Shown piece by piece: positions 1 through 64,000 of a stretch of DNA of 64,000 bases. This stretch comes from Terriglobia bacterium (lineage in GTDB: Bacteria > Acidobacteriota > Terriglobia > JAJPHL01 > JAPKYU01). Every line of letters starts with the position of its first letter. Within the stretch, counting starts at the first letter, position 1. The notes under the pieces are model-generated. The model was given only the letters and a program-made list of their open reading frames with translations, was not told the origin of the DNA and searched no databases. The stretch lies in contig CBDCVK010000002.1 in assembly GCA_965223005.1 (NCBI GenBank), forward strand, positions 160,001 through 224,000, written 5' to 3'. The position numbers and the translations under genes were made by a program.

Positions 1-92
1 AGTTGAGGGATTTTTACCCGAGGGTGTTTACGAAGAGGCCGTTCTAAAGCGGTTTTGATCTCAATCGCAAGGATAGAGCAAACGAAAGAGCC

Positions 93-620
93 ATGCCGCA
101 AACCCTATCGGTGCTGGTCGAGAACAAGTCGGGCGTGCTGGCCCGCATTGCTGGGGTGTTCAGTGCCCGCGGCTTTAACATTGAAAGCTTGACGGTGGCC
201 CGGACTCCGGACCCCTTGCTGTCCCGTATCACCATGGTGGTGGACGTGGAAGATAGGATCCGTGAGCAAGTGCTGAAGCAGCTCAACAAGCAAATCAACG
301 TGGTCCATGTGCTCGACTTTTCAAGAATGCCCTCTGTGCAACGCGAGCTGGCGCTGATCAAGGTGCATTTGCCCCATGAGCAACGCTCCCGCCTGCTCCA
401 GGAAGCCGAAGTCTTTCGAGCGCGGGTGGTAGACACCCACCCGGCCAGCATCACGCTGGAAGTGACCGGCGGCGGCGAAAAGCTGAAAGCGCTAGTGCAA
501 GTTCTGGAACACTACGGGCGCGTGGACATGGTGCGTAGCGGCGCGGTGGCATTGCCGCGTGGCGCTGGCCCCAGCAAGAACGGGGCGGTGAAGACTTCGG
601 CGGTCGCGGCAGAGAAGTAG
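93..620 (+). CDS. ilvN: Acetolactate synthase small (regulatory) subunit
   Basis: N-terminal ACT motif LSVLVENKSGVLARIAGVFSARGFNIESLTV; directly upstream of ilvC. Confidence 0.96.
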   Translation: MPQTLSVLVENKSGVLARIAGVFSARGFNIESLTVARTPDPLLSRITMVVDVEDRIREQVLKQLNKQINVVHVLDFSRMPSVQRELALIKVHLPHEQRSRLLQEAEVFRARVVDTHPASITLEVTGGGEKLKALVQVLEHYGRVDMVRSGAVALPRGAGPSKNGAVKTSAVAAEK

Positions 621-626
621 CATCCC

Positions 627-648
627 GTAGCAGCAGGCTTTAGCCTGC
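627..648 (+). repeat. GTAG-type REP-like palindrome
   Basis: gtag-ca-gcaggct-tt-agcctgc between ilvN and ilvC. Confidence 0.5.
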
Positions 649-680
649 CATGTCGGAAGACAGACGGCGAAAAGGAGCCT

Positions 681-1688
681 ATGGCGAAAATCTACTACCA
701 GGGCGACACGGATCGCGCCTTTATCGACAAGAAGACTGTGGCCATCATTGGCTACGGGAGCCAGGGCCACGCGCACGCGCTGAATTTGCGCGATAGCGGG
801 GTGAAGGTGGTGGTCGGGCTTTACGCTGGCAGCAAGTCGGCGGAGAAAGCCCGCCGGGAGAAGCTGGAGGTGTTGGACGTCGCGGCGGCAGCCGCGCGGG
901 CCGACGTCATTACCCTCCTGGTGCCGGACGAAAAAGCTCCGGCAGTCTACAGCGAGATGCAACCCCACCTGGGCAAAGGCAAGCTGGTGCTGTTTGCCCA
1001 CGGTTTCAACATTCACTTCAAGCAGGTGGTGCCGTCAGCCGATGTGGACGTTGCGATGGTAGCGCCGAAGGGCCCGGGCCACCGGGTGCGGGAACTGTAC
1101 GTCGAGGGCGTCGGGGTACCGGCCCTGCTGGCCGTGCACCAGGACCCGAGCGGCACCGCCCGCCAGACTGCCCTGGCCTATGCCGACGGGCTGGGCGCCC
1201 TGAAAGCCGGGCTGATCGAGACCACCTTCCAGGAGGAGACCGAAAGTGACCTGTTCGGCGAGCAGGCGGTGCTGTGCGGCGGCACTTCGGCGCTGATCAA
1301 GGCCGCCTTTACGACGCTGGTCGAAGCCGGCTACCAGCCGGAGGTCGCCTACTTCGAGTGCCTGCACGAGTTGAAGCTGATCGTGGACCTGATCCAGCAG
1401 GGCGGCCTGGCCTACATGCGCTACTCGGTGAGCGACACGGCCGAATACGGCGATCTAACCCGCGGTCCAGTGGTTGTTGACGACCACGTTCGCGCCACCA
1501 TGAAGAAGATTCTGGCCGACGTCCAGTCCGGAGCCTTTGCCAAGGAGTGGGTCGAGGAAAACAAGAACGGGCGGCCGAACATGAACCGTCTCCGCAAGCA
1601 GGAGGCCGAGCAGCCGATCGAGCAGGTGGGCAAGAAGCTGCGCGAGATGATGAGCTACCTCGGCAAGAGCGCGGCCGTCTCCCGTTAG
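681..1688 (+). CDS. ilvC: Ketol-acid reductoisomerase (class I)
   Basis: [42 protein letters not shown] motifs. Confidence 0.98.
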
Positions 1689-1698
1689 GGATTCATTC

Positions 1699-3336
1699 AT
1701 GTCGGAAGAGACCCATCTGGGAGATTTTGTCGAAGTCTACGACACCACGCTACGCGACGGGACCCAGGGCGAAGGCATCTCGTTTTCCGCCGACGACAAG
1801 TTGATGATCGTCCGGCGGCTGGATGAGCTGGGCATCCACTACATTGAGGGCGGCTGGCCAGGTTCCAACCCCAAGGACGAGGAGTTTTTCCGGCGCGCCG
1901 GCGAGCTGCACCTGAAGCATGCCCGGCTGGCCGCCTTCGGCAGCACACGCCATCCCAGGAACGCCATCGAGGACGACCCCAACGTCAGCTCGCTGCTGAA
2001 GGCCAACACGCCCACCGTCACCTTGTTCGGCAAGAGCTGGCGGCTGCACGTGGAGCGGGCTTTGGGCATTACTCTGGAGGAAAACCTGAAGCTGATCTCC
2101 GAGACGGTGTCCTACCTGAAAGCGCACGGCAGGGAGGTCATCTTCGACGCCGAGCACTTCTTCGACGGGTATGCCGCTGACCCCGACTATGCGCTGGGAG
2201 TCCTGGAAGTGGCCCAGGAGGCCGGTGCAGACGCGGTTGTGCTGTGTGACACCAATGGGGGCAGCTTGCCCGAGTTTATTTCGGCGGCGACCGCGGAGGC
2301 CCGGCGGCGGGTCCGGGTGCGTCTGGGCATCCATGCCCACAACGATTGCGAGCTGGGAGTGGCCAACACGCTGGTGGCGGTGCTGGCCGGCGCCACCCAC
2401 ATCCAGGGCACCATCAATGGCTACGGCGAGCGCACCGGTAATGCCAACCTGTGTTCGGTGATCCCGGTGCTGGAGCTGAAGCTGAAGAAACGGTTGGTCG
2501 GACCGGAGAAGCTGCCCAAGCTGCCGGGGGTGGCCCGCTACGTGGCTGAGCTGGCCAACCAGCCGCTGCGCGGCGATATGCCGTTTGTGGGCCGCAGCGC
2601 CTTTGCGCATAAGGGCGGCATCCACGTCAACGCTGTGATGAAGGACACGGCTACCTACGAGCACATCGGCCCGGAGCTGGTAGGCAACCAGCGGCGCGTG
2701 CTGGTCAGCGAGCTGTCCGGCAAGGGTAACGTGCAGTACAGGCTCACTGAGCTAGGTTTCGAGGGCAAGCTCGATGGTGCCAGCGCCGGCGACCTGGTCC
2801 GCCAGGTCAAACAACTGGAATCAATGGGTTATGACCTGGAGGCCGCCGAGGGAACCCTGGAGTTGCTGGCCCACCAGGCCCAGGGAACTCCCACGGAATT
2901 CTTCCGCCTCGGCGAGTTCCGCCTCAGCATCGACAAGAAGGTAGGCGCGCCTCCGCTCTCCCGTGCGTTTCTGCGCCTGGAGGCAGGTGGGCACACCTAC
3001 ACTTCCACCTCAGAGCATATCGGCCCGGTACACGCCCTGGACGATTGCCTGCGCCAGTCGCTTTCGGCACTGTACCCGGGGGTCAAGACCGTGCACCTGA
3101 TTGACTACAAGGTGCGGGTGCTGGGCGCCGCTCACGGCACCGCCTCACGCGTCCGCGTGCTGGTGGAGTCGAGCGACGGGGAAGACACCTGGGTGACCGT
3201 TGGCGTCTCGGAGAACATCATTGAGGCCAGCTGGCAGGCTTTGGCGGGCGCCTACCAGCTCTGGCTGGTCCGCGAAGCCGACAGACACCCCGCGATGAAA
3301 GCCGCGGTCGCCGAGGACTACGCCTGGGGCGTCTGA
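1699..3336 (+). CDS. cimA: Citramalate synthase (LeuA/CimA family)
   Basis: YDTTLRDGTQGEG, EGGWPGSNPKD, FDAEHFFDG, HAHND, AFAHKGGIH; C-terminal allosteric domain. Confidence 0.88.
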   Translation: MSEETHLGDFVEVYDTTLRDGTQGEGISFSADDKLMIVRRLDELGIHYIEGGWPGSNPKDEEFFRRAGELHLKHARLAAFGSTRHPRNAIEDDPNVSSLLKANTPTVTLFGKSWRLHVERALGITLEENLKLISETVSYLKAHGREVIFDAEHFFDGYAADPDYALGVLEVAQEAGADAVVLCDTNGGSLPEFISAATAEARRRVRVRLGIHAHNDCELGVANTLVAVLAGATHIQGTINGYGERTGNANLCSVIPVLELKLKKRLVGPEKLPKLPGVARYVAELANQPLRGDMPFVGRSAFAHKGGIHVNAVMKDTATYEHIGPELVGNQRRVLVSELSGKGNVQYRLTELGFEGKLDGASAGDLVRQVKQLESMGYDLEAAEGTLELLAHQAQGTPTEFFRLGEFRLSIDKKVGAPPLSRAFLRLEAGGHTYTSTSEHIGPVHALDDCLRQSLSALYPGVKTVHLIDYKVRVLGAAHGTASRVRVLVESSDGEDTWVTVGVSENIIEASWQALAGAYQLWLVREADRHPAMKAAVAEDYAWGV

Positions 3337-3406
3337 GGAGTGGGGACGGGTCTGCGGCCTGTCCCGATTGAGGGCTGAGGATTACGGGTCTGAGCGGGCA
3401 AACCCC

Positions 3407-3436
3407 TTGCTCGCAAAAGACGGGTTTTGGTAGGAT
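3407..3436 (+). promoter_or_regulatory. Sigma70-like promoter of the thr leader
   Basis: TTGCTC(3407-12), 18 nt, TG-n-TAGGAT(3431-36); leader ATG 7 nt further downstream. Confidence 0.6.
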
Positions 3437-3443
3437 AGCAGCG

Positions 3444-3503
3444 ATGTTTTCAACGCGCACAACAGGTACAGCCGTCGCCACCCAAACAGGTGGGTGGGGA
3501 TAG
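3444..3503 (+). CDS. Thr-rich leader peptide MFSTRTTGTAVATQTGGWG
   Basis: 19 codons, 6 Thr; upstream of aspartokinase/hom; followed by antiterminator and terminator. Confidence 0.8.
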   Translation: MFSTRTTGTAVATQTGGWG

Positions 3504-3540
3504 TGGCCTGAGCGCGCGGGAACACTCAGGAATCAAATCA

Positions 3541-3579
3541 GGCCACGGTCCGAAAACGGGCAGTGGCCATTGTTATTTT
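3541..3579 (+). terminator. Attenuator terminator of the thr leader
   Basis: ggccac-ggtccg-aaaa-cgggca-gtggcc followed by attgttatttt; competing helix gtggcctga(3503-11)/tcaggccac(3538-46). Confidence 0.75.
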
Positions 3580-3662
3580 AGGACGATGCGGACAGCCTGT
3601 TAGATATCCGATTGCCGGTGATACTTCGGGAGCCGAATCTGCCATCCAAACGGAGAGGACGA

Positions 3663-5195
3663 GTGCAAAACAGAACTCCCAAGTCTGAAATCCAGGGTGT
3701 AGAAAATCTTCTAGTGATGAAGTTTGGAGGCACTTCGGTGGGCAGTGCCGAGCGCATCGCAGCCACCGCCGGGCTGATTGCCGAGCACAGCCGGCAGCGG
3801 CCGACGGTGACGGTGGTCTCGGCCATGTCGGGTGTGACGGATCTGCTGGTGCGGGCCGCGCAGGCGGCCGCCTCTGGCGCTAGAGCCGAAATGGAGCAAA
3901 GCCTGGAGGCCGTCCGCCAGCGGAGCAGGGAAACAGCCGGGGAGCTGCTAAGCGGCGAGCCACGCGAAGTTTTTGAGGTGGCCGCGATGAAGATTTCCGG
4001 CGAGGTGGAGAACACCTGCGAAGGAATCGTCCGGCTGGGCCATTGCCCGCCGCGAGCGCTGGATGCGGTGCAGGGCTGCGGAGAGAAACTCAGTGCGCTG
4101 CTGGTGGCCGAGGCTCTAGCCCAAGTAGGGACCCCTGCTCAGGCAATAGACGCCACTACGCTGCTAGTGACCGACGGCAATTTTGGTGAAGCCGCACCGC
4201 TGTTGGAACCGACGGCCGGCAAGCTCCGGCAAGTCCTACCGCCGCTGCTCGGCACCGGCGTCGTGCCGATCATCACCGGGTTCATCGGCGCTACGGTCGA
4301 AGGGACGCCGACCACCCTGGGACGCGGCGGCTCCGATTTCTCTGCCAGCCTGCTGGCCGCCTGCCTGGACGCGGTGGAGGTCATCATCTGGACCGACGTG
4401 GAGGGTATCCTGGGCGCCGACCCCAACCTGGTTCCCCAGGCACGCGTGCTGGAGGCGGTCACCTATCAGGAGGCTGCCGAGCTTTCCTATTATGGCGCCA
4501 AGGTGCTGCACCCGAAGACGCTGGCGCCGCTGGCCGAGCGGGGCATCCCGGTGTGGATCAAGTCCAGTTTTCGCCCCGAGCTGCCCGGCACGGTGATCGC
4601 TCCGCGAGGCGCATTCGGGCTGGACAGCGGTTCTGGCGCCCGCGCCGTCACCGCACTGAAGCGCGCTGTGCTCATCACCATGGAAAGCAGCGGGCAATTG
4701 AGCGTGCTGCGTATCATGAGCCGCGCCATGTCGGTGCTGGCCCACGACCGGGTGGACCTGCTGATGCTGTCGCAGGCCTCGCGCGAAGAGAGCTTTTGTT
4801 TCGCTGTCCAGGAGCGCGCCGCCGCCGCGGTCGAGCGCCGGCTGAAGGAGACGTTCGCCGTCGAGTTGGCCCACGGCTACCTGCGCCCACTGCGGGTGCA
4901 GTCGGGCGTCGCCATCCTGGCACTGGTGGGCAGTGGCATGCGAGGCACGGTGGGCATCTCCGGCAAGCTGTTCGGGGCGCTGTCGGGGGAGGGGATCAAC
5001 GTGATCGCCATCGCTCAGGGCGCCACGGAAACCAACATCTCGGTTGCCGTGGATGAATCCGAGTTGCCGGCGGCGCTACGGGCCGTGCACGCTGCCCTGC
5101 TCGAACTGTCGCCACCCGAGGCACGAGCGCCCGTCACACCCGCTGTTGCCTCCCTGCGAACCGGCCTGCGAACCGGGAGGCGCGGGAAACAATGA
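3663..5195 (+). CDS. Aspartate kinase with two ACT domains
   Basis: MKFGGTSVG, TTLGRGGSDFSA, IWTDVEG, ELSYYGAKVLHP; GTG start 3663 chosen because of the GGAGAGG RBS. Confidence 0.95.
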   Translation: MQNRTPKSEIQGVENLLVMKFGGTSVGSAERIAATAGLIAEHSRQRPTVTVVSAMSGVTDLLVRAAQAAASGARAEMEQSLEAVRQRSRETAGELLSGEPREVFEVAAMKISGEVENTCEGIVRLGHCPPRALDAVQGCGEKLSALLVAEALAQVGTPAQAIDATTLLVTDGNFGEAAPLLEPTAGKLRQVLPPLLGTGVVPIITGFIGATVEGTPTTLGRGGSDFSASLLAACLDAVEVIIWTDVEGILGADPNLVPQARVLEAVTYQEAAELSYYGAKVLHPKTLAPLAERGIPVWIKSSFRPELPGTVIAPRGAFGLDSGSGARAVTALKRAVLITMESSGQLSVLRIMSRAMSVLAHDRVDLLMLSQASREESFCFAVQERAAAAVERRLKETFAVELAHGYLRPLRVQSGVAILALVGSGMRGTVGISGKLFGALSGEGINVIAIAQGATETNISVAVDESELPAALRAVHAALLELSPPEARAPVTPAVASLRTGLRTGRRGKQ

Positions 5196-6595
5196 AGAAC
5201 CAGTCCGCAATCCGCAAGCCGCAATCCGCAACGACGAAAGTCGGAATCGTTGGGTTCGGGACCGTGGGACAGGGCGCGGCGCGCGCGCTCGTGGAGCATC
5301 GGGAGGAGATTCGGGCACGCGCGGGTTTCGAGATTGACATGGCCGTTGTCTGTAGCCGTAACATTCAGCAGCGCGACACAAGCTGGCTGCCCGCCGGCGT
5401 ACGGCGCACCGCGGACTGGCACGATGTAGTCGCCTCGCCCGACGTGGACATCGTTGCCGAACTGGTGGGAGGGACCACAGTGGCGCGCCAGATCGTAACC
5501 GCAGCGCTGGAGGCGGGCAAGCCGGTGGTAACCGCCAACAAGAACCTGATCGCCGAGGCAGGTACGGAACTGGAAGCGCTGGCCCGCGGGCGCGGCGTGG
5601 GCCTGGAGTTTGAGGCAGCGGTGGCCGGCGGCATCCCGGTGCTGGCCGCGGTGCGCGAAGGCCTGGCAGGTGAGCGGATCGAAGCACTGTTCGGCATCCT
5701 CAACGGCACCGCCAATTTCATTCTGACCTCCATGGAGAAGAGCGGAAGGGAGCTAGGCGGTGTCCTGAAAGAAGCGCAGCAGCGCGGCTATGCCGAAGCC
5801 GACCCGACAGCCGATGTGGAGGGCTACGACGCCCGCTACAAACTGGCCATACTGGCGCGGCTGGCCTTTGGCGTTCCCGTTGTCACCGGCGGCATCCCCT
5901 GCCGCGGCATCACGCGGGTCACTCCGCTCGATTTCCGCTACGCCAATCGGCTGGGCTTGACCCTCCGGCTCATCGGCGCCGCCCGGCGAGGAGTTGGCGC
6001 CGGCCTGAACCTTTTCGTGCAACCCTTGCTGATCCCCCAGGATCACGTGCTGGCCAAAGTGGACGGGGCGTACAACGCCGTCTGGGTCCAGGGACGCCGC
6101 GGGGGCGATACGCTCTACTACGGGCGCGGGGCCGGCGGCGACGCCACCGGCATCGCGGTAGTAGCCGACCTGATCCGCACCGCCCGAGACCTGCGCTCCG
6201 GCGCCCAGCGCCGTGTCCCTCCGTTCGGCTACCAGGCGGCGGAGCTCGTTCCTTCGGGGCTCGACACAGCCCCCCCCGGCCTCGGACCGGTGGGGCGACA
6301 CTACCTGCGCTTTGTGGTGCGCGACCGGCCGGGGATCATCGCTGCGCTGGCCGACATCCTGGCGCGCCACAGCATCAACATTGACGCGGTGATCCAGGAG
6401 CGCGGCTGGGACAAGCATCACCTGCCATTTGTGATCACCCTGGAGCCGGCGACACAGGCCAGCGTGCGAGCGGCGCTGGAGGAAATGCAGGGGCTGGACT
6501 TCATGTGCGAGGCGCCGCTGGACCTGGCGATGGAGGAGTTTGCCGACGGCTCGGATCCGGCTGCTTCCGGGACGGAGAGGTCGGTTCAGTCGTAG
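5192..6595 (+). CDS. hom: Homoserine dehydrogenase with C-terminal ACT domain
   Basis: GFGTVG, VVTANK, FEAAVAGGIP, GILNGT, GYAEADP, GRGAGG motifs. Confidence 0.96.
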   Translation: MKNQSAIRKPQSATTKVGIVGFGTVGQGAARALVEHREEIRARAGFEIDMAVVCSRNIQQRDTSWLPAGVRRTADWHDVVASPDVDIVAELVGGTTVARQIVTAALEAGKPVVTANKNLIAEAGTELEALARGRGVGLEFEAAVAGGIPVLAAVREGLAGERIEALFGILNGTANFILTSMEKSGRELGGVLKEAQQRGYAEADPTADVEGYDARYKLAILARLAFGVPVVTGGIPCRGITRVTPLDFRYANRLGLTLRLIGAARRGVGAGLNLFVQPLLIPQDHVLAKVDGAYNAVWVQGRRGGDTLYYGRGAGGDATGIAVVADLIRTARDLRSGAQRRVPPFGYQAAELVPSGLDTAPPGLGPVGRHYLRFVVRDRPGIIAALADILARHSINIDAVIQERGWDKHHLPFVITLEPATQASVRAALEEMQGLDFMCEAPLDLAMEEFADGSDPAASGTERSVQS

Positions 6596-6858
6596 GCTAC
6601 CGCTGAAACGATCCCGTTTCGCTTAGGACCCAGGAGCGAACGGTGTGCCCGCGGTAGGTGGCCCAGCGGCCGCCAGCTCCTCAGGCTCACGGCCCCGGGC
6701 TAGAGATGCGGCCGGGTCGCCTTTGCCTCCGACGGTCGCCTGCCTGCTTCGGTAACATCAGAATAAACAATAACTTTAGATGTACTTGAGTAGTTTTCTA
6801 TGCTACGGTTGTCCGACTTCTCTTGCCTGATCTCGTCGGTGGAAGGGGTTGCGAGCCT

Positions 6859-8340
6859 ATGAAGATACAGTTTGTGAATCCTCACAACGACTCGAACATG
6901 TACGCCGCTCCGAAGTTCTTCCGTCACGCCTCGAAGATCTCGAACAGTCTGAACTTTACGGCGGAAGGGGCGTTGTTTCCTCCGTTGAACCTAGCGACCC
7001 TGGCCGCGCTCACCCCGCCCGAACATGAAGTGGCCATTGACGATGGCTGCCTGGGTCCGGTGCCAGCCACAAGGTCGGCCGACCTTGTGGCGATTACTGC
7101 GATGACCGCGCAGGCGCCTTCTGCCTATGCTCTTGCCGACCAGTACCGTGCCAGGGGCATCCCGGTTGTGTTGGGGGGGATTCACCCTTCGATGTGCCCG
7201 GATGAGGCCGCCGAGCACGCCGACTCGGTAGTGTTGGGTGAGGCCGACCAGCTTTGGCCGGATTTGGTCCAGGACTTCGCGAACGGCAGGATGAAGTCAC
7301 GCTATCACGATCCGGAACCCATCGATCTGGCCAAAATTGCGCTTCCACGCAGGGACTTGCTTGACCCGAAGGGCTACGTGATTTTCAATTCCGTGCAAAC
7401 TACCCGCGGATGCCCCTTCAATTGCAACTTCTGCTCGGTCACCACCATGTCGGGCGTCCAATACCGTTTCCGCCCGGTGGAAAAGGTGGTGGAAGAGGTT
7501 CGCGCTTTGGACAGCCGCTTTATCTACTTCGTCGATGACAATATCATCGGGATGCCCCGGAGGGCCAAAGAGCTGTTCAAGGCATTTCGGCCGTTGAAAC
7601 TGGCATGGGCCTCTCAGGTCACTATCAATTTCGCTCGCGACCAGGAGCTGATGCGGTTGGCTAAGGAGAGCGGCTGCTGTGGAGTGTTCATTGGCTTTGA
7701 GACCTTTTCTAATAAGAGCATCCGCGATGCCGGCAAGGGTGTAAACCGGCCCGACGAGTACATGCGCGACATTGCCCGCATCCACGCGGCCGGAATTAAG
7801 GTTTGGGGGTCATTCATTTTCGGCTTTGACAATGATGCCTTGGACGTGTTTCGGGAGACTCTCGAGTTCATCGAGAAGTCCAGGATGGAGTTCGCGCAGT
7901 TCTCGCTGCTGACACCGCTGCCCGGCACGGCCCTGTTCCATCAGTTTGAGGAAGAGCAACGGATCGTTCAGCGGGATTGGTCGAAATACGATCTCGGTTC
8001 GATCGTTTTCAACCATCCTCTGCTCACCGCCGAGCGGCTGCATCATGAGAAGAACCACGCCTGGCGCCGCTTCTACTCCATTCGCTCGATCATCAAGCGG
8101 TTGGGTATGCCGAAGAACCGGGGCGATCTGATCCTCTGGATTGCCAACCTGGCCGTGAATGGCTCTCTAAAATACCGCTGGGGCAAAGATTACTGGACCT
8201 GGAACGGGAACGGCTCCGGCAAGGTGGCGCAGCCTCCCCCCATTTCGCCTCATCATCCAGTCAAAATAGAAGAGGCCGATCGACTGGTGAAGCTTGCCTC
8301 CCCAGCGCGCTACGCGCACGGGTTCGCCAAAGCGCGCTAA
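6859..8340 (+). CDS. Cobalamin-binding radical SAM protein
   Basis: PPLNLATLAA...GGIHPS B12-binding region; TRGCPFNCNFC CxxxCxxC; FVDDN; LTPLPGT. Confidence 0.9.
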   Translation: MKIQFVNPHNDSNMYAAPKFFRHASKISNSLNFTAEGALFPPLNLATLAALTPPEHEVAIDDGCLGPVPATRSADLVAITAMTAQAPSAYALADQYRARGIPVVLGGIHPSMCPDEAAEHADSVVLGEADQLWPDLVQDFANGRMKSRYHDPEPIDLAKIALPRRDLLDPKGYVIFNSVQTTRGCPFNCNFCSVTTMSGVQYRFRPVEKVVEEVRALDSRFIYFVDDNIIGMPRRAKELFKAFRPLKLAWASQVTINFARDQELMRLAKESGCCGVFIGFETFSNKSIRDAGKGVNRPDEYMRDIARIHAAGIKVWGSFIFGFDNDALDVFRETLEFIEKSRMEFAQFSLLTPLPGTALFHQFEEEQRIVQRDWSKYDLGSIVFNHPLLTAERLHHEKNHAWRRFYSIRSIIKRLGMPKNRGDLILWIANLAVNGSLKYRWGKDYWTWNGNGSGKVAQPPPISPHHPVKIEEADRLVKLASPARYAHGFAKAR

Positions 8341-8397
8341 GCCTGTACTGTTTTTAGAAACTCGCTTGGCCCTCTGGGAAAATCTGGCGAACAATCC

Positions 8398-9333
8398 TTA
8401 TTTTTTTCTGCTGGTGGGTATTGTGCTGGCCCGCGGCGTGGGTCTTCGTTTGGCGCGGGAAGTCAGCCTCTGGGCGGCAGAAATCAGGGCGCGTGTTCCC
8501 TCCGGCAACTGGTAGTCCTTGCGCACGGCCACGCCGATTTCGTGGGCGATGCGGAGGCCGCGCAACGGCACCAGCTTCAACTTGCCGGCGGTGGCTTCCT
8601 CTTCGGCATAGGTCTCGCCAATGATGGTGATGCCCATGCCGGCGGCCGCCAAGCGTTTGACCAGCACAATCCCGGTGGGTTCAAAGGCTACTTTCAACTG
8701 GCGCCGGTGAGGGAGCAAAATCCGGTCCAGCGCGGTGCGGGCGTGGCCCATCTCGGGGAGGATGAAGGGAAAATCCAGCAGTTCCTCCACGGCCACCGAG
8801 CGCCTGCTCGCCAGCGGATGGGCCGGCGGCAAGGCCGCCACCCAGCGGTCGCGCAGGAAGGGAATGATGCGCAGGTCGGGGTGCGCAGTAGGCAGCGAGA
8901 TAAAGCCGATGTCCAGGACGCCTTCGACCAGCTTGCGGACGATCCGGTCAGTAGTATGCCGGAAAATGCTGATGGCTACGGAAGGGTAGCGCGACCGGTA
9001 TTCTTCCAGCACCGGGGGGAGCACGTAGAGGCAGATGGATTCGGTTGCGCCGATGGTCAGCCGCACCGAGGGACGGCGCAGGTCGGCCACGGCCTGAATA
9101 GCCTGGCGGCGCAGGTCCAGCATCCGCCCTGCGTGTTCCAGCAGAACCATGCCTGGCTGGGTCAGGTGTACGCTTCGTCCCAGGCGGTCAAAGAGCCGGT
9201 AGTCAACTTCTTCCTCGATCTGCCGCACCTGCGCGCTGATAGCCGGCTGGGTCAGACCCAGCGTTTCGGCGGCCCGCGAAAAGCTGCGCAGACGAGCCAC
9301 CTCAACCACCGCGCGGATTTGGTCAAAATTCAT
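8398..9333 (-). CDS. LysR-family transcriptional regulator
   Basis: SFSRAAETLGLTQPAISAQVRQIE HTH plus substrate-binding domain. Confidence 0.95.
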   Translation of the reverse strand: MNFDQIRAVVEVARLRSFSRAAETLGLTQPAISAQVRQIEEEVDYRLFDRLGRSVHLTQPGMVLLEHAGRMLDLRRQAIQAVADLRRPSVRLTIGATESICLYVLPPVLEEYRSRYPSVAISIFRHTTDRIVRKLVEGVLDIGFISLPTAHPDLRIIPFLRDRWVAALPPAHPLASRRSVAVEELLDFPFILPEMGHARTALDRILLPHRRQLKVAFEPTGIVLVKRLAAAGMGITIIGETYAEEEATAGKLKLVPLRGLRIAHEIGVAVRKDYQLPEGTRALISAAQRLTSRAKRRPTPRASTIPTSRKK

Positions 9334-9543
9334 GGGAGGTGTTGGCTATCATACACTAAGCGGGCACTAAGCGGGCGCAGCACAGCCGGCCCGGCAAAAT
9401 TCTATGGACGGCTGGGTCGCGGTTTGCTGTGTGGATTTTCAAAGCTGCAAAGCGGAAGTGCCGAAAATGGGTTCCGGGTGCAGCCAGTGTCCCGGGATTG
9501 ACATGTTTCGGAACAAGCAGGATCTGACGACCTGACACCAGCG

Positions 9544-10446
9544 ATGGATTTTGACCAGATAGACACAATTATCGAGATTGCCAAGCACAACAGCTTCTCG
9601 CGGGCCGCCGAGCATCTCTACCGGACTCAGCCAGCGATCTCCAAGCAGGTGCGCTCGCTCGAGCAGGAGCTGGGACAGAAGCTGTTCCACCGGACTGGCA
9701 AGCAGGTGCAGCTGACAACAGCGGGGCGCATCCTGCTGGAGCACTGCCAGCAACTGGCCGAGCTGCGCCGCCAGGCCAAGGAAGCTCTGGAACGGATGCG
9801 TCACGTGCCGCGCGGGCGGCTGGCGGTGGGGGCCAATGAAGCCACCTCGCTCTACGTGCTGCCGCCGGTGTTTGCCGCCTTCGGCGCCCGCTATCCGGAA
9901 GTGCGCCTGCGGATTCACCGTAACTTCACCCGCAAGCTGGTGGAGCGCGTGCTGGCCAACACGCTAGATTTCGCGGTGGTCTCGTTGCCGGTGGACGAGA
10001 AGGACCTGGCGGTGCTGCCCCTGTTCCGCGACGAGCTGGTCGTGATTGTGCCTCCGAGGCACCCGCTGGCTGGCCAGCGGTCAGTGACGGTGGAACAGTT
10101 GGCCGATCACCGGCTGATTTTCCCTCGCACAGGGCGCACTCGGGCCCTGTTCGAACGGGTGTTCGCCAACCGCAGCCTGGAGCCGCGCGTCTCGCTGGAG
10201 CTAGCCAGCGTCGAGGCCATCAAGAAATTCGTGGCTGTCGGGCTGGGAGTTTCCCTGATCAGCCGAAGCTTCGCAGCGCAGGAGGCAGCCAACGGCACGC
10301 TGCGCCTGATCCCGCTGGAAGGCCTGAAGCTGGTGCGGGAGCTGGGCCTGATTCACCATCGAGACAAGTGCATCTGCCCGGTGATGGAAGCGTTCCTGAA
10401 ACTAGTCCAGGAGCTTTGCCCGAGGCTGTTGAAAAGTGACGGATGA
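9544..10446 (+). CDS. LysR-family transcriptional regulator (CysL-like)
   Basis: SFSRAAEHLYRTQPAISKQVRSLE HTH; EAIKKFVAVGLGVS; next to cysH. Confidence 0.95.
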   Translation: MDFDQIDTIIEIAKHNSFSRAAEHLYRTQPAISKQVRSLEQELGQKLFHRTGKQVQLTTAGRILLEHCQQLAELRRQAKEALERMRHVPRGRLAVGANEATSLYVLPPVFAAFGARYPEVRLRIHRNFTRKLVERVLANTLDFAVVSLPVDEKDLAVLPLFRDELVVIVPPRHPLAGQRSVTVEQLADHRLIFPRTGRTRALFERVFANRSLEPRVSLELASVEAIKKFVAVGLGVSLISRSFAAQEAANGTLRLIPLEGLKLVRELGLIHHRDKCICPVMEAFLKLVQELCPRLLKSDG

Positions 10447-10456
10447 TGAGGGAAGC

Positions 10457-10606
10457 GACCTGGCAGGCAACCCGGTCAGCGGAAAGACCACGTCTACCGA
10501 ATCCAACGCACGCGGGGAAATCGTCGCGGTGCTGTTCGACCCGAATAAAGCCCGGCGCAGTGCGCTCTACCCGCCTGCCCTAGTCCGGCTTGCGAAGCCA
10601 GACTAA
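10457..10606 (+). pseudogene. Orphan C-terminal gene fragment (DUF3592-like)
   Basis: Start-less frame DLAGNPVSGKTT...GEIVAVLFDPNKARRSALYPPALVRL; family assignment from memory only. Confidence 0.35.
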
Positions 10607-10686
10607 CCGGCCTGAGCCAACCGCAGAGATTCAGAGGCCCGCTAGAAAACCATCAGGTTGCCGGCCGGCCGAATCTTAGCCGAATC

Positions 10687-11376
10687 TTACTTGTGCAGGC
10701 CGCACTCGGTTTTCTCAGAGCCGGACCAGCGCCCGGCCCGCGGATCCTCCCCTGGGAGCACCTCGCGAGTGCAGTAAGTGCAGCCGATGCTGGGGTAGTT
10801 GCGGTCGTGCATTTCGTTGTACGGGACGTTGTGGAGCCGGATGTGTTCCCAGACTCGCTCCCAGGTCCAGTCCGCCAGGGGGTTGAACTTCACCAAGCCG
10901 AACTTTTCATCCCACTCCACCTTGCGCGTGTTCGCGCGCGTGGGAGCCTGGTCGCGGCGGACGCCGGTAATCCAGGCCGATAGCTTGGAGAGGTGAGCTG
11001 TTAGCGGCTCGACTTTGCGTATGCCGCAGCACTGGTTGGGCTGGCGGGTCCAAAGTGCGTCCCCGAAGCGCGCTGCCTGCTCGGCCGGCGTCAGCGCCGG
11101 GCGACAGGCTTCGATCTTCAGCGGGTATTGCGCGGCGATGCGCTCGCGCACCGTATGGGTCTCGGAAAACAAGAAGTCGGTGTCCAGGTAGAAGACGCGC
11201 GCGCCCGGATGGACCCGCGCCGCCATCTCGGCCAGCACCACATCTTCGGCGCCGAAGCTACAGGCGAGCGACATGCGCTCGTCGAACTGGGAATAGGCAA
11301 ACTCCAGCAGCGCCTCCGGCGGTTCGGTTTCGAACCGCGCCGCCAGTTGGGGAATGTTGTCCAAAGCGATGGTCAT
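10687..11376 (-). CDS. cysH: Adenylyl-sulfate (APS/PAPS) reductase, Fe-S type
   Basis: SFGAED, LDTD, CCGIRKVEPL, YPSIGCTYC, C-terminal ECGLH. Confidence 0.96.
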   Translation of the reverse strand: MTIALDNIPQLAARFETEPPEALLEFAYSQFDERMSLACSFGAEDVVLAEMAARVHPGARVFYLDTDFLFSETHTVRERIAAQYPLKIEACRPALTPAEQAARFGDALWTRQPNQCCGIRKVEPLTAHLSKLSAWITGVRRDQAPTRANTRKVEWDEKFGLVKFNPLADWTWERVWEHIRLHNVPYNEMHDRNYPSIGCTYCTREVLPGEDPRAGRWSGSEKTECGLHK

Positions 11377-11401
11377 CAGTGCTCCTTCCGGTATGCGACT
11401 C

Positions 11402-12217
11402 TCATGCCGCCCATGCCAGGCGCAGGCCCAAGGCCAGGTTCAAGGCTGCAATGCCAGTCTGGTAGTAGACTTCAGGAATCCGCCGGGTGAGCCGAGAGCC
11501 GAACAGCACCCCGGGTATGGAGCCCGCCGCCAGTGGCGCGAGCAAGTACGGATCAATGTTTCCGAGAGCCAGGTGGGCCACCGTACCGAACAGTGTGGCA
11601 ATAAGGCCGTAGAAGGTGGCCGTTCCGACCAACTGGCCCAGCCAGGCGGGCCGCCATAGCAGCAGCGCCAGCATCAACAGGCCGCCGCTGCCAATCGAAG
11701 TCAACGTTACGGCAAAGGAAATGGCGGCGCCCACCAATAAGGCAAACACCCGCATGTCGCGGCCGACAGGTTCTGGCTCCTCGCTGGCCGGCTGCCCGCT
11801 GGCCGGCTGCTCGCTGGGCGGTTCTGGGGTAGCCAGGCTAAAGGGACGCGCGGTCGCGGCCAGCAGCACGAGTGCCAGCATGATCAGCAGCAGGCCAAAT
11901 AGTTGCCGCGCCTGGCCGTTGACCAGCACGACGTCTTGCACGCGGGACAGCAACAGGGCTGCAGCCGCCGTTCCGGGCACGGCGCCGAGGATGAGCCACC
12001 GGCCCAGGCCCAGATGGACGTTCCCCAACCGCCGATGGGACAGGTAACCGGCGAACTTGGTGACGGTAGCCAGCGCCACACTGGTACCTATGGCCGTGCC
12101 GGCAGACACCGGCGTGAACAGCAGGAGCAGCGGAATCACCAGCGAGCCGCTTCCAATAGCACTGGCGCCTACCACCGTTCCACTAACCAGGCCGATCAGG
12201 ACGCCGATGCCGTTCAT
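11402..12217 (-). CDS. TSUP / TauE-SafE family sulfur-compound transporter
   Basis: Two repeats of the G..G.G.G.L motif (GASAIGSGSL, TLTSIGSGGL); ~8 hydrophobic segments; upstream of cysH. Confidence 0.9.
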   Translation of the reverse strand: MNGIGVLIGLVSGTVVGASAIGSGSLVIPLLLLFTPVSAGTAIGTSVALATVTKFAGYLSHRRLGNVHLGLGRWLILGAVPGTAAAALLLSRVQDVVLVNGQARQLFGLLLIMLALVLLAATARPFSLATPEPPSEQPASGQPASEEPEPVGRDMRVFALLVGAAISFAVTLTSIGSGGLLMLALLLWRPAWLGQLVGTATFYGLIATLFGTVAHLALGNIDPYLLAPLAAGSIPGVLFGSRLTRRIPEVYYQTGIAALNLALGLRLAWAA

Positions 12218-12402
12218 GCAGCATCTCCCATCTCATGCCGCTTCCGGATGTGTGAGGCGTCGAACGGACCCTGATAGCGGCCCGCGCCGGGCTGGCTGCG
12301 CCCGGCACTCTGGTGCCGACCGCTGGGCTGGTGCTGACCCCTGGGCTGGTCCTGACCTCTGAACTGTTTTCGATTCGGCACAGCTTCGTTTGCCAACCTC
12401 AT
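12214..12402 (-). CDS. Small Q/G/R-rich hypothetical protein
   Basis: 62 aa with GQDQPR/GQHQPS/GRHQSA repeats; its stop overlaps the TSUP ATG (ATGA). Confidence 0.4.
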   Translation of the reverse strand: MRLANEAVPNRKQFRGQDQPRGQHQPSGRHQSAGRSQPGAGRYQGPFDASHIRKRHEMGDAA

Positions 12403-12463
12403 CCATCCCCGCAGAAGTCCCGCTGGCTTCCGTCCGGGGGGCGTTGCTCTCGACTGGCTTTGG

Positions 12464-12500
12464 AAAGCAAAATGCCCGCCCATGACGTTACCGGGCGGGC
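12464..12500 (-). terminator. Attenuator terminator upstream of TSUP-cysH
   Basis: mRNA GCCCGCCC-11 nt loop-GGGCGGGC followed by AUUUUGCUUU. Confidence 0.75.
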
Positions 12501-12537
12501 TAAAATTAAAGCGAAACCAACTACCCAAAAGGAGGCA

Positions 12538-12603
12538 CTACCCGCCACGGCACATGGGCGGGCTACAACAGCTGCTCAGGAATGAACTAGCTAAATCAAT
12601 CAC
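12538..12603 (-). CDS. Cys-containing leader peptide MIDLASSFLSSCCSPPMCRGG
   Basis: GTG start, 21 codons, tandem TGT TGT plus TGC; overlaps attenuator segments 1 and 2. Confidence 0.7.
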   Translation of the reverse strand: MIDLASSFLSSCCSPPMCRGG

Positions 12604-12612
12604 GACAGGAGT

Positions 12613-12641
12613 AGAGTAGAACAATCGCACGAGGATTGCAA
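12613..12641 (-). promoter_or_regulatory. Sigma70-like promoter of the cys leader
   Basis: TTGCAA, 17 nt, TACTCT; 9 nt before the leader GTG. Confidence 0.6.
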
Positions 12642-12760
12642 GGAGAAAAATTGATCAGTAGGATAAGGTGCCGTTATGGAACAAGCCCGCACAGAATGGT
12701 CTTTACCGGCCCAGGCAGTTCCACTACACTGAGGGGCAAGCGGAGAAAGGCTTCTAATCC

Positions 12761-13195
12761 ATGGAGATCCTGAAAATTGCCGGCGTACCACCAGCTGTGG
12801 TCAGTTTGACGACAACCGTGCTGGAAGCCGTCCAGCTGATGGTCAGCAAACGGGTGGGAGCGGTCGCGGTGGTTCAAGGCGATCGGCTGGCGGGGATTTT
12901 CACCGAACGAGACGTGATGCTGCGGGTTGTGCTGGCTCGACACGATCCAGCGACCACCAAGATGATGGACGTAATGAGCGCCTCAGTGGAGTCGGCCACC
13001 GCGGATACGACGGCTGGAGAAGCCTTGGGGGTGATGATCGAGCGTCACTTTCGCCACCTGCCCATCCTGGATTCCGAGGGCCGGGTTGTGGGCATTCTCT
13101 CCGTCCGCAACTTGCTCCAAAGCCACGTGGAGGACCTGACTCAGCAGCTGGATTCGATGGAGAATTACCTGACCGCCGACGGCCCGGGCGGCTGA
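12761..13195 (+). CDS. CBS-domain pair protein
   Basis: LAGIFTERD and HFRHLPILD...VGILSVRNL CBS motifs. Confidence 0.93.
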   Translation: MEILKIAGVPPAVVSLTTTVLEAVQLMVSKRVGAVAVVQGDRLAGIFTERDVMLRVVLARHDPATTKMMDVMSASVESATADTTAGEALGVMIERHFRHLPILDSEGRVVGILSVRNLLQSHVEDLTQQLDSMENYLTADGPGG

Positions 13196-13237
13196 ATCTC
13201 GGTCAAATGTTCTTAGGTGGTTCTCTCCTCTCGGAAA

Positions 13238-13831
13238 CTAGCGGGTAGCCGCAGGTAGCGGGCTTGGGCGCTTGCGCACTCTGCGGGCGGTCAGCAGAGC
13301 GTACTGCAAGCTGCTTCCCACAACCAGTAGGGGTGTCAGCAGTAAGAGGATTCTGCGCCCCTGGTGCAACCACGCTGAGCCGTAGACCGCCTCCAGCAGC
13401 ACAGCAAAGACCGCGGCTATCTGCACGGCCGTGTTGGCTTTGCCGAGCGCCGTGGGAGGGAACCGGCGAATCTCGGTGGTCAGCAACAGCAGCACCACTA
13501 CCACGGTAATGGTAGCGTCGCGAGCCAGCACCAGCCCGGACACCAGCCAGGGCACCCGCCCGTTCCAGGCCAGAACCAGAAAGCAGGAGCTGAGCAACAG
13601 TTTGTCGGCCACCGGGTCCAGGTACATGCCCACCTGAGTCTTCTGCCGGAGCCGGCGGGCCAGCAGGCCGTCCAGGCTATCGGTAAGGGCCGCAACCAGA
13701 AGCAACCGCAGAGCCCAGTTGAGGTTGTCCTTGAGCAGGAAAAAGAGAATCAGCGGAAGAATGGTCAGCCGAAACAGGGTGAGCGAGTTCGGCAGGTTGA
13801 GAACTTTGCGAGGACGCCCTGCTGGTGTCAA
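13238..13831 (-). CDS. CDP-alcohol phosphatidyltransferase (PgsA-like)
   Basis: NLPNSLTLFR; DSLDGLLAR...G.YLDPVADK motif. Confidence 0.93.
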   Translation of the reverse strand: MTPAGRPRKVLNLPNSLTLFRLTILPLILFFLLKDNLNWALRLLLVAALTDSLDGLLARRLRQKTQVGMYLDPVADKLLLSSCFLVLAWNGRVPWLVSGLVLARDATITVVVVLLLLTTEIRRFPPTALGKANTAVQIAAVFAVLLEAVYGSAWLHQGRRILLLLTPLLVVGSSLQYALLTARRVRKRPSPLPAATR

Positions 13832-14142
13832 AGGTCCCCTCCAGCGCGCAGAAATTCCCCGACCGTAAGGCCAATCTTTCTCTCAAACCGTTCCGCCAGG
13901 GAGGGAATTTCCCCTACCGTCTCGTCCATCGCCACCCGCTCGACACGATGAAGGGGGTAGAAGATGGTGGAGAGCAAGCCGACGCCGGCCTCGCCAGCGA
14001 CGACTTGGCGTAACACCTCCTCGAACGCATTCAGGTCAATTCCTCGCACAGTAATACCAGCGGGCGTCAGCGCCACCAGTTCGCCCCAGATTTTTTCCTT
14101 TGGGCTATGCAACGTCAGGACCACAACCGAGCGGATCTCCAT
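13828..14142 (-). CDS. Conserved-looking hypothetical protein
   Basis: MEIRSVVVLTLHSPKEKIWG...FYPLHRVER; GAGG RBS; stop overlaps the pgsA-like start. Confidence 0.75.
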   Translation of the reverse strand: MEIRSVVVLTLHSPKEKIWGELVALTPAGITVRGIDLNAFEEVLRQVVAGEAGVGLLSTIFYPLHRVERVAMDETVGEIPSLAERFERKIGLTVGEFLRAGGDL

Positions 14143-14270
14143 GCTAGCCTCTTTGACCCCGTGAGGCCGGGCACTGTTCCAAATCTCGGACCGCCGCCTC
14201 AGTCGGGCCTGGCCCGCTGCTGGATTCACTTCTCATACCGCTCTCTCTGCCTTCCGGCTACTGTCTCCTG

Positions 14271-15167
14271 TCAGGGAGGGGACTCCGGTTCCAGCAAGTT
14301 CCTCAATCGTTCCCGCAGCTGCTGCCCGGCTTCGAATTCGGGTTGAAGGGCGCGGGAGCGTAGATTATCCCGCAAGTGCTCTAGTTTTTGGAGCATGGCG
14401 TTGAGTGCCTGCTCAACGTTGTCGGTGTTGGTGAGACAAATGTCGCGCCACACCGAGTACGGGCTTTCGGCCAGCCGAATCGTGTCCCGCAGGCCTCCGC
14501 CGGCTAGCTCCAGGCCGCCGGCGGCATGCGGGAGGTCGTCTGCTACCAGCCTCTCGAGAACGGTGGAGGCCAGCGCCGTGGCCACAAGCTGTGGCAGGTG
14601 GCTGGTCCAGGCCACCACCTCATCGTGCAGTTCGGCGTCCATCACCATCACATGCGCGCCGAAGCGGTCCAGCCAGCCCCGAAACTCGTGCGCGACGGGT
14701 GTTTCCAGATGCTCGCGGAGCAGGGGAGTGAGAATGTAGGAGGCGCCGCGGAACAGGTCCGCCTCGGCGTTTTCCACTCCCCGTTTCTCGCTGCCGGCCA
14801 TGGGGTGTCCGCCGATGAACAACGGGCTTTGCGGGCTGTCGCAAAAAAGCAGGGTGGCGCGGTCCGTGATCTGGGTCTTGGTGCTTCCTGCGTCCGTCAC
14901 CAGGGCTCCTGGCGCCGCAGCCTGGCGCACGCGCGGCAGCAGGTCCAGGATGGTTGAGATCGGGGTCGCCAAGTACACTAGGTCAGCGCCTCGGACCCCG
15001 GCTTCCAGGCTCTCGTACGCCTGGTCAATGACGCCAGCTGCCAGTGCCTTCTCCAACGTGACGCGCCGTCCCACTCCGGCGATGACCCCCTGGAACCCAT
15101 GCTTCTTCAGAGCCAGTCCCAGGGAACCGCCGATCAGGCCAACGCCGAGAATGGTGACGCGCTTCAT
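14271..15167 (-). CDS. tyrA: Prephenate dehydrogenase
   Basis: GVGLIGGS, TDAGSTK, GGHPMAGSE, HDEVVAWTSHLPQ. Confidence 0.94.
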   Translation of the reverse strand: MKRVTILGVGLIGGSLGLALKKHGFQGVIAGVGRRVTLEKALAAGVIDQAYESLEAGVRGADLVYLATPISTILDLLPRVRQAAAPGALVTDAGSTKTQITDRATLLFCDSPQSPLFIGGHPMAGSEKRGVENAEADLFRGASYILTPLLREHLETPVAHEFRGWLDRFGAHVMVMDAELHDEVVAWTSHLPQLVATALASTVLERLVADDLPHAAGGLELAGGGLRDTIRLAESPYSVWRDICLTNTDNVEQALNAMLQKLEHLRDNLRSRALQPEFEAGQQLRERLRNLLEPESPP

Positions 15168-15226
15168 CGCTTCCGCTTGTGGTTCCTCAGAACTACCGGC
15201 CCGGGGACAGGCAGGGATGTCTGTCT

Positions 15227-15574
15227 CTACCTGGCCTTTTTCTTCTTTTTTCCTTCCCGCCGGTTCGGATTGGGCCGGCGGCCCACTTCCGACTGTTGTG
15301 TCCCGTGCGTTTCCATGGGCCGACGCTGAATGGAGCGACCCTCATCAAGAATGCGCTCGAACACGCGGCGCAAGGCTGCCTGATCCAAAGGGCCGCCATT
15401 GGCCGAGGCCACATTACGGAAAACCTCTTCCTCCCGTTGCGGCTCGTAAATGGGCAGGCCCAGGGCTTTCTTCAGCCTGGCGATTTCCAGCACGTAGCGC
15501 GCACGGCGGTTCAACAGCGCCACCAGCTCTCGGTCCACCTCGTCAATTCTTGTGCGCCAGTCGCTGAGATCCAT
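15227..15574 (-). CDS. Chorismate mutase (AroQ type)
   Basis: LSDWRTRIDEVDRELVALLNRR...IYEPQREEEV. Confidence 0.92.
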   Translation of the reverse strand: MDLSDWRTRIDEVDRELVALLNRRARYVLEIARLKKALGLPIYEPQREEEVFRNVASANGGPLDQAALRRVFERILDEGRSIQRRPMETHGTQQSEVGRRPNPNRREGKKKKKAR

Positions 15575-15615
15575 GCTGCTCCAGGTGCGGGGCGGCTAAA
15601 GCCCCCAGACGATTC

Positions 15616-16464
15616 TCACTGTTTCGGTGGCACGGGCACAAGTTTCTCTCCCACCCGTTCTTTCTTCAATTCGTTGGGCTTCGACTCGCGCGGCTTCAAC
15701 TCGCGGGCGCGCTCAGCCAGCCGTTCTGCCGACCGGTGCTGCTCGATCACCTGCACCAGCGTGCTGCCCACCACCACCGCATCGGCGTGGCCGCGCAGCG
15801 CTTCAACGTGCTCCGGCTGCGAAATTCCAAAGCCCGCAGCCACGGGCAACGCGGTCGCGGCGCGAATGCGGCCCAGCAGCGGCAGCAACTGCCCGGAAAG
15901 CGCCTCGCGCGGTCCGGTAACGCCCGTGCGGGAGACTGCGTAGACGAAGCCCCTCGAGACCTGGCAGATGCGGCGCAGACGCGCCCCGGTGGAGGTGGGC
16001 GCTGCCAGAAAGACGGTGTCCAGCTCCGCCTCTCGCATCTGGTCCAGGTAGGCGTCGGCTTCCTCCACGCTGAGGTCGGTGATCAACACGCCGTCCGCCC
16101 CTGCCTGCCGGGCTTCGCTGGCGAAACGGGCAAAACCGTAGCGAAGGATCGGATTCAGGTAGCTGAACAGAAGCAGCGGCAACTGGCTGCTGCGCTGCCG
16201 CGCCTCGGCCACGGTCCGGAGGACCCCGCCCAGCGTGGTTCCCGAGCGCAGCGCTCGCTCGCTGGCCCGCTGGATCACCGGGCCGTCGGCCAGCGGGTCA
16301 GAGAAGGGCACGCCCAGCTCTAGTACATCCACGCCGGCTGCCTCCAGCGCCACGATGAATTCTGCGGTGGCTCGAAGGTCTGGGTCCCCTGCGGTGATAT
16401 AAGCCACGAGGCCCATCTCTCCCCGCTTGCGCAATGCCACAAACCTGTCTGCGATCCGGCTCAT
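15616..16464 (-). CDS. trpA: Tryptophan synthase alpha subunit
   Basis: [32 protein letters not shown]. Confidence 0.98.
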
Positions 16465-17687
16465 AGCCGCAGCTCGCGCTGCAGGATTTCCATGTCTTTG
16501 TCGCCGCGGCCCGAGATATTCACCAGCAACACCTGGTCACGCGCGCCGGGAGCGCGGCGGATAGTTTCGGCTACGGCATGCGCCGACTCCAAGGCCGGGA
16601 TGATCCCTTCGAGCTGTGACAACGTGCGGCACGCCTCTAGCGCCTCGGCGTCGGAACAGGAGCAATACTCGGCCCGTCCTTGCTCGAACAGCCAGGCGTG
16701 CTCAGGGCCCACGGCGGGATAATCCAGTCCGGCCGAGACCGAGTGCGTGGAGGCGATCTGCCCATCGTCGTCCTGGAGCAAGTAACTGTAGGTTCCATGC
16801 AGCACGCCGGGACTGCCGCCGTGGAAGCGGGCCGCGTGCTCGCCCAGTTCCGGGCTGCGCCCGCCAGCTTCCACGCCCACCATTTTGACCGCGGGGTCGT
16901 CCACGAATTCGTGGAACAGGCCCAGTGCATTGCTGCCGCCGCCCACGCAGGCCAGCAGCAGGTCGGGAAGGCGGCCCTCGGCTTCCAGAATTTGCGCCCG
17001 CGCCTCACGGCCGATGATGCTCTGGAAGTCGCGCACCATGAGCGGGTAGGGGTACGCGCCCAGGACCGAACCTAGCAGGTAGTAGGTCGTCTCCACGTTG
17101 GTGACCCAATCGCGCATGGCTTCGTTGATGGCGTCTTTCAAGGTCCGGCTGCCGGAGCCAACCGGTACGACTTCGGCGCCCAGCAGACGCATGCGAAAGA
17201 CGTTGAGCCGCTGCCGCGCCATGTCCTCCTCCCCCATGTAGACGACACACTCCATGCCGAACAAGGCGCAGACGGTGGCCGTGGCCACCCCGTGCTGTCC
17301 GGCGCCGGTTTCCGCGATGATGCGTCGCTTGCCCATTCTCCGCGCCAGCAGCGCCTGTCCCAGGCAGTTGTTGATCTTGTGGGCGCCCGTGTGCAGCAGG
17401 TCTTCGCGCTTCAGGTAGATGCGAGCGCCGCCCTGATGTTCTCCCAGGCGGCGTGCCAAGAATAGCGGGGTGGGTCGGCCGGCATACAAGCGCAGTAGTC
17501 CTTCAAGCTCCCTCTGGAAGGACGGGTCTTGCTGCGCCTCGAGGTAAGCCTGCTCCAGCTCCTCCAGGGGCGCCATCAACGTTTCCGGGACGTAGCGGCC
17601 CCCGAAGGCGCCGAACCGTCCTCCTGCGAGGCCTCTCGCGGAGCCGCTCGCCTGGCTGCGTGCCCGGCTTTTTGCCTGTTTCGGCAT
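16461..17687 (-). CDS. trpB: Tryptophan synthase beta subunit
   Basis: [38 protein letters not shown]. Confidence 0.98.
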
Positions 17688-17748
17688 AGTTTCTCAGCTG
17701 CCCAAATTCACGACTTGTAATTCTCTAACTTCACGAACGGGACGCAGG

Positions 17749-18399
17749 CTAAGACGCCTGTCCCACCTGTGCCTTTTCCTCCTCCCGAACAGCCCGGATG
17801 AATTCTCGCACCCGATGGGGGTCCTTCTTACCGGGTTCCCGTTCGACGCCGCTGGCCACGTCTACTCCCCAGGGGGCCACTTGCCGCACGGCCTCCCCAA
17901 CATTTTCCGGTGTCAGGCCTCCGGCCAAGATGACGCGTCCGAACTGCTTGGCCGCCAGGGCGCGCTTCCAGTCGAAGGCGGTTCCGGTGCCGCCGGGCGA
18001 GTTTCCCGCGCCGTCCAGCAAGAAAGCATCGGCGCGGTAGCGGGCCAGCAACTCAGGCGCGAAGCTGTGGTCCACGCGGAACGCCTTCACCTTCAAGTAG
18101 GTCCCCAGCGCTTCCAGGTATTCGGGGCTTTCCGATCCGTGCAACTGCACCGCCGACAGCCCTGCCTTTTGAGCGATCTCCAGCACCCGGGCGGGTTCCT
18201 CATCCACAAATACGCCTACTCTCCAGATCTGCGGCCAGATCTGCGGCGGCAGTGCAGAAATAATTTCTGCGGCCTGCTCAGGCGAGACGTAGCGCCGCCC
18301 GGGCCGCCAGAAATTAAACCCCAGGGCGTTGGCTCCGGCCTCCACGGCGACACGGGCGCTGGCTAGGTCAGTGATGCCGCAGATTTTGACGTGAACCAT
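17749..18399 (-). CDS. trpF: Phosphoribosylanthranilate isomerase
   Basis: VKICGIT, VQLHGSE, GGTG.AFDW, LAGGL, DVASGVE. Confidence 0.96.
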   Translation of the reverse strand: MVHVKICGITDLASARVAVEAGANALGFNFWRPGRRYVSPEQAAEIISALPPQIWPQIWRVGVFVDEEPARVLEIAQKAGLSAVQLHGSESPEYLEALGTYLKVKAFRVDHSFAPELLARYRADAFLLDGAGNSPGGTGTAFDWKRALAAKQFGRVILAGGLTPENVGEAVRQVAPWGVDVASGVEREPGKKDPHRVREFIRAVREEEKAQVGQAS

Positions 18400-18404
18400 A
18401 CCTT

Positions 18405-18505
18405 TAAGTCTAAGGGCCAAAGTCCAAGGCCCAAAGTCCAAAGTGCGAAGTCTCCCTCAAAGGGTCCGCCTTCCCCGTAGACCTTGCACTTGAGACCTCG
18501 GACTA
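18405..18505. repeat. Degenerate 7-bp tandem repeats in two inverted blocks
   Basis: aagtcta-agggcca-aagtcca-aggccca-aagtcca-aagtgcg-aagtc, then agacctt-gcacttg-agacctc-ggact. Confidence 0.55.
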
Positions 18506-19309
18506 AAGCAGCGCGCGAAGCGCGGCACCCGGCTCGGGGGCGGTCAGCAGCCGCTCTCCGATCAAGAAGGCTCGGTAGCCGGCAGCTTCCAGGCGGTTCA
18601 GATCCTCCCGCGACCGCAGGCCGCTCTCGCTTACGGAGATCGCATCAGCGGGCAGCCGGGGTCGCAGGCGCAGCGAAGTCTCCACGTCCACGGCCAGGGT
18701 GGAGAGGTTGCGGTTGTTCACCCCGATGAGCTTTGCGCCAAGCGTGGCCGCCCTGTCCGCTTCTTCTTCCGTGTGGACTTCCACCAACGCGTCCAACCCA
18801 AGTTCGGTCGCGCCGTGCAGCAGTTCATGCAGTGCGCCGGCATCCAGAACAGCCACAATCAGCAGCACCGCATCGGCGCCGGCTGCGGCGGATTCAACCA
18901 CCTGATAGGGATCCACCAGGAAGTCTTTGCGGAGCACGGGCAGGCCGGTGGCTTGGCGGGCTTCCTGTAGGTGGTTTATCGAGCCCCTGAAAAAGGGGCC
19001 GTCAGTCAACACCGACAAGGCCCGGGCCCCGGCGGCTTCGTAGGCGCGCGCAATCTCAGCCGGACGGTAATCCGGCTGAAGCAGGCCGCCGGACGGCGAG
19101 GCCTGCTTCATTTCAGCAATGATGGCGCGTCCGCCGCGCACCAGTGGCGAGGCGAACGGCCGCCGGGTTGCGGCAGCCAGCTGCGCTTGCCGCTCCAGCT
19201 CCGCTTCCGAAACCCGGGCGCGGCGCTCAGCCACTTCGGCACGTTTTGCCGCCACAATCTCGGCCAACAAGTGAGCCCCGGAACCATAGTTGGTTGCTAC
19301 GGTGTGCAT
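18503..19309 (-). CDS. trpC: Indole-3-glycerol phosphate synthase
   Basis: IIAEMKQASPS, LSVLTD, LRKDFLVDPYQ, IGVNNRNL, SESG. Confidence 0.96.
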   Translation of the reverse strand: MHTVATNYGSGAHLLAEIVAAKRAEVAERRARVSEAELERQAQLAAATRRPFASPLVRGGRAIIAEMKQASPSGGLLQPDYRPAEIARAYEAAGARALSVLTDGPFFRGSINHLQEARQATGLPVLRKDFLVDPYQVVESAAAGADAVLLIVAVLDAGALHELLHGATELGLDALVEVHTEEEADRAATLGAKLIGVNNRNLSTLAVDVETSLRLRPRLPADAISVSESGLRSREDLNRLEAAGYRAFLIGERLLTAPEPGAALRALL

Positions 19310-19569
19310 TTTCCTTGTGAAGTTGCTCGATGAGTCCGCGGCGTTAGAGAAACTGTCTCGCTGCATCAAGAGGCAGTAAAAACACCGGCGCCAACGCCGC
19401 GAATCAGGCCCCCGACCACGTCCCCAAGCCAGTATATCACCCGAATTTCTGCTGATGCCGTCTTGGTCTGGGACCGGCACTTTGCCGGCGGATCACACTG
19501 CATGCACGAATCGAAAGTGAGCCACGTCCCAGAAGTTGTCTTGCAGGGGTTTTTGCGCAGAACGGAACT

Positions 19570-20520
19570 TCAAGCCTTGGGGTGGCTGCGGTCGTAGACT
19601 TCCATCAGCTGCTTGACGTTGGTGTGCGTGTACTTCTGAGTGGTGGACAGGCGGGCGTGCCCCAGCAATTCCTGAATGGCGCGCAGGTCGGCGCCGTCGC
19701 TGAGCAGGTGCGTCGCGAAGGCATGGCGGAAGGAGTGGGGATGCAATCCGGCATCGCTGCCGAGCAGCAGCGCATAGCGCTTCACAATACGCCCGACAGA
19801 ACGGGCTGTAAGCCGGCTGCCGGTTTGGTTCAGGAACAGGGCTGGCTGGCTGTCGCCGCTTCCCACGGCCGGGACCGCGGAAGTGCGCGCCGCCAGGTAC
19901 TGCTCCAGGGCGGCAACAGCCTTTCCACCCAGAGGCCCCAGCCGCTCCTTCTTTCCTTTGCCACGCACGCGGACCAATCGGTCGCGCAGATCCAGGTCCG
20001 CCACGTTTAGCCCCACCAGCTCGCCCACGCGGAGGCCACAGCCATAAAGCATCTCCAGCAGGGCGAGGTCGCGTGCCGGCTGCAGTGGGGATTTCGGGGG
20101 CCGGACCTGACGGGCTGCCGTCGCGCCCTTGCCCTTGGCCATCGCGTCCAGGAGACGGTTCACTTCCTCTGCAGTTGGCACAGTTGGCAGGGTCTTGGGC
20201 AACTTGGGAGAAGAGACCAGACGTGCCGGGTTGTCCCGCAGCAGGCCCTCACGGCCCAGAAAGCGGAACAACGAGCGGAGCGCCGCTAGCTTGCGAGCAA
20301 TGGAAGCCGATTTTAGCCGGCCGACGTATAGCTCGCCAAGGAACGAGCGAATGTCCAGATGGGTCAGCGCCTCCAGCGGCGGCTCACCGTCAGGCTGCGC
20401 ACGCAGGAAGGCGCCGAACTGCTCCAGGTCACTGGCGTAATTGCGCAGGGTGTGCGCCGAGCAGTTGCGCTCCACGCGCAGATACTCCAGGTATTGCGCG
20501 GCCGCCGAAGCGAAGTCCAC
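19570..20520 (-). CDS. xerC: Chromosomal tyrosine recombinase XerC
   Basis: LYGCGLRVGEL, VRGKGKKER, HPHSFRHAFATHLL, LGHARLSTTQKY; downstream of trmFO; GTG start inferred. Confidence 0.9.
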   Translation of the reverse strand: MDFASAAAQYLEYLRVERNCSAHTLRNYASDLEQFGAFLRAQPDGEPPLEALTHLDIRSFLGELYVGRLKSASIARKLAALRSLFRFLGREGLLRDNPARLVSSPKLPKTLPTVPTAEEVNRLLDAMAKGKGATAARQVRPPKSPLQPARDLALLEMLYGCGLRVGELVGLNVADLDLRDRLVRVRGKGKKERLGPLGGKAVAALEQYLAARTSAVPAVGSGDSQPALFLNQTGSRLTARSVGRIVKRYALLLGSDAGLHPHSFRHAFATHLLSDGADLRAIQELLGHARLSTTQKYTHTNVKQLMEVYDRSHPKA

Positions 20521-20575
20521 AAGCAATACAGTAGCGGAGAATCCTCTGTCCGCTCCCAAAAGAACGCCGTTGAGG

Positions 20576-21943
20576 TTACAGGGAAAGCACGGTATGGCGG
20601 AGCTTCCACTGCTCCAGCGCAGCCAGCGCGCGCTGACATTGATGAGCGCGCCGCCGCTGTCTGTCTTTGCGTTCCGCTGCGGAAAGCCCTTGCGGTGGAG
20701 GAAGCAGGTCAAAGGTAATGTTGGCGGGCTGGTAGTGATGCGGATTGGCATGGCTGACGTAGTGGCACAGGGAGCCCAGCGCTGTCTCGCGCGGCAGCGG
20801 GACCGGCTCCTCGTCACGGGCACGGGCTGCCGCCTGCCAGGCTGCCACCAAGCCAGTCGCGACCGATTCCACGTAGCCTTCCACTCCACAGATCTGGCCG
20901 GCGAAGAAGATGTGGGGGTGCGTTCGCAGCGCCAGCGTCTGGTCCAGCAAGGCGGGCGCATTGATATAAGTGTTGCGATGAACCTGCCCATAACGCAGGA
21001 AGACGGCACTTTCCAGCCCCGGGATCAGCTGCAGCACTCGCGTTTGCTCACCGAAGCGCAGGTGGTTCTGGAAGCCGACCAGGTTAAAGCTGTCGGCCCG
21101 AAGGTTCTCGCGTCGCAATTGGACCACCGCATGAGGTGCACGCCCGGTGCGCGGGTCGCGCAGCCCAACGGGCTTCATCGGCCCAAACCGAAGCGTGTCG
21201 CGGCCGCGTCGGGCCAGCTCTTCCAGCGGCAGGCAGGCTTCAAAGTAACAGGTCTGCTCGAATTCATGCAGCGGGTAGGACTCCGCAGCTAGAAGCGCTT
21301 CGTAAAAGCGGTCATATTCTTCCCGACTTAGTGGGCAGTTCCAGTAGTCTTCGCCACCTTTGCCGTAGCGGGAGCCGGGGAAGAGCTTGGTGTAGTCCAG
21401 CGAATCGGCGTCCACGATGGGGCTGATGGCGTCGTAGAAGAACAGGTGCTTGCTGCCGGTCAGGCGCTGGATGGAAGCGACTAGCCTATCGCTGGTCAAC
21501 GGTCCGGTGGCGACAATGACGAGGCCGGAGGCTGGAATTTCCCGGACCTCCTCGCGACGGATCGTCACCAGCGGCTGCGACTCGATGGCGGCGGTGACCC
21601 GAGCTGCGAACTGCTCGCGATCCACCGCCAGCGCGTGGCCGGCCGGCACGGCTATCTGGGCGGCGATGCGCAGCAACAACGAATCGAGGCGGCGCAGTTC
21701 CTCCTTCAACAGCCAGGGCGCCGAATTCGGCTGCTCACTCTTGAGCGAGTTGCTGCACACCAGCTCGGCCAGGTACCCGGTTTTGTGCGCGGCGGTCTGT
21801 TTGGTCAACGCGCCCGAATTGTCGTCCGTCGGGCGCATCTCGTACAGCGTGCAGGGGAGTCCCTGCACGGCCAATTGCCAGGCGGCCTCCGAGCCAGCCA
21901 ACCCTCCGCCTAAAATGACGATTTCCGGAATTTCCGCTGCCAC
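20576..21943 (-). CDS. trmFO: tRNA (uracil-54-C5)-methyltransferase TrmFO
   Basis: GGGLAGSEAAWQ, AELVCSNS, FYDAISPIV, FGPMKPVGL, GVEGYVES. Confidence 0.97.
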   Translation of the reverse strand: MAAEIPEIVILGGGLAGSEAAWQLAVQGLPCTLYEMRPTDDNSGALTKQTAAHKTGYLAELVCSNSLKSEQPNSAPWLLKEELRRLDSLLLRIAAQIAVPAGHALAVDREQFAARVTAAIESQPLVTIRREEVREIPASGLVIVATGPLTSDRLVASIQRLTGSKHLFFYDAISPIVDADSLDYTKLFPGSRYGKGGEDYWNCPLSREEYDRFYEALLAAESYPLHEFEQTCYFEACLPLEELARRGRDTLRFGPMKPVGLRDPRTGRAPHAVVQLRRENLRADSFNLVGFQNHLRFGEQTRVLQLIPGLESAVFLRYGQVHRNTYINAPALLDQTLALRTHPHIFFAGQICGVEGYVESVATGLVAAWQAAARARDEEPVPLPRETALGSLCHYVSHANPHHYQPANITFDLLPPPQGLSAAERKDRQRRRAHQCQRALAALEQWKLRHTVLSL

Positions 21944-22013
21944 AGAGCCATTATATACAGGCCCGTCGCCTACACGTCGCCAGGCGACCCTGGTGCGTGA
22001 TAGATTTGCCCGC

Positions 22014-22529
22014 ATGGAAACTGTTTACTACTCCACGATGAATTCTCCGGTGGGGCGGCTCACCATCTGCTGCTCGAAACGTGGGGTGCTGCAGGTTGCA
22101 GCCGGCCGAAGATTCTCTTCCAGGCCAGGCAGTCTCGACGGCAACCGGCAGCCCCGCCTCCAGTGGGTCCGGTCGAAAAAAAAGACCCAACAGGTTGAGA
22201 CGCAGCTTGCCGAATATTTCGCTGGACGTCGTCGAAAGTTCACGGTGCGGCACGACCTGCGGGGCACACCTTTTCAGCGGAGGGTCTGGGAGGCGCTGCG
22301 CATGATTCCTTACGGTGAGACGCGATCCTACGCCGACATCGCGCGCCGGATCCGCCGCCCGCGCGCTTTCCGGGCGGTGAGCATGGCTAATCACCAGAAT
22401 CCCGTTGCGATTCTGGTGCCCTGCCATCGTGTCATAGCTGCGGATGGCGGTCTTGGTGGGTATGCGAGCGGACTTCGAGTAAAAAACTTTCTCCTCCAGT
22501 TGGAGCGGGGCCGGTCCCGGCTGCGCTAA
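22014..22529 (+). CDS. ogt: Methylated-DNA-protein-cysteine methyltransferase
   Basis: GTPFQRRVW, IPYGETRSY, active-site PCHR. Confidence 0.95.
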   Translation: METVYYSTMNSPVGRLTICCSKRGVLQVAAGRRFSSRPGSLDGNRQPRLQWVRSKKKTQQVETQLAEYFAGRRRKFTVRHDLRGTPFQRRVWEALRMIPYGETRSYADIARRIRRPRAFRAVSMANHQNPVAILVPCHRVIAADGGLGGYASGLRVKNFLLQLERGRSRLR

Positions 22530-22539
22530 ACTGGGTCCC

Positions 22540-23478
22540 ATGCCGGCGCACGAGCGCGGAGCGCATGCTCCCGGGTGGGTGTTGAAGATGGCCACCCTGG
22601 CTACGCTGGCGTTTTTCGGGGTGGAGCTGGCGGCTGGCTACTGGGCTCGCAGCCTGGCGTTGGTGAGCGACGCCTGGCACAACTTTTCCGACGCCCTGGT
22701 TCTGCTGGGCACCTGGTTTGCCTGGCATGTACAGGCCAAAGCCCCTAGCGAAAGGAAAACCTATGGCTACCAGCGAGCCAGTGTGCTCGCCGCGTTCGTC
22801 GCCGCGCTTTCCTTGATAGGGCTGGTGGGGTTTCTCTTCTACGAGGGGTATCGCCGGCTGTTCGTGCTGCCCGCGGAGGCCAATACCCCGAACACCACGG
22901 TGATGATGGCGATGGGGACGGCAGGGGTGCTGATGCACTGGTTCATCTCCTCGGCGCTTCGCCGCGACTCCCAAAGCCAGCGCGCTCCGCGCAGCGTGCT
23001 GATCCACACGTGGGCGGATACGCTGACTGCCCTCGGTATCGTGTTGGTCGCCGTAGTGATCGCCGCCACCGGCCTGCGCGCCGCCGACCCGCTTCTCGGC
23101 ATCCTGATTGCTGGACTGATCGTATGGACCGCCTGGGACATCGTCACCGAATCACTGAACATCCTGCTGGAGGGACTGCCTCGCGGGATCGAGCTGGATC
23201 AGGTGGCCACAGCCATCCGCAGGGTGCCGGGAGTCGAGGACGTGCACGATCTGCACATCTGGAGCCTAGGTGCCAAGGCCCAGGCTTTGAGCTGCCATGT
23301 TTGCATCCCCGACATTCCGCTCCTTGAGAGCGAGGCGATTTTGGGCCAGGTGAATGCGGTTCTGGAACAGCAGTTCCGCATCTGCCATACGACAGTCCAG
23401 CTTGAGCACGTCCCCTGCGAGGCGGCAAATGGTTGCCGGATCCCGGTCGGCGCCCGGAGCCACCCTCATCTTCACTGA
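22540..23478 (+). CDS. Cation diffusion facilitator (CzcD/ZitB-like)
   Basis: SLALVSDAWHNFSD, TYGYQR, VHDLHIW, HTTVQLE. Confidence 0.93.
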   Translation: MPAHERGAHAPGWVLKMATLATLAFFGVELAAGYWARSLALVSDAWHNFSDALVLLGTWFAWHVQAKAPSERKTYGYQRASVLAAFVAALSLIGLVGFLFYEGYRRLFVLPAEANTPNTTVMMAMGTAGVLMHWFISSALRRDSQSQRAPRSVLIHTWADTLTALGIVLVAVVIAATGLRAADPLLGILIAGLIVWTAWDIVTESLNILLEGLPRGIELDQVATAIRRVPGVEDVHDLHIWSLGAKAQALSCHVCIPDIPLLESEAILGQVNAVLEQQFRICHTTVQLEHVPCEAANGCRIPVGARSHPHLH

Positions 23479-23532
23479 TAAGCAGCTTTGAGGTGTTCGA
23501 AGTCGGCCGTCGGGTAGCAGCCCGGCACCCGA

Positions 23533-24324
23533 TTAGTTTACCCAGCGATCTTTGTCGGGGGGGTCTTCGCGCTCGACCTGGCGCATGTAAACTTCGAACT
23601 TTCTCCGGGCGCGGCGTAGCCTCCAGCGTTGATAAGCGCCCTTCAGGTCGAGGCTCGAGGAGCGGGAAGGGCGGCGGGAGGCATAGCTCAACGCCCGGCC
23701 CCTCAGGAAGTACTTGATGTAAACAAAGCCGTAGGCCATGCCTCCCAGGTGGGCGATGTGGCTGATGGTGCTCCCGGGTTGCGTGCGCTGCAAGAAGAAT
23801 TCGATGCATGCCAGCAGGATGACGAAGTACTTGGCGGGCATGCGGAAGAAGAACATAAACCAGATAGGCGCGTCGGGAAATAGCAAGCCAAAGGCCAGGA
23901 TGAGACCATAGATGGCGCCAGAGGAGCCGATCGTGGCTGTGTAGAGCGCCTGTCGTGTCCCCTCCATCAGGCCCGCCAGCACCACTGCCACTCCCGCGGC
24001 CACTCCGCAGGCCAGGTAGTAGCGTGTGAAGCGGCGCGTCCCCCAGGTCTGCTCCACCGTTGTTCCGAACATCCACAGGAAGAGCATGTTGAACAGGAAA
24101 TGCCAAAGATCCCCGTGGAAGAACATGTAGGTGAAAGGCTGCCAGATCATTCCCCGCACGGCTTGTCCAGGTACCAGCAAAAGCCACAGGCGGCTTGGAT
24201 TAATGCCCAGCAGGGCCGGGATCACAAACAGCACGGCATTGACGATCAGCAGGAGCTTTACGGCCGGCGTCATGGTGAACCCGCCGAAGCCCATGGAAGA
24301 GGTGGTGCGGTAGTAGGCGCCCAT
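23533..24324 (-). CDS. Rhomboid intramembrane serine protease
   Basis: WQPFTYMFFH, HFLFNM, GSSGAIYG, AHLGG. Confidence 0.93.
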   Translation of the reverse strand: MGAYYRTTSSMGFGGFTMTPAVKLLLIVNAVLFVIPALLGINPSRLWLLLVPGQAVRGMIWQPFTYMFFHGDLWHFLFNMLFLWMFGTTVEQTWGTRRFTRYYLACGVAAGVAVVLAGLMEGTRQALYTATIGSSGAIYGLILAFGLLFPDAPIWFMFFFRMPAKYFVILLACIEFFLQRTQPGSTISHIAHLGGMAYGFVYIKYFLRGRALSYASRRPSRSSSLDLKGAYQRWRLRRARRKFEVYMRQVEREDPPDKDRWVN

Positions 24325-24552
24325 TGAAAAGTCGCGGCCCAGGCGACAAGCATCTTTGCCTATCCCTACCAGGATAGAAAAATTACTCGCGCCTGTCGAA
24401 CAAAATTCCACTCCGTCGCGCCGAGAAACCGCCCGGCAGTGCCCTGTCGGCCGCACCATCCCGAGAGTTGCCCCGCGCAGCGTAAGGAATCACCGACGCG
24501 GGCCTACGGTATAGTCCCCGCATAGTCGCGGTATAGTTGACAGAGTAACTCT

Positions 24553-25404
24553 ATGGCTGCCCAGCTCACCGAAATCCGCGCCCGCGGCATTCTGACGGCC
24601 CAACACAAGGGGTTCCTGGCCGGCTACACGCACTCGTTGAATCCTTATGTGGGTTGTGCCTTCGGCGCCCGCGGTAGTTGCCCGTTCTGCTACGTGCGCG
24701 CTCTGCCGGTAGCACAGGCCGGAGGTGGGCGCGACTGGGGCGACTGGGTGCTGGCCAAGACGAACGCTGCTGAGCTGCTTCGCCGGGAGCTGTCCCGTCT
24801 CAACGCCCGCGGCATACGGCCCCGCATTTTCTTTTCTTCCAGTACCGATCCCTACCAGGGAGCCGAAGCGCGCCTGCGCCTGACACGCGGGCTGCTGGAA
24901 GTGCTGGTAGAGATGCCGGAGGTCTTTGAGGTGGTGCTGCTGCAGACGCGCTCCCCGCTGGTGGAACGGGACCTGGACCTGCTGGTGAGCCTCCGCGATC
25001 AGCTCTGGGTTTCCTTCACACTGGAGACCGACGATGAGCGAGTCCGCCAGGAGCTGACGCCGTTGAGCCCTTCGGTCCAGCGGCGGCTGGACACGCTGGA
25101 GCGATTGACGCGGGCTGGATTGCGGGTGCAGGCGGCAGTGGCGCCGGTGCTACCCTGTGATCCTGCTCGCCTTGCCGCTCTGCTGGAAGGCCGGGTCACC
25201 CGCGTGCTGGTGGACACCTTCTTTGCCGGCGATGGCAGCGGCGGTCGCCGTACCACCCGGCTGGGTGTAGACGAGCTGTTGGCGCGGCTCGGCTACGCTG
25301 ACTGGTTTACCCCTGACGCTCATCTAGGCTTGCTGGAGGCGCTGTCACGCCACTTCCCTCCGGACAGGATCGTCTTCAGCCAGCAAGGCTTCGCCTCGGT
25401 GTAG
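24553..25404 (+). CDS. Radical SAM protein, spore-photoproduct-lyase-like family
   Basis: SLNPYVGC...CPFCYV, SSSTDPYQ, QTRSPLVERD. Confidence 0.85.
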   Translation: MAAQLTEIRARGILTAQHKGFLAGYTHSLNPYVGCAFGARGSCPFCYVRALPVAQAGGGRDWGDWVLAKTNAAELLRRELSRLNARGIRPRIFFSSSTDPYQGAEARLRLTRGLLEVLVEMPEVFEVVLLQTRSPLVERDLDLLVSLRDQLWVSFTLETDDERVRQELTPLSPSVQRRLDTLERLTRAGLRVQAAVAPVLPCDPARLAALLEGRVTRVLVDTFFAGDGSGGRRTTRLGVDELLARLGYADWFTPDAHLGLLEALSRHFPPDRIVFSQQGFASV

Positions 25405-25491
25405 CGGGATGCCGGGATCGCAGCGCCCAGTCCTTCTTGCCGCTTGCCAGAAACCTAGCCATCACGCAAAGCCATTACTCAGGCAGGGCCG

Positions 25492-26187
25492 CTACTCAGG
25501 CCAAGCTTGTTTTCCGACCAGAGGAACGAAGCGGCATTCGTTGATTGCGCGCCCGGTCAATTGCCCGGAAGTCTTGCGCAGCAGGCGGAGGATCTGGGTG
25601 TGGCGGTCCCCCACCGGAATCACCAAGCGGCCCCCTTCGGCCAGTTGCTGCTCCAGGCTGGGCGGCACGGCGGGCGCGCCGGCTGCCACCAGAATACCGT
25701 CGTAGGGCGCCGCGGGCGCGTAGCCTTCGCTGCCGTCTCCCGCGAGGAACTCGATGCGTTCGGCAGCGGCAAAGCCGACGGCTCGCAGGCGCTCCAGGGT
25801 GCGGCGCGCACTTTCCTGCAACTCCTGCTCCCGCTCGATGGTATAGACGCGCGCAGCCAGCGTCGCCAGCACCGCGGCCTGGTAGCCAGAGCCGGTGCCC
25901 ACTTCCAGTACTTTCTCGGAACCGCGCAATTCCAGTGCTTCGGTCATGACGGCTACCATGTAGGGCTGCGAGACCGTCTGGCCGACTCCAATGGAGACAG
26001 GCCGGTCTTCGTAAGCGTGCACGCGATACTCGGGGAAGATGAATTCATGCCGCGGCACGGCCCGCATAGACTCCAGCACTCGCGGGTCGCGGATCCCGCG
26101 CCCGCGGAGCTGACGCTCCACCATTCGGGCCCGCCGCTGCGCATACTCAGCTTCGCCTTTGGACGCGCCGTTGTTTCTGAACCACAC
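25492..26187 (-). CDS. pcm: Protein-L-isoaspartate O-methyltransferase
   Basis: VPRHEF, GQTVSQPYMV, VLEVGTGSGYQAA, APYDGILV; start uncertain. Confidence 0.95.
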   Translation of the reverse strand: MWFRNNGASKGEAEYAQRRARMVERQLRGRGIRDPRVLESMRAVPRHEFIFPEYRVHAYEDRPVSIGVGQTVSQPYMVAVMTEALELRGSEKVLEVGTGSGYQAAVLATLAARVYTIEREQELQESARRTLERLRAVGFAAAERIEFLAGDGSEGYAPAAPYDGILVAAGAPAVPPSLEQQLAEGGRLVIPVGDRHTQILRLLRKTSGQLTGRAINECRFVPLVGKQAWPE

Positions 26188-26194
26188 AAGCGTA

Positions 26195-29100
26195 TCAGCG
26201 GAACTGCTTTCGCCACTTGAAGTCGACCCCGAACAATCCGTTGCGGTCGCGGACCGCATTCAACGACCAGCGGCGGTTGATGGTCCACTCCAATTGAATC
26301 ACCTGCTGCTGGGTGGAAGTCAGGTTGGTGACGTAGGTGAGCCTGACGTCGGGCGTCACCTGCTGCTCCACGGTGAGTTGAGCTCCCGGGCTGGTTTCTG
26401 GGCCCCCGACGTGCGGGGCAATCTTCACGCGACCCCCGCCGAAAAGGCGCTCGATGCGGCTGCCCACTGCCGCGTTGAGCGCCTGCTCCAGGATGGCACT
26501 TGTGGCGAGGGTCGGGAATGATTGCGTCGGCTGTGTGACGGTGCCGCCCTCCTGCGCCCGGCCGGTGATCAGCAGCGCCTGAACGTCGCTGCTGGGCAGC
26601 GGCGGCTCCGAGCGATAGGTGATGTTGAGTCTGTCGAGAGGTCCGTTAAGCGCGACGAAAATCTCGAACTGTTGCGCGCGGGTCTGCAGGTGCAGGTTAA
26701 CTACAGGCTCGATGCGGAACGGGTTGACGAAGCTGATGTCGCCGGGGTTGACGATGTAACGGGTTCCGGCAAACAGAATCTCTCCCTGCGACAGTTCCAC
26801 TCGGCCAATGATGGCGGGCCGGGCAACGGTTCCACGCAGTCGCAGGTTGGCCAGCACCTGCAAGTCGCGGGCCGACGCCAATTCCAGGCGCAGATTGGGG
26901 GAGGAGGTCACCCGGACGTCCAGTTGCATCGTGTCGAGCAGGGGAGAGGTGACGAGGGTGGGGCCACGCGCCCGGACGAGGCCAAGGGATCTGGCCAGGT
27001 CAAAGCGCGGATTAAAACTCGCGCGGGTTACCACCGCTTCACCAGCCAGCACGCTGTGCTGCGCTGTCCCGTCCAGGTTCAGGCTGGCATTGAGCAGCGA
27101 GCTGGTGCCCTCGGGATGGCGCACGCGAACTCCTTCCGCCTCGGCGCGCAGGCGCAACACCGGCGGACTATTGGCGTATTCCATAAAACCGCTCAGATGC
27201 ACCTTGCCGCCGCCAGCCTCGGCCGTAAGCTTCTCGATGCGGACCCTCTGAATGTCGAAGAGCAGCGAGCCTTCCATTTTGCTGAGACCGGTGGAAAACC
27301 CCCTGAGCGCCATGCCGCCATTGTAGATTTGGGCGCGCCCCTTCAGCAGGGGGCGCTGGAGCGTTCCGGTGGCTGTCGCATCCAGCCGCAGCTTCCCAGA
27401 CCCGATCAACTCCGGGTTCAGGGTACGCAGAAGAGCCATGTTCATTTCGCCGTTGGCGCGGAGCTCGAGGGTACGCGTGGCCGGAGGCCCCGTCACACGC
27501 AGCCAGCCGGCCACAGAGAGGTTGGTCTGAGTGCCCGCCAGGCGGGCCGCCTCAATCTGGATTCGCCCGTCCCGAAAGGAGGCACGTAGGGGCCCTTTGT
27601 TGCGCAGTTCAACTTGCTCAAGCGCAGCCTGGAGCTCGCTGATTTCGGTAGCCACCAGCAGCGATTCCGGCTTCTTCAGCGGCCCAGAGATGTTGATCCA
27701 GCCTGTAGTGGTACTGTGCGACGTCAGGTGACCACCGAAGGCCTTTTCGAACAGGGGGTCCAGGTCCACGCCGGTCAACTCCACACGACCCTGGGCAGGG
27801 AATCCGCCGCTCAGCTGAACCGACATGGTTCCAGCAATGTTGCCCCGGACGAGCTGGGATTTCAGGCGCGCTTCGAGCAGGCCGTCGCGCGTCTCGGCTG
27901 ACGCCGTCAGCTTGCCCATGCGTTCCCCATTCACTTCCAGGTCTGAGACTTCGACCGCCGCCTCGAGCCGTGGCCGCTCCGGCACGCCCGCCCCGGAAGC
28001 GCGGAACCCCACTTGGCCACCTAAGACGAAGCGAGGGGAGCGAAGCAGGCTGATTTCGTTCAGGGCCAGGCCTGCACCGCCAAGCTGGAACTGGTAGGTG
28101 CCGTCGGCTGGGCGATACTTAGCTTCCCCGGTAATTTTGGCCGAGCCCTTTGTGAGTTCGATATCAGCGATCCGCAGCTCGCCCTGCGCGAAATTCAGCT
28201 TGCCCCGCAGGGCATCAAACGGCTCGCCCGCCAGCGTACCGCTAGTGACCCGCACGCAAGCGCTGCCTTGCGGGTTGCGCTTGGTCCCCTCGGCTCGGAG
28301 CGTGGTGGACACTCGTCCCGTCAACGGATACGGTGTACCCGTCCGCCCGGCTAAGTCGGCCAGATCCGCGTCTTCCGCCTCCGCCTCCAAGTTGAAGATG
28401 CTGGCCTCGGTGAATTCACCCTGGGTGAGCTGGGCAGTAAAGTTTAGTCGTACGACGGAGCCACCCCGCCGCAACTGCGCTTCGGTCAATCGGAGCAAGT
28501 TGGGCGAGTAGACCAAGGTGGTGGCGAACCCTGTCCAGTGCGTCTTTCCATAGCGGAAATCCGCCGCCTCCAGACGCCCCTCCAAACGCGGCGCGGGCCC
28601 AGAACCGCGGATCGTCCCCTGGAGTTGTGCCCGTCCTTGGAGTTCAAGCGCAATCGGCGCCTCCTCTGGCAGCTGGACGGCAAACAGCGGCGCCCATTCC
28701 TGCGAGCTGGTGGTGGAAAGGTTCAGTTGAAGGTCGTGCTCAGAGCTTGGACCGGTCGCCCACACGCCCTCGGCGGAAATACGCGAGCCGGGAGTTTCGA
28801 GGGAAATGTTGCGCAATGCCAACTGCCCGGCACTCGAAGCATAGGTGAGCTCTCCTCGGCCGGAGACGGGCAGAACCCCTGGCGGTGCTGCGCTTGGCGG
28901 CCGTACCAAGAACTTCGATTCCACCTCCAGGTCCGGTGTTGCGTCGCGGCCGACCAAGAGAAACTGGGCATTGATGTCGCCGTCCACCGCGCCGGCCCAC
29001 AGAAGTTTGGACAGCGGCCGTTGGGATGTGGTGAGCGAGCGCATCAGATCAGGAACACTGAGGCCGCGAGCTTGGACGGCCAGGCTCATTTTTGGCTGCT

Positions 29101-30238
29101 CTTGCAGGTGATCCGCGCGGAAATTTCCTGCCAGTTCTCCTCCCAGCAGGAGCAGCCGGAGGTCGGGAATCTCAACGAATTCCGGCGTGACCCGCACCTT
29201 GCCCGTGCCGTGGATTCGGGACAGCCGGAAGGGGGGCGATTCCAGGGCCAGGCGCTCCAGGAGCAGGTCCGCGGAGGAGTCAAGCCCCTGTCCGGCAGCG
29301 TCGTAGCTCAGCCTGCCTTTCAATCCTAGCCGCCCGCTGCGAAGTTCGCTTAGCCGGCTGACGGCGGCGATCTCCGCGACATCCAAGCCGGCTTCGTAGT
29401 GCAGCAGGATTTTCGGCTGTGCGGAAGCGAAGACGTGGCCGCTGAGCGACAAAGTGGAGCGAGGCGTCTCCCAGTTCATCCGCACAATTTGAATCCCGGT
29501 GCGACCCAGGCGCAACTCCGCGCGTGCCTGCAAAGGAGGCCCCGCCACCGTGCGCGGGCCACCCTCCCTGCTGGCATCGGTGGATCTCCAAAGTGCCGTG
29601 GCGAAAGCGATGCGCCCGTGGTAGAGGTCGGTGTCCGTTTCATAGGCGAAGTCTGCAAGCAGATTCTCGGCGGCAAACTCCAGCGGCAGGCGCTTGTCGT
29701 TCCAACTAAGCTCGCCATCGGTTACTTCCAGGTGCTTGATGGCCAGGTCCAGGACCTTGTCCGCCAGTGGTTTAGCCGTGGCCTGCCGACGTTCAGGCTC
29801 TGGAATGTTGGAGCGCCCGGTAGTATCCACTTCCAGGTGAATGCGTGGACGGGCGAGTCGGAGGAGGCGCCAGTCAATTTTCCGCCAGAGCAGGGAAGCA
29901 ATCTTCAGCCGGATGAAAATGGAGTCAGCGACAAATAGGGGGAGGTTTGGGTCCGTCTCCCGGCCCCGAATGACCAGGTGCTGGAGTTTAACTTCCAGGG
30001 CGGGGAGGTAGGAGCGAAAAAGGGTAGTCTCCGGTGGGGGTGGAAGCCACGGCAGATCAGTGAAGTTCACCCGACAACTGCCCAGCTCGACGCGGCCGCC
30101 CGTGGCGCGTTCGATCTGGCTTACGATGCGAGCCTGCACGTGCCGGTGGAAGTGCGCGCTACGCAGGTACAGCACTGCGCCTAGCGTGGCCAGTGTGAGC
30201 AGGCCGGCGCCGATGCCGATTTTTGCCCGTCGGGACAT
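26195..30238 (-). CDS. tamB: TamB/AsmA-like translocation-assembly protein
   Basis: N-terminal membrane anchor, long beta-rich repeats, TamB-like C-terminus (YRSEPPLPSSDVQALLITG); co-oriented with bamA/tamA. Confidence 0.88.
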   Translation of the reverse strand: MSRRAKIGIGAGLLTLATLGAVLYLRSAHFHRHVQARIVSQIERATGGRVELGSCRVNFTDLPWLPPPPETTLFRSYLPALEVKLQHLVIRGRETDPNLPLFVADSIFIRLKIASLLWRKIDWRLLRLARPRIHLEVDTTGRSNIPEPERRQATAKPLADKVLDLAIKHLEVTDGELSWNDKRLPLEFAAENLLADFAYETDTDLYHGRIAFATALWRSTDASREGGPRTVAGPPLQARAELRLGRTGIQIVRMNWETPRSTLSLSGHVFASAQPKILLHYEAGLDVAEIAAVSRLSELRSGRLGLKGRLSYDAAGQGLDSSADLLLERLALESPPFRLSRIHGTGKVRVTPEFVEIPDLRLLLLGGELAGNFRADHLQEQPKMSLAVQARGLSVPDLMRSLTTSQRPLSKLLWAGAVDGDINAQFLLVGRDATPDLEVESKFLVRPPSAAPPGVLPVSGRGELTYASSAGQLALRNISLETPGSRISAEGVWATGPSSEHDLQLNLSTTSSQEWAPLFAVQLPEEAPIALELQGRAQLQGTIRGSGPAPRLEGRLEAADFRYGKTHWTGFATTLVYSPNLLRLTEAQLRRGGSVVRLNFTAQLTQGEFTEASIFNLEAEAEDADLADLAGRTGTPYPLTGRVSTTLRAEGTKRNPQGSACVRVTSGTLAGEPFDALRGKLNFAQGELRIADIELTKGSAKITGEAKYRPADGTYQFQLGGAGLALNEISLLRSPRFVLGGQVGFRASGAGVPERPRLEAAVEVSDLEVNGERMGKLTASAETRDGLLEARLKSQLVRGNIAGTMSVQLSGGFPAQGRVELTGVDLDPLFEKAFGGHLTSHSTTTGWINISGPLKKPESLLVATEISELQAALEQVELRNKGPLRASFRDGRIQIEAARLAGTQTNLSVAGWLRVTGPPATRTLELRANGEMNMALLRTLNPELIGSGKLRLDATATGTLQRPLLKGRAQIYNGGMALRGFSTGLSKMEGSLLFDIQRVRIEKLTAEAGGGKVHLSGFMEYANSPPVLRLRAEAEGVRVRHPEGTSSLLNASLNLDGTAQHSVLAGEAVVTRASFNPRFDLARSLGLVRARGPTLVTSPLLDTMQLDVRVTSSPNLRLELASARDLQVLANLRLRGTVARPAIIGRVELSQGEILFAGTRYIVNPGDISFVNPFRIEPVVNLHLQTRAQQFEIFVALNGPLDRLNITYRSEPPLPSSDVQALLITGRAQEGGTVTQPTQSFPTLATSAILEQALNAAVGSRIERLFGGGRVKIAPHVGGPETSPGAQLTVEQQVTPDVRLTYVTNLTSTQQQVIQLEWTINRRWSLNAVRDRNGLFGVDFKWRKQFR

Positions 30239-30244
30239 GAAGGC

Positions 30245-30889
30245 TTATCGAAACTGGATGGGCACCTGCTCCCGCAGATCCTTGATCCAGCTGGAGTAGC
30301 GCTGGTTGATGCGCTGCTCGACCAGAATCTCCTCGATGCGATGCTTCACCTTGGCTAGCCGCGGCAATTCCCGAGCTTGCCGGGCGCGCAAATCCGGCAG
30401 CAGCGTTTCGCGGTAATAGCGTTCGATTGCCGTCTCATCCACCTGCACTCCTGGCCGGAAACGGAAGTCAATAAAGCGAAGAATCCGGGTCCCGAGAGCA
30501 ACACGCCGGCGGACCTGCGCTTCTCTCAGCTCATATTCTTGCAGGGCGCGCTGGAAAGTCCCGTTGCCGGCGAAGCCCCTCCGAATTTCAGCCATGCGTC
30601 TTTCCACATCGGCTGCCGGGACCTCCGGGAAGCGGCTGGTTTGCATCTCCTGCTCGAGCAGCGCCCGGTCCACCAGGCGCTCAGCAATGATGCGGATGTG
30701 CGCGTCGTCCAGCGGCTCCGCCGGCAGTTGTTCCAGCAGGCTCTCGATTCGGTAGTCTTCCCAGACATCGCTGAGGGTGACGATCCGTTCTCCCAGGGTG
30801 GCCACGATCCGGTCCACGATGACCGGGAGCGCTCCGCTCGGCAGCAGCATGAGGAGCAGGAGAGCTATTGGGAGAGCGCGACGTTTCAT
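30245..30889 (-). CDS. SurA N-terminal domain chaperone-like protein
   Basis: Signal peptide; IVDRIVATLGERIVTLSD; C-terminal WIKDLR. Confidence 0.8.
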   Translation of the reverse strand: MKRRALPIALLLLMLLPSGALPVIVDRIVATLGERIVTLSDVWEDYRIESLLEQLPAEPLDDAHIRIIAERLVDRALLEQEMQTSRFPEVPAADVERRMAEIRRGFAGNGTFQRALQEYELREAQVRRRVALGTRILRFIDFRFRPGVQVDETAIERYYRETLLPDLRARQARELPRLAKVKHRIEEILVEQRINQRYSSWIKDLREQVPIQFR

Positions 30890-33807
30890 CAGAAAGTCTG
30901 CCCGATCGAGAAAAAGAACTGGAAATTGTTCAAGCGACCCGTGCCGGTTGATCCCACAAAGGCCGGAGGGTTGATGCTCCAGGCCAAGTCCAGGCGCAGC
31001 GGTCCGATGGGAGTTTTGTAGCGCAGCCCGGTGCCCACCGCGTGCACCATGTAGCTGAAATCGGTGAGATCGCGTTGCTTGACACGGAAGCTGATGTCGT
31101 CCAGCCTGGCGAATACATTCCCCATATCGTGGAAGAGGACGCCGCCGATGGTCTGGCCCAGGAGGGGAAAGCGCAGCTCCAGGCTGTTCAGCAACAGGGC
31201 GCGGCCTCCTATTGGAAACCCGGTCTCGAGGTCGCGGGGCCCAGCCTGGTTGATGCCGAAGCCTCGATGTGAATTCCCACCACCACTGAAAAATCTTTCC
31301 GGCAATGGGATATCTGGCTCGCCTAGTTCGTTCAAGACCTGACGTGGCCTCCCAAACGGGTCAGCCACGCCGAACCGCGTGTTGCGGGCCAGTACCAGAT
31401 TGGGTCCCAGTGCGTGGTATGTGCTGAACTGGCCCAGGAAGCGAACAAAATTAGCTCCACTGCCTACTAGGGAGGAAGACAAACCCGCATCCATGGTGAG
31501 GAAGCTGCCGCGTCTGGACTCCGTCGGATCGTTGCGGCGGTCGCGCACGAAGCTGGCGCCCAGCATCCCCACCCGCACCGGTCGGGCAAACAGCGGGATA
31601 TCCTGGACAGAGATCTTTAGCGTATCACGCTCGGCCTCCACCCGGCGGTAGCTATAGCGATAGAGCAGCGTGTCGCTGCGACCCCGTTTCTGCTGCAGGG
31701 CGACGGAGCCTTCGAGCCGCTGTGACGCAAATGTCAGCACGTCAAAACTGCGCTCCACGAACCCGCTAAACAGCAACGTCAGGCGCGGCGCGTGCCAGAA
31801 GCGCGGGGCCGTGTAACTGAACAGGGCGCGCTCCTGAAGTCGGCTTAGGCGCGACTTGAACGAGAGCGTGTGGTTGCGGCCGCGAAAATTCAGCCGGGTG
31901 ACCTCAAACGAGACCAGCGGGCTGATGCCGGCTCGCCCTTCTGGATCGGTCACCCCCTCGCTTGCGGCGCCGAAGCGGGCAACATCGACGCCGCCCCCTA
32001 CCGATACAGTGTAACGCCCTCCCTCTTCGACCCGCACCAGGGCGTTCTTGAATCGCTCCTTTCCCTCCCGGTTCTGCACTGCAATTTCGACCTTTTCGAA
32101 GATGCCCAGGTCATAGAGCCGGCGCTGGGTCTCCAGGATGTCTGATTGGCTGAGCGGCTCACCCTCTTTTAGCAAAAGCTGCTGGTCCACAATGTAGCTG
32201 CGCGTGGTGTCGAGTCCGCTGATCAACACCTGTTCGATGTACTGCCGTGGCCCCTCGGAAATCTTGTAAATCAGGTCAACCTGTTCCTGTCCGCCCTCGA
32301 CCGGTTGGACTTCCCAGTTGAAGGTGGCCTCGGGGAAGCCACGGTTGAAGTACTGGCTCAGCACGTTGGCTCGGTCCAGCCGGACATTGAAGTCGCTAAA
32401 CGGCTGACCGTCGGCGCAGGCCACCAAGCCTCGCAACTCCTCGGCGGGGATTTCCAGGGCGCCCTTGATGGTTAGCTTCCGCACCAGCGTCTGCGGACCT
32501 TCATCCACACGAAGGCGGACAGCCATGTGCCCCTGCTTGTCCTGATAGTCGTCCTGTACACCGGAAGTGACCCGCACGTTGCGGAACCCGTTGGCCACAT
32601 ACAGGTTCCGGATTGCCATCACATCCTTTTTCAGCAGATCGCCGCTAAAGCGGCCGTCACTCATCAGCCCCTTCTCCGTCACAAACATACGTTCCCGGAG
32701 CGTCGGCGTGTCGAAGTAACGATTTCCGGTGATCTCCAGCAGCTCCACCTGATGGTCGGGGCCGGGCTCGACGTGATATTCCACCACCATCTTTTCCCCG
32801 CCGGCTTCCGGGCTGCCGGCTTCCGAGTGGGTATGTGCCTCCACGCTGACGTCGAAGTGGCCCTGGCGCTGGTAGAAGTCCAGCAAGTTGTCTTTACCTT
32901 CACGCACCAGATCGGCGTCTACGACGCCCTCGGTGTAGATGGGAAGCAGCTCGCGGCGCTTGTTGTCAGATAGCTTGGCGCCGACGACATTGACCTCGAC
33001 CTGGGGCCCGCCGTTGACTTCCAGCACCAGCAGCACCCCGTTTTCCTGGGGAAGGTAGCGCCGCTCGACGATGGCAATTTCCGCTTCCAGGTATTTTCTC
33101 TTCCTGTAGTGCTTTCGCAGGCGGCGGAGCGCTTTTTGGAGTCGCTGCTGGGTCACTTCTTGACCCGGCTTGAGCTTGGCAGCGTGCAGGACCTTTTCCG
33201 GTGGGAAGCGGGGCGTGCCCGTGACCTGCACTTGGGAGATGCGCGCTTGCTCGCCCGCTTGGACTTGAAAATGGAGATCCACCTGCTGGATTTCAGGATG
33301 CAATTGCACCCGAGGCTCGATGCCTGCCTGGTAAAAGCCATGCTCTTGGAGCAACCGGCGCAGGCCTTGGATGGCCCGCGCGTGATTTCCCTCTGTCCAC
33401 AGCTCACCGAACTGCAACCTGGTGCTGTTGACCAGTTGCCCGCGGTTCGGGGGCTCTTGGACGCCTTCGACGAAGACACCCCCCACGAAGTAGTTTTCCC
33501 TGGTGATGAAGGTCAGGGTGAGGCCATCCGCCTGCCGTTGGGCGTCCACCTGGATATCGAGAAAACGCCCGGTCGCGTAAAGCCGCTGGATGCTCTGGCG
33601 GACCTTGCCCACGCTGTACACATCGTCGCGTTGGATGGCCAGCAATTCCTGTAGGCGCTGCTTGTCCAGAGCCGCCTGGGTCTCGATGCGGATTTCGCGG
33701 ACGGGCAGTTCTTGCAGTTCATCCGCGAAAACCGAGCCGGCTAGCAAAAGGGGCCCGGCTAGGAAAAGGGGAACGAAGAGCAACCTTGATATCCAACGGA
33801 GCACCAT
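30889..33807 (-). CDS. Omp85/BamA-TamA family outer-membrane assembly protein
   Basis: Signal peptide, several POTRA repeats, ERFFSGGGNSHRGF, C-terminal FFFSIGQTF. Confidence 0.93.
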   Translation of the reverse strand: MVLRWISRLLFVPLFLAGPLLLAGSVFADELQELPVREIRIETQAALDKQRLQELLAIQRDDVYSVGKVRQSIQRLYATGRFLDIQVDAQRQADGLTLTFITRENYFVGGVFVEGVQEPPNRGQLVNSTRLQFGELWTEGNHARAIQGLRRLLQEHGFYQAGIEPRVQLHPEIQQVDLHFQVQAGEQARISQVQVTGTPRFPPEKVLHAAKLKPGQEVTQQRLQKALRRLRKHYRKRKYLEAEIAIVERRYLPQENGVLLVLEVNGGPQVEVNVVGAKLSDNKRRELLPIYTEGVVDADLVREGKDNLLDFYQRQGHFDVSVEAHTHSEAGSPEAGGEKMVVEYHVEPGPDHQVELLEITGNRYFDTPTLRERMFVTEKGLMSDGRFSGDLLKKDVMAIRNLYVANGFRNVRVTSGVQDDYQDKQGHMAVRLRVDEGPQTLVRKLTIKGALEIPAEELRGLVACADGQPFSDFNVRLDRANVLSQYFNRGFPEATFNWEVQPVEGGQEQVDLIYKISEGPRQYIEQVLISGLDTTRSYIVDQQLLLKEGEPLSQSDILETQRRLYDLGIFEKVEIAVQNREGKERFKNALVRVEEGGRYTVSVGGGVDVARFGAASEGVTDPEGRAGISPLVSFEVTRLNFRGRNHTLSFKSRLSRLQERALFSYTAPRFWHAPRLTLLFSGFVERSFDVLTFASQRLEGSVALQQKRGRSDTLLYRYSYRRVEAERDTLKISVQDIPLFARPVRVGMLGASFVRDRRNDPTESRRGSFLTMDAGLSSSLVGSGANFVRFLGQFSTYHALGPNLVLARNTRFGVADPFGRPRQVLNELGEPDIPLPERFFSGGGNSHRGFGINQAGPRDLETGFPIGGRALLLNSLELRFPLLGQTIGGVLFHDMGNVFARLDDISFRVKQRDLTDFSYMVHAVGTGLRYKTPIGPLRLDLAWSINPPAFVGSTGTGRLNNFQFFFSIGQTF

Positions 33808-33904
33808 TCTTGGTTGGGCCGGAGAAACTTGCACCACGATGCGGCCAGCCGCGTTGCCAACGCCGGGACGGCCGCGCAGTCTCTTCAAGAAGTATAATAG
33901 TCTC

Positions 33905-34927
33905 GTGCCAGACGTCGCGGAAGAGAAATACTCGCGCCAGGTGTTGTTTGCAGGCTTGGGACTCGAAGGACAGCGGCGCTTGCGTGAGTCGCGCGCGCTG
34001 GTTGTCGGCTGCGGCGCGCTGGGCAGCTTCAGCGCCAATGCACTGGTCCGTGCTGGCGTGGGCCGCCTCACCGTGGTGGACCGCGATTTCGTGGAACCCA
34101 GCAATTTGCAGCGCCAGATGTTGTTCGACGAGGCCGATGCCCTCGAGTCGCTGCCCAAGGCGACCGCAGCCCAACGGCACCTGCGCCGGATCAATTCCGA
34201 CGTCGTCGTGGAAGGTCGCGTGGCTGACGTCACGCCCGACAACGTCGAGGAACTGGTCTCAGGAGCGGACGTCGTCCTGGATGGCACCGACAATTTTGAG
34301 ACCCGTTACTTAATCAATGACGCCTGCGTCAAGCTGGGGGTTCCCTGGATCTACGCGGCGGCAGTGGGCAGCTACGGCGCGACGATGCCGGTACTGCCGG
34401 GACGCACCGCCTGCCTGGCCTGCCTGTTCCCAGAGCCTCCCGCGGGCGCCGGTGAAACTTGCGAGACGGTAGGCATCCTCAGCAGCGCAGCGGCTGCTGT
34501 GGCCTCCCTCCAGGTAGCCGACGCCCTTAAGGTGCTGGGCGGAGCGCTGGAGCGGGTGGAAGCGCGCTTGTTCACCGTGGACGTATGGGAAAACCGGGTG
34601 CGCACACTGCGCGTGGGCTCGCCGGTAGCCGGCTGCCAGGTTTGTGGGAGCCGCCAGTTCCGGCACCTGGCCGGCGAGCGCCGAGCCCACATTACCCTGT
34701 GTGGACGCAATTCGGTGCAGATCCACGAGCGCGCGCGCCCCCTGGATTTTGGCCTGTTAAGCTCACGCCTGAAGCCGCTGGGTCAAGTACGTTACAACGA
34801 GTTTGTGCTGAGGTTCTTTGTCGCGCCTTACGAGATGACGCTGTTTCCCGACGGGCGTGCGATCATCAAAGGGACCACCGATCCCGGTGTGGCACGGAGC
34901 CTCTACGCGCGCTACATCGGCAATTAG
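33905..34927 (+). CDS. ThiF/MoeB family adenylyltransferase
   Basis: YSRQ, VVGCGALGS, VDRDFVEPSNLQRQ, DGTDNF, CLAC/CQVC. Confidence 0.93.
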   Translation: MPDVAEEKYSRQVLFAGLGLEGQRRLRESRALVVGCGALGSFSANALVRAGVGRLTVVDRDFVEPSNLQRQMLFDEADALESLPKATAAQRHLRRINSDVVVEGRVADVTPDNVEELVSGADVVLDGTDNFETRYLINDACVKLGVPWIYAAAVGSYGATMPVLPGRTACLACLFPEPPAGAGETCETVGILSSAAAAVASLQVADALKVLGGALERVEARLFTVDVWENRVRTLRVGSPVAGCQVCGSRQFRHLAGERRAHITLCGRNSVQIHERARPLDFGLLSSRLKPLGQVRYNEFVLRFFVAPYEMTLFPDGRAIIKGTTDPGVARSLYARYIGN

Positions 34928-35040
34928 CGGCCCGCGAGGTAGCCCGTGAGGTAGGATGATAGCAATGGGATCGCTCCGTCGGCTAATTCCATTAGGCGGG
35001 CGGATTGTCGGTGTCACTCTGGCGAGGCATTGTGGGTGGA

Positions 35041-35928
35041 ATGAAGCCGAGACGCAAACCGAGTCCAGAAGCTGAACGCAAGCTGAGCGAGCATCTCGCG
35101 GGAGTCCTGTACGTCGTGGGCACCCCCATCGGCAACCTGGAGGACATCACGCTGCGGGCTCTGAAAACGCTCAAGGAAGTGGACTTGGTGGCGTGTGAGG
35201 ACACCCGCCGGACGCAGCAACTGCTTCGACACTACCACTTGAGCACACCCACCACCAGCTACCACGAGCACAATGAGCTGACCAGGGCAGCGGAACTGAT
35301 CCTGGAGCTGGAGCAGGGGGCCCGGATTGCCCTGGTGAGCGACGCCGGCATGCCCGGCCTCTCCGACCCCGGCTACCGGCTCATCGCACTGTGTATCCGC
35401 CACCATATCCCGGTGATTCCCATTCCGGGGGCCTCCGCCGTCGTGGCTGCCCTGGTGGTCTCCGGCTTGCCGACCGATGCCTTTCGCTTCGGCGGCTTCC
35501 TACCGGCCAAAAGCCTCCAGCGCCGCAAAATGCTCCAGGAGTATGGCGAGGAGCGCAAGACGCTCATCTTTTACGAGGCTCCGCATCGCATCCTGGAGAC
35601 GCTCCAGGACGTCGATCAGGTGCTGGGAAACCGGCAGGTCGTGGTGGCCCGCGAGTTAACCAAGGTGCACGAGGAATTCCTGCGAGGGCACTGCCTGGAA
35701 GTGCTGGAGCAGTTCCGCCAACGGGGTCAGGCGCAGGGTGAAATCACCTTGCTGATCCGCGGCGCAGAGAAGCAGCCCCGGCTCGTGGCTCGGATGCCGT
35801 TGCGTCAGCGCGTCGAGCAAATCATGCGAGAGGAAAGGCTGGACCGGATGGCCGCGCTCAAGAGGGTGGCCCGGGAACAAGGCATTTCCAAGCGTCAGGC
35901 TTACCAGAAGTACGAGAGGGGAGAATAA
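35041..35928 (+). CDS. rsmI: 16S rRNA (cytidine1402-2'-O)-methyltransferase
   Basis: LYVVGTPIGNLEDIT, ACEDTR, LVSDAGMPGLSDPG, ARELTKVHEE. Confidence 0.96.
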   Translation: MKPRRKPSPEAERKLSEHLAGVLYVVGTPIGNLEDITLRALKTLKEVDLVACEDTRRTQQLLRHYHLSTPTTSYHEHNELTRAAELILELEQGARIALVSDAGMPGLSDPGYRLIALCIRHHIPVIPIPGASAVVAALVVSGLPTDAFRFGGFLPAKSLQRRKMLQEYGEERKTLIFYEAPHRILETLQDVDQVLGNRQVVVARELTKVHEEFLRGHCLEVLEQFRQRGQAQGEITLLIRGAEKQPRLVARMPLRQRVEQIMREERLDRMAALKRVAREQGISKRQAYQKYERGE

Positions 35929-36059
35929 CCGCGCTGTTCCTGTTTCGCCCGAAGTAGCAGGCGCCCTTCTTCGTCCCAGCGGTCCTGTCTTACAGGTGCG
36001 TGATCCAAGGTTTTTCAGAAACGGGGTTTTCAGAGACAGCGCTTTTCGGGGACGGGCGA

Positions 36060-36386
36060 CTACGTTTCTTTTACAAACGTGCGGAACTGAGGTCCGGTGA
36101 ACTCGACGGCGATGCGAAATTCATCGCCTTCCGGAAAAATCCGGATGATCTTGCCGGTGGTGAAGAAGGGGGCCTGCTCGCGCGTGCCGATGGGCGGCCG
36201 GGGAATCACGATGTCGAGTTCGGCGCCCGGCTCCAATTCGCGCTTGGTGAGAAATGCCAGTCCGCCTCGGCTGATGTTCTCCGAGCTGGCGGCTTCATCG
36301 AAAGGGCTCCCTAAGCGGTCTGTGCCCTTGATCAGCGCCTGCATGCTGACGCTCAGGCGGGATTGCTTGCGATGTTCGACGCCCAT
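36060..36386 (-). CDS. Stand-alone PilZ-domain protein
   Basis: RKQSR (RxxxR) and NISRGG (D/NxSxxG) motifs. Confidence 0.88.
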   Translation of the reverse strand: MGVEHRKQSRLSVSMQALIKGTDRLGSPFDEAASSENISRGGLAFLTKRELEPGAELDIVIPRPPIGTREQAPFFTTGKIIRIFPEGDEFRIAVEFTGPQFRTFVKET

Positions 36387-36559
36387 AGGCTAGCTCGAAG
36401 CTAGGCTAGCACAGATCCGCTGCGCATTTCCATACGCGCCTTGCTTTCAAGGAGTTGCAGGTCAGCGCTGCGGCTTCTTTTTGCGGAGCCGGCGACTCTC
36501 TTTCGACGAGCCTGCTTTGAGCCGCGGGATTCGCCCGGGTGCACGACGGACTCGAGTTC

Positions 36560-38746
36560 TTATGTTTCCCGAGGGTTGCCGGCCCATAATCCAGGTGACA
36601 CAGGGCGGAGGGCTCCGGGAGGGTTGCCCAGCAACTCAGACAGCGCGGCAGGCTCGTCCACCGGATGTTCGCAGGCGTAGTGTCGGCAGACGTAGGCGGT
36701 GGACCGACTATTGCGTGGAGTCATGGCAGCCAGAAAAGGGAGAGTGGGGCTCAGTTCAGCACGCGCCATCGCGTCCGCCAACAGCAGCACCTTGTTCGGG
36801 AGAAACCGCTCGTGCACCACACGCAGCAAGGCCTGCGTGTGCGGATCATCGCGCTCGCCGGCAATAACGATCTGCGTGGGCTCATCCTGTTGAAAGGCGA
36901 AGGCGACCAGCATCTGAGGCAGCGCCTGGGGTGCTTCAGTCAGTCGCACGGAAAAAGCCTGAAGGGTTAGCTCCGCCTTCTGGCGCCACTCCGTACGGTC
37001 CAACATCACGGCCAGACGCAGCAGGTTCAGCGCTGCGATTGAGTTGCCCGAGGGCTCTGCTCCATCGTAGTCATCCTTCAAACGAAGCAGAACCGAAGGG
37101 TCGCGGCCTGAAGTCGCGAAGAAACCGCCGCCTTCGGCGTCCCAGAACAACTCCGTCATTCGTTCGGTAAGCCGGGTTGCCAACCGCAGCCACTCCAGTT
37201 CAAAGCAGGCTTCGTAGAGGTCCAGCAGCGCCTGAATCAGGAACGCGTAGTCTTCCAGGTATCCTTGGAAAGCCACCTGGCCGTCGCGATAGCGCCGGTA
37301 CAAAGTCGCCTCCCGCTCGTTCCAAAGGGTGGAGGTGAGAAAGCGTGCTGCCCGGCGCGCCGCATCCAGGTAACGTGAGGCGTTGGGCTCGTGCCCCAGC
37401 ACCTGGTATGCCCGCGCCAGCGTGGAAATCATTAGACCATTCCAGGCGCAGAGGACCTTGTCGTCCAGGTGGGGGCGCGGGCGGCGGTCGCGACCCGCCC
37501 GCAGCTTCTGGCGGGCTCCCTCGAGTGCCTCCTCGACCTCCTCCGCCGTCCTTCCAGACGCCGCCATTTCTTCCAACGAGCGCATCACGTGCAGCACATT
37601 CTTGCCCGCCAGCTCGCCATGCGGATCTTCGGCGTTTCCCTTGGCCTTGACCCCATAGCGAGAATTGAACAATTCGGCGTCCGGGCCCAGAAGGTGCTCG
37701 ATTTCCGGCTCCGTCCAAACGTAGAAAGCGCCCTCGGCGCGTTCGGGGCGCCCGGCTTCCAGCAGGCTGTCGGCATCTTCGGCCGAGTAGAAAGCGCCCG
37801 AGGCGGGATCAGTCAGGTCGTGCAGCACATATTCGATGGTCTCCCGCGCGATCCGGGCGAAGAATTCGTCGCGGCTGATCTGGTAGCCTTCCAGGTAGCT
37901 GACAGCCAGCTGTGCCTGGTCGTAAAGCATCTTCTCGAAGTGCGGTACGTGCCAAAAGCCGTCCACCGAATAGCGATGAAAGCCGCCGCCCAGGTGGTCG
38001 TACATGCCACCGTTCGCCATGGCCGACAGAGTAGCCAGCACCATGTGCGCCGCCTCCTCGTCGCCGGTGCGCGCAAAGTAGCGAAGCAGAAAATCATGGG
38101 TCACCGGGCGAGGGAACTTGGGCGCCGCCCCAAAGCCGCCGTGCCTGCGGTCGTAGGCCTGCTGGAAAATCTTGAAGGTGCGGTAGAGCACACTGCTGTC
38201 CACGAGTTGCCGCCCAAAGACGGCTGCCGCCCCGCGCAGCTGCGCGATCATGTTTTCACTGGAGCGCACCACCACATCGCGTTGTTGCTGCCAGACTTCG
38301 GCGATTTTCTCCAGCACGGTGCGGAATCCGGGCCGTCCAAAGCGGTCCTCGGGCGGGAAATACGTGCCGCCGTAGAAGGGGTTCAAGTCCGGCGTCAGCC
38401 AGACCGACATCGGCCAGCCCCCGCTGCCGGTGCTCGCCTGCACGTAGGTCATGTACACTCGGTCCACATCGGGGCGCTCCTCACGATCCACTTTGATGTT
38501 GACGAACCACCGGTTCATCAGCTCAGCTGTCGCCGCATCCTCGAACGACTCCCGCTCCATGACGTGGCACCAGTGGCAGGTGGAGTAGCCGACGGAGAGA
38601 AAGATGGGACGGTCCTGCTCACGGGCCTGGCGGAATGCCTCTTCACCCCAGGAGTGCCAATCCACCGGGTTGTGAGCATGCTGGAGCAGGTAGGGGCTTT
38701 TCTCCTCGATGAGTCGATTCGGTTGACGGTTCGGCTGTTTGGACAA
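36560..38746 (-). CDS. Thioredoxin-domain / six-hairpin glycosidase-like protein (YyaL/SPATA20 family)
   Basis: [47 protein letters not shown]. Confidence 0.95.
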
Positions 38747-39033
38747 TATCGTTTCCTTTCTTCACGAGGAGGACTGCCCGGGAACCGATGCCGCTGCTCA
38801 GGCTACAGCAAGTCTGAAGGAACCGCAATGCGGCTGCCGGGGGAAGGGAATCACGGAAAATCCCCACTGCTGCCTTATCATGTGGTGCGCGGGATTATGT
38901 GGCGCGCCGGCCACCCGACCCGGCGGCTTCCAAGGACACCTCGGGACGAGACAAGCATGAGGCATGTGTTGGGAAAGTTGGCAATCAGCTAGGGTTACAT
39001 TGAGAAGGTTGCTCTCTAAGGAGGGAGTGCGAA

Positions 39034-40104
39034 ATGGAACAGTTCCTGATTGGTGCGGCTGGTTGGGTAGTGTGGGTGTACTCAGGAGCCATCCTGGTGG
39101 TGGCGGTTCTTGTAGCCCTGCTCGGGCACTATCTCGTCTTTTCTGCGGCGAAGCGGGTTGCTGGGCGAACCGAAAGCCAAGTCGACGACTTGCTGATCCA
39201 GCACGGACGAAAACCGGCCCGGCTGATCTTCCCGCTTCTGGGGGTCTTTCTGATTCTGGTGGCTTTGCCGCTCCCACCGGGTCCGGTTGGAGCAATCCGG
39301 CACGGCCTAGGCCTGGCTTTGATTGCCTCGGTCGCATGGCTGATTGTGCGGCTCTTTCAGGTCTTTGACGACCTCATTGCCATCAAATACAGGGTTGACG
39401 TCGAAGACAATCTGGCAGCGCGTCGGATCCAAACGCAGGTCCGAGTCCTTCGGCGCATTGGCGTGGTCATCGTTGGCGTCGTGACTCTCGGTCTGATGTT
39501 GATGACCTTCCCGAGTGTCTGGAATCTCGGCGCTGGGCTGTTCGCTTCGGCAGGGGCCGTCGGCCTGATCATGGGCATGGCCGCACGGCCAGCGCTTTCG
39601 AACCTGCTGGCGGGTATCCAGATTGCCATGACCCAACCCATCCGCCTCGATGACGTTGTGATTGTGGAGGGCGAATGGGGCTGGATCGAAGAGATTGGTG
39701 CCACCTATGTCGTTGTGCGCATTTGGGACCTTCGCCGGCTGGTGTTACCGCTCACGTATTTTATGGAACGGCCCTTCCAAAATTGGACCCGCAGCTCGGC
39801 CGACATTCTGGGCACCGTTTCTGTCTACGCCGATTACAGCGTGCCGGTCCAGGAGGTGCGCGAGGAGCTACACCGTATCCTGCAAGCTTCGGATCTGTGG
39901 GACGGCAAGGTCTGGAATCTGCAGGTCACCAACGCCACCGAGCACACCATGGAGCTGCGGGCGCTAATGAGCTCTGTGGACTCGGGAGCATCCTGGAACC
40001 TGCGCTGCCATGTCCGCGAGAAGTTGATTGCATTCCTGAAGGAGCGTTGCCCGGAGAGCCTGCCTCGCACGCGGGCGGAAGTTCGAACCGCTGCCCTGGC
40101 CTGA
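39034..40104 (+). CDS. MscS-family mechanosensitive channel
   Basis: N-terminal TM helices; NLLAGIQIAMTQPIRLDD, GWIEEIG, PFQNW. Confidence 0.93.
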   Translation: MEQFLIGAAGWVVWVYSGAILVVAVLVALLGHYLVFSAAKRVAGRTESQVDDLLIQHGRKPARLIFPLLGVFLILVALPLPPGPVGAIRHGLGLALIASVAWLIVRLFQVFDDLIAIKYRVDVEDNLAARRIQTQVRVLRRIGVVIVGVVTLGLMLMTFPSVWNLGAGLFASAGAVGLIMGMAARPALSNLLAGIQIAMTQPIRLDDVVIVEGEWGWIEEIGATYVVVRIWDLRRLVLPLTYFMERPFQNWTRSSADILGTVSVYADYSVPVQEVREELHRILQASDLWDGKVWNLQVTNATEHTMELRALMSSVDSGASWNLRCHVREKLIAFLKERCPESLPRTRAEVRTAALA

Positions 40105-40249
40105 GGAGTGACCAGTCTGCGATCGTATCCCGGGGTGCAAGAGCGCAGGCGCGATTGCGCCCTTGCCACGCGGAAACTCACGCCGGGCGAGATGGACATA
40201 CGACCCCATCGGGTGTAGCCTTGGTCATTCTCTTCCGAAGCAGACAGCT

Positions 40250-43200
40250 ATGCCTACGTCCTTGATTCGTAGCGTGGGACCGGGAATGGCGCTGCTAGCG
40301 CTTGGGCTGCTAGCCAGCGGCTTGATGAAGCTGGATTCGGGCCCACTCCTTGCTAATAAGCCATCCTCCGCAGCGAAAACTCCGACGGTCAACAAGCCGC
40401 AGGTGGTGGAGAACTACGGCAAGCTACCCCTGAGCTTTGAAGCCAATCAGGGGCAGAGCGACAGCCAGGTGGACTTCCTGTCGCGGGGCAGCGGCTACAC
40501 GCTGTTCTTGACCCCAACTGAGGCCGTGTTGGCCTTGCGCAAGCCCGTCGCGTCCAACAAACCGCGCGGAGACAATGCGTTGCCACCCAATGCAGAAGCA
40601 GAGCAGGCTCCTGCTATCCCGCCCGCAGTGGTGCGCATGAAGTTGGTCGGCGCCAACCCGTCGCCGCGGGTGTCGGGACTGGACGAGCTGCCTGGCAAGA
40701 GCAACTACTTCCTCGGCAACGATCCCGACAAATGGCGCACCGATGTGCCTCACTACGCCAAGGTGTCCTACAAGGATGTTTATCCCGGCGTGGACTTGGT
40801 TTACTACGGCAATCAGCGCCAACTGGAGTATGACCTGGTGGTCGGGCCGGGGGCCGATCCGGCCGCCATCGCGCTCAGCTTTGACGGTGTCGAGAGGCTC
40901 CGGATTGATGCCCAGGGCGACCTTGTGCTAGACACCGCTGACGGAGAGATCCGCCAGCACAAGCCTCTGGTGTATCAGGAGGTGGACGACGTCCGGCGGG
41001 AAATCCCTGGGGCCTACGTGCTCAGCGGCGAGCGGCAGGTGGGCTTCGAGGTGGCCGCCTATGATTCCAGCCAGCCTCTGATCATTGATCCGGTGCTGGC
41101 ATATTCCACCTACCTCGGGGGCAGCGACGGCGACCGGGGCGAAGACATTGCCGTAGATTCCTCCGGCAACGCCTACGTCACGGGCAGGACGTTTTCGACC
41201 GACTTCCCTACTGTGAATCCCTTCCAGGCCGCCCTCGGGGGCACTAGTGGTGATGTTGACGTATTTGTGACGAAACTGAATGCCGCCGGCAACACTGTGG
41301 TTTACTCCACCTACCTCGGGGGTAGTGACGAAGATTTCGGCCCCGACATCGCCGTCGACAGCTCGGGCAATGCCTACGTGACAAGCAGAACGAAGTCGAC
41401 CGACTTCCCCACGGCCAATCCATTCCAGGCTACCCACGGCGGCGGTGGCCTCGACGGCTTTGTGGCAAAATTGAATCCCTCCGGCAGCGCTTGGGTTTAT
41501 GCCACCTACCTGGGCGGCATTAGCAGCGATGAACCCACAGACATTGCGGCAGATGCGTCAGGTAACGCCTACGTGACAGGGGAGACCGCGTCGACGAACT
41601 TCCCCACGGCTAATCCAATACAGGGCACTAAGGCCCTCGGTGACGACGTCTTTGTGACCAAGTTTAATCCCGCCGGTAGTGCCCTGGTGTACTCCACCTA
41701 CCTGGGCGGTAATGGCACCCCCGACACTGGCTTTGCCATTGCCGTAGACGCCTCGGGCAACGCCTACGTGACCGGGGAGACGAATTCGACCGACTTCCCT
41801 ACTGTGAATCCCTTTCAGTCAACTCTCCTTGGAGGCCGCGACGCTTTCATTGCTAAAATCCGTCCAGATATATCGGTCCCGACTTGCACCTACTCGATTT
41901 CCCCGACCAGTGAATCGTTCCCAGCGAGTGGGGGAACCGGCAGCGTGCTGGTGTCAACGCGCTGTGGCTGGAACGCCAAGAGCGACGTGAGCTGGATCAC
42001 CATCACCTCGGCCGCTAGCGGCGGCGGCACTGGCCGGGTGGAGTACTCGGTGGAGGCCAATCCCGACACCGGTTCGCGCATGGGGACGCTGACCATCACC
42101 GGCGGGCAGATCCTCACGGTGACCCAGGCAGGAATGGTCGAGGTTCCTCCGGCCTTGATCGTGACTCCGACCCTGGGCTTTTTCGGAACTGTGGGAGACT
42201 CGCCTGCGCGCCAGGGCTTTCAAATCGGCAGCGACGGCGAGCCGGTGAACTGGACCGCCACGGTCAGGCTGCTGAACGGAAGCGGCTGGCTAACTGTTTC
42301 TCCCAGCTCGGGCGCGGCCAGCCTGGCGCAGCCAGCGGTTGTGATTGCAACGGTCAACTACGGCGCGCTGGGCGGCGCCGGAGTGTTCCAGGCGGTGATT
42401 ACGGTGACCGATACGGCGACCGGCTCTTCGGTCACAGTTCAGGTGACGGCGGTCTTGAGCGCTCCCGTAGCCCGACTGTCGTTGAGCCAGACGTCATTCA
42501 CGTTCCAGGGGATATCCGGCTGGCCGCCTCCTCCGCAGAGCCTTACGGTGTTCAACCAAGGAGCGGGAACGTTGAACTGGTCGCTTTCGGGACTCCCTTC
42601 GTGGCTCACAGCTTCCCCGCCGTCGGGAACGGCAGGGGCGGGCTCGTCCTCCCTGGTCACGCTGACAGCGAATCTGACGGGTCAGGCTACCGGTGTTTTC
42701 CAGGCGCTGGTGACCGCATCCGCTCCGGGAGCAAGCGGTGATCCGCAACTGGTCTCGGTGACGTTGAACGTCGTATCAACGAGCACGGCTCCTTTGGCAG
42801 ACCTAAGTCCGAATGGGATGCTATTCGTCGCCGAGGACGGCGTCACCATACAGCAGGCCGGCACTGTGCCGGGGGCGCAGGAGTTGACGGTGAACAACAC
42901 GGGGGGAGGAACCCTCACGGCAGATTTTGTGGCTGCGACCAGTTCCGGCGGGGAGTGGCTGATGGTGAGCCCGCCGAGCGGGACCGCGTCGGGGGGGGCC
43001 GTTCCCGACGCAGGTTTCGGTAAATCCTGTGGGGCTGGCGCCGGGCGTTTACCGGGGCACTGTTGACGGCAGCTTCTCCTCCAGCGGGCCACAGGAGGTG
43101 GAAGTGTTGCTAATTGTGACGCCGCCGGGCACGTCGCTGCAGACGCAGTCGGGTCTGCCGGGTGCGACCCAGTGCGCTCCATCGGGGCTGCAGTTGCTGT

Positions 43201-44195
43201 CCACGACCATCGGAAGTGGCCTGAGCCTGCCGGTTTCCTTTCCCCGTGTGCTGACCGCGTTGCTGGTGGACAACTGCGGCAGCGCGGTGGACAACGCCAC
43301 GCTGGTGGCCGGGGTGGAAGGTTTGAACATCCCGTTGCGAGGGCTGGGGACCGGCTTGTACAGCGGCACCTGGGTGCCGCAGAGCGAGGCGGCGGAGGTG
43401 ACGGTGACCTTTGCCGCACTGCATCCCGACTTTACCCAGGTGCAGCGGTCCTTCACGGTGGAGACGGCAGCGGCGGCGGGGGCGGTGAGTTTGCCGACGT
43501 TGTTCGCCGACGGGGTGGTGGAAGGGGCCGGCTTCACGAAGCGGCGGCCGCTGTCTCCCGGCGGCATCATTTCCCTGTTTGGCGAGCGCTTCGCTGGCGA
43601 GAACAATTTCGCCACTCAGCTACCGCTGGAGCGGGAGCTGGCCGGGGTGAGCGTGCGCGTCGGCGGCCAGGATGCGCCACTGTATTTCGTCGGTCCGGGG
43701 CAGATCAACGCACAGGTGCCGTTTGAGGTGAGCCATGGCGACAGCGTTCCGGTCGCGACCAGTGTGGGTGGCCTGCTGACGGCGCCGCAGAACTACTTGA
43801 TTGCACCTGCACAGCCGGGCATCTTCATTGCGGGTGACAGCGCCGCCATCCTGGACGCCTCGTTCCTGCTGGTGACGGCGCAGAACCCGGTAGGCCCTGG
43901 CGACACGATACAGATCTTCTGCACCGGTCTGGGGGCCGTGCAGGAGCAGGTGGAAACGGGAGCCCCGGCTCCCTCGTTCAGCACTGTGCAACTGCCGGTG
44001 ACGGTGACCATCGGGGAGATCGAAGCCGCGGTAGCCTTCCAGGGGCTAGCGCCGGGTTTTGTGGGACTCTACCAAGTGAACGTGGTGGTGCCGGCCGGCG
44101 TTGCGCCGGGCGGCGCCGTCCCGCTGGTCCTCACGCAGAACGGGATTGTCGCCAACCCGGATCTGCCCGTGACCATTCCCGTGCAGGCGCCCTGA
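40250..44195 (+). CDS. Large secreted protein: SBBP beta-propeller repeats + BACON-like domains + TIGR03437-like C-terminus, split by a 1-nt frameshift at ~42991
   Basis: LPLSFEANQGQ; repeated YSTYLGG...IAVDSSGNAYVTG; WLTVSP Ig-like repeats; second ORF 43029-44195 with GQINAQVPFE and GLAPGFVGLYQVN; removing one G from G8 (42991-98) joins the two ORFs. Confidence 0.85.
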
Positions 44196-44234
44196 GGCGG
44201 CCTGTACGAGAACAACTAAAGCAAAATCTGCGGA

Positions 44235-45155
44235 CTAGTAGATGCTTTCGGCGAAGACCTGGGAGAGATACTGGCGGCTGTCGCGAGCGCTTTCCAATGG
44301 CGGCGGCGCCGCAGGATTTTTCAAGTCCACGTCCTGCTCCACGACCGCCCATCCGTCATAGCCGAGACGTTGGAGTTCGTTGCGGAGCGCAGCAAAATCC
44401 ACCGCGCCCCTGCCCAGTTCGCAGAAAACTCCTCGGCGAACGCCTTCCAGGAACCCGACTTGGTCGATGCGCGCTCGCTCGAGCACTGCGGGGCGGATGT
44501 CCTTCAAGTGCAGGTATCCCACCCGATTGCCGAAGCGGCGCAGCGCCTCCACTGGGTCACCGCCGCCGTAGACATAGTGGCCGGTATCAAGGCAAAGACC
44601 GACCTCCTTCTCGTCCACCTCGGTCAGGAGTCGCTCCAGTTCGGCTGGGGTTTCAATATACGTGCCAGCGTGATGGTGAAAGACGCAGCGCAGGCCCAGG
44701 TCGCGGCAGGCGGACGACACCTTGCGCACGCTTTCAACAAGCACCTTCCACTCGTCGGCGTCGAGCGAAGGGCCGTCGGAGGCGGCCCGGCCGGCGACCG
44801 CTTCCCGTTCCGGCCACATCGCGTCGACCAGCACGATAAAACGCGCGCCGCAAGCTGCCAGCAGGCGCCCCACGACGAGCGCCTGCTCGATCACCTGATC
44901 TGCGCCTTCCCGCTCCTTCAAAGGCAACAGTATGGCTGCCGAGGTCAGAACCAGTGAACGTCGGGCCAGTTCATCGCGAAGCCGCATGGGCTCGGTCGGG
45001 AAGTACCCATAGGGGCCCAGTTCCGTTCCCATGTAACCTGCGGAGGCAATCTCATCCAGTACCCGAGCGCAGGGGATCGGCGGGCTCCACCCTTCCACCT
45101 CCATGATCCCCCAGCTCGCTGGAGCGTTGGCCAAGCGTACCACTAGCTGGCTCAT
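44235..45155 (-). CDS. Sugar phosphate isomerase/epimerase, IolE (myo-inosose-2 dehydratase)-like
   Basis: NAPASWG, GTELGPYG, FHHHAGT, LCLDTGH, HLKD, VVEQD. Confidence 0.88.
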   Translation of the reverse strand: MSQLVVRLANAPASWGIMEVEGWSPPIPCARVLDEIASAGYMGTELGPYGYFPTEPMRLRDELARRSLVLTSAAILLPLKEREGADQVIEQALVVGRLLAACGARFIVLVDAMWPEREAVAGRAASDGPSLDADEWKVLVESVRKVSSACRDLGLRCVFHHHAGTYIETPAELERLLTEVDEKEVGLCLDTGHYVYGGGDPVEALRRFGNRVGYLHLKDIRPAVLERARIDQVGFLEGVRRGVFCELGRGAVDFAALRNELQRLGYDGWAVVEQDVDLKNPAAPPPLESARDSRQYLSQVFAESIY

Positions 45156-45406
45156 CGTTGCCCTCTCACACTGTGTATCATGGACCACTGGGACACGAAG
45201 GTCTTTTGTCCTTTATTCGCCACGGCGCCAGGCGCTGTCTCCGGAGAATCCAGGCGAAGAACTCCTACATTGTAATATTGCCAGCTAAGCCAAGATGAAG
45301 AAAGCCTCGCTGACCAAGGCGCTATTCAGAACCGGGGCGGAGATTCGCCACTAGTTTTCCGTCGAAGGGAGACCCCCTTTTTGCCGGGCAATCAGAGGCC
45401 GCACAC

Positions 45407-45895
45407 TTATCGCGGCGATGCTGGCACCCGGTCAATTTGTTCTAAGGAACGGCCAGAGCTAAACTCCTGCGCACGCCACGCGTACATTTGCTTTTCCATC
45501 TGATGGAATTTATAAGCTCGCCGGATGACCAAGCGAAGTTCCACGACGTCGGGGGGAATGGCGACCGTGTCGTAGGCGCCTTTTTCCAAGACCCTGCGCG
45601 TCACTGTGAGGTTATCGCTCTCGAGCAACGCGATGACGGGCGGCGGCAGATCGACCTGGTGGATTTGCTCCATGAAGCGAGAGCAGGGAAGCAAACAGTC
45701 GGGATCACCCTCGCCGCCGCCCGCCCGGAGATCCAAGAGCACGAGGTCGCACCAATCTTGCTGCCCGCCATCAAAGTCAAAATCGGGTCGATCGCTCCTG
45801 CGGATCTCGTAGCCCGACCCCAAAGATTTTCCTATGACTTCAGCGAAACCTGCATCCGGGCCGCAGAACCAAACGCGAATGTTTTCCTCATGCAT
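45407..45895 (-). CDS. Response-regulator receiver domain, possibly a truncated sigma54 activator
   Basis: DLVLLDL, PPVIAL, GAYDTV, ELRLVIRRA; ends right after the coiled linker with no output domain. Confidence 0.7.
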   Translation of the reverse strand: MHEENIRVWFCGPDAGFAEVIGKSLGSGYEIRRSDRPDFDFDGGQQDWCDLVLLDLRAGGGEGDPDCLLPCSRFMEQIHQVDLPPPVIALLESDNLTVTRRVLEKGAYDTVAIPPDVVELRLVIRRAYKFHQMEKQMYAWRAQEFSSGRSLEQIDRVPASPR

Positions 45896-46277
45896 GTGGC
45901 ACACTCTCACAGGACTTATTCGAGGGGATCTGCGCGCTATCGGCCCTCCGGGCGGCCCATAGGCTGAACTTCTCGCAGCAGGCGGCAGGTGCTTCCTGCG
46001 CTAAGGTCTCAAGTGACACCTTCCTGCCGATGCTGTCACTGATTCTCTCTGACGTCATGTTGAGAGTCAATGGAACTACAGTCCTACATGGGGATAGCCA
46101 AAAGGTACTGGCCGATACAGTACTTGCTTTCAAAAACTGATTCTACTCGACCTGATCTTGGCGCGCAAGAAGCGGAAAGTCTCTAGCCAAAAAAAAGATC
46201 ACCGGGAAAGAAGTCCGAACCAAACCGCCATGTGTTTTCCTGGGGCTTACCGCGTCTCATGTCAGGTGATCTTAGTC

Positions 46278-48176
46278 CTATGTTTCGGGGACCTCTGCCG
46301 GGATCCCCACCAGGATTTCAACCTTGACCGGTTGCCCCGCCTGTGTGGCCGGCCTGAATTTCCAGCGGCGGAAGGCGGCTACTGCGGCTCGATCCGAGAT
46401 CTCCTCTAATCTTCTCAAAACACGCACGTTGCCTACCGATCCATCACTTCGGATCACTCCACGCAGCACAATCATTAGGTGGGCTTTGTCCTTAGGAACA
46501 GATGCCCGACTGAAATCAAATTGCTCCTCCGCGTAAGGCGAGCCCAAGCTTGGCGCGAGTCGAACGTTGGTAGTCCTTTTGCGACGTGCTCCACCGTTGG
46601 AACCAGCGGAAGAATTGCCGCGGCGGCAGTACTGCAGAACCCAATTCTTGCCGGGCATCGGGAGAGAGATGGTGTAGATCCGGCCTCCTCGAAGCACGCC
46701 ATACACGTTCAATCCACCGCCTCCAGTAGGACCGGCCCTAACCAGCATCTTAGGCCGGCGAGGACCAGGCGCACGTCTTACGGGATAAACCAGGCTGGCA
46801 ATAGCAGCCGAGCTAAGACCCTCTGCTCCGGAAGCAGTTCCCACTCCGGAAGCAGCACCTGCTCCGGAAACGCCCTCGATTCCGGAAACGCCTGGGGCAC
46901 CGCCGCTACCGCTGATACTGACGAAGCCGCCACCCGCAGACTGGCCACCTGCTCCGCTCCCTGCTCCGGATCCGGAACCCTTGCCCCCCGTTCCCCCGCT
47001 GCCGCTGCCTCCTAGTCCGCCCTGTGGGTCCCCTCCAGGGACCCCGCCCGGCGAGCCTGGAGAACCACCAAAGGGTGACATAGAGAAGGCACCGTACCGG
47101 TTTCCTGGGGGAAGCCCAATCTTCGGAAGCGCGCCCCCGGGTTCGACGCCCAACACAAGTAACTCGGGATGATCACCCTGTAGCGCGGATCCGCTTGTGG
47201 CGCTTTGTTTGCCCGATCCCTCTCCCAAAGGCGGCCGGGGCGCGGCCACTTCAAGAATGGGCATTGGCACTATTGCGGGCTCTTGAACAAGATGCAGATC
47301 CGCGGGCTTCGGCGCAACAAGAGGAGCCGGCGCCTTTTGCCCACGAATCTTGACCTTGGGATTCGGCAGAGGAGGTTTAGGAAGCGGCGAGGGCGCCTTG
47401 AGGACTACATTGGGGAGGCGAAGCTCTACCGGAATTATCAATTCGGGAGGGGAATCAGGTTGCAAGATCGTCTGGCGAGTATTATCGGGAGCAGGTGGAG
47501 CCGAGACGATCGTTGCTCGGGGATGGAAAACGGTACTTCCCCGAGCAGGCGGCCGATCAGGCCGAGTGCCACGCCCAGGACTCCCAGAGGGCCCGCGTGC
47601 TTGCATCGGAGGCAGATACATAGCGATGTCTACAAGTTTCACTTCCCGGGGCGGGGGAGCAGGGCGATTCTCTAGAGAAAACAGCGAGGGAAAAAGTAAC
47701 AGGAACGGCACGCGCACAACGAAGAAGGGCAGCGCGAAGTGAAGCAGAACGGAACAAAAAAGCGCACGAGACGGTCGGTAGGATTTTGATGTGAACAGAT
47801 GGAAAAACAACGGGAGCGTCGGATAGGGAATTCTTCGGGAACGACGACACAGGGCCTTCAGTCCTTCCCAAAGGGCTCGATGCCGGGCTTCTCTCTGAAG
47901 CAAGAACTGTGGGGCGCCTTCTTGATCCTCCGGCGGGATCGGGGGAGTTTCGGGGGAACGACGCACCAGAGCCTTCAGTCCTTCCCAAAGAGCTCGATGC
48001 CGTGGTTCTGTCTGAACCAAGAACTGTAGGGCGCCTTCTTGATCCTCCAACGGGACCGGGGGAGTTTCGGGGGAACGACGACACAGCTCCTGCAGTCCTT
48101 CCCAAGAGGCTCGGCGCCCATCTTCTTCAGGGAGGAGAAACCGTGGTGAGCGCTCTGGATTCTCTATTGGTTCCAT
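46278..48176 (-). CDS. TonB-family energy transducer with N-terminal repeats
   Basis: TM helix SVLLH; Pro- and Gly-rich linker; C-terminal GVIRSDGSV...AAFRRWKFRPA...V. Confidence 0.85.
   Translation of the reverse strand: MEPIENPERSPRFLLPEEDGRRASWEGLQELCRRSPETPPVPLEDQEGALQFLVQTEPRHRALWEGLKALVRRSPETPPIPPEDQEGAPQFLLQREARHRALWEGLKALCRRSRRIPYPTLPLFFHLFTSKSYRPSRALFCSVLLHFALPFFVVRVPFLLLFPSLFSLENRPAPPPREVKLVDIAMYLPPMQARGPSGSPGRGTRPDRPPARGSTVFHPRATIVSAPPAPDNTRQTILQPDSPPELIIPVELRLPNVVLKAPSPLPKPPLPNPKVKIRGQKAPAPLVAPKPADLHLVQEPAIVPMPILEVAAPRPPLGEGSGKQSATSGSALQGDHPELLVLGVEPGGALPKIGLPPGNRYGAFSMSPFGGSPGSPGGVPGGDPQGGLGGSGSGGTGGKGSGSGAGSGAGGQSAGGGFVSISGSGGAPGVSGIEGVSGAGAASGVGTASGAEGLSSAAIASLVYPVRRAPGPRRPKMLVRAGPTGGGGLNVYGVLRGGRIYTISLPMPGKNWVLQYCRRGNSSAGSNGGARRKRTTNVRLAPSLGSPYAEEQFDFSRASVPKDKAHLMIVLRGVIRSDGSVGNVRVLRRLEEISDRAAVAAFRRWKFRPATQAGQPVKVEILVGIPAEVPET
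47835..48115 (-). repeat. ~120-bp (40-aa) tandem repeat, ~2.5 copies, inside the TonB gene
   Basis: RA(L/S)WEGL..L.RRSPETPP.P.EDQEGA.QFL repeated. Confidence 0.85.
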
Positions 48177-48329
48177 TGTTTGAGCTTGCGGCAGCCTCTC
48201 AAGGTCTCCTCCTACAGCAGGGAGAAGGAAACGTGCCGCGGAGCTATTCTAACCCAAGCCAGCAGACCCGCGTCTCGGAATACGGTACACCGAAGGTTCG
48301 CTCAGAGCCCTAAAATTCGTCCGGAACTC

Positions 48330-48524
48330 GCCTCTATCCAGGCCAACGGCCATCGTATTTCAACTGCGTGTATTGGGTGTCGAGATCAGAACATCCGCAT
48401 CGCCTGCCTGTTCCCTCAAGTTCGCATCAAACAGACCGTTGTAGAGCGGATTCTCTACGTGGCGGAAGGTATTAGGCTCTTGCGTCGGCAGGCAACCCCG
48501 CGCTCCCCATATTTCCACGCGCAT
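48330..48524 (-). pseudogene. Internally deleted MBL-fold hydrolase remnant
   Basis: N-terminal MRVEIWGARGCLPT fused to a C-terminal-like LREQAGDADVLI / (frameshift) DTQYT segment. Confidence 0.55.
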
Positions 48525-48930
48525 TCCGGCACCTTCCCCAACGGGGATAGCACGTGTTGTGCCAAATGAAAGCTTGAGAGGAAACGCGGACGCCCTCTTG
48601 TGAACCCCTCTGCAAGACGGCCACTTAACGCCCACCGCGCGGTGGGTCTCGGCGACCAAGGTTCCTTGCGGAGTATCCTTTTCAGGACACCAATGCTGCC
48701 CAAGAGGACTTATGCTCCTTGAGCCCAGCGGTCTCCAATCGGGAACACATCTTCGCGCAGGGATGTGCCGTTTTCGGGCCAGAAGTATAGGCGGCGGACG
48801 ATCTGCCAGGTGAGGGTAGAAGCAGCGGGTGGGGGTAGAAAGGACAAACTGGTTCCGGCGCCGGGCGGATGATTCTTTCTTTCCGGTTCCCGCGCTCTCC
48901 TCGATGCTATACTGTCTGACCTGCGAGCCC

Positions 48931-50376
48931 ATGCCTTTGGCCGTCCAGGAACGCGAGCAGCGCATCCGCATTGCGGTCTTTGACCTCAACCCAAACACAG
49001 GCGCGTTTCGCGAGCATACCCACACGCTGGCTGTCGGGCCTGCTTCGGCTACCATCCGCCTGCGGCACCCGGTGGTACCCGGGACCACTCTGACGATCTA
49101 CAACCTGGAGAACGGTAAGCAGGCGGATTTCGTAATGGAAAGCGCACCTGCGCCGCAGCAAGTCCGGGTGCGGCCGGCCGACCAGGCGGTGGACATCTGG
49201 GAGCCAACACAAGCAACGCCGGCGTCTGAAGAAGCCCCGGCGCCTGAAGAACCCCGTGTGACGCGGGAGGATCTCGAACAGGGAAGGCCACCCATCGCCG
49301 AGACGCAGCAAGGCATTGAAACCGGAGAGGTGCGCGTTGCTGCAGACGAGGGGACGGCCCGCGAAGCGGCCGCGCGCGTTGTGGAGGGGGAAGAGACTGT
49401 CGCTCGCGCCGTCGACTACGCACACCTGCTCGATGTCCACATCGACGTGCAGGCGCGCACGCTGGAAGTAACGCAGCGCGAGGCGATGGGCGTTTCGCTG
49501 CGCACCGTCCAGTCACTGCGCCGCGAACTGGAGGAGTTGGTCGACCGCGCGGCGATGTCGCGCGGTCGAGCCGAGAAGCTTACCCGCGAGGCCACCGACG
49601 CCTGCGCGCGCGCGGCGGCTTCCGCCAGCGACCTGCAAGCGCTACGTGCGGATAAAAAAGCGGCCGACCAGAAGCTTGCCGAAGTGCGTCACCACTTGAA
49701 AGAGGCCGAGTCTGCCTTTGCCGCCGTGCGCGCTGAAGTGGCGCGCACCGCCCCGATGGTCGCGCCTTCCCGGAGCCGTGTTCCCGCGCCGCCTCCAACA
49801 ACGGAAGGACCTCCCGAAGCAAAGGCGGCCCCCGAGCCGGTCGTGACCCCAGAGCCGGTGGCGGCCCCCGAGCCAGTGGTGACCCCCGAGCCGGCGGCGG
49901 CCCCCGAGCCGGTCGTGACCCCAGAGCCAGTGGCGGCCCCCGAGCCAGTGGTGACCGCCGAACCGGCGGTGGCCCCCGAGCCAGTGGCAGCCTCCGAGCC
50001 GATGGCGACCGCCGAGCCAGTGGCGGCCACCCGTGCGAACCGAGAGGCTTCGCTCACTACGACCCGGCAGTTCGTGGCAGGTTTCTCCGGCCCTGTTTCC
50101 TGGGATGACCGGCGCACGACGCGGCGCATCCAAGTGCGAACCCGTGCGCGTATTCGCCGCCCGGACTTGGTCGAGGTCGTGCAACCCATCAACCTCTCAC
50201 GCCGCGGCCTTTGTTTTGAAAGCCGCTACCCCTACGAACTGAACAGCGCCGTCTGGGTGGTACTGCACTACCAGGAAGACACTGCAGATCTGATCGAGAC
50301 GCCGAGCCGCATCGTCCGCATTATCCCGCGCGGTAACGGCGAGTCCCCTTACTACGGCGTCCGCTTCGAAGCCTAA
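48931..50376 (+). CDS. PilZ-domain protein with coiled coil and Pro-Glu repeat linker
   Basis: C-terminal DRRTTRR + NLSRRG PilZ motifs; N-terminal degenerate PilZ-like beta domain; start uncertain (48829-48931). Confidence 0.8.
   Translation: MPLAVQEREQRIRIAVFDLNPNTGAFREHTHTLAVGPASATIRLRHPVVPGTTLTIYNLENGKQADFVMESAPAPQQVRVRPADQAVDIWEPTQATPASEEAPAPEEPRVTREDLEQGRPPIAETQQGIETGEVRVAADEGTAREAAARVVEGEETVARAVDYAHLLDVHIDVQARTLEVTQREAMGVSLRTVQSLRRELEELVDRAAMSRGRAEKLTREATDACARAAASASDLQALRADKKAADQKLAEVRHHLKEAESAFAAVRAEVARTAPMVAPSRSRVPAPPPTTEGPPEAKAAPEPVVTPEPVAAPEPVVTPEPAAAPEPVVTPEPVAAPEPVVTAEPAVAPEPVAASEPMATAEPVAATRANREASLTTTRQFVAGFSGPVSWDDRRTTRRIQVRTRARIRRPDLVEVVQPINLSRRGLCFESRYPYELNSAVWVVLHYQEDTADLIETPSRIVRIIPRGNGESPYYGVRFEA
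49825..50030 (+). repeat. 18-bp tandem repeat encoding (A/T)PEPV(V/A)
   Basis: About 11 copies of APEPVV/TPEPVA. Confidence 0.9.
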
Positions 50377-50558
50377 AGGAATTCTCTGCGGATGGGCACG
50401 TACGAACACGGACTCCAAGAACGGGTCTACGCATTACCTAGATACTTGGCAGGGCTTCCGGGCGACCACTATGCGCGGCCAATATATTGGAATTGAGTGG
50501 CGGGCGATGGAATAGCTGGCGGGGCATTGTTCGCCGGTTGTTTGCGAAATCTGCCAGC

Positions 50559-50587
50559 TTGACGAAGACCTACCGGGAGCCTACACT
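50559..50587 (+). promoter_or_regulatory. Sigma70 promoter of tRNA-Arg
   Basis: TTGACG, 17 nt, TACACT. Confidence 0.7.
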
Positions 50588-50610
50588 GAAAACGAGAGTT
50601 AGCTTCATCG

Positions 50611-50687
50611 GCGCCCGTAGCTCAGCTGGATAGAGCGTTGGTCTCCGGAACCAAAGGCCGCAGGTTCGAATCCTGCCGGGCGTACCA
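50611..50687 (+). tRNA. tRNA-Arg (CCG)
   Basis: Acceptor stem GCGCCCG/CGGGCGT, anticodon arm TTGGT-ct-CCG-ga-ACCAA, T-loop GGTTCGAATCC, encoded CCA. Confidence 0.97.
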
Positions 50688-50692
50688 GCTTT

Positions 50693-51865
50693 TCAACGAC
50701 TTAGGGGGGGGCATTCTCCCTGAGGCCCTATTTGTGACGTGGTTTGTGACGTAACCGCCCCCTGCACCCCACCCACACTGGCCTCCACGACGCTGCTGGG
50801 AAGACCCGGTTCGGGTAAGGCGGGAGACTCCCGGACCGCCGATAACGCTTCCACCGCAGCCCTCTTGGCAGCCAGCCGAGGATGGGAGTACCAGCGCGTC
50901 ATGGCGGGGTCCAAGTGCCCGACGATCTCTCGGATTACGCCCTCCGGGACACCGGCCTCCAGCATTTCAGTAACACATTGGTGGCGGAGGTCGTAGTAGC
51001 GGAATCCCGGTAGTCCGGCGGCTTTGCGAAGAGAGCGCCATGCCGACCTCCAGCTACTCATCGGCCTGGTGCCGTCAACCTTTGGCCAGAGGCGGTGGAA
51101 TACGAAGTTGTCAGGCTGATTTGTGCCGAGAATCTCGGCCCGCTTTCGAAGGGCACATATGGCGACCCAAGCTTCGTCGTTCAGGGGCACCACCCGAAGA
51201 CCTGCGTCGGTCTTACTGCGGTGAACCAGAACCGTCCGTTCGTTTGCATCAACGTCTCGCCAACGCGAGGACCGTAGTTCCGAGGGCCGCAGAGAGGCGT
51301 TCGCGGTGAGAAGCGCTGCGCAGTACGCAACAAACCAGTCGGGGTTGCTTGCGGCTGTCTGGTAAAGACGCAACTTCTCTTCTTCACTCAGCAGCCGGAC
51401 GCGCGGACGCGGCACAGGTAGCATCTGGACGTCCGGCACACGGACTTTTGCCAGCCTGAGAAGGCGGAGAAGCAGCTTCAGTTCGTGGTTGATGGTGCGC
51501 GGATGTCGTCCGGCAGCGCAACGATGGCGCTGGTAGTTGCGGACGTGATCCTCTGTGATTTGATTGATCCGCAAACCAATGAACAAAGCCCCGAGCGGCT
51601 TGAGCCTTGCTGCTTCCGGTTTCCATGTGGGTTCCGGGGTGAGAAGCTTCCGGTGTTCAAGGTAACGGTTGGCAGCTTCCGCGAAAGGTACTCGTGACAA
51701 CTGTCGGCTTGAGGCGGCAAGCTTGCCTTCACTCGCCTGCGAGATCAGCTGCTTATCGCGAGCTTGGGCCTCGCGCCAGTCCTTAGTGTGGAGGGACTGC
51801 CGGTACCGCTGGCCGTTGACCGAAAAGTCCGTCCACCAGGTCTTGCGTCGTTTGTAGGGTGCCAA
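50693..51865 (-). CDS. Phage-type tyrosine integrase
   Basis: N-terminal arm-binding [15 protein letters not shown]; LRPSEL, SKT, YDLRH, GH...WY catalytic residues; abuts the tRNA. Confidence 0.93.
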
Positions 51866-51868
51866 TGC

Positions 51869-52594
51869 TTATTCTCCTTCTTCATGCTTGAGTTTTCTTA
51901 CCGGTTCCTGTTGAGGGGCAGCAGGTTCGTGCGCTGGTTGCTGCGGCGCGGGGCGTTGCGGCGCCGGCACGTCCAACGGCTCCACAATGATGGTCTCTCG
52001 CTCTTTGCCGATTTGGAACGCCTCAGCAGGCATGGGGGCGCCCTCGAAGATGTAGATAACCCCGACACCTTTTCCGGGCAGTCTCTGAGGTTGGCAAATA
52101 TCCAAGACCTGCGTGAGAAGCGGACCCAGTGTTATGATCTGAATGCTGGCAGTCACGCCGCTCCTAAACACCCGCTTTCGGACATCCTGCGCTTGGGCTG
52201 CCTCGACCTCAATCGTGCCTTCGCTCGGCCAGAGCACCAGCTGAAGTTCCCTTAAGCTCCTTATCTGGGGCGCCAACTTCGCGCCAGCACCAGGGACAAG
52301 GTACTCATTCGCGAATCTCTTCTTTACGCCTCGTAGCGCTCCGGACTTTAGGACCTTTGCAATGACCTCAGGGCGCAACCCCGTCTGATAGAGCCGCCAC
52401 GCGATGGCAAGGGTCATCATATCGTCTACGCTATAGAGGCGTCGTTTTCCCTTGCCGCGCCCCTCGGCGACGGACGCTTTGATTCCGTAGATCGGACTTT
52501 CCAAGAACTTGACCAAGCGCCGTTTGGGCAGCCCGATCAACCGAGCGAGCAAGCCCGTCGGGAACACAGGTTCACGTAGGTTTTTCACTTTCAT
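51869..52594 (-). CDS. MerR-like HTH regulator of the element
   Basis: LARLIGLPKRRL...GKRRLYSVDD...RL...GL HTH/wing pattern. Confidence 0.7.
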   Translation of the reverse strand: MKVKNLREPVFPTGLLARLIGLPKRRLVKFLESPIYGIKASVAEGRGKGKRRLYSVDDMMTLAIAWRLYQTGLRPEVIAKVLKSGALRGVKKRFANEYLVPGAGAKLAPQIRSLRELQLVLWPSEGTIEVEAAQAQDVRKRVFRSGVTASIQIITLGPLLTQVLDICQPQRLPGKGVGVIYIFEGAPMPAEAFQIGKERETIIVEPLDVPAPQRPAPQQPAHEPAAPQQEPVRKLKHEEGE

Positions 52595-52595
52595 G

Positions 52596-52625
52596 TTGTA
52601 AAACCCCACTGGGGTTATGTATAAT
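52596..52625 (+). promoter_or_regulatory. Promoter with a dyad operator in the spacer
   Basis: TTGTAA, 18 nt, TATAAT; AACCCC-act-GGGGTT dyad at 52602-52616. Confidence 0.7.
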
Positions 52626-52686
52626 ATCTATGGGACTACTTGAAGCCCTGTCCATGGCATACATCTTACACGAAGGAAAACAAGAA

Positions 52687-52899
52687 ATGCAAGTCCTCAC
52701 TGAGGATCGGGAAGCTGAATCCGTCGTTGACCCGCAGCCTATCGCTGTGAACGTCAACAAGGCCGCCGCACTCACGGACACCAGCCCCTACACCTGGCGA
52801 GTCTGGATTCGAGCTGGGAAGGTTCGCGCCACTCGTCTCGGCCGCCGAGTCGTCATCCCGATGGACGAGGTGCGGCGCGTGGTGCGCGATGGCATTTAA
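52687..52899 (+). CDS. Excisionase / HTH_17 DNA-binding protein
   Basis: VNKAAALTDTSPYTWRVWIRAGKVRATRLGRRVVIP. Confidence 0.85.
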   Translation: MQVLTEDREAESVVDPQPIAVNVNKAAALTDTSPYTWRVWIRAGKVRATRLGRRVVIPMDEVRRVVRDGI

Positions 52900-52927
52900 T
52901 CCCATGCTGCGCAGGCGGGAGGGAATC

Positions 52928-53263
52928 ATGTCGAGGAGTAATTCCCAGACCGGGGTAGTCCCAGCCCAAATCAGGGGAGTTCCGATGAGATTTCAGACCG
53001 AAGACCTGCCCTTCGCCAGCTACCTGCACTCCACTCGCAGGCTCCGTTTCGTTGGCTGCGAGCCTGTCAACGGTGCTGGGCGCGTAGCCTTCGTGTTCGA
53101 CGACCCGCATGGCGAAGGCGAGCAACTCAGTGTGGACTTCGAGGGCGGTGCGGAGTGCCCGGCGGCGGCCTTCTACGACGCTGTGCGCCACCTGCGGCGC
53201 GTGATGGACGGAGCAAGGAACAACCGGAACAAAGGAGCACGAGAGCATGAGCACCGCGACTAA
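52928..53263 (+). CDS. Small element protein, DUF5659-like
   Basis: FQTEDLPFASYL...RVAFVFDD pattern, often seen between xis and primase; start 52928 or 52985. Confidence 0.6.
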   Translation: MSRSNSQTGVVPAQIRGVPMRFQTEDLPFASYLHSTRRLRFVGCEPVNGAGRVAFVFDDPHGEGEQLSVDFEGGAECPAAAFYDAVRHLRRVMDGARNNRNKGAREHEHRD

Positions 53264-55114
53264 CCCAAACACACCTCCCCGCGACAGCCTGGTCAGTACG
53301 ACAACCAATGGCCAAGCGCCCGTCAAGAAAAATGATGACGGGCAGGCCGTGTCGCCTGGGGCCACTTCGCTCAGCGCCGCACGTGTCTACCTGGACAGAG
53401 GCTGGGCACCTATCCCCATTCCGCATGGGGCAAAGGCACCGTGCCTACGCGAGTGGACCAGCCTCCGCGTGAGCGCAGACGACCTGCCCCACTTCTTTGC
53501 GAACGACTGTAATGTTGGGCTGCTGCTGGGCGCCGCATCAGGTGGGCTGGTGGACGTGGACTTGGATGTCCCAGAGGCGGTTGCTGCTGCTGAGTTGCTT
53601 CTCCCGAAGACGGGCATGGTTCACGGTCGTGCCGACAAACCACGCTCGCACCATTGGTACATCACCGCTTCCCCACCGGAGACGGCGAGGTGGCAGGACA
53701 TGAACGGTGATGTGCTATGCGAGCTACGCTCCACGGGCAGCCAGACCCTGGTGCCTCCCAGCCGCCATCCCGGTGGACAGGACTACAAGTGGCACGCCTT
53801 CGACGAACCCGCCCGCGTGGATGGCCCCACTCTGCGCCTTCATTGCGCGCTCATTGCCTCCTGTGCCTTTCTGGCTCGCCGCTGGCCTGCGCAGCCCAGC
53901 AATCGCCACCAACTCGCGCTGCCGCTTGCCGGGTTTCTGCTACAGGGTGGCCTGGATGAACAGCGCGCCTCGTTGATCGTACAGACCGTGGCCCGCATAG
54001 CGAGAGATGAAGAGGTCAAGGACCGCGTGGGAGCAGTCCGCGACACGGCTCGGAGGCTAGCAAGAGGTGAGCATGTAACGGGCGAGCTAGCCCTTGCCGG
54101 CTTGCTCGGCCAACCTGCAGTCCAACGACCGCGTGAAATGCTCCAGCTCCGCGACAACCGCAGCGTCTTGGACGCTCCCAGGGTCCAGTGGGAACTTCGC
54201 AGCTTTCAGGATGCGATGCAGGGCGCCAGTGACCGCCCCCCCTGGGTGATCGAGGACTTGGTGCTGGAGCAGAGCGGCACGTTGGTGTCGGCCCACCCGC
54301 ACAGCATGAAGTCCCTCGCGTGGCTCGCCGGCTGCCTTGAGGGCGTGGCGAAGAGGAAGGTGTGGGGGCACTTCGCAGCGCCGGACCTCGATAGCGCCCT
54401 TTTCGTCGAGACCGAGGACCCGCCCTGGCTAGTGGAGGGCCGAATCCGTGGCCTTGCCAAGGGCCTGGGACTGGACGAGAAGGAACCCCTGCCTGGCTTC
54501 CACTACACCTGCGTCGGGCCGTTTGACCTACTCCAGGAGGAGTCGAACATCAGGGGGTTGATTGACGATCACGGGCTGAAGCTGATCGTCGTCTCAACGT
54601 TGCAGAACCTGCTCAGCGGACGTAGTTGGAAGCAGCAGGACGACATGCAGCCCATCCTGGCCATGCTGGTGGGAATCTCGCGCCACTGCCCAACTGTCGT
54701 TCTGACCCACTCGCCATGGGATCGGAAGCAGAAGCGGCCGGCTGGCAGTGTGACGATAGCGGCGAACTTCGTCACGTCACTGCATTTCGAGAAGGTGATA
54801 AAAAAGGACCCGAACTACGTCCATGTCAGCGTGGACTCCAAGGTGGGAGCGCAGGAGACCGACTTTACCCTCCGGCTGAGCACCGATGGGGACCCACGCG
54901 ACCCGAGCAGCGTGCGGGCCTGGACTACATCGGCCCCGGATGGCCAAAAGGTGTCAAGAAGGACGCGGTGTTGGCTGCGCTGGAGGACGATCCCGACGCC
55001 CCGGCCGCGGAGATCGCGGAGCGCACTGGCGTGTCCCGCCGCTATGTGGAGAAGCTCATGAAGGAGGCGGGCAAGGGTGACAGGGGCAAGGGACGGAGGG
55101 AGGAGGAGTCGTAG
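53247..55114 (+). CDS. Bifunctional primase-polymerase fused to an AAA_25-like helicase and C-terminal HTH (1-nt frameshift ~54920)
   Basis: GWAPIPI...KAP, NVGLLLG...GLVDVDLD, H.WY, ELRSTGSQTLVPPSRHP; PWVIEDL...ALFVETED; alternate frame to 55114 gives AEIAERTGVSRRYV. Confidence 0.85.
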
Positions 55115-55127
55115 CCTTGGGCGGGAC

Positions 55128-55317
55128 TTGTTCGCAAAGTTGTTCGCAGCCCTCTCGGAGCTTGTTCGCAAAGTTGTTCGCACCTTGTTCGCATGCGATT
55201 ACCATGTGCCTCGTTATCAATGAGTTACAGAATGGCGTTAGTTCGCGCACTTGTTCGCGCCCAGGTGGCGGCAAGCGAACGAACTAGGGGGCGTATGTAA
55301 TACGCCCCTAGTTCGCA
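55128..55317. repeat. Iteron-like repeat array and hairpin: putative replication origin
   Basis: TTGTTCGCA at 55128, 55140, 55162, 55174, 55185; variants at 55239, 55251, 55309; IHF-like TATCAATGAGTTA 55215-27; palindrome 55280-55315. Confidence 0.8.
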
Positions 55318-56133
55318 TCGCGCCTGTCCCGGACGCGAGGTCTATGGCTGACGGAAGGGCGGCCTCGGCATGGAGACCCGCCTCTGGCTAGGCGTTCTGC
55401 CCGCCAAGTTCCTGTTTGCTCTGCTTGTCCGTGAGTGCGGGCCGCGGGAGGCCACGGGAGACCATCAGCGGCCCACCACTATCGTGGTCCCGCGCTGAAG
55501 TTCGACTTCCGGTAGCGTTGCATGTACTCGCGCCTGTGTTCCCGCCACTCTGCGCTTGACCTGTAGTGCGCCTGCTGGCAAGTGGGGGCCAGTCCCAATT
55601 GACCCACGACCGGTTTTCCCCAATGTGTTCGTTGCAACCGATCCCGTCGACATTCGGTAACGACCACCCCGAAAAGCCGTGAACGGCTCTAGTGGAATCA
55701 ACGACTTAGAGGCTCCCGCCACAACACTTTACCACATAACCCATAACAGGATCGCCGCAACGCAACTTCCGCAGCCCAAAAGACTTACTTCCTAAGCAGG
55801 CACCCGCCGTGGCGTCCACCGATTAATCTCATAAGAGTCGAAGTCCGATTTCGCGATTCCCCGTCGGCTGTTACCATCACACGACCGTCCTGTGCCCTGA
55901 GACGGAAGCCTCATACACCACATCTTGCTGGTGCGACTAGACTTAGCGGCCTGGGCAGTGGTGTGCCTTGTAGCAAGGAGACGCGCTGGCAGCCTTCCGG
56001 CGTATGAAGTTCGTCTCCAAGGCGCACCTCTGTAACTCGCTGATTCTTATGGCACACAAATTATATTCATAACTGCGAAATTGGGGAAAGTTTGCTGGAT
56101 TTTCCTGTCGGTTCGGGGTGGCAAGCTGGCAAG

Positions 56134-56427
56134 CTACATATCGACACTATCAAAGTAGTGAGAAGTGGGTCCCTCAGCGAGCCATCCCACGAACTTTTCG
56201 ACGTCCCCCTTCTCCGCGCGCCAGGAAACATACTTCTCGTGCTGTTGGCGGGAGTCCCAGTTTCCAAGAACGAACAAGTGGTTGGGATCGTCCTGATCGA
56301 CGTGGACGGTAATTTCATTGCATCCGTCAAAACCGCGTGAGTGGTGGATTTCGTCTCTGAACCAGTTTCTCAGTTCTTCCGCGTTCTCAGGTTTCGCCTT
56401 GACGGACAACGATACGAGCACTGCCAT
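56134..56427 (-). CDS. Antibiotic biosynthesis monooxygenase (ABM) domain protein
   Basis: SRGFDGC...DQDDPNH...WDSRQQHEKY..WR; GAGG RBS. Confidence 0.85.
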   Translation of the reverse strand: MAVLVSLSVKAKPENAEELRNWFRDEIHHSRGFDGCNEITVHVDQDDPNHLFVLGNWDSRQQHEKYVSWRAEKGDVEKFVGWLAEGPTSHYFDSVDM

Positions 56428-56980
56428 GTTTCACCTCTGCTTTCTCTCTGACCGGCGGTCTATTGCGCTCACGTTGTCAGGGAGGAGCCCTCGCCGGTTG
56501 AAGCTCAGCTCGGGAGCTAGGCGGTAAACGTGCCTTTCGGAAGAAGCGGGAGCGGGCAACAAGTAACGCTCTCCCCCCAGAGGCGACTCATTGCTCGCGC
56601 CCGTCTTACCAACGCCGAATTATAAGGTCACCCATGGCAACAGGCAAGTGCACCACCACCCAAGTCCGGTTCACCTTGGCTCACCCGAGTAGGTCGCTTG
56701 GCCTTTAGGGAAAACGGGTGAGGTCCTCTCTGGTGCGCCGATCCTGGGCGCGCCGATCCCAGCCCAGGAACCTACGCCGGTCAAGCAATTGCAATGCGAT
56801 TTGAAATCCCTCGGGTTGGTGGACTCGTCCTATGACCACGAACAGGGCGAGACCGTCCAATGGCTCACGCGGCAGGCGAAGCGGCTGCTACGCGAGGCCG
56901 GTGTCCGCACCAGGAGGGGACGGCTCGTGAGGCGGGATTTGCCAGTTTGGCACAGGTGAACCCTCTGGTTACCCGGCGGC

Positions 56981-57610
56981 TCACCTGCCGATCCTCTCAA
57001 TCTTGCCGTCCGTACGAAGTAAGAACGAGTACGGTGTGGCCCACTGCCCTTTGCGATGGACAAGTACGGTTTCTACTTGGATGCTCTTGTTCCTCCGGAG
57101 GAGTCTGAAGGGGTCCCCTCGGCAGACATCCTCGGGTAGGACACCGCCGACCCCGACGAGCTGCTCATCCTCGGGCAGCGTAGCCCGCAAACAGTGATGG
57201 TCACTGTTGACTAGGTGAGCGGCCAGGAAGAAGGATGCGTAATCGTCCAACTGATCATCGCTTAAGGCTACCCCTTCGGCCTGGGCAATCGTGTTGAAGT
57301 CTTTGAGGATCCGGGCTTCCGATATTCGTACTGCCCCGTAAGTGAGAAAATATGCCTTGCCAAGGGCATTCACCGCAACAGTAGGTCGGTGGTACCAGCG
57401 CTCGTCCCCCGCAGAACTGAGCTTCACGAGGACATAATTTGGCCAAAAGGGTTGCTCCACCACTGTCCATGATGCACCAGGGGTGGGAAATGCTTTTTGT
57501 GCAGCCTTTATGGCATCGGCCAAAGAAGGTGCTCGGACGGCTGCGTTCTGGGCGGTGGACAGTGCACTGCAAAGCAGAATCGTTAGGACAAGCCTGACCT
57601 TCTCAGTCAT
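56981..57610 (-). CDS. Hypothetical secreted protein
   Basis: N-terminal signal-peptide-like segment; family not recognised. Confidence 0.65.
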   Translation of the reverse strand: MTEKVRLVLTILLCSALSTAQNAAVRAPSLADAIKAAQKAFPTPGASWTVVEQPFWPNYVLVKLSSAGDERWYHRPTVAVNALGKAYFLTYGAVRISEARILKDFNTIAQAEGVALSDDQLDDYASFFLAAHLVNSDHHCLRATLPEDEQLVGVGGVLPEDVCRGDPFRLLRRNKSIQVETVLVHRKGQWATPYSFLLRTDGKIERIGR

Positions 57611-57659
57611 GTTTCAACGTCTTTCTTCCGGTCCATTCCTGCTTCGCATTGATGAGGTC

Positions 57660-58033
57660 GGCTCTCCAAGCGCCAGTTAGGTGGCAAAGCTCCCTCAATC
57701 TCCAAAGACCGAGCGGCACGTGATAGTGACGAGCTTGACGGCTTCGTCTCGGATCTTTGCTACTTCTACGAATTCGGGGTCGTTCTCAAACGCCGCCTTC
57801 GCCTCAGGGCTCTTGAACCAGCTGACGACAATCTGATCCGGTCGAGCGAGCCCATCGCCATCCATGTCTTCTGTCATGAGCCACCGCTCGATGTGTACAC
57901 CGTGCTTCGCCAGAATCGGCTTGGTACGCTCTTGATACTCTGCGAAACGCTCAGGATCACGGACCCAAAGAAGCCGCACTGCATAGAATCTAGCTTCACT
58001 CATTCAGTCACTCCCCTTCTGATGCCACCTAAC
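57660..58033 (-). mobile_element. Integron-type gene cassette carrying the DUF1330-like gene (attC truncated)
   Basis: Begins with GTTAGGTGGCA 19 nt before the ATG; TGCCACCTAAC-tggcg-cttggag 8 nt after the stop. Confidence 0.65.
57695..58003 (-). CDS. DUF1330-like small dimeric alpha/beta barrel protein
   Basis: DPERFAEY...PILAKHG...FKSPEAKAAF.NDPEF...R pattern. Confidence 0.75.
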   Translation of the reverse strand: MSEARFYAVRLLWVRDPERFAEYQERTKPILAKHGVHIERWLMTEDMDGDGLARPDQIVVSWFKSPEAKAAFENDPEFVEVAKIRDEAVKLVTITCRSVFGD

Positions 58034-58161
58034 TTATGTTGCGGTAGCTCAATTAGACCGCTGCACAACGTACGGGTCAAGGCCGCAGCACCTCGCCCAG
58101 CCCTACGCGCCTTGGGTGCTGGGGAGATACGGCCTTGCGCGCTTCCCCGAAGGCGGTCTAA

Positions 58162-58187
58162 GGCACTTGTCCGGTTAGCGCGTTATA
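58162..58187. repeat. 26-bp attC/attI-like repeat, copy 1
   Basis: ggcacttgtccggttagcgcgttata, identical to 62368-62393. Confidence 0.8.
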
Positions 58188-58270
58188 GTGCGCTGCGTGG
58201 CAGCATCGGTAAACACTACTAGTGGGGGTAAGCGTCTTATACTCAGGGACTTGGACCGACGCGAAGCGGC

Positions 58271-58444
58271 CTATTGCACGGCGATGGTGACCGTGTTGCT
58301 CGGGACGCCGTTTTGAAGCAGCAGCAACGGCACAGCCGGCCCCGGTTCCACCTCGGCCGGGATTTCTACATTGACTTGGTACAGTCCCACAAACCCTGGC
58401 GCCAGCCCGGCAAAGTGCACCGTCGGCTGCGCTACATCAGTGAG
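58271..58444 (-). pseudogene. C-terminal fragment of a TIGR03437-like protein
   Basis: FAGLAPGFVGLYQVNVEIPAEVEPGPAVPLLLLQNGVPSN closely parallels the end of the 43029-44195 ORF. Confidence 0.8.
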
Positions 58445-58538
58445 CCAGGCTGCAGATTGTCGTACTTGAGCAGTCCTGCACCTCCTGGGCCCGGTTGGCG
58501 CGTTCCTAGAAAAGGTGCGATCTTGCTCGCGGGGACGA

Positions 58539-59084
58539 CTACGGAGACTCGGTGGGGCGGCTCCGGTGGAGCGCCTTCCGCTTCTCCCATTTGCGCTGCT
58601 CCCATGCCACGTAACAAATAGCGCCCCACAAAAACAGGACCCCAATGAACGCGAAGACGCACAGCGACCCGACGGTCCTGGATTGGAACAGAGCTGGGAG
58701 TTCCGCGCACTCAACCGCCCGGACGAGGACCGCGTAGAACAACGCCAAGTAAACACAGCTGGCTGTCGTTGTATACGCCACCAACACGGTCGGGCTCTTT
58801 GTCCACGACGGTCTCAGGATGAGCACCATCCCAAGGAAAGCCACCGCCCCCAGAAGGGTCGCAAGGATCCAGACGACGCTGAGCGCCGTATTGTCATATC
58901 GAGGCCCGGTGTAGTTGTGGGAATCCAGGATGGCCGTCCAGATTCCCACCGCGTGGAGCAAGGTCGAAAGCAGCAGCATCGCTGCGCCGAACGCCAGCTT
59001 CCGTTTCAAGCTCCAGTCGGGCGGAGGGCCTAGCGGAGGCCCGTCTCCGGCTAGGTTGCCCGCGGCCTCGGCATCCGTGATCAT
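58539..59084 (-). CDS. Hypothetical membrane protein (~4 TM)
   Basis: Four hydrophobic segments. Confidence 0.65.
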   Translation of the reverse strand: MITDAEAAGNLAGDGPPLGPPPDWSLKRKLAFGAAMLLLSTLLHAVGIWTAILDSHNYTGPRYDNTALSVVWILATLLGAVAFLGMVLILRPSWTKSPTVLVAYTTTASCVYLALFYAVLVRAVECAELPALFQSRTVGSLCVFAFIGVLFLWGAICYVAWEQRKWEKRKALHRSRPTESP

Positions 59085-59340
59085 GGGCGGATTCCAACGC
59101 GTCGGCGGATCTGATCCCGCAGCGCCGTCAACTCAGGCTCGCGCATCCCGGCTCTCAGCTTCAGGCTGACGCCGTCGCCTGCGATCTCGGCCACCGCTTT
59201 CCCCTGGCACAGCAGAACCTCAGCCCCCGGAGTTTGTGGATGATCTGCTTTACGGAATTCTTCTTCCTGGGCACTCTGACCTCCTCCGCAACGGCCCAAC
59301 TCTAACATTCCAACTGGACCGATTTTAGGAGGTCAGATCA

Positions 59341-59817
59341 CTATCGGGCGACCACACGAAACACAACCAGGCCCGGCGCCGTGCCGTACAGGGCGTTGCC
59401 CTCACGGCTCCACTGTAAGTCTTCTCTTGAGGCTTCGAGCTGGGTGAGAAAGCCCTCTAGAGCTGGGTTCTGATCGGGACCGGGGCCGCGGGCACCCCCT
59501 GCGCCTGTCGTCCATGCCGACTCTTGGCCCGGTGGAACACGGACAAAGCCGACAACCTCCCATTCAGACGGACCAGGCACAAGTCCTCGGGAGTTATCGT
59601 GAAACCAGCCTTCGTATTCAATCTCCGAGGGTTCGGCGCGCAGAGGAATGAATCTCGAGAGTTGAACTTTTTGTTCCGTAAGGGATTTACCTTCCGAACT
59701 GAGCCTTTCAGGCGCACGTCCGGGCGGGCCGCCGCAACTCGAGAGAAACGCAATCGATGCCGTGGCAAGTGCAAGAGAAGACCAAGCTATCCGGGAGACT
59801 TCTTTGCAAGCTGTCAT
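59341..59817 (-). CDS. Hypothetical lipoprotein
   Basis: Hydrophobic signal ending in LSSC lipobox-like motif. Confidence 0.6.
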   Translation of the reverse strand: MTACKEVSRIAWSSLALATASIAFLSSCGGPPGRAPERLSSEGKSLTEQKVQLSRFIPLRAEPSEIEYEGWFHDNSRGLVPGPSEWEVVGFVRVPPGQESAWTTGAGGARGPGPDQNPALEGFLTQLEASREDLQWSREGNALYGTAPGLVVFRVVAR

Positions 59818-60003
59818 CCTTACTCTTGCACTTCTGCGTTCTCGTTCGGCTGAGCACCCACAGCAAACCACGGTTCGGATTGGTTAGTTTGGCTCACTGC
59901 GACCCAATTGTTGTGGAACATACAATAGAACATCCCGCACGCGCGCGAAAGCCTTTGGAGACACCATCGTGTAGGCAACTACAATAGAATAGCGACCGCG
60001 CTC

Positions 60004-60865
60004 ATGAGTGATCGGAGCCTAGAGTTCAAGCAAGGCATGGGCTGTGTAGCCCTGTTGTTGCTCGGTCTTCCTTCTACCGGGATTGGCATAGGTTCTCTCT
60101 TGTCGCTCTTTTCGGCATACCAGCGCAAGCACCACGGTGATTTCGTGAGCACTGGGTTCACCATTCTGTTCGGGTTTCTCTTTCTTGCAATCGGGCTGTA
60201 CATCACTTTCCGGCGAGCTGGGGTGAGGGTCGATGGCGAACGCCGGAGTTTTGAAGACTGGGACGGCTTTCTATGGCTGCGGCGGTCAGAATGTCACCCG
60301 TTTTCGGACTTTGACGCCATGGTTGTGCGAGGCCGCAAGGGCAAAAAGACTTTTCTCGTCAAGGCCGAAGGCATCCAAAAGGATCTTCTTTTGACCACAG
60401 CCAAGGATCATGCAAAGGCTGTCGATCTCGCCGCTCGGGTCTCGCTCCTGACAGGTTTGGGGATGAAAGATGCCAGCCTCATGGAACCTTCTCTCGCGGC
60501 TGAACCCGCGCCTCCGGCGGGGGCCGAAAGAAGTGCTCGCCGGAGCGAACCAGCGGCAAGCCCGGGGGGAATACAGGATATTTCTTCGGAATCACAATTT
60601 GTACTAGTGCTGATGGAGGTGCCCGATGGAGGTGCCCCGGAACAAGATTTCCGTTATCAAGGCGGTTCGCGAGATCGCAGGCCTGGACCTCAGGGAACAA
60701 GAAGCAAGGCGGTTCGGAACTGCAGGTGGAGAGGAAGCAAAGGAACTGGTGGAGAGCCCAGTGAAGGCGGTGTCATCGCGAGAAGAGGCGGAGCGCCTGC
60801 AAAGAAAGCTCAGCGAGGCCGGTGCGAGTGTCGAACTGAAACTGCGGCGGCTCTCTTCTTCGTGA
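60004..60865 (+). CDS. Membrane protein fused to a ribosomal L7/L12 C-terminal-like domain, interrupted by a 13-bp duplication
   Basis: 2 TM helices, then frame 60626-60865: [19 protein letters not shown]...EAKELVE...[17 protein letters not shown]. Confidence 0.7.
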
Positions 60866-60885
60866 AGGCTTTGGGGGTGAGATGG

Positions 60886-61158
60886 TCAAAGCCCTCGAAG
60901 CACGTATTGAACATCTCGGTTCTGGCTTAGAAGGCCCATCAATAGGATCATAAACAGCCCCAGGCCGAAGATGATCAGTCCGTGTCGCCTGGAGGCCTTA
61001 TTGTACTTGCGCTGCTTTACCCCCTCGATCCGGGTCTTGCCCAGCCAAATGGACGCCCCGATCACAATCCCGAGGACGCCCCCCAGAAGGGAAAGGAAGT
61101 AACCCGCTATCAATAGTCCTTTTCCGACTGATTGGCTCTGCTGTAGTTGGGAATTCAT
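60886..61158 (-). CDS. Small 2-TM membrane protein
   Basis: GYFLSLLGGVLGIVIG...KYNKASRRHG; GTTAGGAG just upstream. Confidence 0.7.
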   Translation of the reverse strand: MNSQLQQSQSVGKGLLIAGYFLSLLGGVLGIVIGASIWLGKTRIEGVKQRKYNKASRRHGLIIFGLGLFMILLMGLLSQNRDVQYVLRGL

Positions 61159-61298
61159 TGCTCAGTCTCCTAACGAATTTCAGCAGCCGGTTGCCTTCGA
61201 CGGATCAGACTCTAACAAAAAGAGGCCTTTGTGAACAGATTTCCTGGGCGGGACTCAGCACCCCTCTGCGGTTGTGGTAGAGTCCAACGGTTCGGGGC

Positions 61299-62081
61299 AT
61301 GATGAAACTGCTCGCGGTTGTCTCGGCAACGGTCATAGCAGCGCTGGGGGCCATTGCGCTTCCACCCTCCGAGGTTCCCACGGCCAAAGTGAACTCGGAA
61401 GACGGGCTCAAATACGTCTGGATTCCGCCCGGCAAATTCATGATGGGGTGCTCGGAGGGAGATAGGGGGTGCCTTCCTGATGAAAATCCAGCTCATGAAG
61501 TAACAATCAGCAAGGGCTTCTGGATGGGACAGACCGAAGTCACTGTGGGCGCGTACAAGCGATTTGCGAATGCCACGGAAAGAACGATGCCCAACGCCAC
61601 GGGTTGGAATCCCGATTGGCGCAACGAGCAAATGCCGATGACCAAGGCCACGTGGGGGGACGCGGACGCTTACTGCCGCTGGGCCGGCGGGCGATTGCCG
61701 ACCGAAGCAGAATGGGAATACGCGGCGCGCGCCGGGAGCACCGTAGCCGTCTACGGTCCCCTGGACGAGATCGCCTGGACCTGGGCCAAAGGCCGCCGTG
61801 GTCCAAGCGAAGTAGCAATGAAGCGACCGAACGATTTTGGGTTGTTCGACACGCTGGGAAACGAGTATGAGTGGGTGAATGACTGGTATGAGGAGGATTA
61901 CTTCTCCGATAGCCCCGCAACGGACCCGAGGGGCCCGCCGAGCGGAGTAACGCGAGTCGTGCGAGGTGGGGAGTGGGCCGGCATCGGGAAGTTCGCGCGA
62001 GTTTCTGCCCGCCGCAGCTGGTTTCCAGACAGCTCCGAATTCGGCGGCGGCTTTCGGTGTGCGCTCCAACCAGGTCCCTAG
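61299..62081 (+). CDS. Formylglycine-generating enzyme (FGE-sulfatase) family protein
   Basis: IPPGKFMMG, TEVT, RLPTEAEWEYAAR, PNDFGLFDTLGN..EW, RGG.W, GFRC. Confidence 0.92.
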   Translation: MMKLLAVVSATVIAALGAIALPPSEVPTAKVNSEDGLKYVWIPPGKFMMGCSEGDRGCLPDENPAHEVTISKGFWMGQTEVTVGAYKRFANATERTMPNATGWNPDWRNEQMPMTKATWGDADAYCRWAGGRLPTEAEWEYAARAGSTVAVYGPLDEIAWTWAKGRRGPSEVAMKRPNDFGLFDTLGNEYEWVNDWYEEDYFSDSPATDPRGPPSGVTRVVRGGEWAGIGKFARVSARRSWFPDSSEFGGGFRCALQPGP

Positions 62082-62225
62082 GGCCTTAAAGTTGACTGTC
62101 GATGATCTCATTCCGGTCCGGATCGACGACGAAGATCCCATCATTGGATTTCCCAAAGATCTTGTGAAATGGCTCTTGGCTTCTGCCCGGAGCCTCTCCA
62201 GTCCGTTCGCGCTGTTTCTTTAACG
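62082..62225 (-). pseudogene. PAS-domain sensor gene fragment
   Basis: Start-less frame FHKIFGKSNDGIFVVDPDRNEIID, then VNFKA after a 1-nt shift. Confidence 0.45.
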
Positions 62226-62308
62226 ATTCGAGCGCGGATACTCTCTCGCGACGCCGGATAGGTCCCCACTAACGGGCTAGCGCTTATCAATCCCGGTTTC
62301 ACATGGCC

Positions 62309-62394
62309 GTATAGTCGGCTTACCGGACAAGTGCCTACCTTGAGGCAGCGTCACTGCGCGGTACGAGGGCACTTGTCCGGTTAGCGCGTTATAC
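62309..62394. repeat. 86-bp attC-like imperfect palindrome (contains copy 2 of the 26-bp repeat)
   Basis: gtatagt-cggctt-accggacaagtgcc ... ggcacttgtccggt-tagcgc-gttatac; 14-bp perfect arms. Confidence 0.7.
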
Positions 62395-62698
62395 GTCCAA
62401 GTGGCGCACCGCTGAGCGGGTGGGGGTATGAGCATTTCCGAGTACGCCGGAGACGACGGGATTTCAGGACCTGGCGAGGACCGCTCGGAGCCCCCAGAGA
62501 GAAGAACTGTGCTGGAAGGACTCAGTTGGAGGCCGATGGTTGTATATTTACGAGTGCCGGAGGGCCAAAAAACTAATTCCGGTTAAAATAACCCATTGGC
62601 GAGGAGACCTCCCGAGTGGGTGATCGCACGGGACGTCACACGAGCTATCCATCCGGGGCAACCGTTGACCGTACGCTCCCCCTTAAAGACATAACTTT

Positions 62699-63907
62699 AT
62701 GATTTCAAAGGCTGAATTCAGATTATCCAAGCTCCTCCTGCTTACGGTTGGCCATTTTACGGTGGACTTCTATGGCGGGTTTATTCCCGTGCTGGTGCCG
62801 GTGTTGCAGCGGGCCTTGGGTTTTACGCTTACCGAGGCGGCCATCCTGGTTTCGGCCTTTTCGCTTTCGGTCACATTCTCCCAGGCACTTTTTGGGGTGT
62901 TGTTCGACCGCTGGCGCAGTGTGCGCCTGGTGGCCTTCGCTCCCATGCTCGCCGCAGTCACACTGAGTTGTATCGGGATCATGCCTTCCTACATCAGTCT
63001 GATTTTCCTGGTCATCGCCGGCGGTCTGAGCATTGCCGCATTTCATCCCTACGGCGCATCCCTGGCGGCGATCGAAAGCGGGCCCCGGCACAGTGTCGGA
63101 ATGTCCATCTTCGTCACCGGCGGGGTGATGGGCGTGGCCGTGGGAGCCCTGGTGGCCGCGGCGCTGGTCGACTGGGGAGGATTGTCCGCGACGGTTTATG
63201 CCGTCGTTTTCGGATGTCTGGTTGCCTTCCTGATTCGCCGCAACATCAACGGAAGGCCCGTGCCTCAGGAGGGAAAATCTCAGGGGGCGGGAACCCTGCC
63301 AACGGGCTACGGATTACTGTTTGGCCTGGGAATTCTCTCCATGCTTCGCGCATTTGTAATCCTGGGCTTTCAGACCTTTGTGCCGCTCTACTTGACCGAA
63401 CTCGGCACCCCGCTCCCTACCGTGGGCCTGACCTTCTTTGTGTTCGGGATTGCGGGAGGAATCGGCGGCTTGACGGGCGGTACCTGGGCCGAGCGCATCG
63501 GCGAAAAGGGAGTCCTGTTTGCATCCTTCCTGATTCCCATCCCGCTCTTGCTCGGATATCTCCTTTTGGGGACTTCCGTTGCGGGCATCGCGTGCTTCGG
63601 ACTGGCGGGGTATTCCCTCTTCACCGGAGTGCCCATTCTGATCGCCATCAGCCAGCGCAGCTTTCCCCGGCGAGTGGGGACGATTTCGAGCTTCGTGATG
63701 GGCGTGAGCTGGGGGATGGCGGCAATCGGCATTACCCCGGCGGGAATGTTCGCCGAAAGATTCGGGCTTTACTCGACCCTTTGGGTTCTGGGGCTGACCG
63801 GTTTCGTGGGATTCCCGGTGGCGGTCTTGCTGTTTCGCAGGCAACCCGTGCCGGCGATTCCCCCCGCCCAGAACGAGGTCAAGGAAATCGACTGGGAAGC
63901 GACCTGA
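62699..63907 (+). CDS. MFS transporter (Fsr-like)
   Basis: GHFTVDFY, FHPYG, MSIFVTGG, ~12 TM segments. Confidence 0.9.
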   Translation: MISKAEFRLSKLLLLTVGHFTVDFYGGFIPVLVPVLQRALGFTLTEAAILVSAFSLSVTFSQALFGVLFDRWRSVRLVAFAPMLAAVTLSCIGIMPSYISLIFLVIAGGLSIAAFHPYGASLAAIESGPRHSVGMSIFVTGGVMGVAVGALVAAALVDWGGLSATVYAVVFGCLVAFLIRRNINGRPVPQEGKSQGAGTLPTGYGLLFGLGILSMLRAFVILGFQTFVPLYLTELGTPLPTVGLTFFVFGIAGGIGGLTGGTWAERIGEKGVLFASFLIPIPLLLGYLLLGTSVAGIACFGLAGYSLFTGVPILIAISQRSFPRRVGTISSFVMGVSWGMAAIGITPAGMFAERFGLYSTLWVLGLTGFVGFPVAVLLFRRQPVPAIPPAQNEVKEIDWEAT

Positions 63908-64000
63908 TCTTTTCCCTTATTCCGCCAGGTAAATTCTTCTTGAAAGAAAAACCCAGGGCTGCGGATTTCCGATGGAAATCCAACCTTGCCTGGGATTCCC

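What the first reader, a model, noticed from the sequence alone, without database searches (positions are those of the whole stretch)
12464..12641. Cysteine-sensing ribosome-mediated transcription attenuator upstream of TSUP-cysH
Seen (minus strand): promoter TTGCAA-17-TACTCT, then a near-leaderless 21-codon ORF MIDLASSFLSSCCSPPMCRGG (12603-12538). The tandem Cys codons sit immediately before segment 1 AGCCCGCCC (12564-12556). Segment 2 GGCGGGU (12546-12540) ends the ORF. Segment 3 (12501-12493) is an exact repeat of segment 1 and pairs with segment 4 (12481-12474) in an 8-bp GC stem followed by AUUUUGCUUU. Established: this is the 1:2 / 2:3 / 3:4 logic of trp/his-type attenuators, and Cys-codon leaderless sORFs control sulfur genes in mycobacteria. 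Inference: stalling at Cys-Cys covers segment 1, allows the 2:3 antiterminator to form and switches on the sulfur transporter and APS reductase under cysteine starvation. I know of no description of this in Acidobacteriota, and the ORF track misses it.
Basis: partly seen in the sequence, partly recalled or inferred. Interest (0 to 1): 0.85.

Follow-up and report, generated by a model that had tools for sequence, protein, structure and literature searches.

The report
Cysteine-sensing leader-peptide attenuator of sulfur genes
A tiny cysteine-rich reading frame followed by a transcription stop signal sits in front of two sulfur-assimilation genes, most likely switches them on when cysteine runs short, and recurs in front of such genes in many Acidobacteriota.

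Summary
The minus strand carries TTGCAA-17-TACTCT, a GTG 9 nt later, a 21-codon ORF (Cys-Cys at codons 12-13, Cys at 18), four segments able to pair 1:2, 2:3 and 3:4, and a U-tract. A TSUP permease gene and cysH follow.

One genome alone proves little: 64 of 1228 short ORFs beside terminator-like sites also contain Cys-Cys. The evidence is comparative.
- The ORF, its Cys codons and all four segments are conserved in two congeners. A different poly-Cys ORF plus terminator holds the same place in another genus.
- Cys-rich short ORF plus terminator lies upstream of cysH on the gene's strand in 26 of 80 class genomes (opposite strand 5 of 80) and 15 of 19 Acidobacteriota-named loci (other phyla 2 of 61).
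- In 42 leaders, a ribosome at the stop codon would cover the terminator arm's upstream partner. One stalled at the Cys run would not.
- The same genome has a second such leader before sulfite reductase.

Verdict: a real ribosome-mediated Cys attenuator (about 0.8). It matches no Rfam family, and six literature searches found no report from Acidobacteriota. No experiment supports it yet.

The parts
12636..12641 (-). -35-like hexamer TTGCAA
   Evidence: It reads TTGCAA in G001 and TTGAAA in G003 at the same place.
12613..12618 (-). -10-like hexamer TACTCT, 17 nt after the -35 and 9 nt before the GTG
   Evidence: Invariant in the 3 genomes of the genus. In 23 of 42 leaders a TAnnnT hexamer ends 5-11 nt (mode 9) before an in-frame start. 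It was not reported by the consensus scan.
12538..12603 (-). Leader ORF: 21 codons plus UAG, MIDLASSFLSSCCSPPMCRGG*. There is no Shine-Dalgarno sequence in front, so it is probably leaderless.
   Evidence: In G003 the frame opens at the equivalent GTG. G003 differs by a 3-nt in-frame insertion and by amino-acid changes in the N-terminal half only.
12565..12570 (-). Tandem Cys codons UGU UGU (codons 12-13), the proposed stall site
   Evidence: Invariant in the genus. Runs of 2-6 Cys codons occur in the other 39 leaders.
12550..12552 (-). Third Cys codon UGC (codon 18), in the loop of hairpin 1:2
   Evidence: Invariant in the genus.
12556..12564 (-). Segment 1, AGCCCGCCC. It pairs with segment 2 (-14.4 kcal/mol) or with segment 4.
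   Evidence: A ribosome with Cys 12 or 13 in its A site would cover it (footprint geometry is inference).
12540..12546 (-). Segment 2, GGCGGGU: the antiterminator strand, made of the last two sense codons and the first base of the stop codon
   Evidence: The duplex with the terminator arm is -16.8 kcal/mol and ranks 1 of 42 against non-cognate leaders. The C-to-U change in G003 keeps pairing as G-U.
12493..12501 (-). Segment 3, AGCCCGCCC: the 5' arm of the terminator and an exact repeat of segment 1
   Evidence: Invariant in the genus.
12474..12481 (-). Segment 4, GGGCGGGC: the 3' arm of the terminator
   Evidence: 3:4 hairpin -19.9 kcal/mol. Invariant in the genus, while the loop varies.
12464..12473 (-). 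U-tract AUUUUGCUUU
   Evidence: Invariant in the genus.
12218..12463 (-). Spacer between the terminator and the TSUP start codon. It includes an 18-nt tandem repeat at 12310-12361.
   Evidence: The spacer is about 130 nt shorter in G003. The overlapping ORFs have no Pfam match.
11402..12217 (-). First regulated gene: TSUP/TauE-family membrane permease, 271 aa
   Evidence: Pfam PF01925, E = 4.4e-37.
10687..11376 (-). Second regulated gene: cysH, an APS/PAPS reductase of 229 aa
   Evidence: Pfam PF01507, E = 6.4e-50. NCBIfam NF002537 scores 265.5 bits against a cut-off of 154. TIGR02055 (APS reductase) scores 232.3 against 235.3. CC...CxxC...ECGLH is invariant in 11 relatives.

Best explanation
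This is a ribosome-mediated (leader-peptide) transcription attenuator that senses charged tRNA-Cys and controls the two-gene operon TSUP permease-cysH.

Proposed steps (all inferred from sequence; none tested experimentally):
1. Transcription starts at or within a few bases of the GTG at 12603, so the leader ORF is translated as a leaderless message.
2. With cysteine plentiful, the ribosome runs to the UAG at 12540-12538 and covers segment 2. Segment 3 then pairs with segment 4, and RNA polymerase terminates at the U-tract 12473-12464.
3. With no ribosome at all, 1:2 and 3:4 form (or the nested 1:4 plus 2:3), and termination also follows.
4. Only when the ribosome stalls at the tandem UGU codons (12570-12565) is segment 1 covered while segment 2 stays free. 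Segment 2 then captures segment 3 as it emerges, segment 4 has no partner, and the polymerase reads on into the permease and APS/PAPS reductase genes.

The element belongs to a large family of poly-Cys leaders in front of assimilatory sulfate-reduction operons in Acidobacteriota. I found no description of this family in the searches made here.
For: SHOWN BY SEQUENCE
- All parts are present at the stated coordinates.
- The hairpin energies are close enough for a switch: 1:2 -14.4, 2:3 -19.0 and 3:4 -19.9 kcal/mol.
- Leader fold z = -4.63, with 0 of 200 shuffles as stable.
- The downstream genes are a TauE/TSUP permease and cysH.

CONSERVATION IN THE FAMILY
TSUP orthologues were found in 3 of the 6 other genomes of the family, and all 3 carry a leader.
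- G001 and G003 keep the promoter hexamers, the GTG, the Cys codons, all four segments and the U-tract. The N-terminal codons, the 2-3 spacer and the terminator loop vary.
- G003 has a 3-nt in-frame insertion and a pairing-compatible C-to-U change in segment 2.
- G006, another genus with a 65% identical TSUP, has a different ORF, MIMFRPVGSQPRMACCCCRRCWCGLTVSTG*. Its stop codon lies 26 nt before its own terminator, and its 2:3 duplex is -19.0 kcal/mol.

CONSERVATION IN THE CLASS AND PHYLUM
The rule was: ORF of at most 60 codons, containing CC and at least 3 Cys, with a hairpin plus T4 within 150 nt.
- In 80 cysH loci that I picked from the rows listed (long contigs, spread over families), 26 of 80 were positive on the cysH strand, 25 of them with clear poly-Cys runs. 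The opposite strand gave 5 of 80.
- In 80 named loci, 15 of 19 Acidobacteriota-named loci were positive against 2 of 61 from other phyla. The opposite strands gave 3 of 19 and 2 of 61.
- The operon behind the leader differs between genomes: TSUP-cysH here; sir-cysG parts-cysH; cysD-cysN-cysH.

MECHANISM TESTS ON 42 LEADERS
- The distance from stop codon to terminator arm is 22-41 nt in 41 of 42.
- Free energy gained by pairing the terminator's 5' arm before its 3' arm exists: median -12.1 kcal/mol with a ribosome at the last Cys of the first run, -3.8 with a ribosome at the stop codon, and -6.1 after shuffling the spacer.
- 31 of 42 leaders have z below -1.64. The window's values are -15.6, -7.4 and -8.2, with z = -2.75 and 0 of 60 shuffles as good.
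- The partner strand ends a median of 12 nt before the stop codon, and its sequence follows that of the terminator arm from family to family.
- Cognate pairs rank a median of 5 out of 42 against non-cognate ones. The window ranks 1.

OTHER SUPPORT
- Leaders use the rare codon UGU for 178 of 248 Cys codons (72%). Flanking long ORFs use it for 94 of 510 (18%).
- The same genome has a second leader, MVQFGRRELRLCCPTPGCCCPCGRLSGGRFVS* plus terminator, in front of sulfite reductase. It is conserved in G001 and G002.
- Contigs from RNA libraries bridge the terminator (12225-12509 and 12408-12572), which is compatible with read-through transcripts.
Against: - There is no experimental datum. The transcription start, translation of the ORF, termination at 12465-12473 and the response to cysteine are all untested.
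- The -10 hexamer matches the sigma-70 consensus at only 3 of 6 positions, and the consensus scan missed both promoter and terminator.
- The window's leader has only 3 Cys codons, and Cys-Cys short ORFs beside terminator-like sites are common by chance in this genome (64 of 1228; 82 of 1200).
- With the whole leader present, the minimum-energy fold keeps the 3:4 terminator in every ribosome state modelled, including stalling. Antitermination must therefore depend on the order of folding, which was not simulated.
- A pause at the third Cys codon (12552-12550) would cover segment 2 and favour termination.
- The antiterminator test fails for some leaders: 11 of 42 have z above -1.64, and L182 and L183 rank 41 of 42.
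- The leader is not universal. Three class families had 0 of 15, 0 of 9 and 0 of 12, although one further genome of the second family was positive. G003 lacks the sulfite-reductase leader.
- The genomes compared are related, so the counts overstate independent support. I chose the 80 class loci myself.
- The RNA evidence consists of assembled contigs at depth 3-5, which cannot show ends or strand and could include DNA.
Confidence: 0.8

Rival explanations
1. Translational attenuation of the mycobacterial kind. The poly-Cys ORF controls downstream genes by freeing or masking their ribosome-binding site, and the hairpin plus U-tract plays no regulatory part.
For: The only experimentally studied poly-Cys leaderless ORFs (M. 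smegmatis Ms5788A) act on translation without a terminator (passages of 10.1101/834739). Actinobacterial cys leaders lack terminators (passages of PMC1262725).
Against: A GC-rich hairpin followed by a T-run lies 22-41 nt after the stop codon in 41 of 42 leaders. Its 5' arm has a sequence-matched partner inside the ORF. In the window the TSUP ribosome-binding site lies about 250 nt beyond the terminator, too far for simple occlusion by the Cys tract.
Confidence: 0.05
2. An independent small gene. The ORF encodes a functional Cys-rich micropeptide (for example a metal- or redox-active one) with its own terminator, and TSUP-cysH has a separate promoter in the 246-nt spacer.
For: Some leader families keep a constant C-terminal peptide (GAGRLLT* in 9 leaders). 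Cys-rich micropeptides exist in bacteria (this last point is recalled, not from a call).
Against: - Apart from the Cys runs, the peptides differ between families, and the N-terminal half varies even within the genus.
- The conserved C-terminal codons are the ones that pair with the terminator arm.
- The ORF is tied to sulfate-assimilation operons of differing gene content.
- No promoter-like site was reported on the minus strand of 11000-14000.
- RNA-library contigs run across the terminator.
- The 9-leader peptide identity was my selection criterion, so the purely synonymous changes seen there prove nothing.
Confidence: 0.05
3. A structured 5' leader controlled by something other than the ribosome, such as a ligand-binding riboswitch, an RNA-binding protein or Rho. 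On this view the Cys codons are incidental to a G+C-rich sequence.
For: The leader is unusually stable (z = -4.63). Two LysR-type regulators and a CBS-pair protein are encoded next door. Cys-Cys ORFs arise by chance in this genome.
Against: - There was no Rfam match above threshold in the window region (best 22 bits against a gathering score of 49.5), nor in 14 other leader loci.
- Poly-Cys runs of up to 6 codons recur in frame with a promoter-proximal start and with a stop at a fixed distance from the terminator.
- They occur on the gene's strand far more often than on the other (26 against 5 of 80).
- They use the rare UGU codon.
- No conserved ligand-pocket-like structure is apparent beyond the alternative hairpins.
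Confidence: 0.07
4. A chance ORF beside a constitutive, leaky terminator that merely damps expression.
For: The single-genome statistics are weak, and the U-tract is interrupted.
Against: Conservation of the Cys codons, the frame and the four segments in the genus. An analogous leader in another genus. Enrichment at class and phylum level.
Confidence: 0.03

Closest known systems
Classical leader-peptide transcription attenuators of enterobacterial amino-acid operons (trp, his, leu, thr, pheA, ilv)
   Same: A short ORF rich in the codon of the pathway's end product. Mutually exclusive 1:2, 2:3 and 3:4 pairings. An intrinsic terminator before the first structural gene. Ribosome position chooses the fold. 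The mechanism is described in the introduction passages of 10.1101/834739; the rest is textbook knowledge, recalled.
   Different: The amino acid sensed is cysteine. The ORF appears to start at the 5' end of the RNA without a Shine-Dalgarno sequence. Segment 1 repeats segment 3 exactly, so it can also pair with segment 4. The phylum is Acidobacteriota. There is no sequence similarity to these elements and no Rfam hit.
Polycysteine-encoding leaderless short ORFs of mycobacteria (Canestrari et al. 2020, 10.1101/834739; passages read)
   Same: A leaderless short ORF with consecutive Cys codons upstream of cysteine or sulfur metabolism genes, with ribosome stalling at Cys codons relieving attenuation.
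   Different: The mycobacterial elements act on translation: the Cys tract pairs with the downstream Shine-Dalgarno sequence and no terminator is involved. Here a hairpin plus U-tract follows the ORF, and the switch strand pairs with the terminator arm. The phylum differs and homology was not tested.
uORFC-8-2 motif upstream of cysS in Rhodobacterales (Brewer et al. 2021, PMC8632094; passage read)
   Same: A predicted ribosome-mediated transcription attenuator with two tandem Cys codons (positions 14-15 there, 12-13 here), two stems and a terminal U-run.
   Different: It controls the Cys-tRNA synthetase gene in an alphaproteobacterial order, not sulfate-assimilation genes. It starts with AUG behind a normal leader. 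No comparison of sequence or structure model was possible here.
Leaderless leader peptides of Deinococcus deserti, including a 10-residue peptide with two Cys before cysS (de Groot et al. 2014, PMC4007540; passages read)
   Same: Transcription start and translation start coincide, the peptide is enriched in the relevant residue, and transcription attenuation was proposed.
   Different: The phylum and the target gene differ. The paper's list of 14 leaders is in a supplementary table that I could not open.
Cys leader peptides without terminators upstream of cys/cbs operons in Actinobacteria (Seliverstov et al. 2005, PMC1262725; passages read)
   Same: Runs of Cys codons near the stop codon of a short ORF upstream of cysteine biosynthesis genes, found by comparative genomics.
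   Different: No conserved terminator hairpin was found there, and Rho dependence was suggested. Here the terminator is the most constant part.

Membership tests
Ribosome-mediated leader-peptide transcription attenuator (trp/his type) | [quoted passage not shown] | tested here: met
   3 Cys among 21 codons, two of them in tandem, upstream of TSUP-cysH. Orthologous and analogous leaders carry 3 to 10 Cys.
Ribosome-mediated leader-peptide transcription attenuator (trp/his type) | Intrinsic terminator between the leader ORF and the first structural gene | tested here: met
   8-9 bp G+C stem of -19.9 kcal/mol followed by AUUUUGCUUU. Stem and U-tract are invariant in the genus. It was not picked up by the simple scan because of its loop length.
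Ribosome-mediated leader-peptide transcription attenuator (trp/his type) | An antiterminator pairing that excludes the terminator, and whose upstream strand is covered by a ribosome at the stop codon but free when the ribosome stalls at the regulatory codons | tested here: met
   The 2:3 pairing is -19.0 kcal/mol. Segment 2 consists of the last two sense codons plus the first base of the stop codon. The stall, stop and shuffle values are -15.6, -7.4 and -8.2 kcal/mol. This is a computational test only, and the equilibrium fold still favours the terminator.
Ribosome-mediated leader-peptide transcription attenuator (trp/his type) | A 1:2 hairpin that sequesters the antiterminator strand when the leader is not being translated | tested here: met
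   -14.4 kcal/mol, with both strands invariant in the genus apart from one G-U-compatible change. It was not examined in the other leader families.
Ribosome-mediated leader-peptide transcription attenuator (trp/his type) | The leader ORF is translated | tested here: inconclusive
   There is no Shine-Dalgarno sequence. The start lies 9 nt after the -10-like hexamer, and the same spacing class occurs in 23 of 42 leaders. Supporting signs are an in-frame 3-nt indel, a fixed distance from stop codon to terminator and the UGU bias. No ribosome profiling data were available.
Ribosome-mediated leader-peptide transcription attenuator (trp/his type) | Read-through rises when the cognate amino acid or charged tRNA is scarce | not testable with these tools
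   Only assembled RNA-library contigs were available. They bridge the terminator but carry no information on growth condition.
Mycobacterial polycysteine leaderless-sORF attenuators | Leaderless short ORF with consecutive Cys codons upstream of Cys or sulfur genes | tested here: met
   The leaderless state is inferred, not mapped.
Mycobacterial polycysteine leaderless-sORF attenuators | Control at the level of translation, through pairing of the Cys tract with the downstream Shine-Dalgarno region and without a terminator | tested here: not met
   A terminator follows the ORF, and the TSUP ribosome-binding site is about 250 nt further on. This element works like a classical attenuator and is not filed in this family.
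Any curated RNA family (Rfam 15), including leader, riboswitch and Acidobacteria-specific motifs | Covariance-model score at or above the family's gathering threshold | tested here: not met
   In window 10500-14500 the best hit was anti-hemB at 22 bits against 49.5. Fourteen other leader loci gave 0 matches at gathering scores.
uORFC-8-2 motif (cysS, Rhodobacterales) | Located upstream of cysS, with the motif's consensus sequence and structure | tested here: not met
   The genes downstream here are TSUP and cysH, not cysS. No model of the motif was available, so the sequence and structure consensus was not compared.

The most novel reading that the evidence does not exclude
The window's element may be one member of an ancient, phylum-wide poly-Cys attenuator system. 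On this reading the system is the main switch of assimilatory sulfate reduction in Acidobacteriota. It would be loaded by leaderless 70S initiation and tuned by the rare, wobble-read UGU codon, and it would move between operons of different gene content. In some lineages, constraints on the nascent peptide (the constant GAGRLLT end) or on the released short RNA could give the leader a second function beyond cis attenuation.
Probability: 0.25. Interest if true: 0.75.

Novelty: new member of a known kind. Interest (0 to 1): 0.6.

Why it matters
- Gene regulation in Acidobacteriota is almost unstudied. A 2010 survey noted that almost none of the attenuators predicted in this phylum had an assigned function (PMC2965389, passage).
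- Cysteine was long the amino acid without a described leader-peptide attenuator. The authors of 10.1101/834739 wrote in 2020 that they knew of none, and the one they then characterised acts on translation.
- The family found here would give cysteine a classical terminator/antiterminator version. It is widespread (26 of 80 class loci and 15 of 19 named phylum loci).
- It marks which genes these bacteria treat as part of cysteine supply, including a TSUP permease whose substrate is unknown.
- It offers a compact, protein-free cysteine sensor, and a clean test case for how leaderless translation couples to transcription.
- It also flags short ORFs that gene callers omit.

Tried and rejected
- Consensus promoter/terminator scan. 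It reported neither element, because of its own limits: loop of at most 8 nt and at least 4 of 6 matches in the -10. I did not take this as evidence of absence.
- Rfam hit anti-hemB (22 bits against 49.5, E = 0.058). Rejected as a chance match to two G+C hairpins.
- The search for related loci with the TSUP protein. 246 pattern matches, none confirmed.
- Genome-wide scans of G000 for Cys-Cys short ORFs plus terminators or promoters. They are too noisy to give a statistic. The candidates I followed lie inside long coding frames or lack a terminator (C10:1136509, C10:897831-898094, C3:109562 and C5:250898) and were dropped.
- sat-cysC of G000 has no Cys leader.
- Mean probability that the terminator arm is paired. 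This measure separated the states poorly: 41 of 42 leaders reached 0.5 with a ribosome stalled at the first Cys, 39 of 42 at the last Cys of the run, and still 15 of 42 with a ribosome at the stop codon. The window scored 0.83 at the stop. I replaced it with the free-energy measure.
- Leaders dropped before the 42-leader tests. G006_L004 and L089 failed my T4 rule. G006 was analysed separately.
- Synonymous-only variation in nine GAGRLLT* leaders. This is circular, because I selected them by identical peptide.
- RNA libraries. No contig covers 12573-12660, but an uncovered part in low-depth contigs shows nothing about a transcription start.
- ORFs overlapping the leader or spacer on either strand: 0 Pfam matches for 5 of 5.
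- No covariance model was built. The leader families are too diverse for one alignment, and a model was not needed for the verdict.
- Supplementary tables of 10.1101/834739, PMC4007540 and PMC8632094 could not be opened. They may list further Cys leaders.
Full report
WHAT IS THERE

Reading the minus strand of 12300-12800 confirms every element and coordinate of the finding.
- TTGCAA lies at 12641-12636, followed by a 17-nt spacer and TACTCT at 12618-12613.
- GTG at 12603 follows 9 nt later, with no Shine-Dalgarno-like sequence in between.
- The 21-codon ORF MIDLASSFLSSCCSPPMCRGG* ends at 12538.
- The Cys codons are UGU UGU at 12570-12565 and UGC at 12552-12550.
- Segment 1 is AGCCCGCCC at 12564-12556. 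Segment 2 is GGCGGGU at 12546-12540.
- Segment 3 at 12501-12493 repeats segment 1 exactly. Segment 4 is GGGCGGGC at 12481-12474.
- AUUUUGCUUU occupies 12473-12464.

The genes on either side were identified with Pfam.
- Downstream on the same strand lie a TauE/TSUP permease (12217-11402, PF01925, E = 4.4e-37) and cysH (11376-10687, PF01507, E = 6.4e-50).
- cysH passes NCBIfam NF002537 (265.5 bits against 154) and falls just short of the APS-reductase model (232.3 against 235.3).
- cysH carries the CC...CxxC...ECGLH residues, which are invariant in 11 relatives. That these residues mark the iron-sulfur APS-reductase type is my recollection, not a tool result.
- Upstream, a CBS-pair gene is transcribed divergently from 12761. 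The hairpin is therefore not the terminator of a preceding gene.

IS IT MORE THAN CHANCE?

Taken alone, barely.
- The leader is unusually stable: -59.1 kcal/mol, z = -4.63, and 0 of 200 shuffles fold as well.
- But in this 61.5% G+C genome, 64 of 1228 short ORFs next to 802 terminator-like sites contain Cys-Cys. A looser rule gave 82 of 1200.
- The candidates I followed from these scans lie inside coding frames or lack a terminator.
- The simple consensus scan listed neither the promoter nor the terminator.

The case therefore rests on comparison with other genomes.

THE GENUS AND FAMILY

The family holds 7 genomes including this one, and TSUP orthologues were found in 3 of the 6 others. All three carry a leader.
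- Between the window, G001 and G003 (90% mean identity), several parts are invariant. These are the -10 hexamer, the GTG and the block from the Cys codons through segment 2 and 20 nt beyond it. Segments 3 and 4 and the U-tract are invariant too.
- The one exception in that block is a C-to-U change in segment 2 of G003, which keeps pairing as G-U.
- The N-terminal codons change the amino acid, the 2-3 spacer and the terminator loop vary, and G003 has one extra codon. This is the pattern expected of a translated sensor whose peptide does not matter.
- In G003 the frame is closed upstream of the equivalent GTG, which supports 12603 as the start.
- G006, a different genus with a 65% identical TSUP, has an unrelated-looking ORF, MIMFRPVGSQPRMACCCCRRCWCGLTVSTG*. 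Its stop codon lies 26 nt before its own terminator, and the 2:3 duplex is -19.0 kcal/mol.

THE CLASS AND PHYLUM

cysH was found in 170 of 251 class genomes. That tally includes two unpublished genomes, and no other claim rests on them.

Four of the first 30 loci, which had 1.5-kb flanks, already showed the same arrangement. It reads promoter, poly-Cys ORF, hairpin plus T-run, then TSUP or an unannotated 395-codon open frame, then cysH.

I then fetched 4.5 kb upstream of cysH for 80 genomes. I chose them from the rows listed, preferring long contigs and spreading them over families. The rule was fixed: ORF of at most 60 codons, containing CC and at least 3 Cys, with a hairpin of -12 kcal/mol or better directly before T4 and within 150 nt.
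- 26 of 80 were positive on the cysH strand, one of them doubtful. The opposite strand gave 5 of 80, none with a run of three Cys.
- By family the counts were 0 of 15, 0 of 9, 7 of 13, 0 of 12, 6 of 8, 4 of 5, 6 (plus the doubtful one) of 15, and 3 of 3.
- One further genome of the 0-of-9 family (G177, locus L042), which was not among these 80 loci, was positive.

An independent set of 80 named loci came from a cysH alignment.
- 15 of 19 loci whose titles name Acidobacteriota groups were positive. These include Terriglobales, Acidobacteriaceae, Candidatus Sulfotelmatobacter, Pyrinomonadaceae and Polarisedimenticolia.
- Only 2 of 61 loci from other phyla were positive (Nitrospirota, Bacillota, Chloroflexota, Actinomycetota and others).
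- The opposite strands gave 3 of 19 and 2 of 61. An earlier and stricter scan is.

The operon behind the leader differs between genomes: sulfite reductase-siroheme genes-cysH in one group, cysD-cysN-cysH in another. The leader is thus more constant than the genes it precedes.

No Rfam family matches the window region or 14 other leader loci.

MECHANISM

For 42 leaders the stop codon lies 22-41 nt before the terminator's 5' arm in 41 cases. Two further leaders were dropped there because they failed my T4 rule.

I asked how much free energy the 5' arm gains by pairing upstream before its 3' partner has been transcribed.
- The median is -12.1 kcal/mol when everything up to 12 nt beyond the last Cys codon of the first run is masked, which models a stalled ribosome.
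- It is -3.8 kcal/mol when the mask reaches 12 nt beyond the stop codon, and -6.1 after shuffling the free spacer.
- 31 of 42 leaders have z below -1.64.
- The window gives -15.6, -7.4 and -8.2 kcal/mol, with z = -2.75 and 0 of 60 shuffles as good.

The partner strand sits in the last codons of the ORF. It ends a median of 12 nt before the stop codon, and in the window it overlaps the stop. Its sequence follows that of the terminator arm from family to family.

Each leader's own strand binds its own arm better than other leaders' strands do. The median rank is 5 of 42, 24 of 42 rank in the top five, and the window ranks first. Two leaders, L182 and L183, rank 41st.

For the window itself the energies are 1:2 -14.4, 2:3 -19.0 and 3:4 -19.9 kcal/mol.

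Together with the AUG that follows it, it is complementary to the end of the terminator loop plus segment 4 (GCCCGCCCAUG / CAUGGGCGGGC). The unconstrained fold therefore nests 1:4 around 2:3 at -49.6 kcal/mol. A helix next to the U-tract can thus form unless segment 1 is covered and segment 3 is captured, which is exactly the state of stalling at Cys 12-13.

These are limits:
- With the full RNA present, the minimum-energy fold keeps 3:4 in every ribosome state. Read-through must therefore depend on 2:3 forming first, as in the textbook attenuators. I could not simulate co-transcriptional folding.
- The ribosome footprint I used (about 15 nt either side of the first P-site base) is from general knowledge.

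FURTHER SIGNS OF A TRANSLATED SENSOR

- In 23 of 42 leaders a TTGnnn-16..19-TAnnnT match ends 5-11 nt (mode 9) before an in-frame start codon, as it does in the window (examples).
- Leaders use UGU for 178 of 248 Cys codons (72%). Flanking long ORFs of the same loci use it for 94 of 510 (18%), and G000 ORFs of 500 codons or more for 984 of 3917 (25%).

THE SAME GENOME HAS A SECOND COPY

Upstream of the 753-residue sulfite reductase on another contig lies a second leader. It reads TTGACA-18-GAAAAT-6-ATG, then MVQFGRRELRLCCPTPGCCCPCGRLSGGRFVS*, then a hairpin and U-tract. It is conserved in G001 and G002 but absent in G003. sat-cysC has none.

EXPRESSION

Four metatranscriptome runs, labelled sponge metagenome, hold 36-46% of the sampled words. 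Their contigs are 99-100% alike to the window and have depth 3-5.
- They cover cysH, TSUP and the leader.
- Two of them bridge the terminator, at 12225-12509 and 12408-12572. This is compatible with read-through RNA.
- Contigs show neither ends nor strand, and they may include DNA.

WHAT IS KNOWN

Six full-text searches found no report of a Cys leader in Acidobacteriota. I read passages only, by term search, in the following papers.
- 10.1101/834739: mycobacterial poly-Cys leaderless ORFs that act on translation without a terminator. In 2020 the authors knew of no uORF-mediated cysteine attenuation.
- PMC1262725: actinobacterial Cys leaders without terminators.
- PMC8632094: the uORFC-8-2 motif, with tandem Cys codons plus a terminator, before cysS in Rhodobacterales.
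- PMC4007540: leaderless leader peptides in Deinococcus, including a two-Cys peptide before cysS.
- PMC2965389: almost none of the attenuators predicted in Acidobacteria had an assigned function.
- PMC13236596 and PMC4833913 added nothing specific.

Supplementary tables were closed and may list further cases.

VERDICT

The element works like a trp/his-type attenuator and meets the sequence-level criteria of that kind. It does not meet the defining translational mechanism of the mycobacterial Cys elements.

It is a new member, in fact a large new family, of a known kind. My confidence that it is a functional cysteine-responsive transcription attenuator is about 0.8, and all of the support is computational.

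Noticed in passing
G000 contig C8, about 82700-82950 (+), outside the window; locus L125 about 780-1030: A second poly-Cys leader (MVQFGRRELRLCCPTPGCCCPCGRLSGGRFVS*) with a hairpin and U-tract lies directly upstream of the 753-residue sulfite reductase. It is conserved in G001 and G002. In G003 it is replaced by a region without a Cys ORF.
   Followed up: partly
window 12310-12361: An 18-nt tandem repeat of 2.9 copies (88% matches) sits in the untranslated spacer between the terminator and the TSUP start. G001 appears to have fewer copies, and G003 lacks the whole insertion of about 130 nt. Its function is unknown.
   Followed up: partly
42 leader loci (for example L073 1544-1666, L187 1215-1360): Cys codons in the leaders are mostly the rare UGU (178 of 248). 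Neighbouring long ORFs prefer UGC (416 of 510). This could tune the sensitivity of stalling or avoid extra G+C pairing.
   Followed up: partly
L073, L077, L078, L081, L082, L084, L187, L188, L190 (last 8 codons of each leader ORF): Nine leaders from Terriglobales-type genomes end in the same peptide, GAGRLLT*, and many others carry S-G-x-G after the Cys run. Part of this is explained by pairing with the CCCACCGCCAG terminator arm. Whether the peptide itself matters remains open.
   Followed up: partly
window 12761-13195 (+): A 144-residue CBS-pair protein is encoded divergently from the leader promoter. A similar divergent gene appears upstream of the leader in G001, G003 and G006, judged by eye from the sequences. 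A role in sulfur or adenosyl-ligand sensing is conceivable but untested.
   Followed up: no
window 9544-10446 (+) and 8398-9333 (-): Two LysR-family regulators lie next to cysH. Their best NCBIfam match is the selenium-metabolism-associated LysR model, and the CysB models score lower. All matches are below their cut-offs. They could add control at transcription initiation.
   Followed up: no
G006 locus L211, roughly 330-70 nt upstream of the NIR_SIR-like gene match: After TAGAAT and 6 nt there is a GTG-initiated 20-codon ORF with 5 non-adjacent Cys (my hand translation of the sequence printed). A hairpin follows, but without a clear U-tract. It may be a degenerate or different kind of Cys leader.
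   Followed up: no
G000 contig C5, about 152000-154000 (-): ATP sulfurylase (PF01747) is followed by an open frame whose translation contains a P-loop-like GLPCSGKS stretch. I read this frame as an APS kinase from memory; it was not scanned against any family library. No Cys leader precedes the pair. If that reading is right, only part of the sulfate pathway is under the leader system in this genome.
   Followed up: partly
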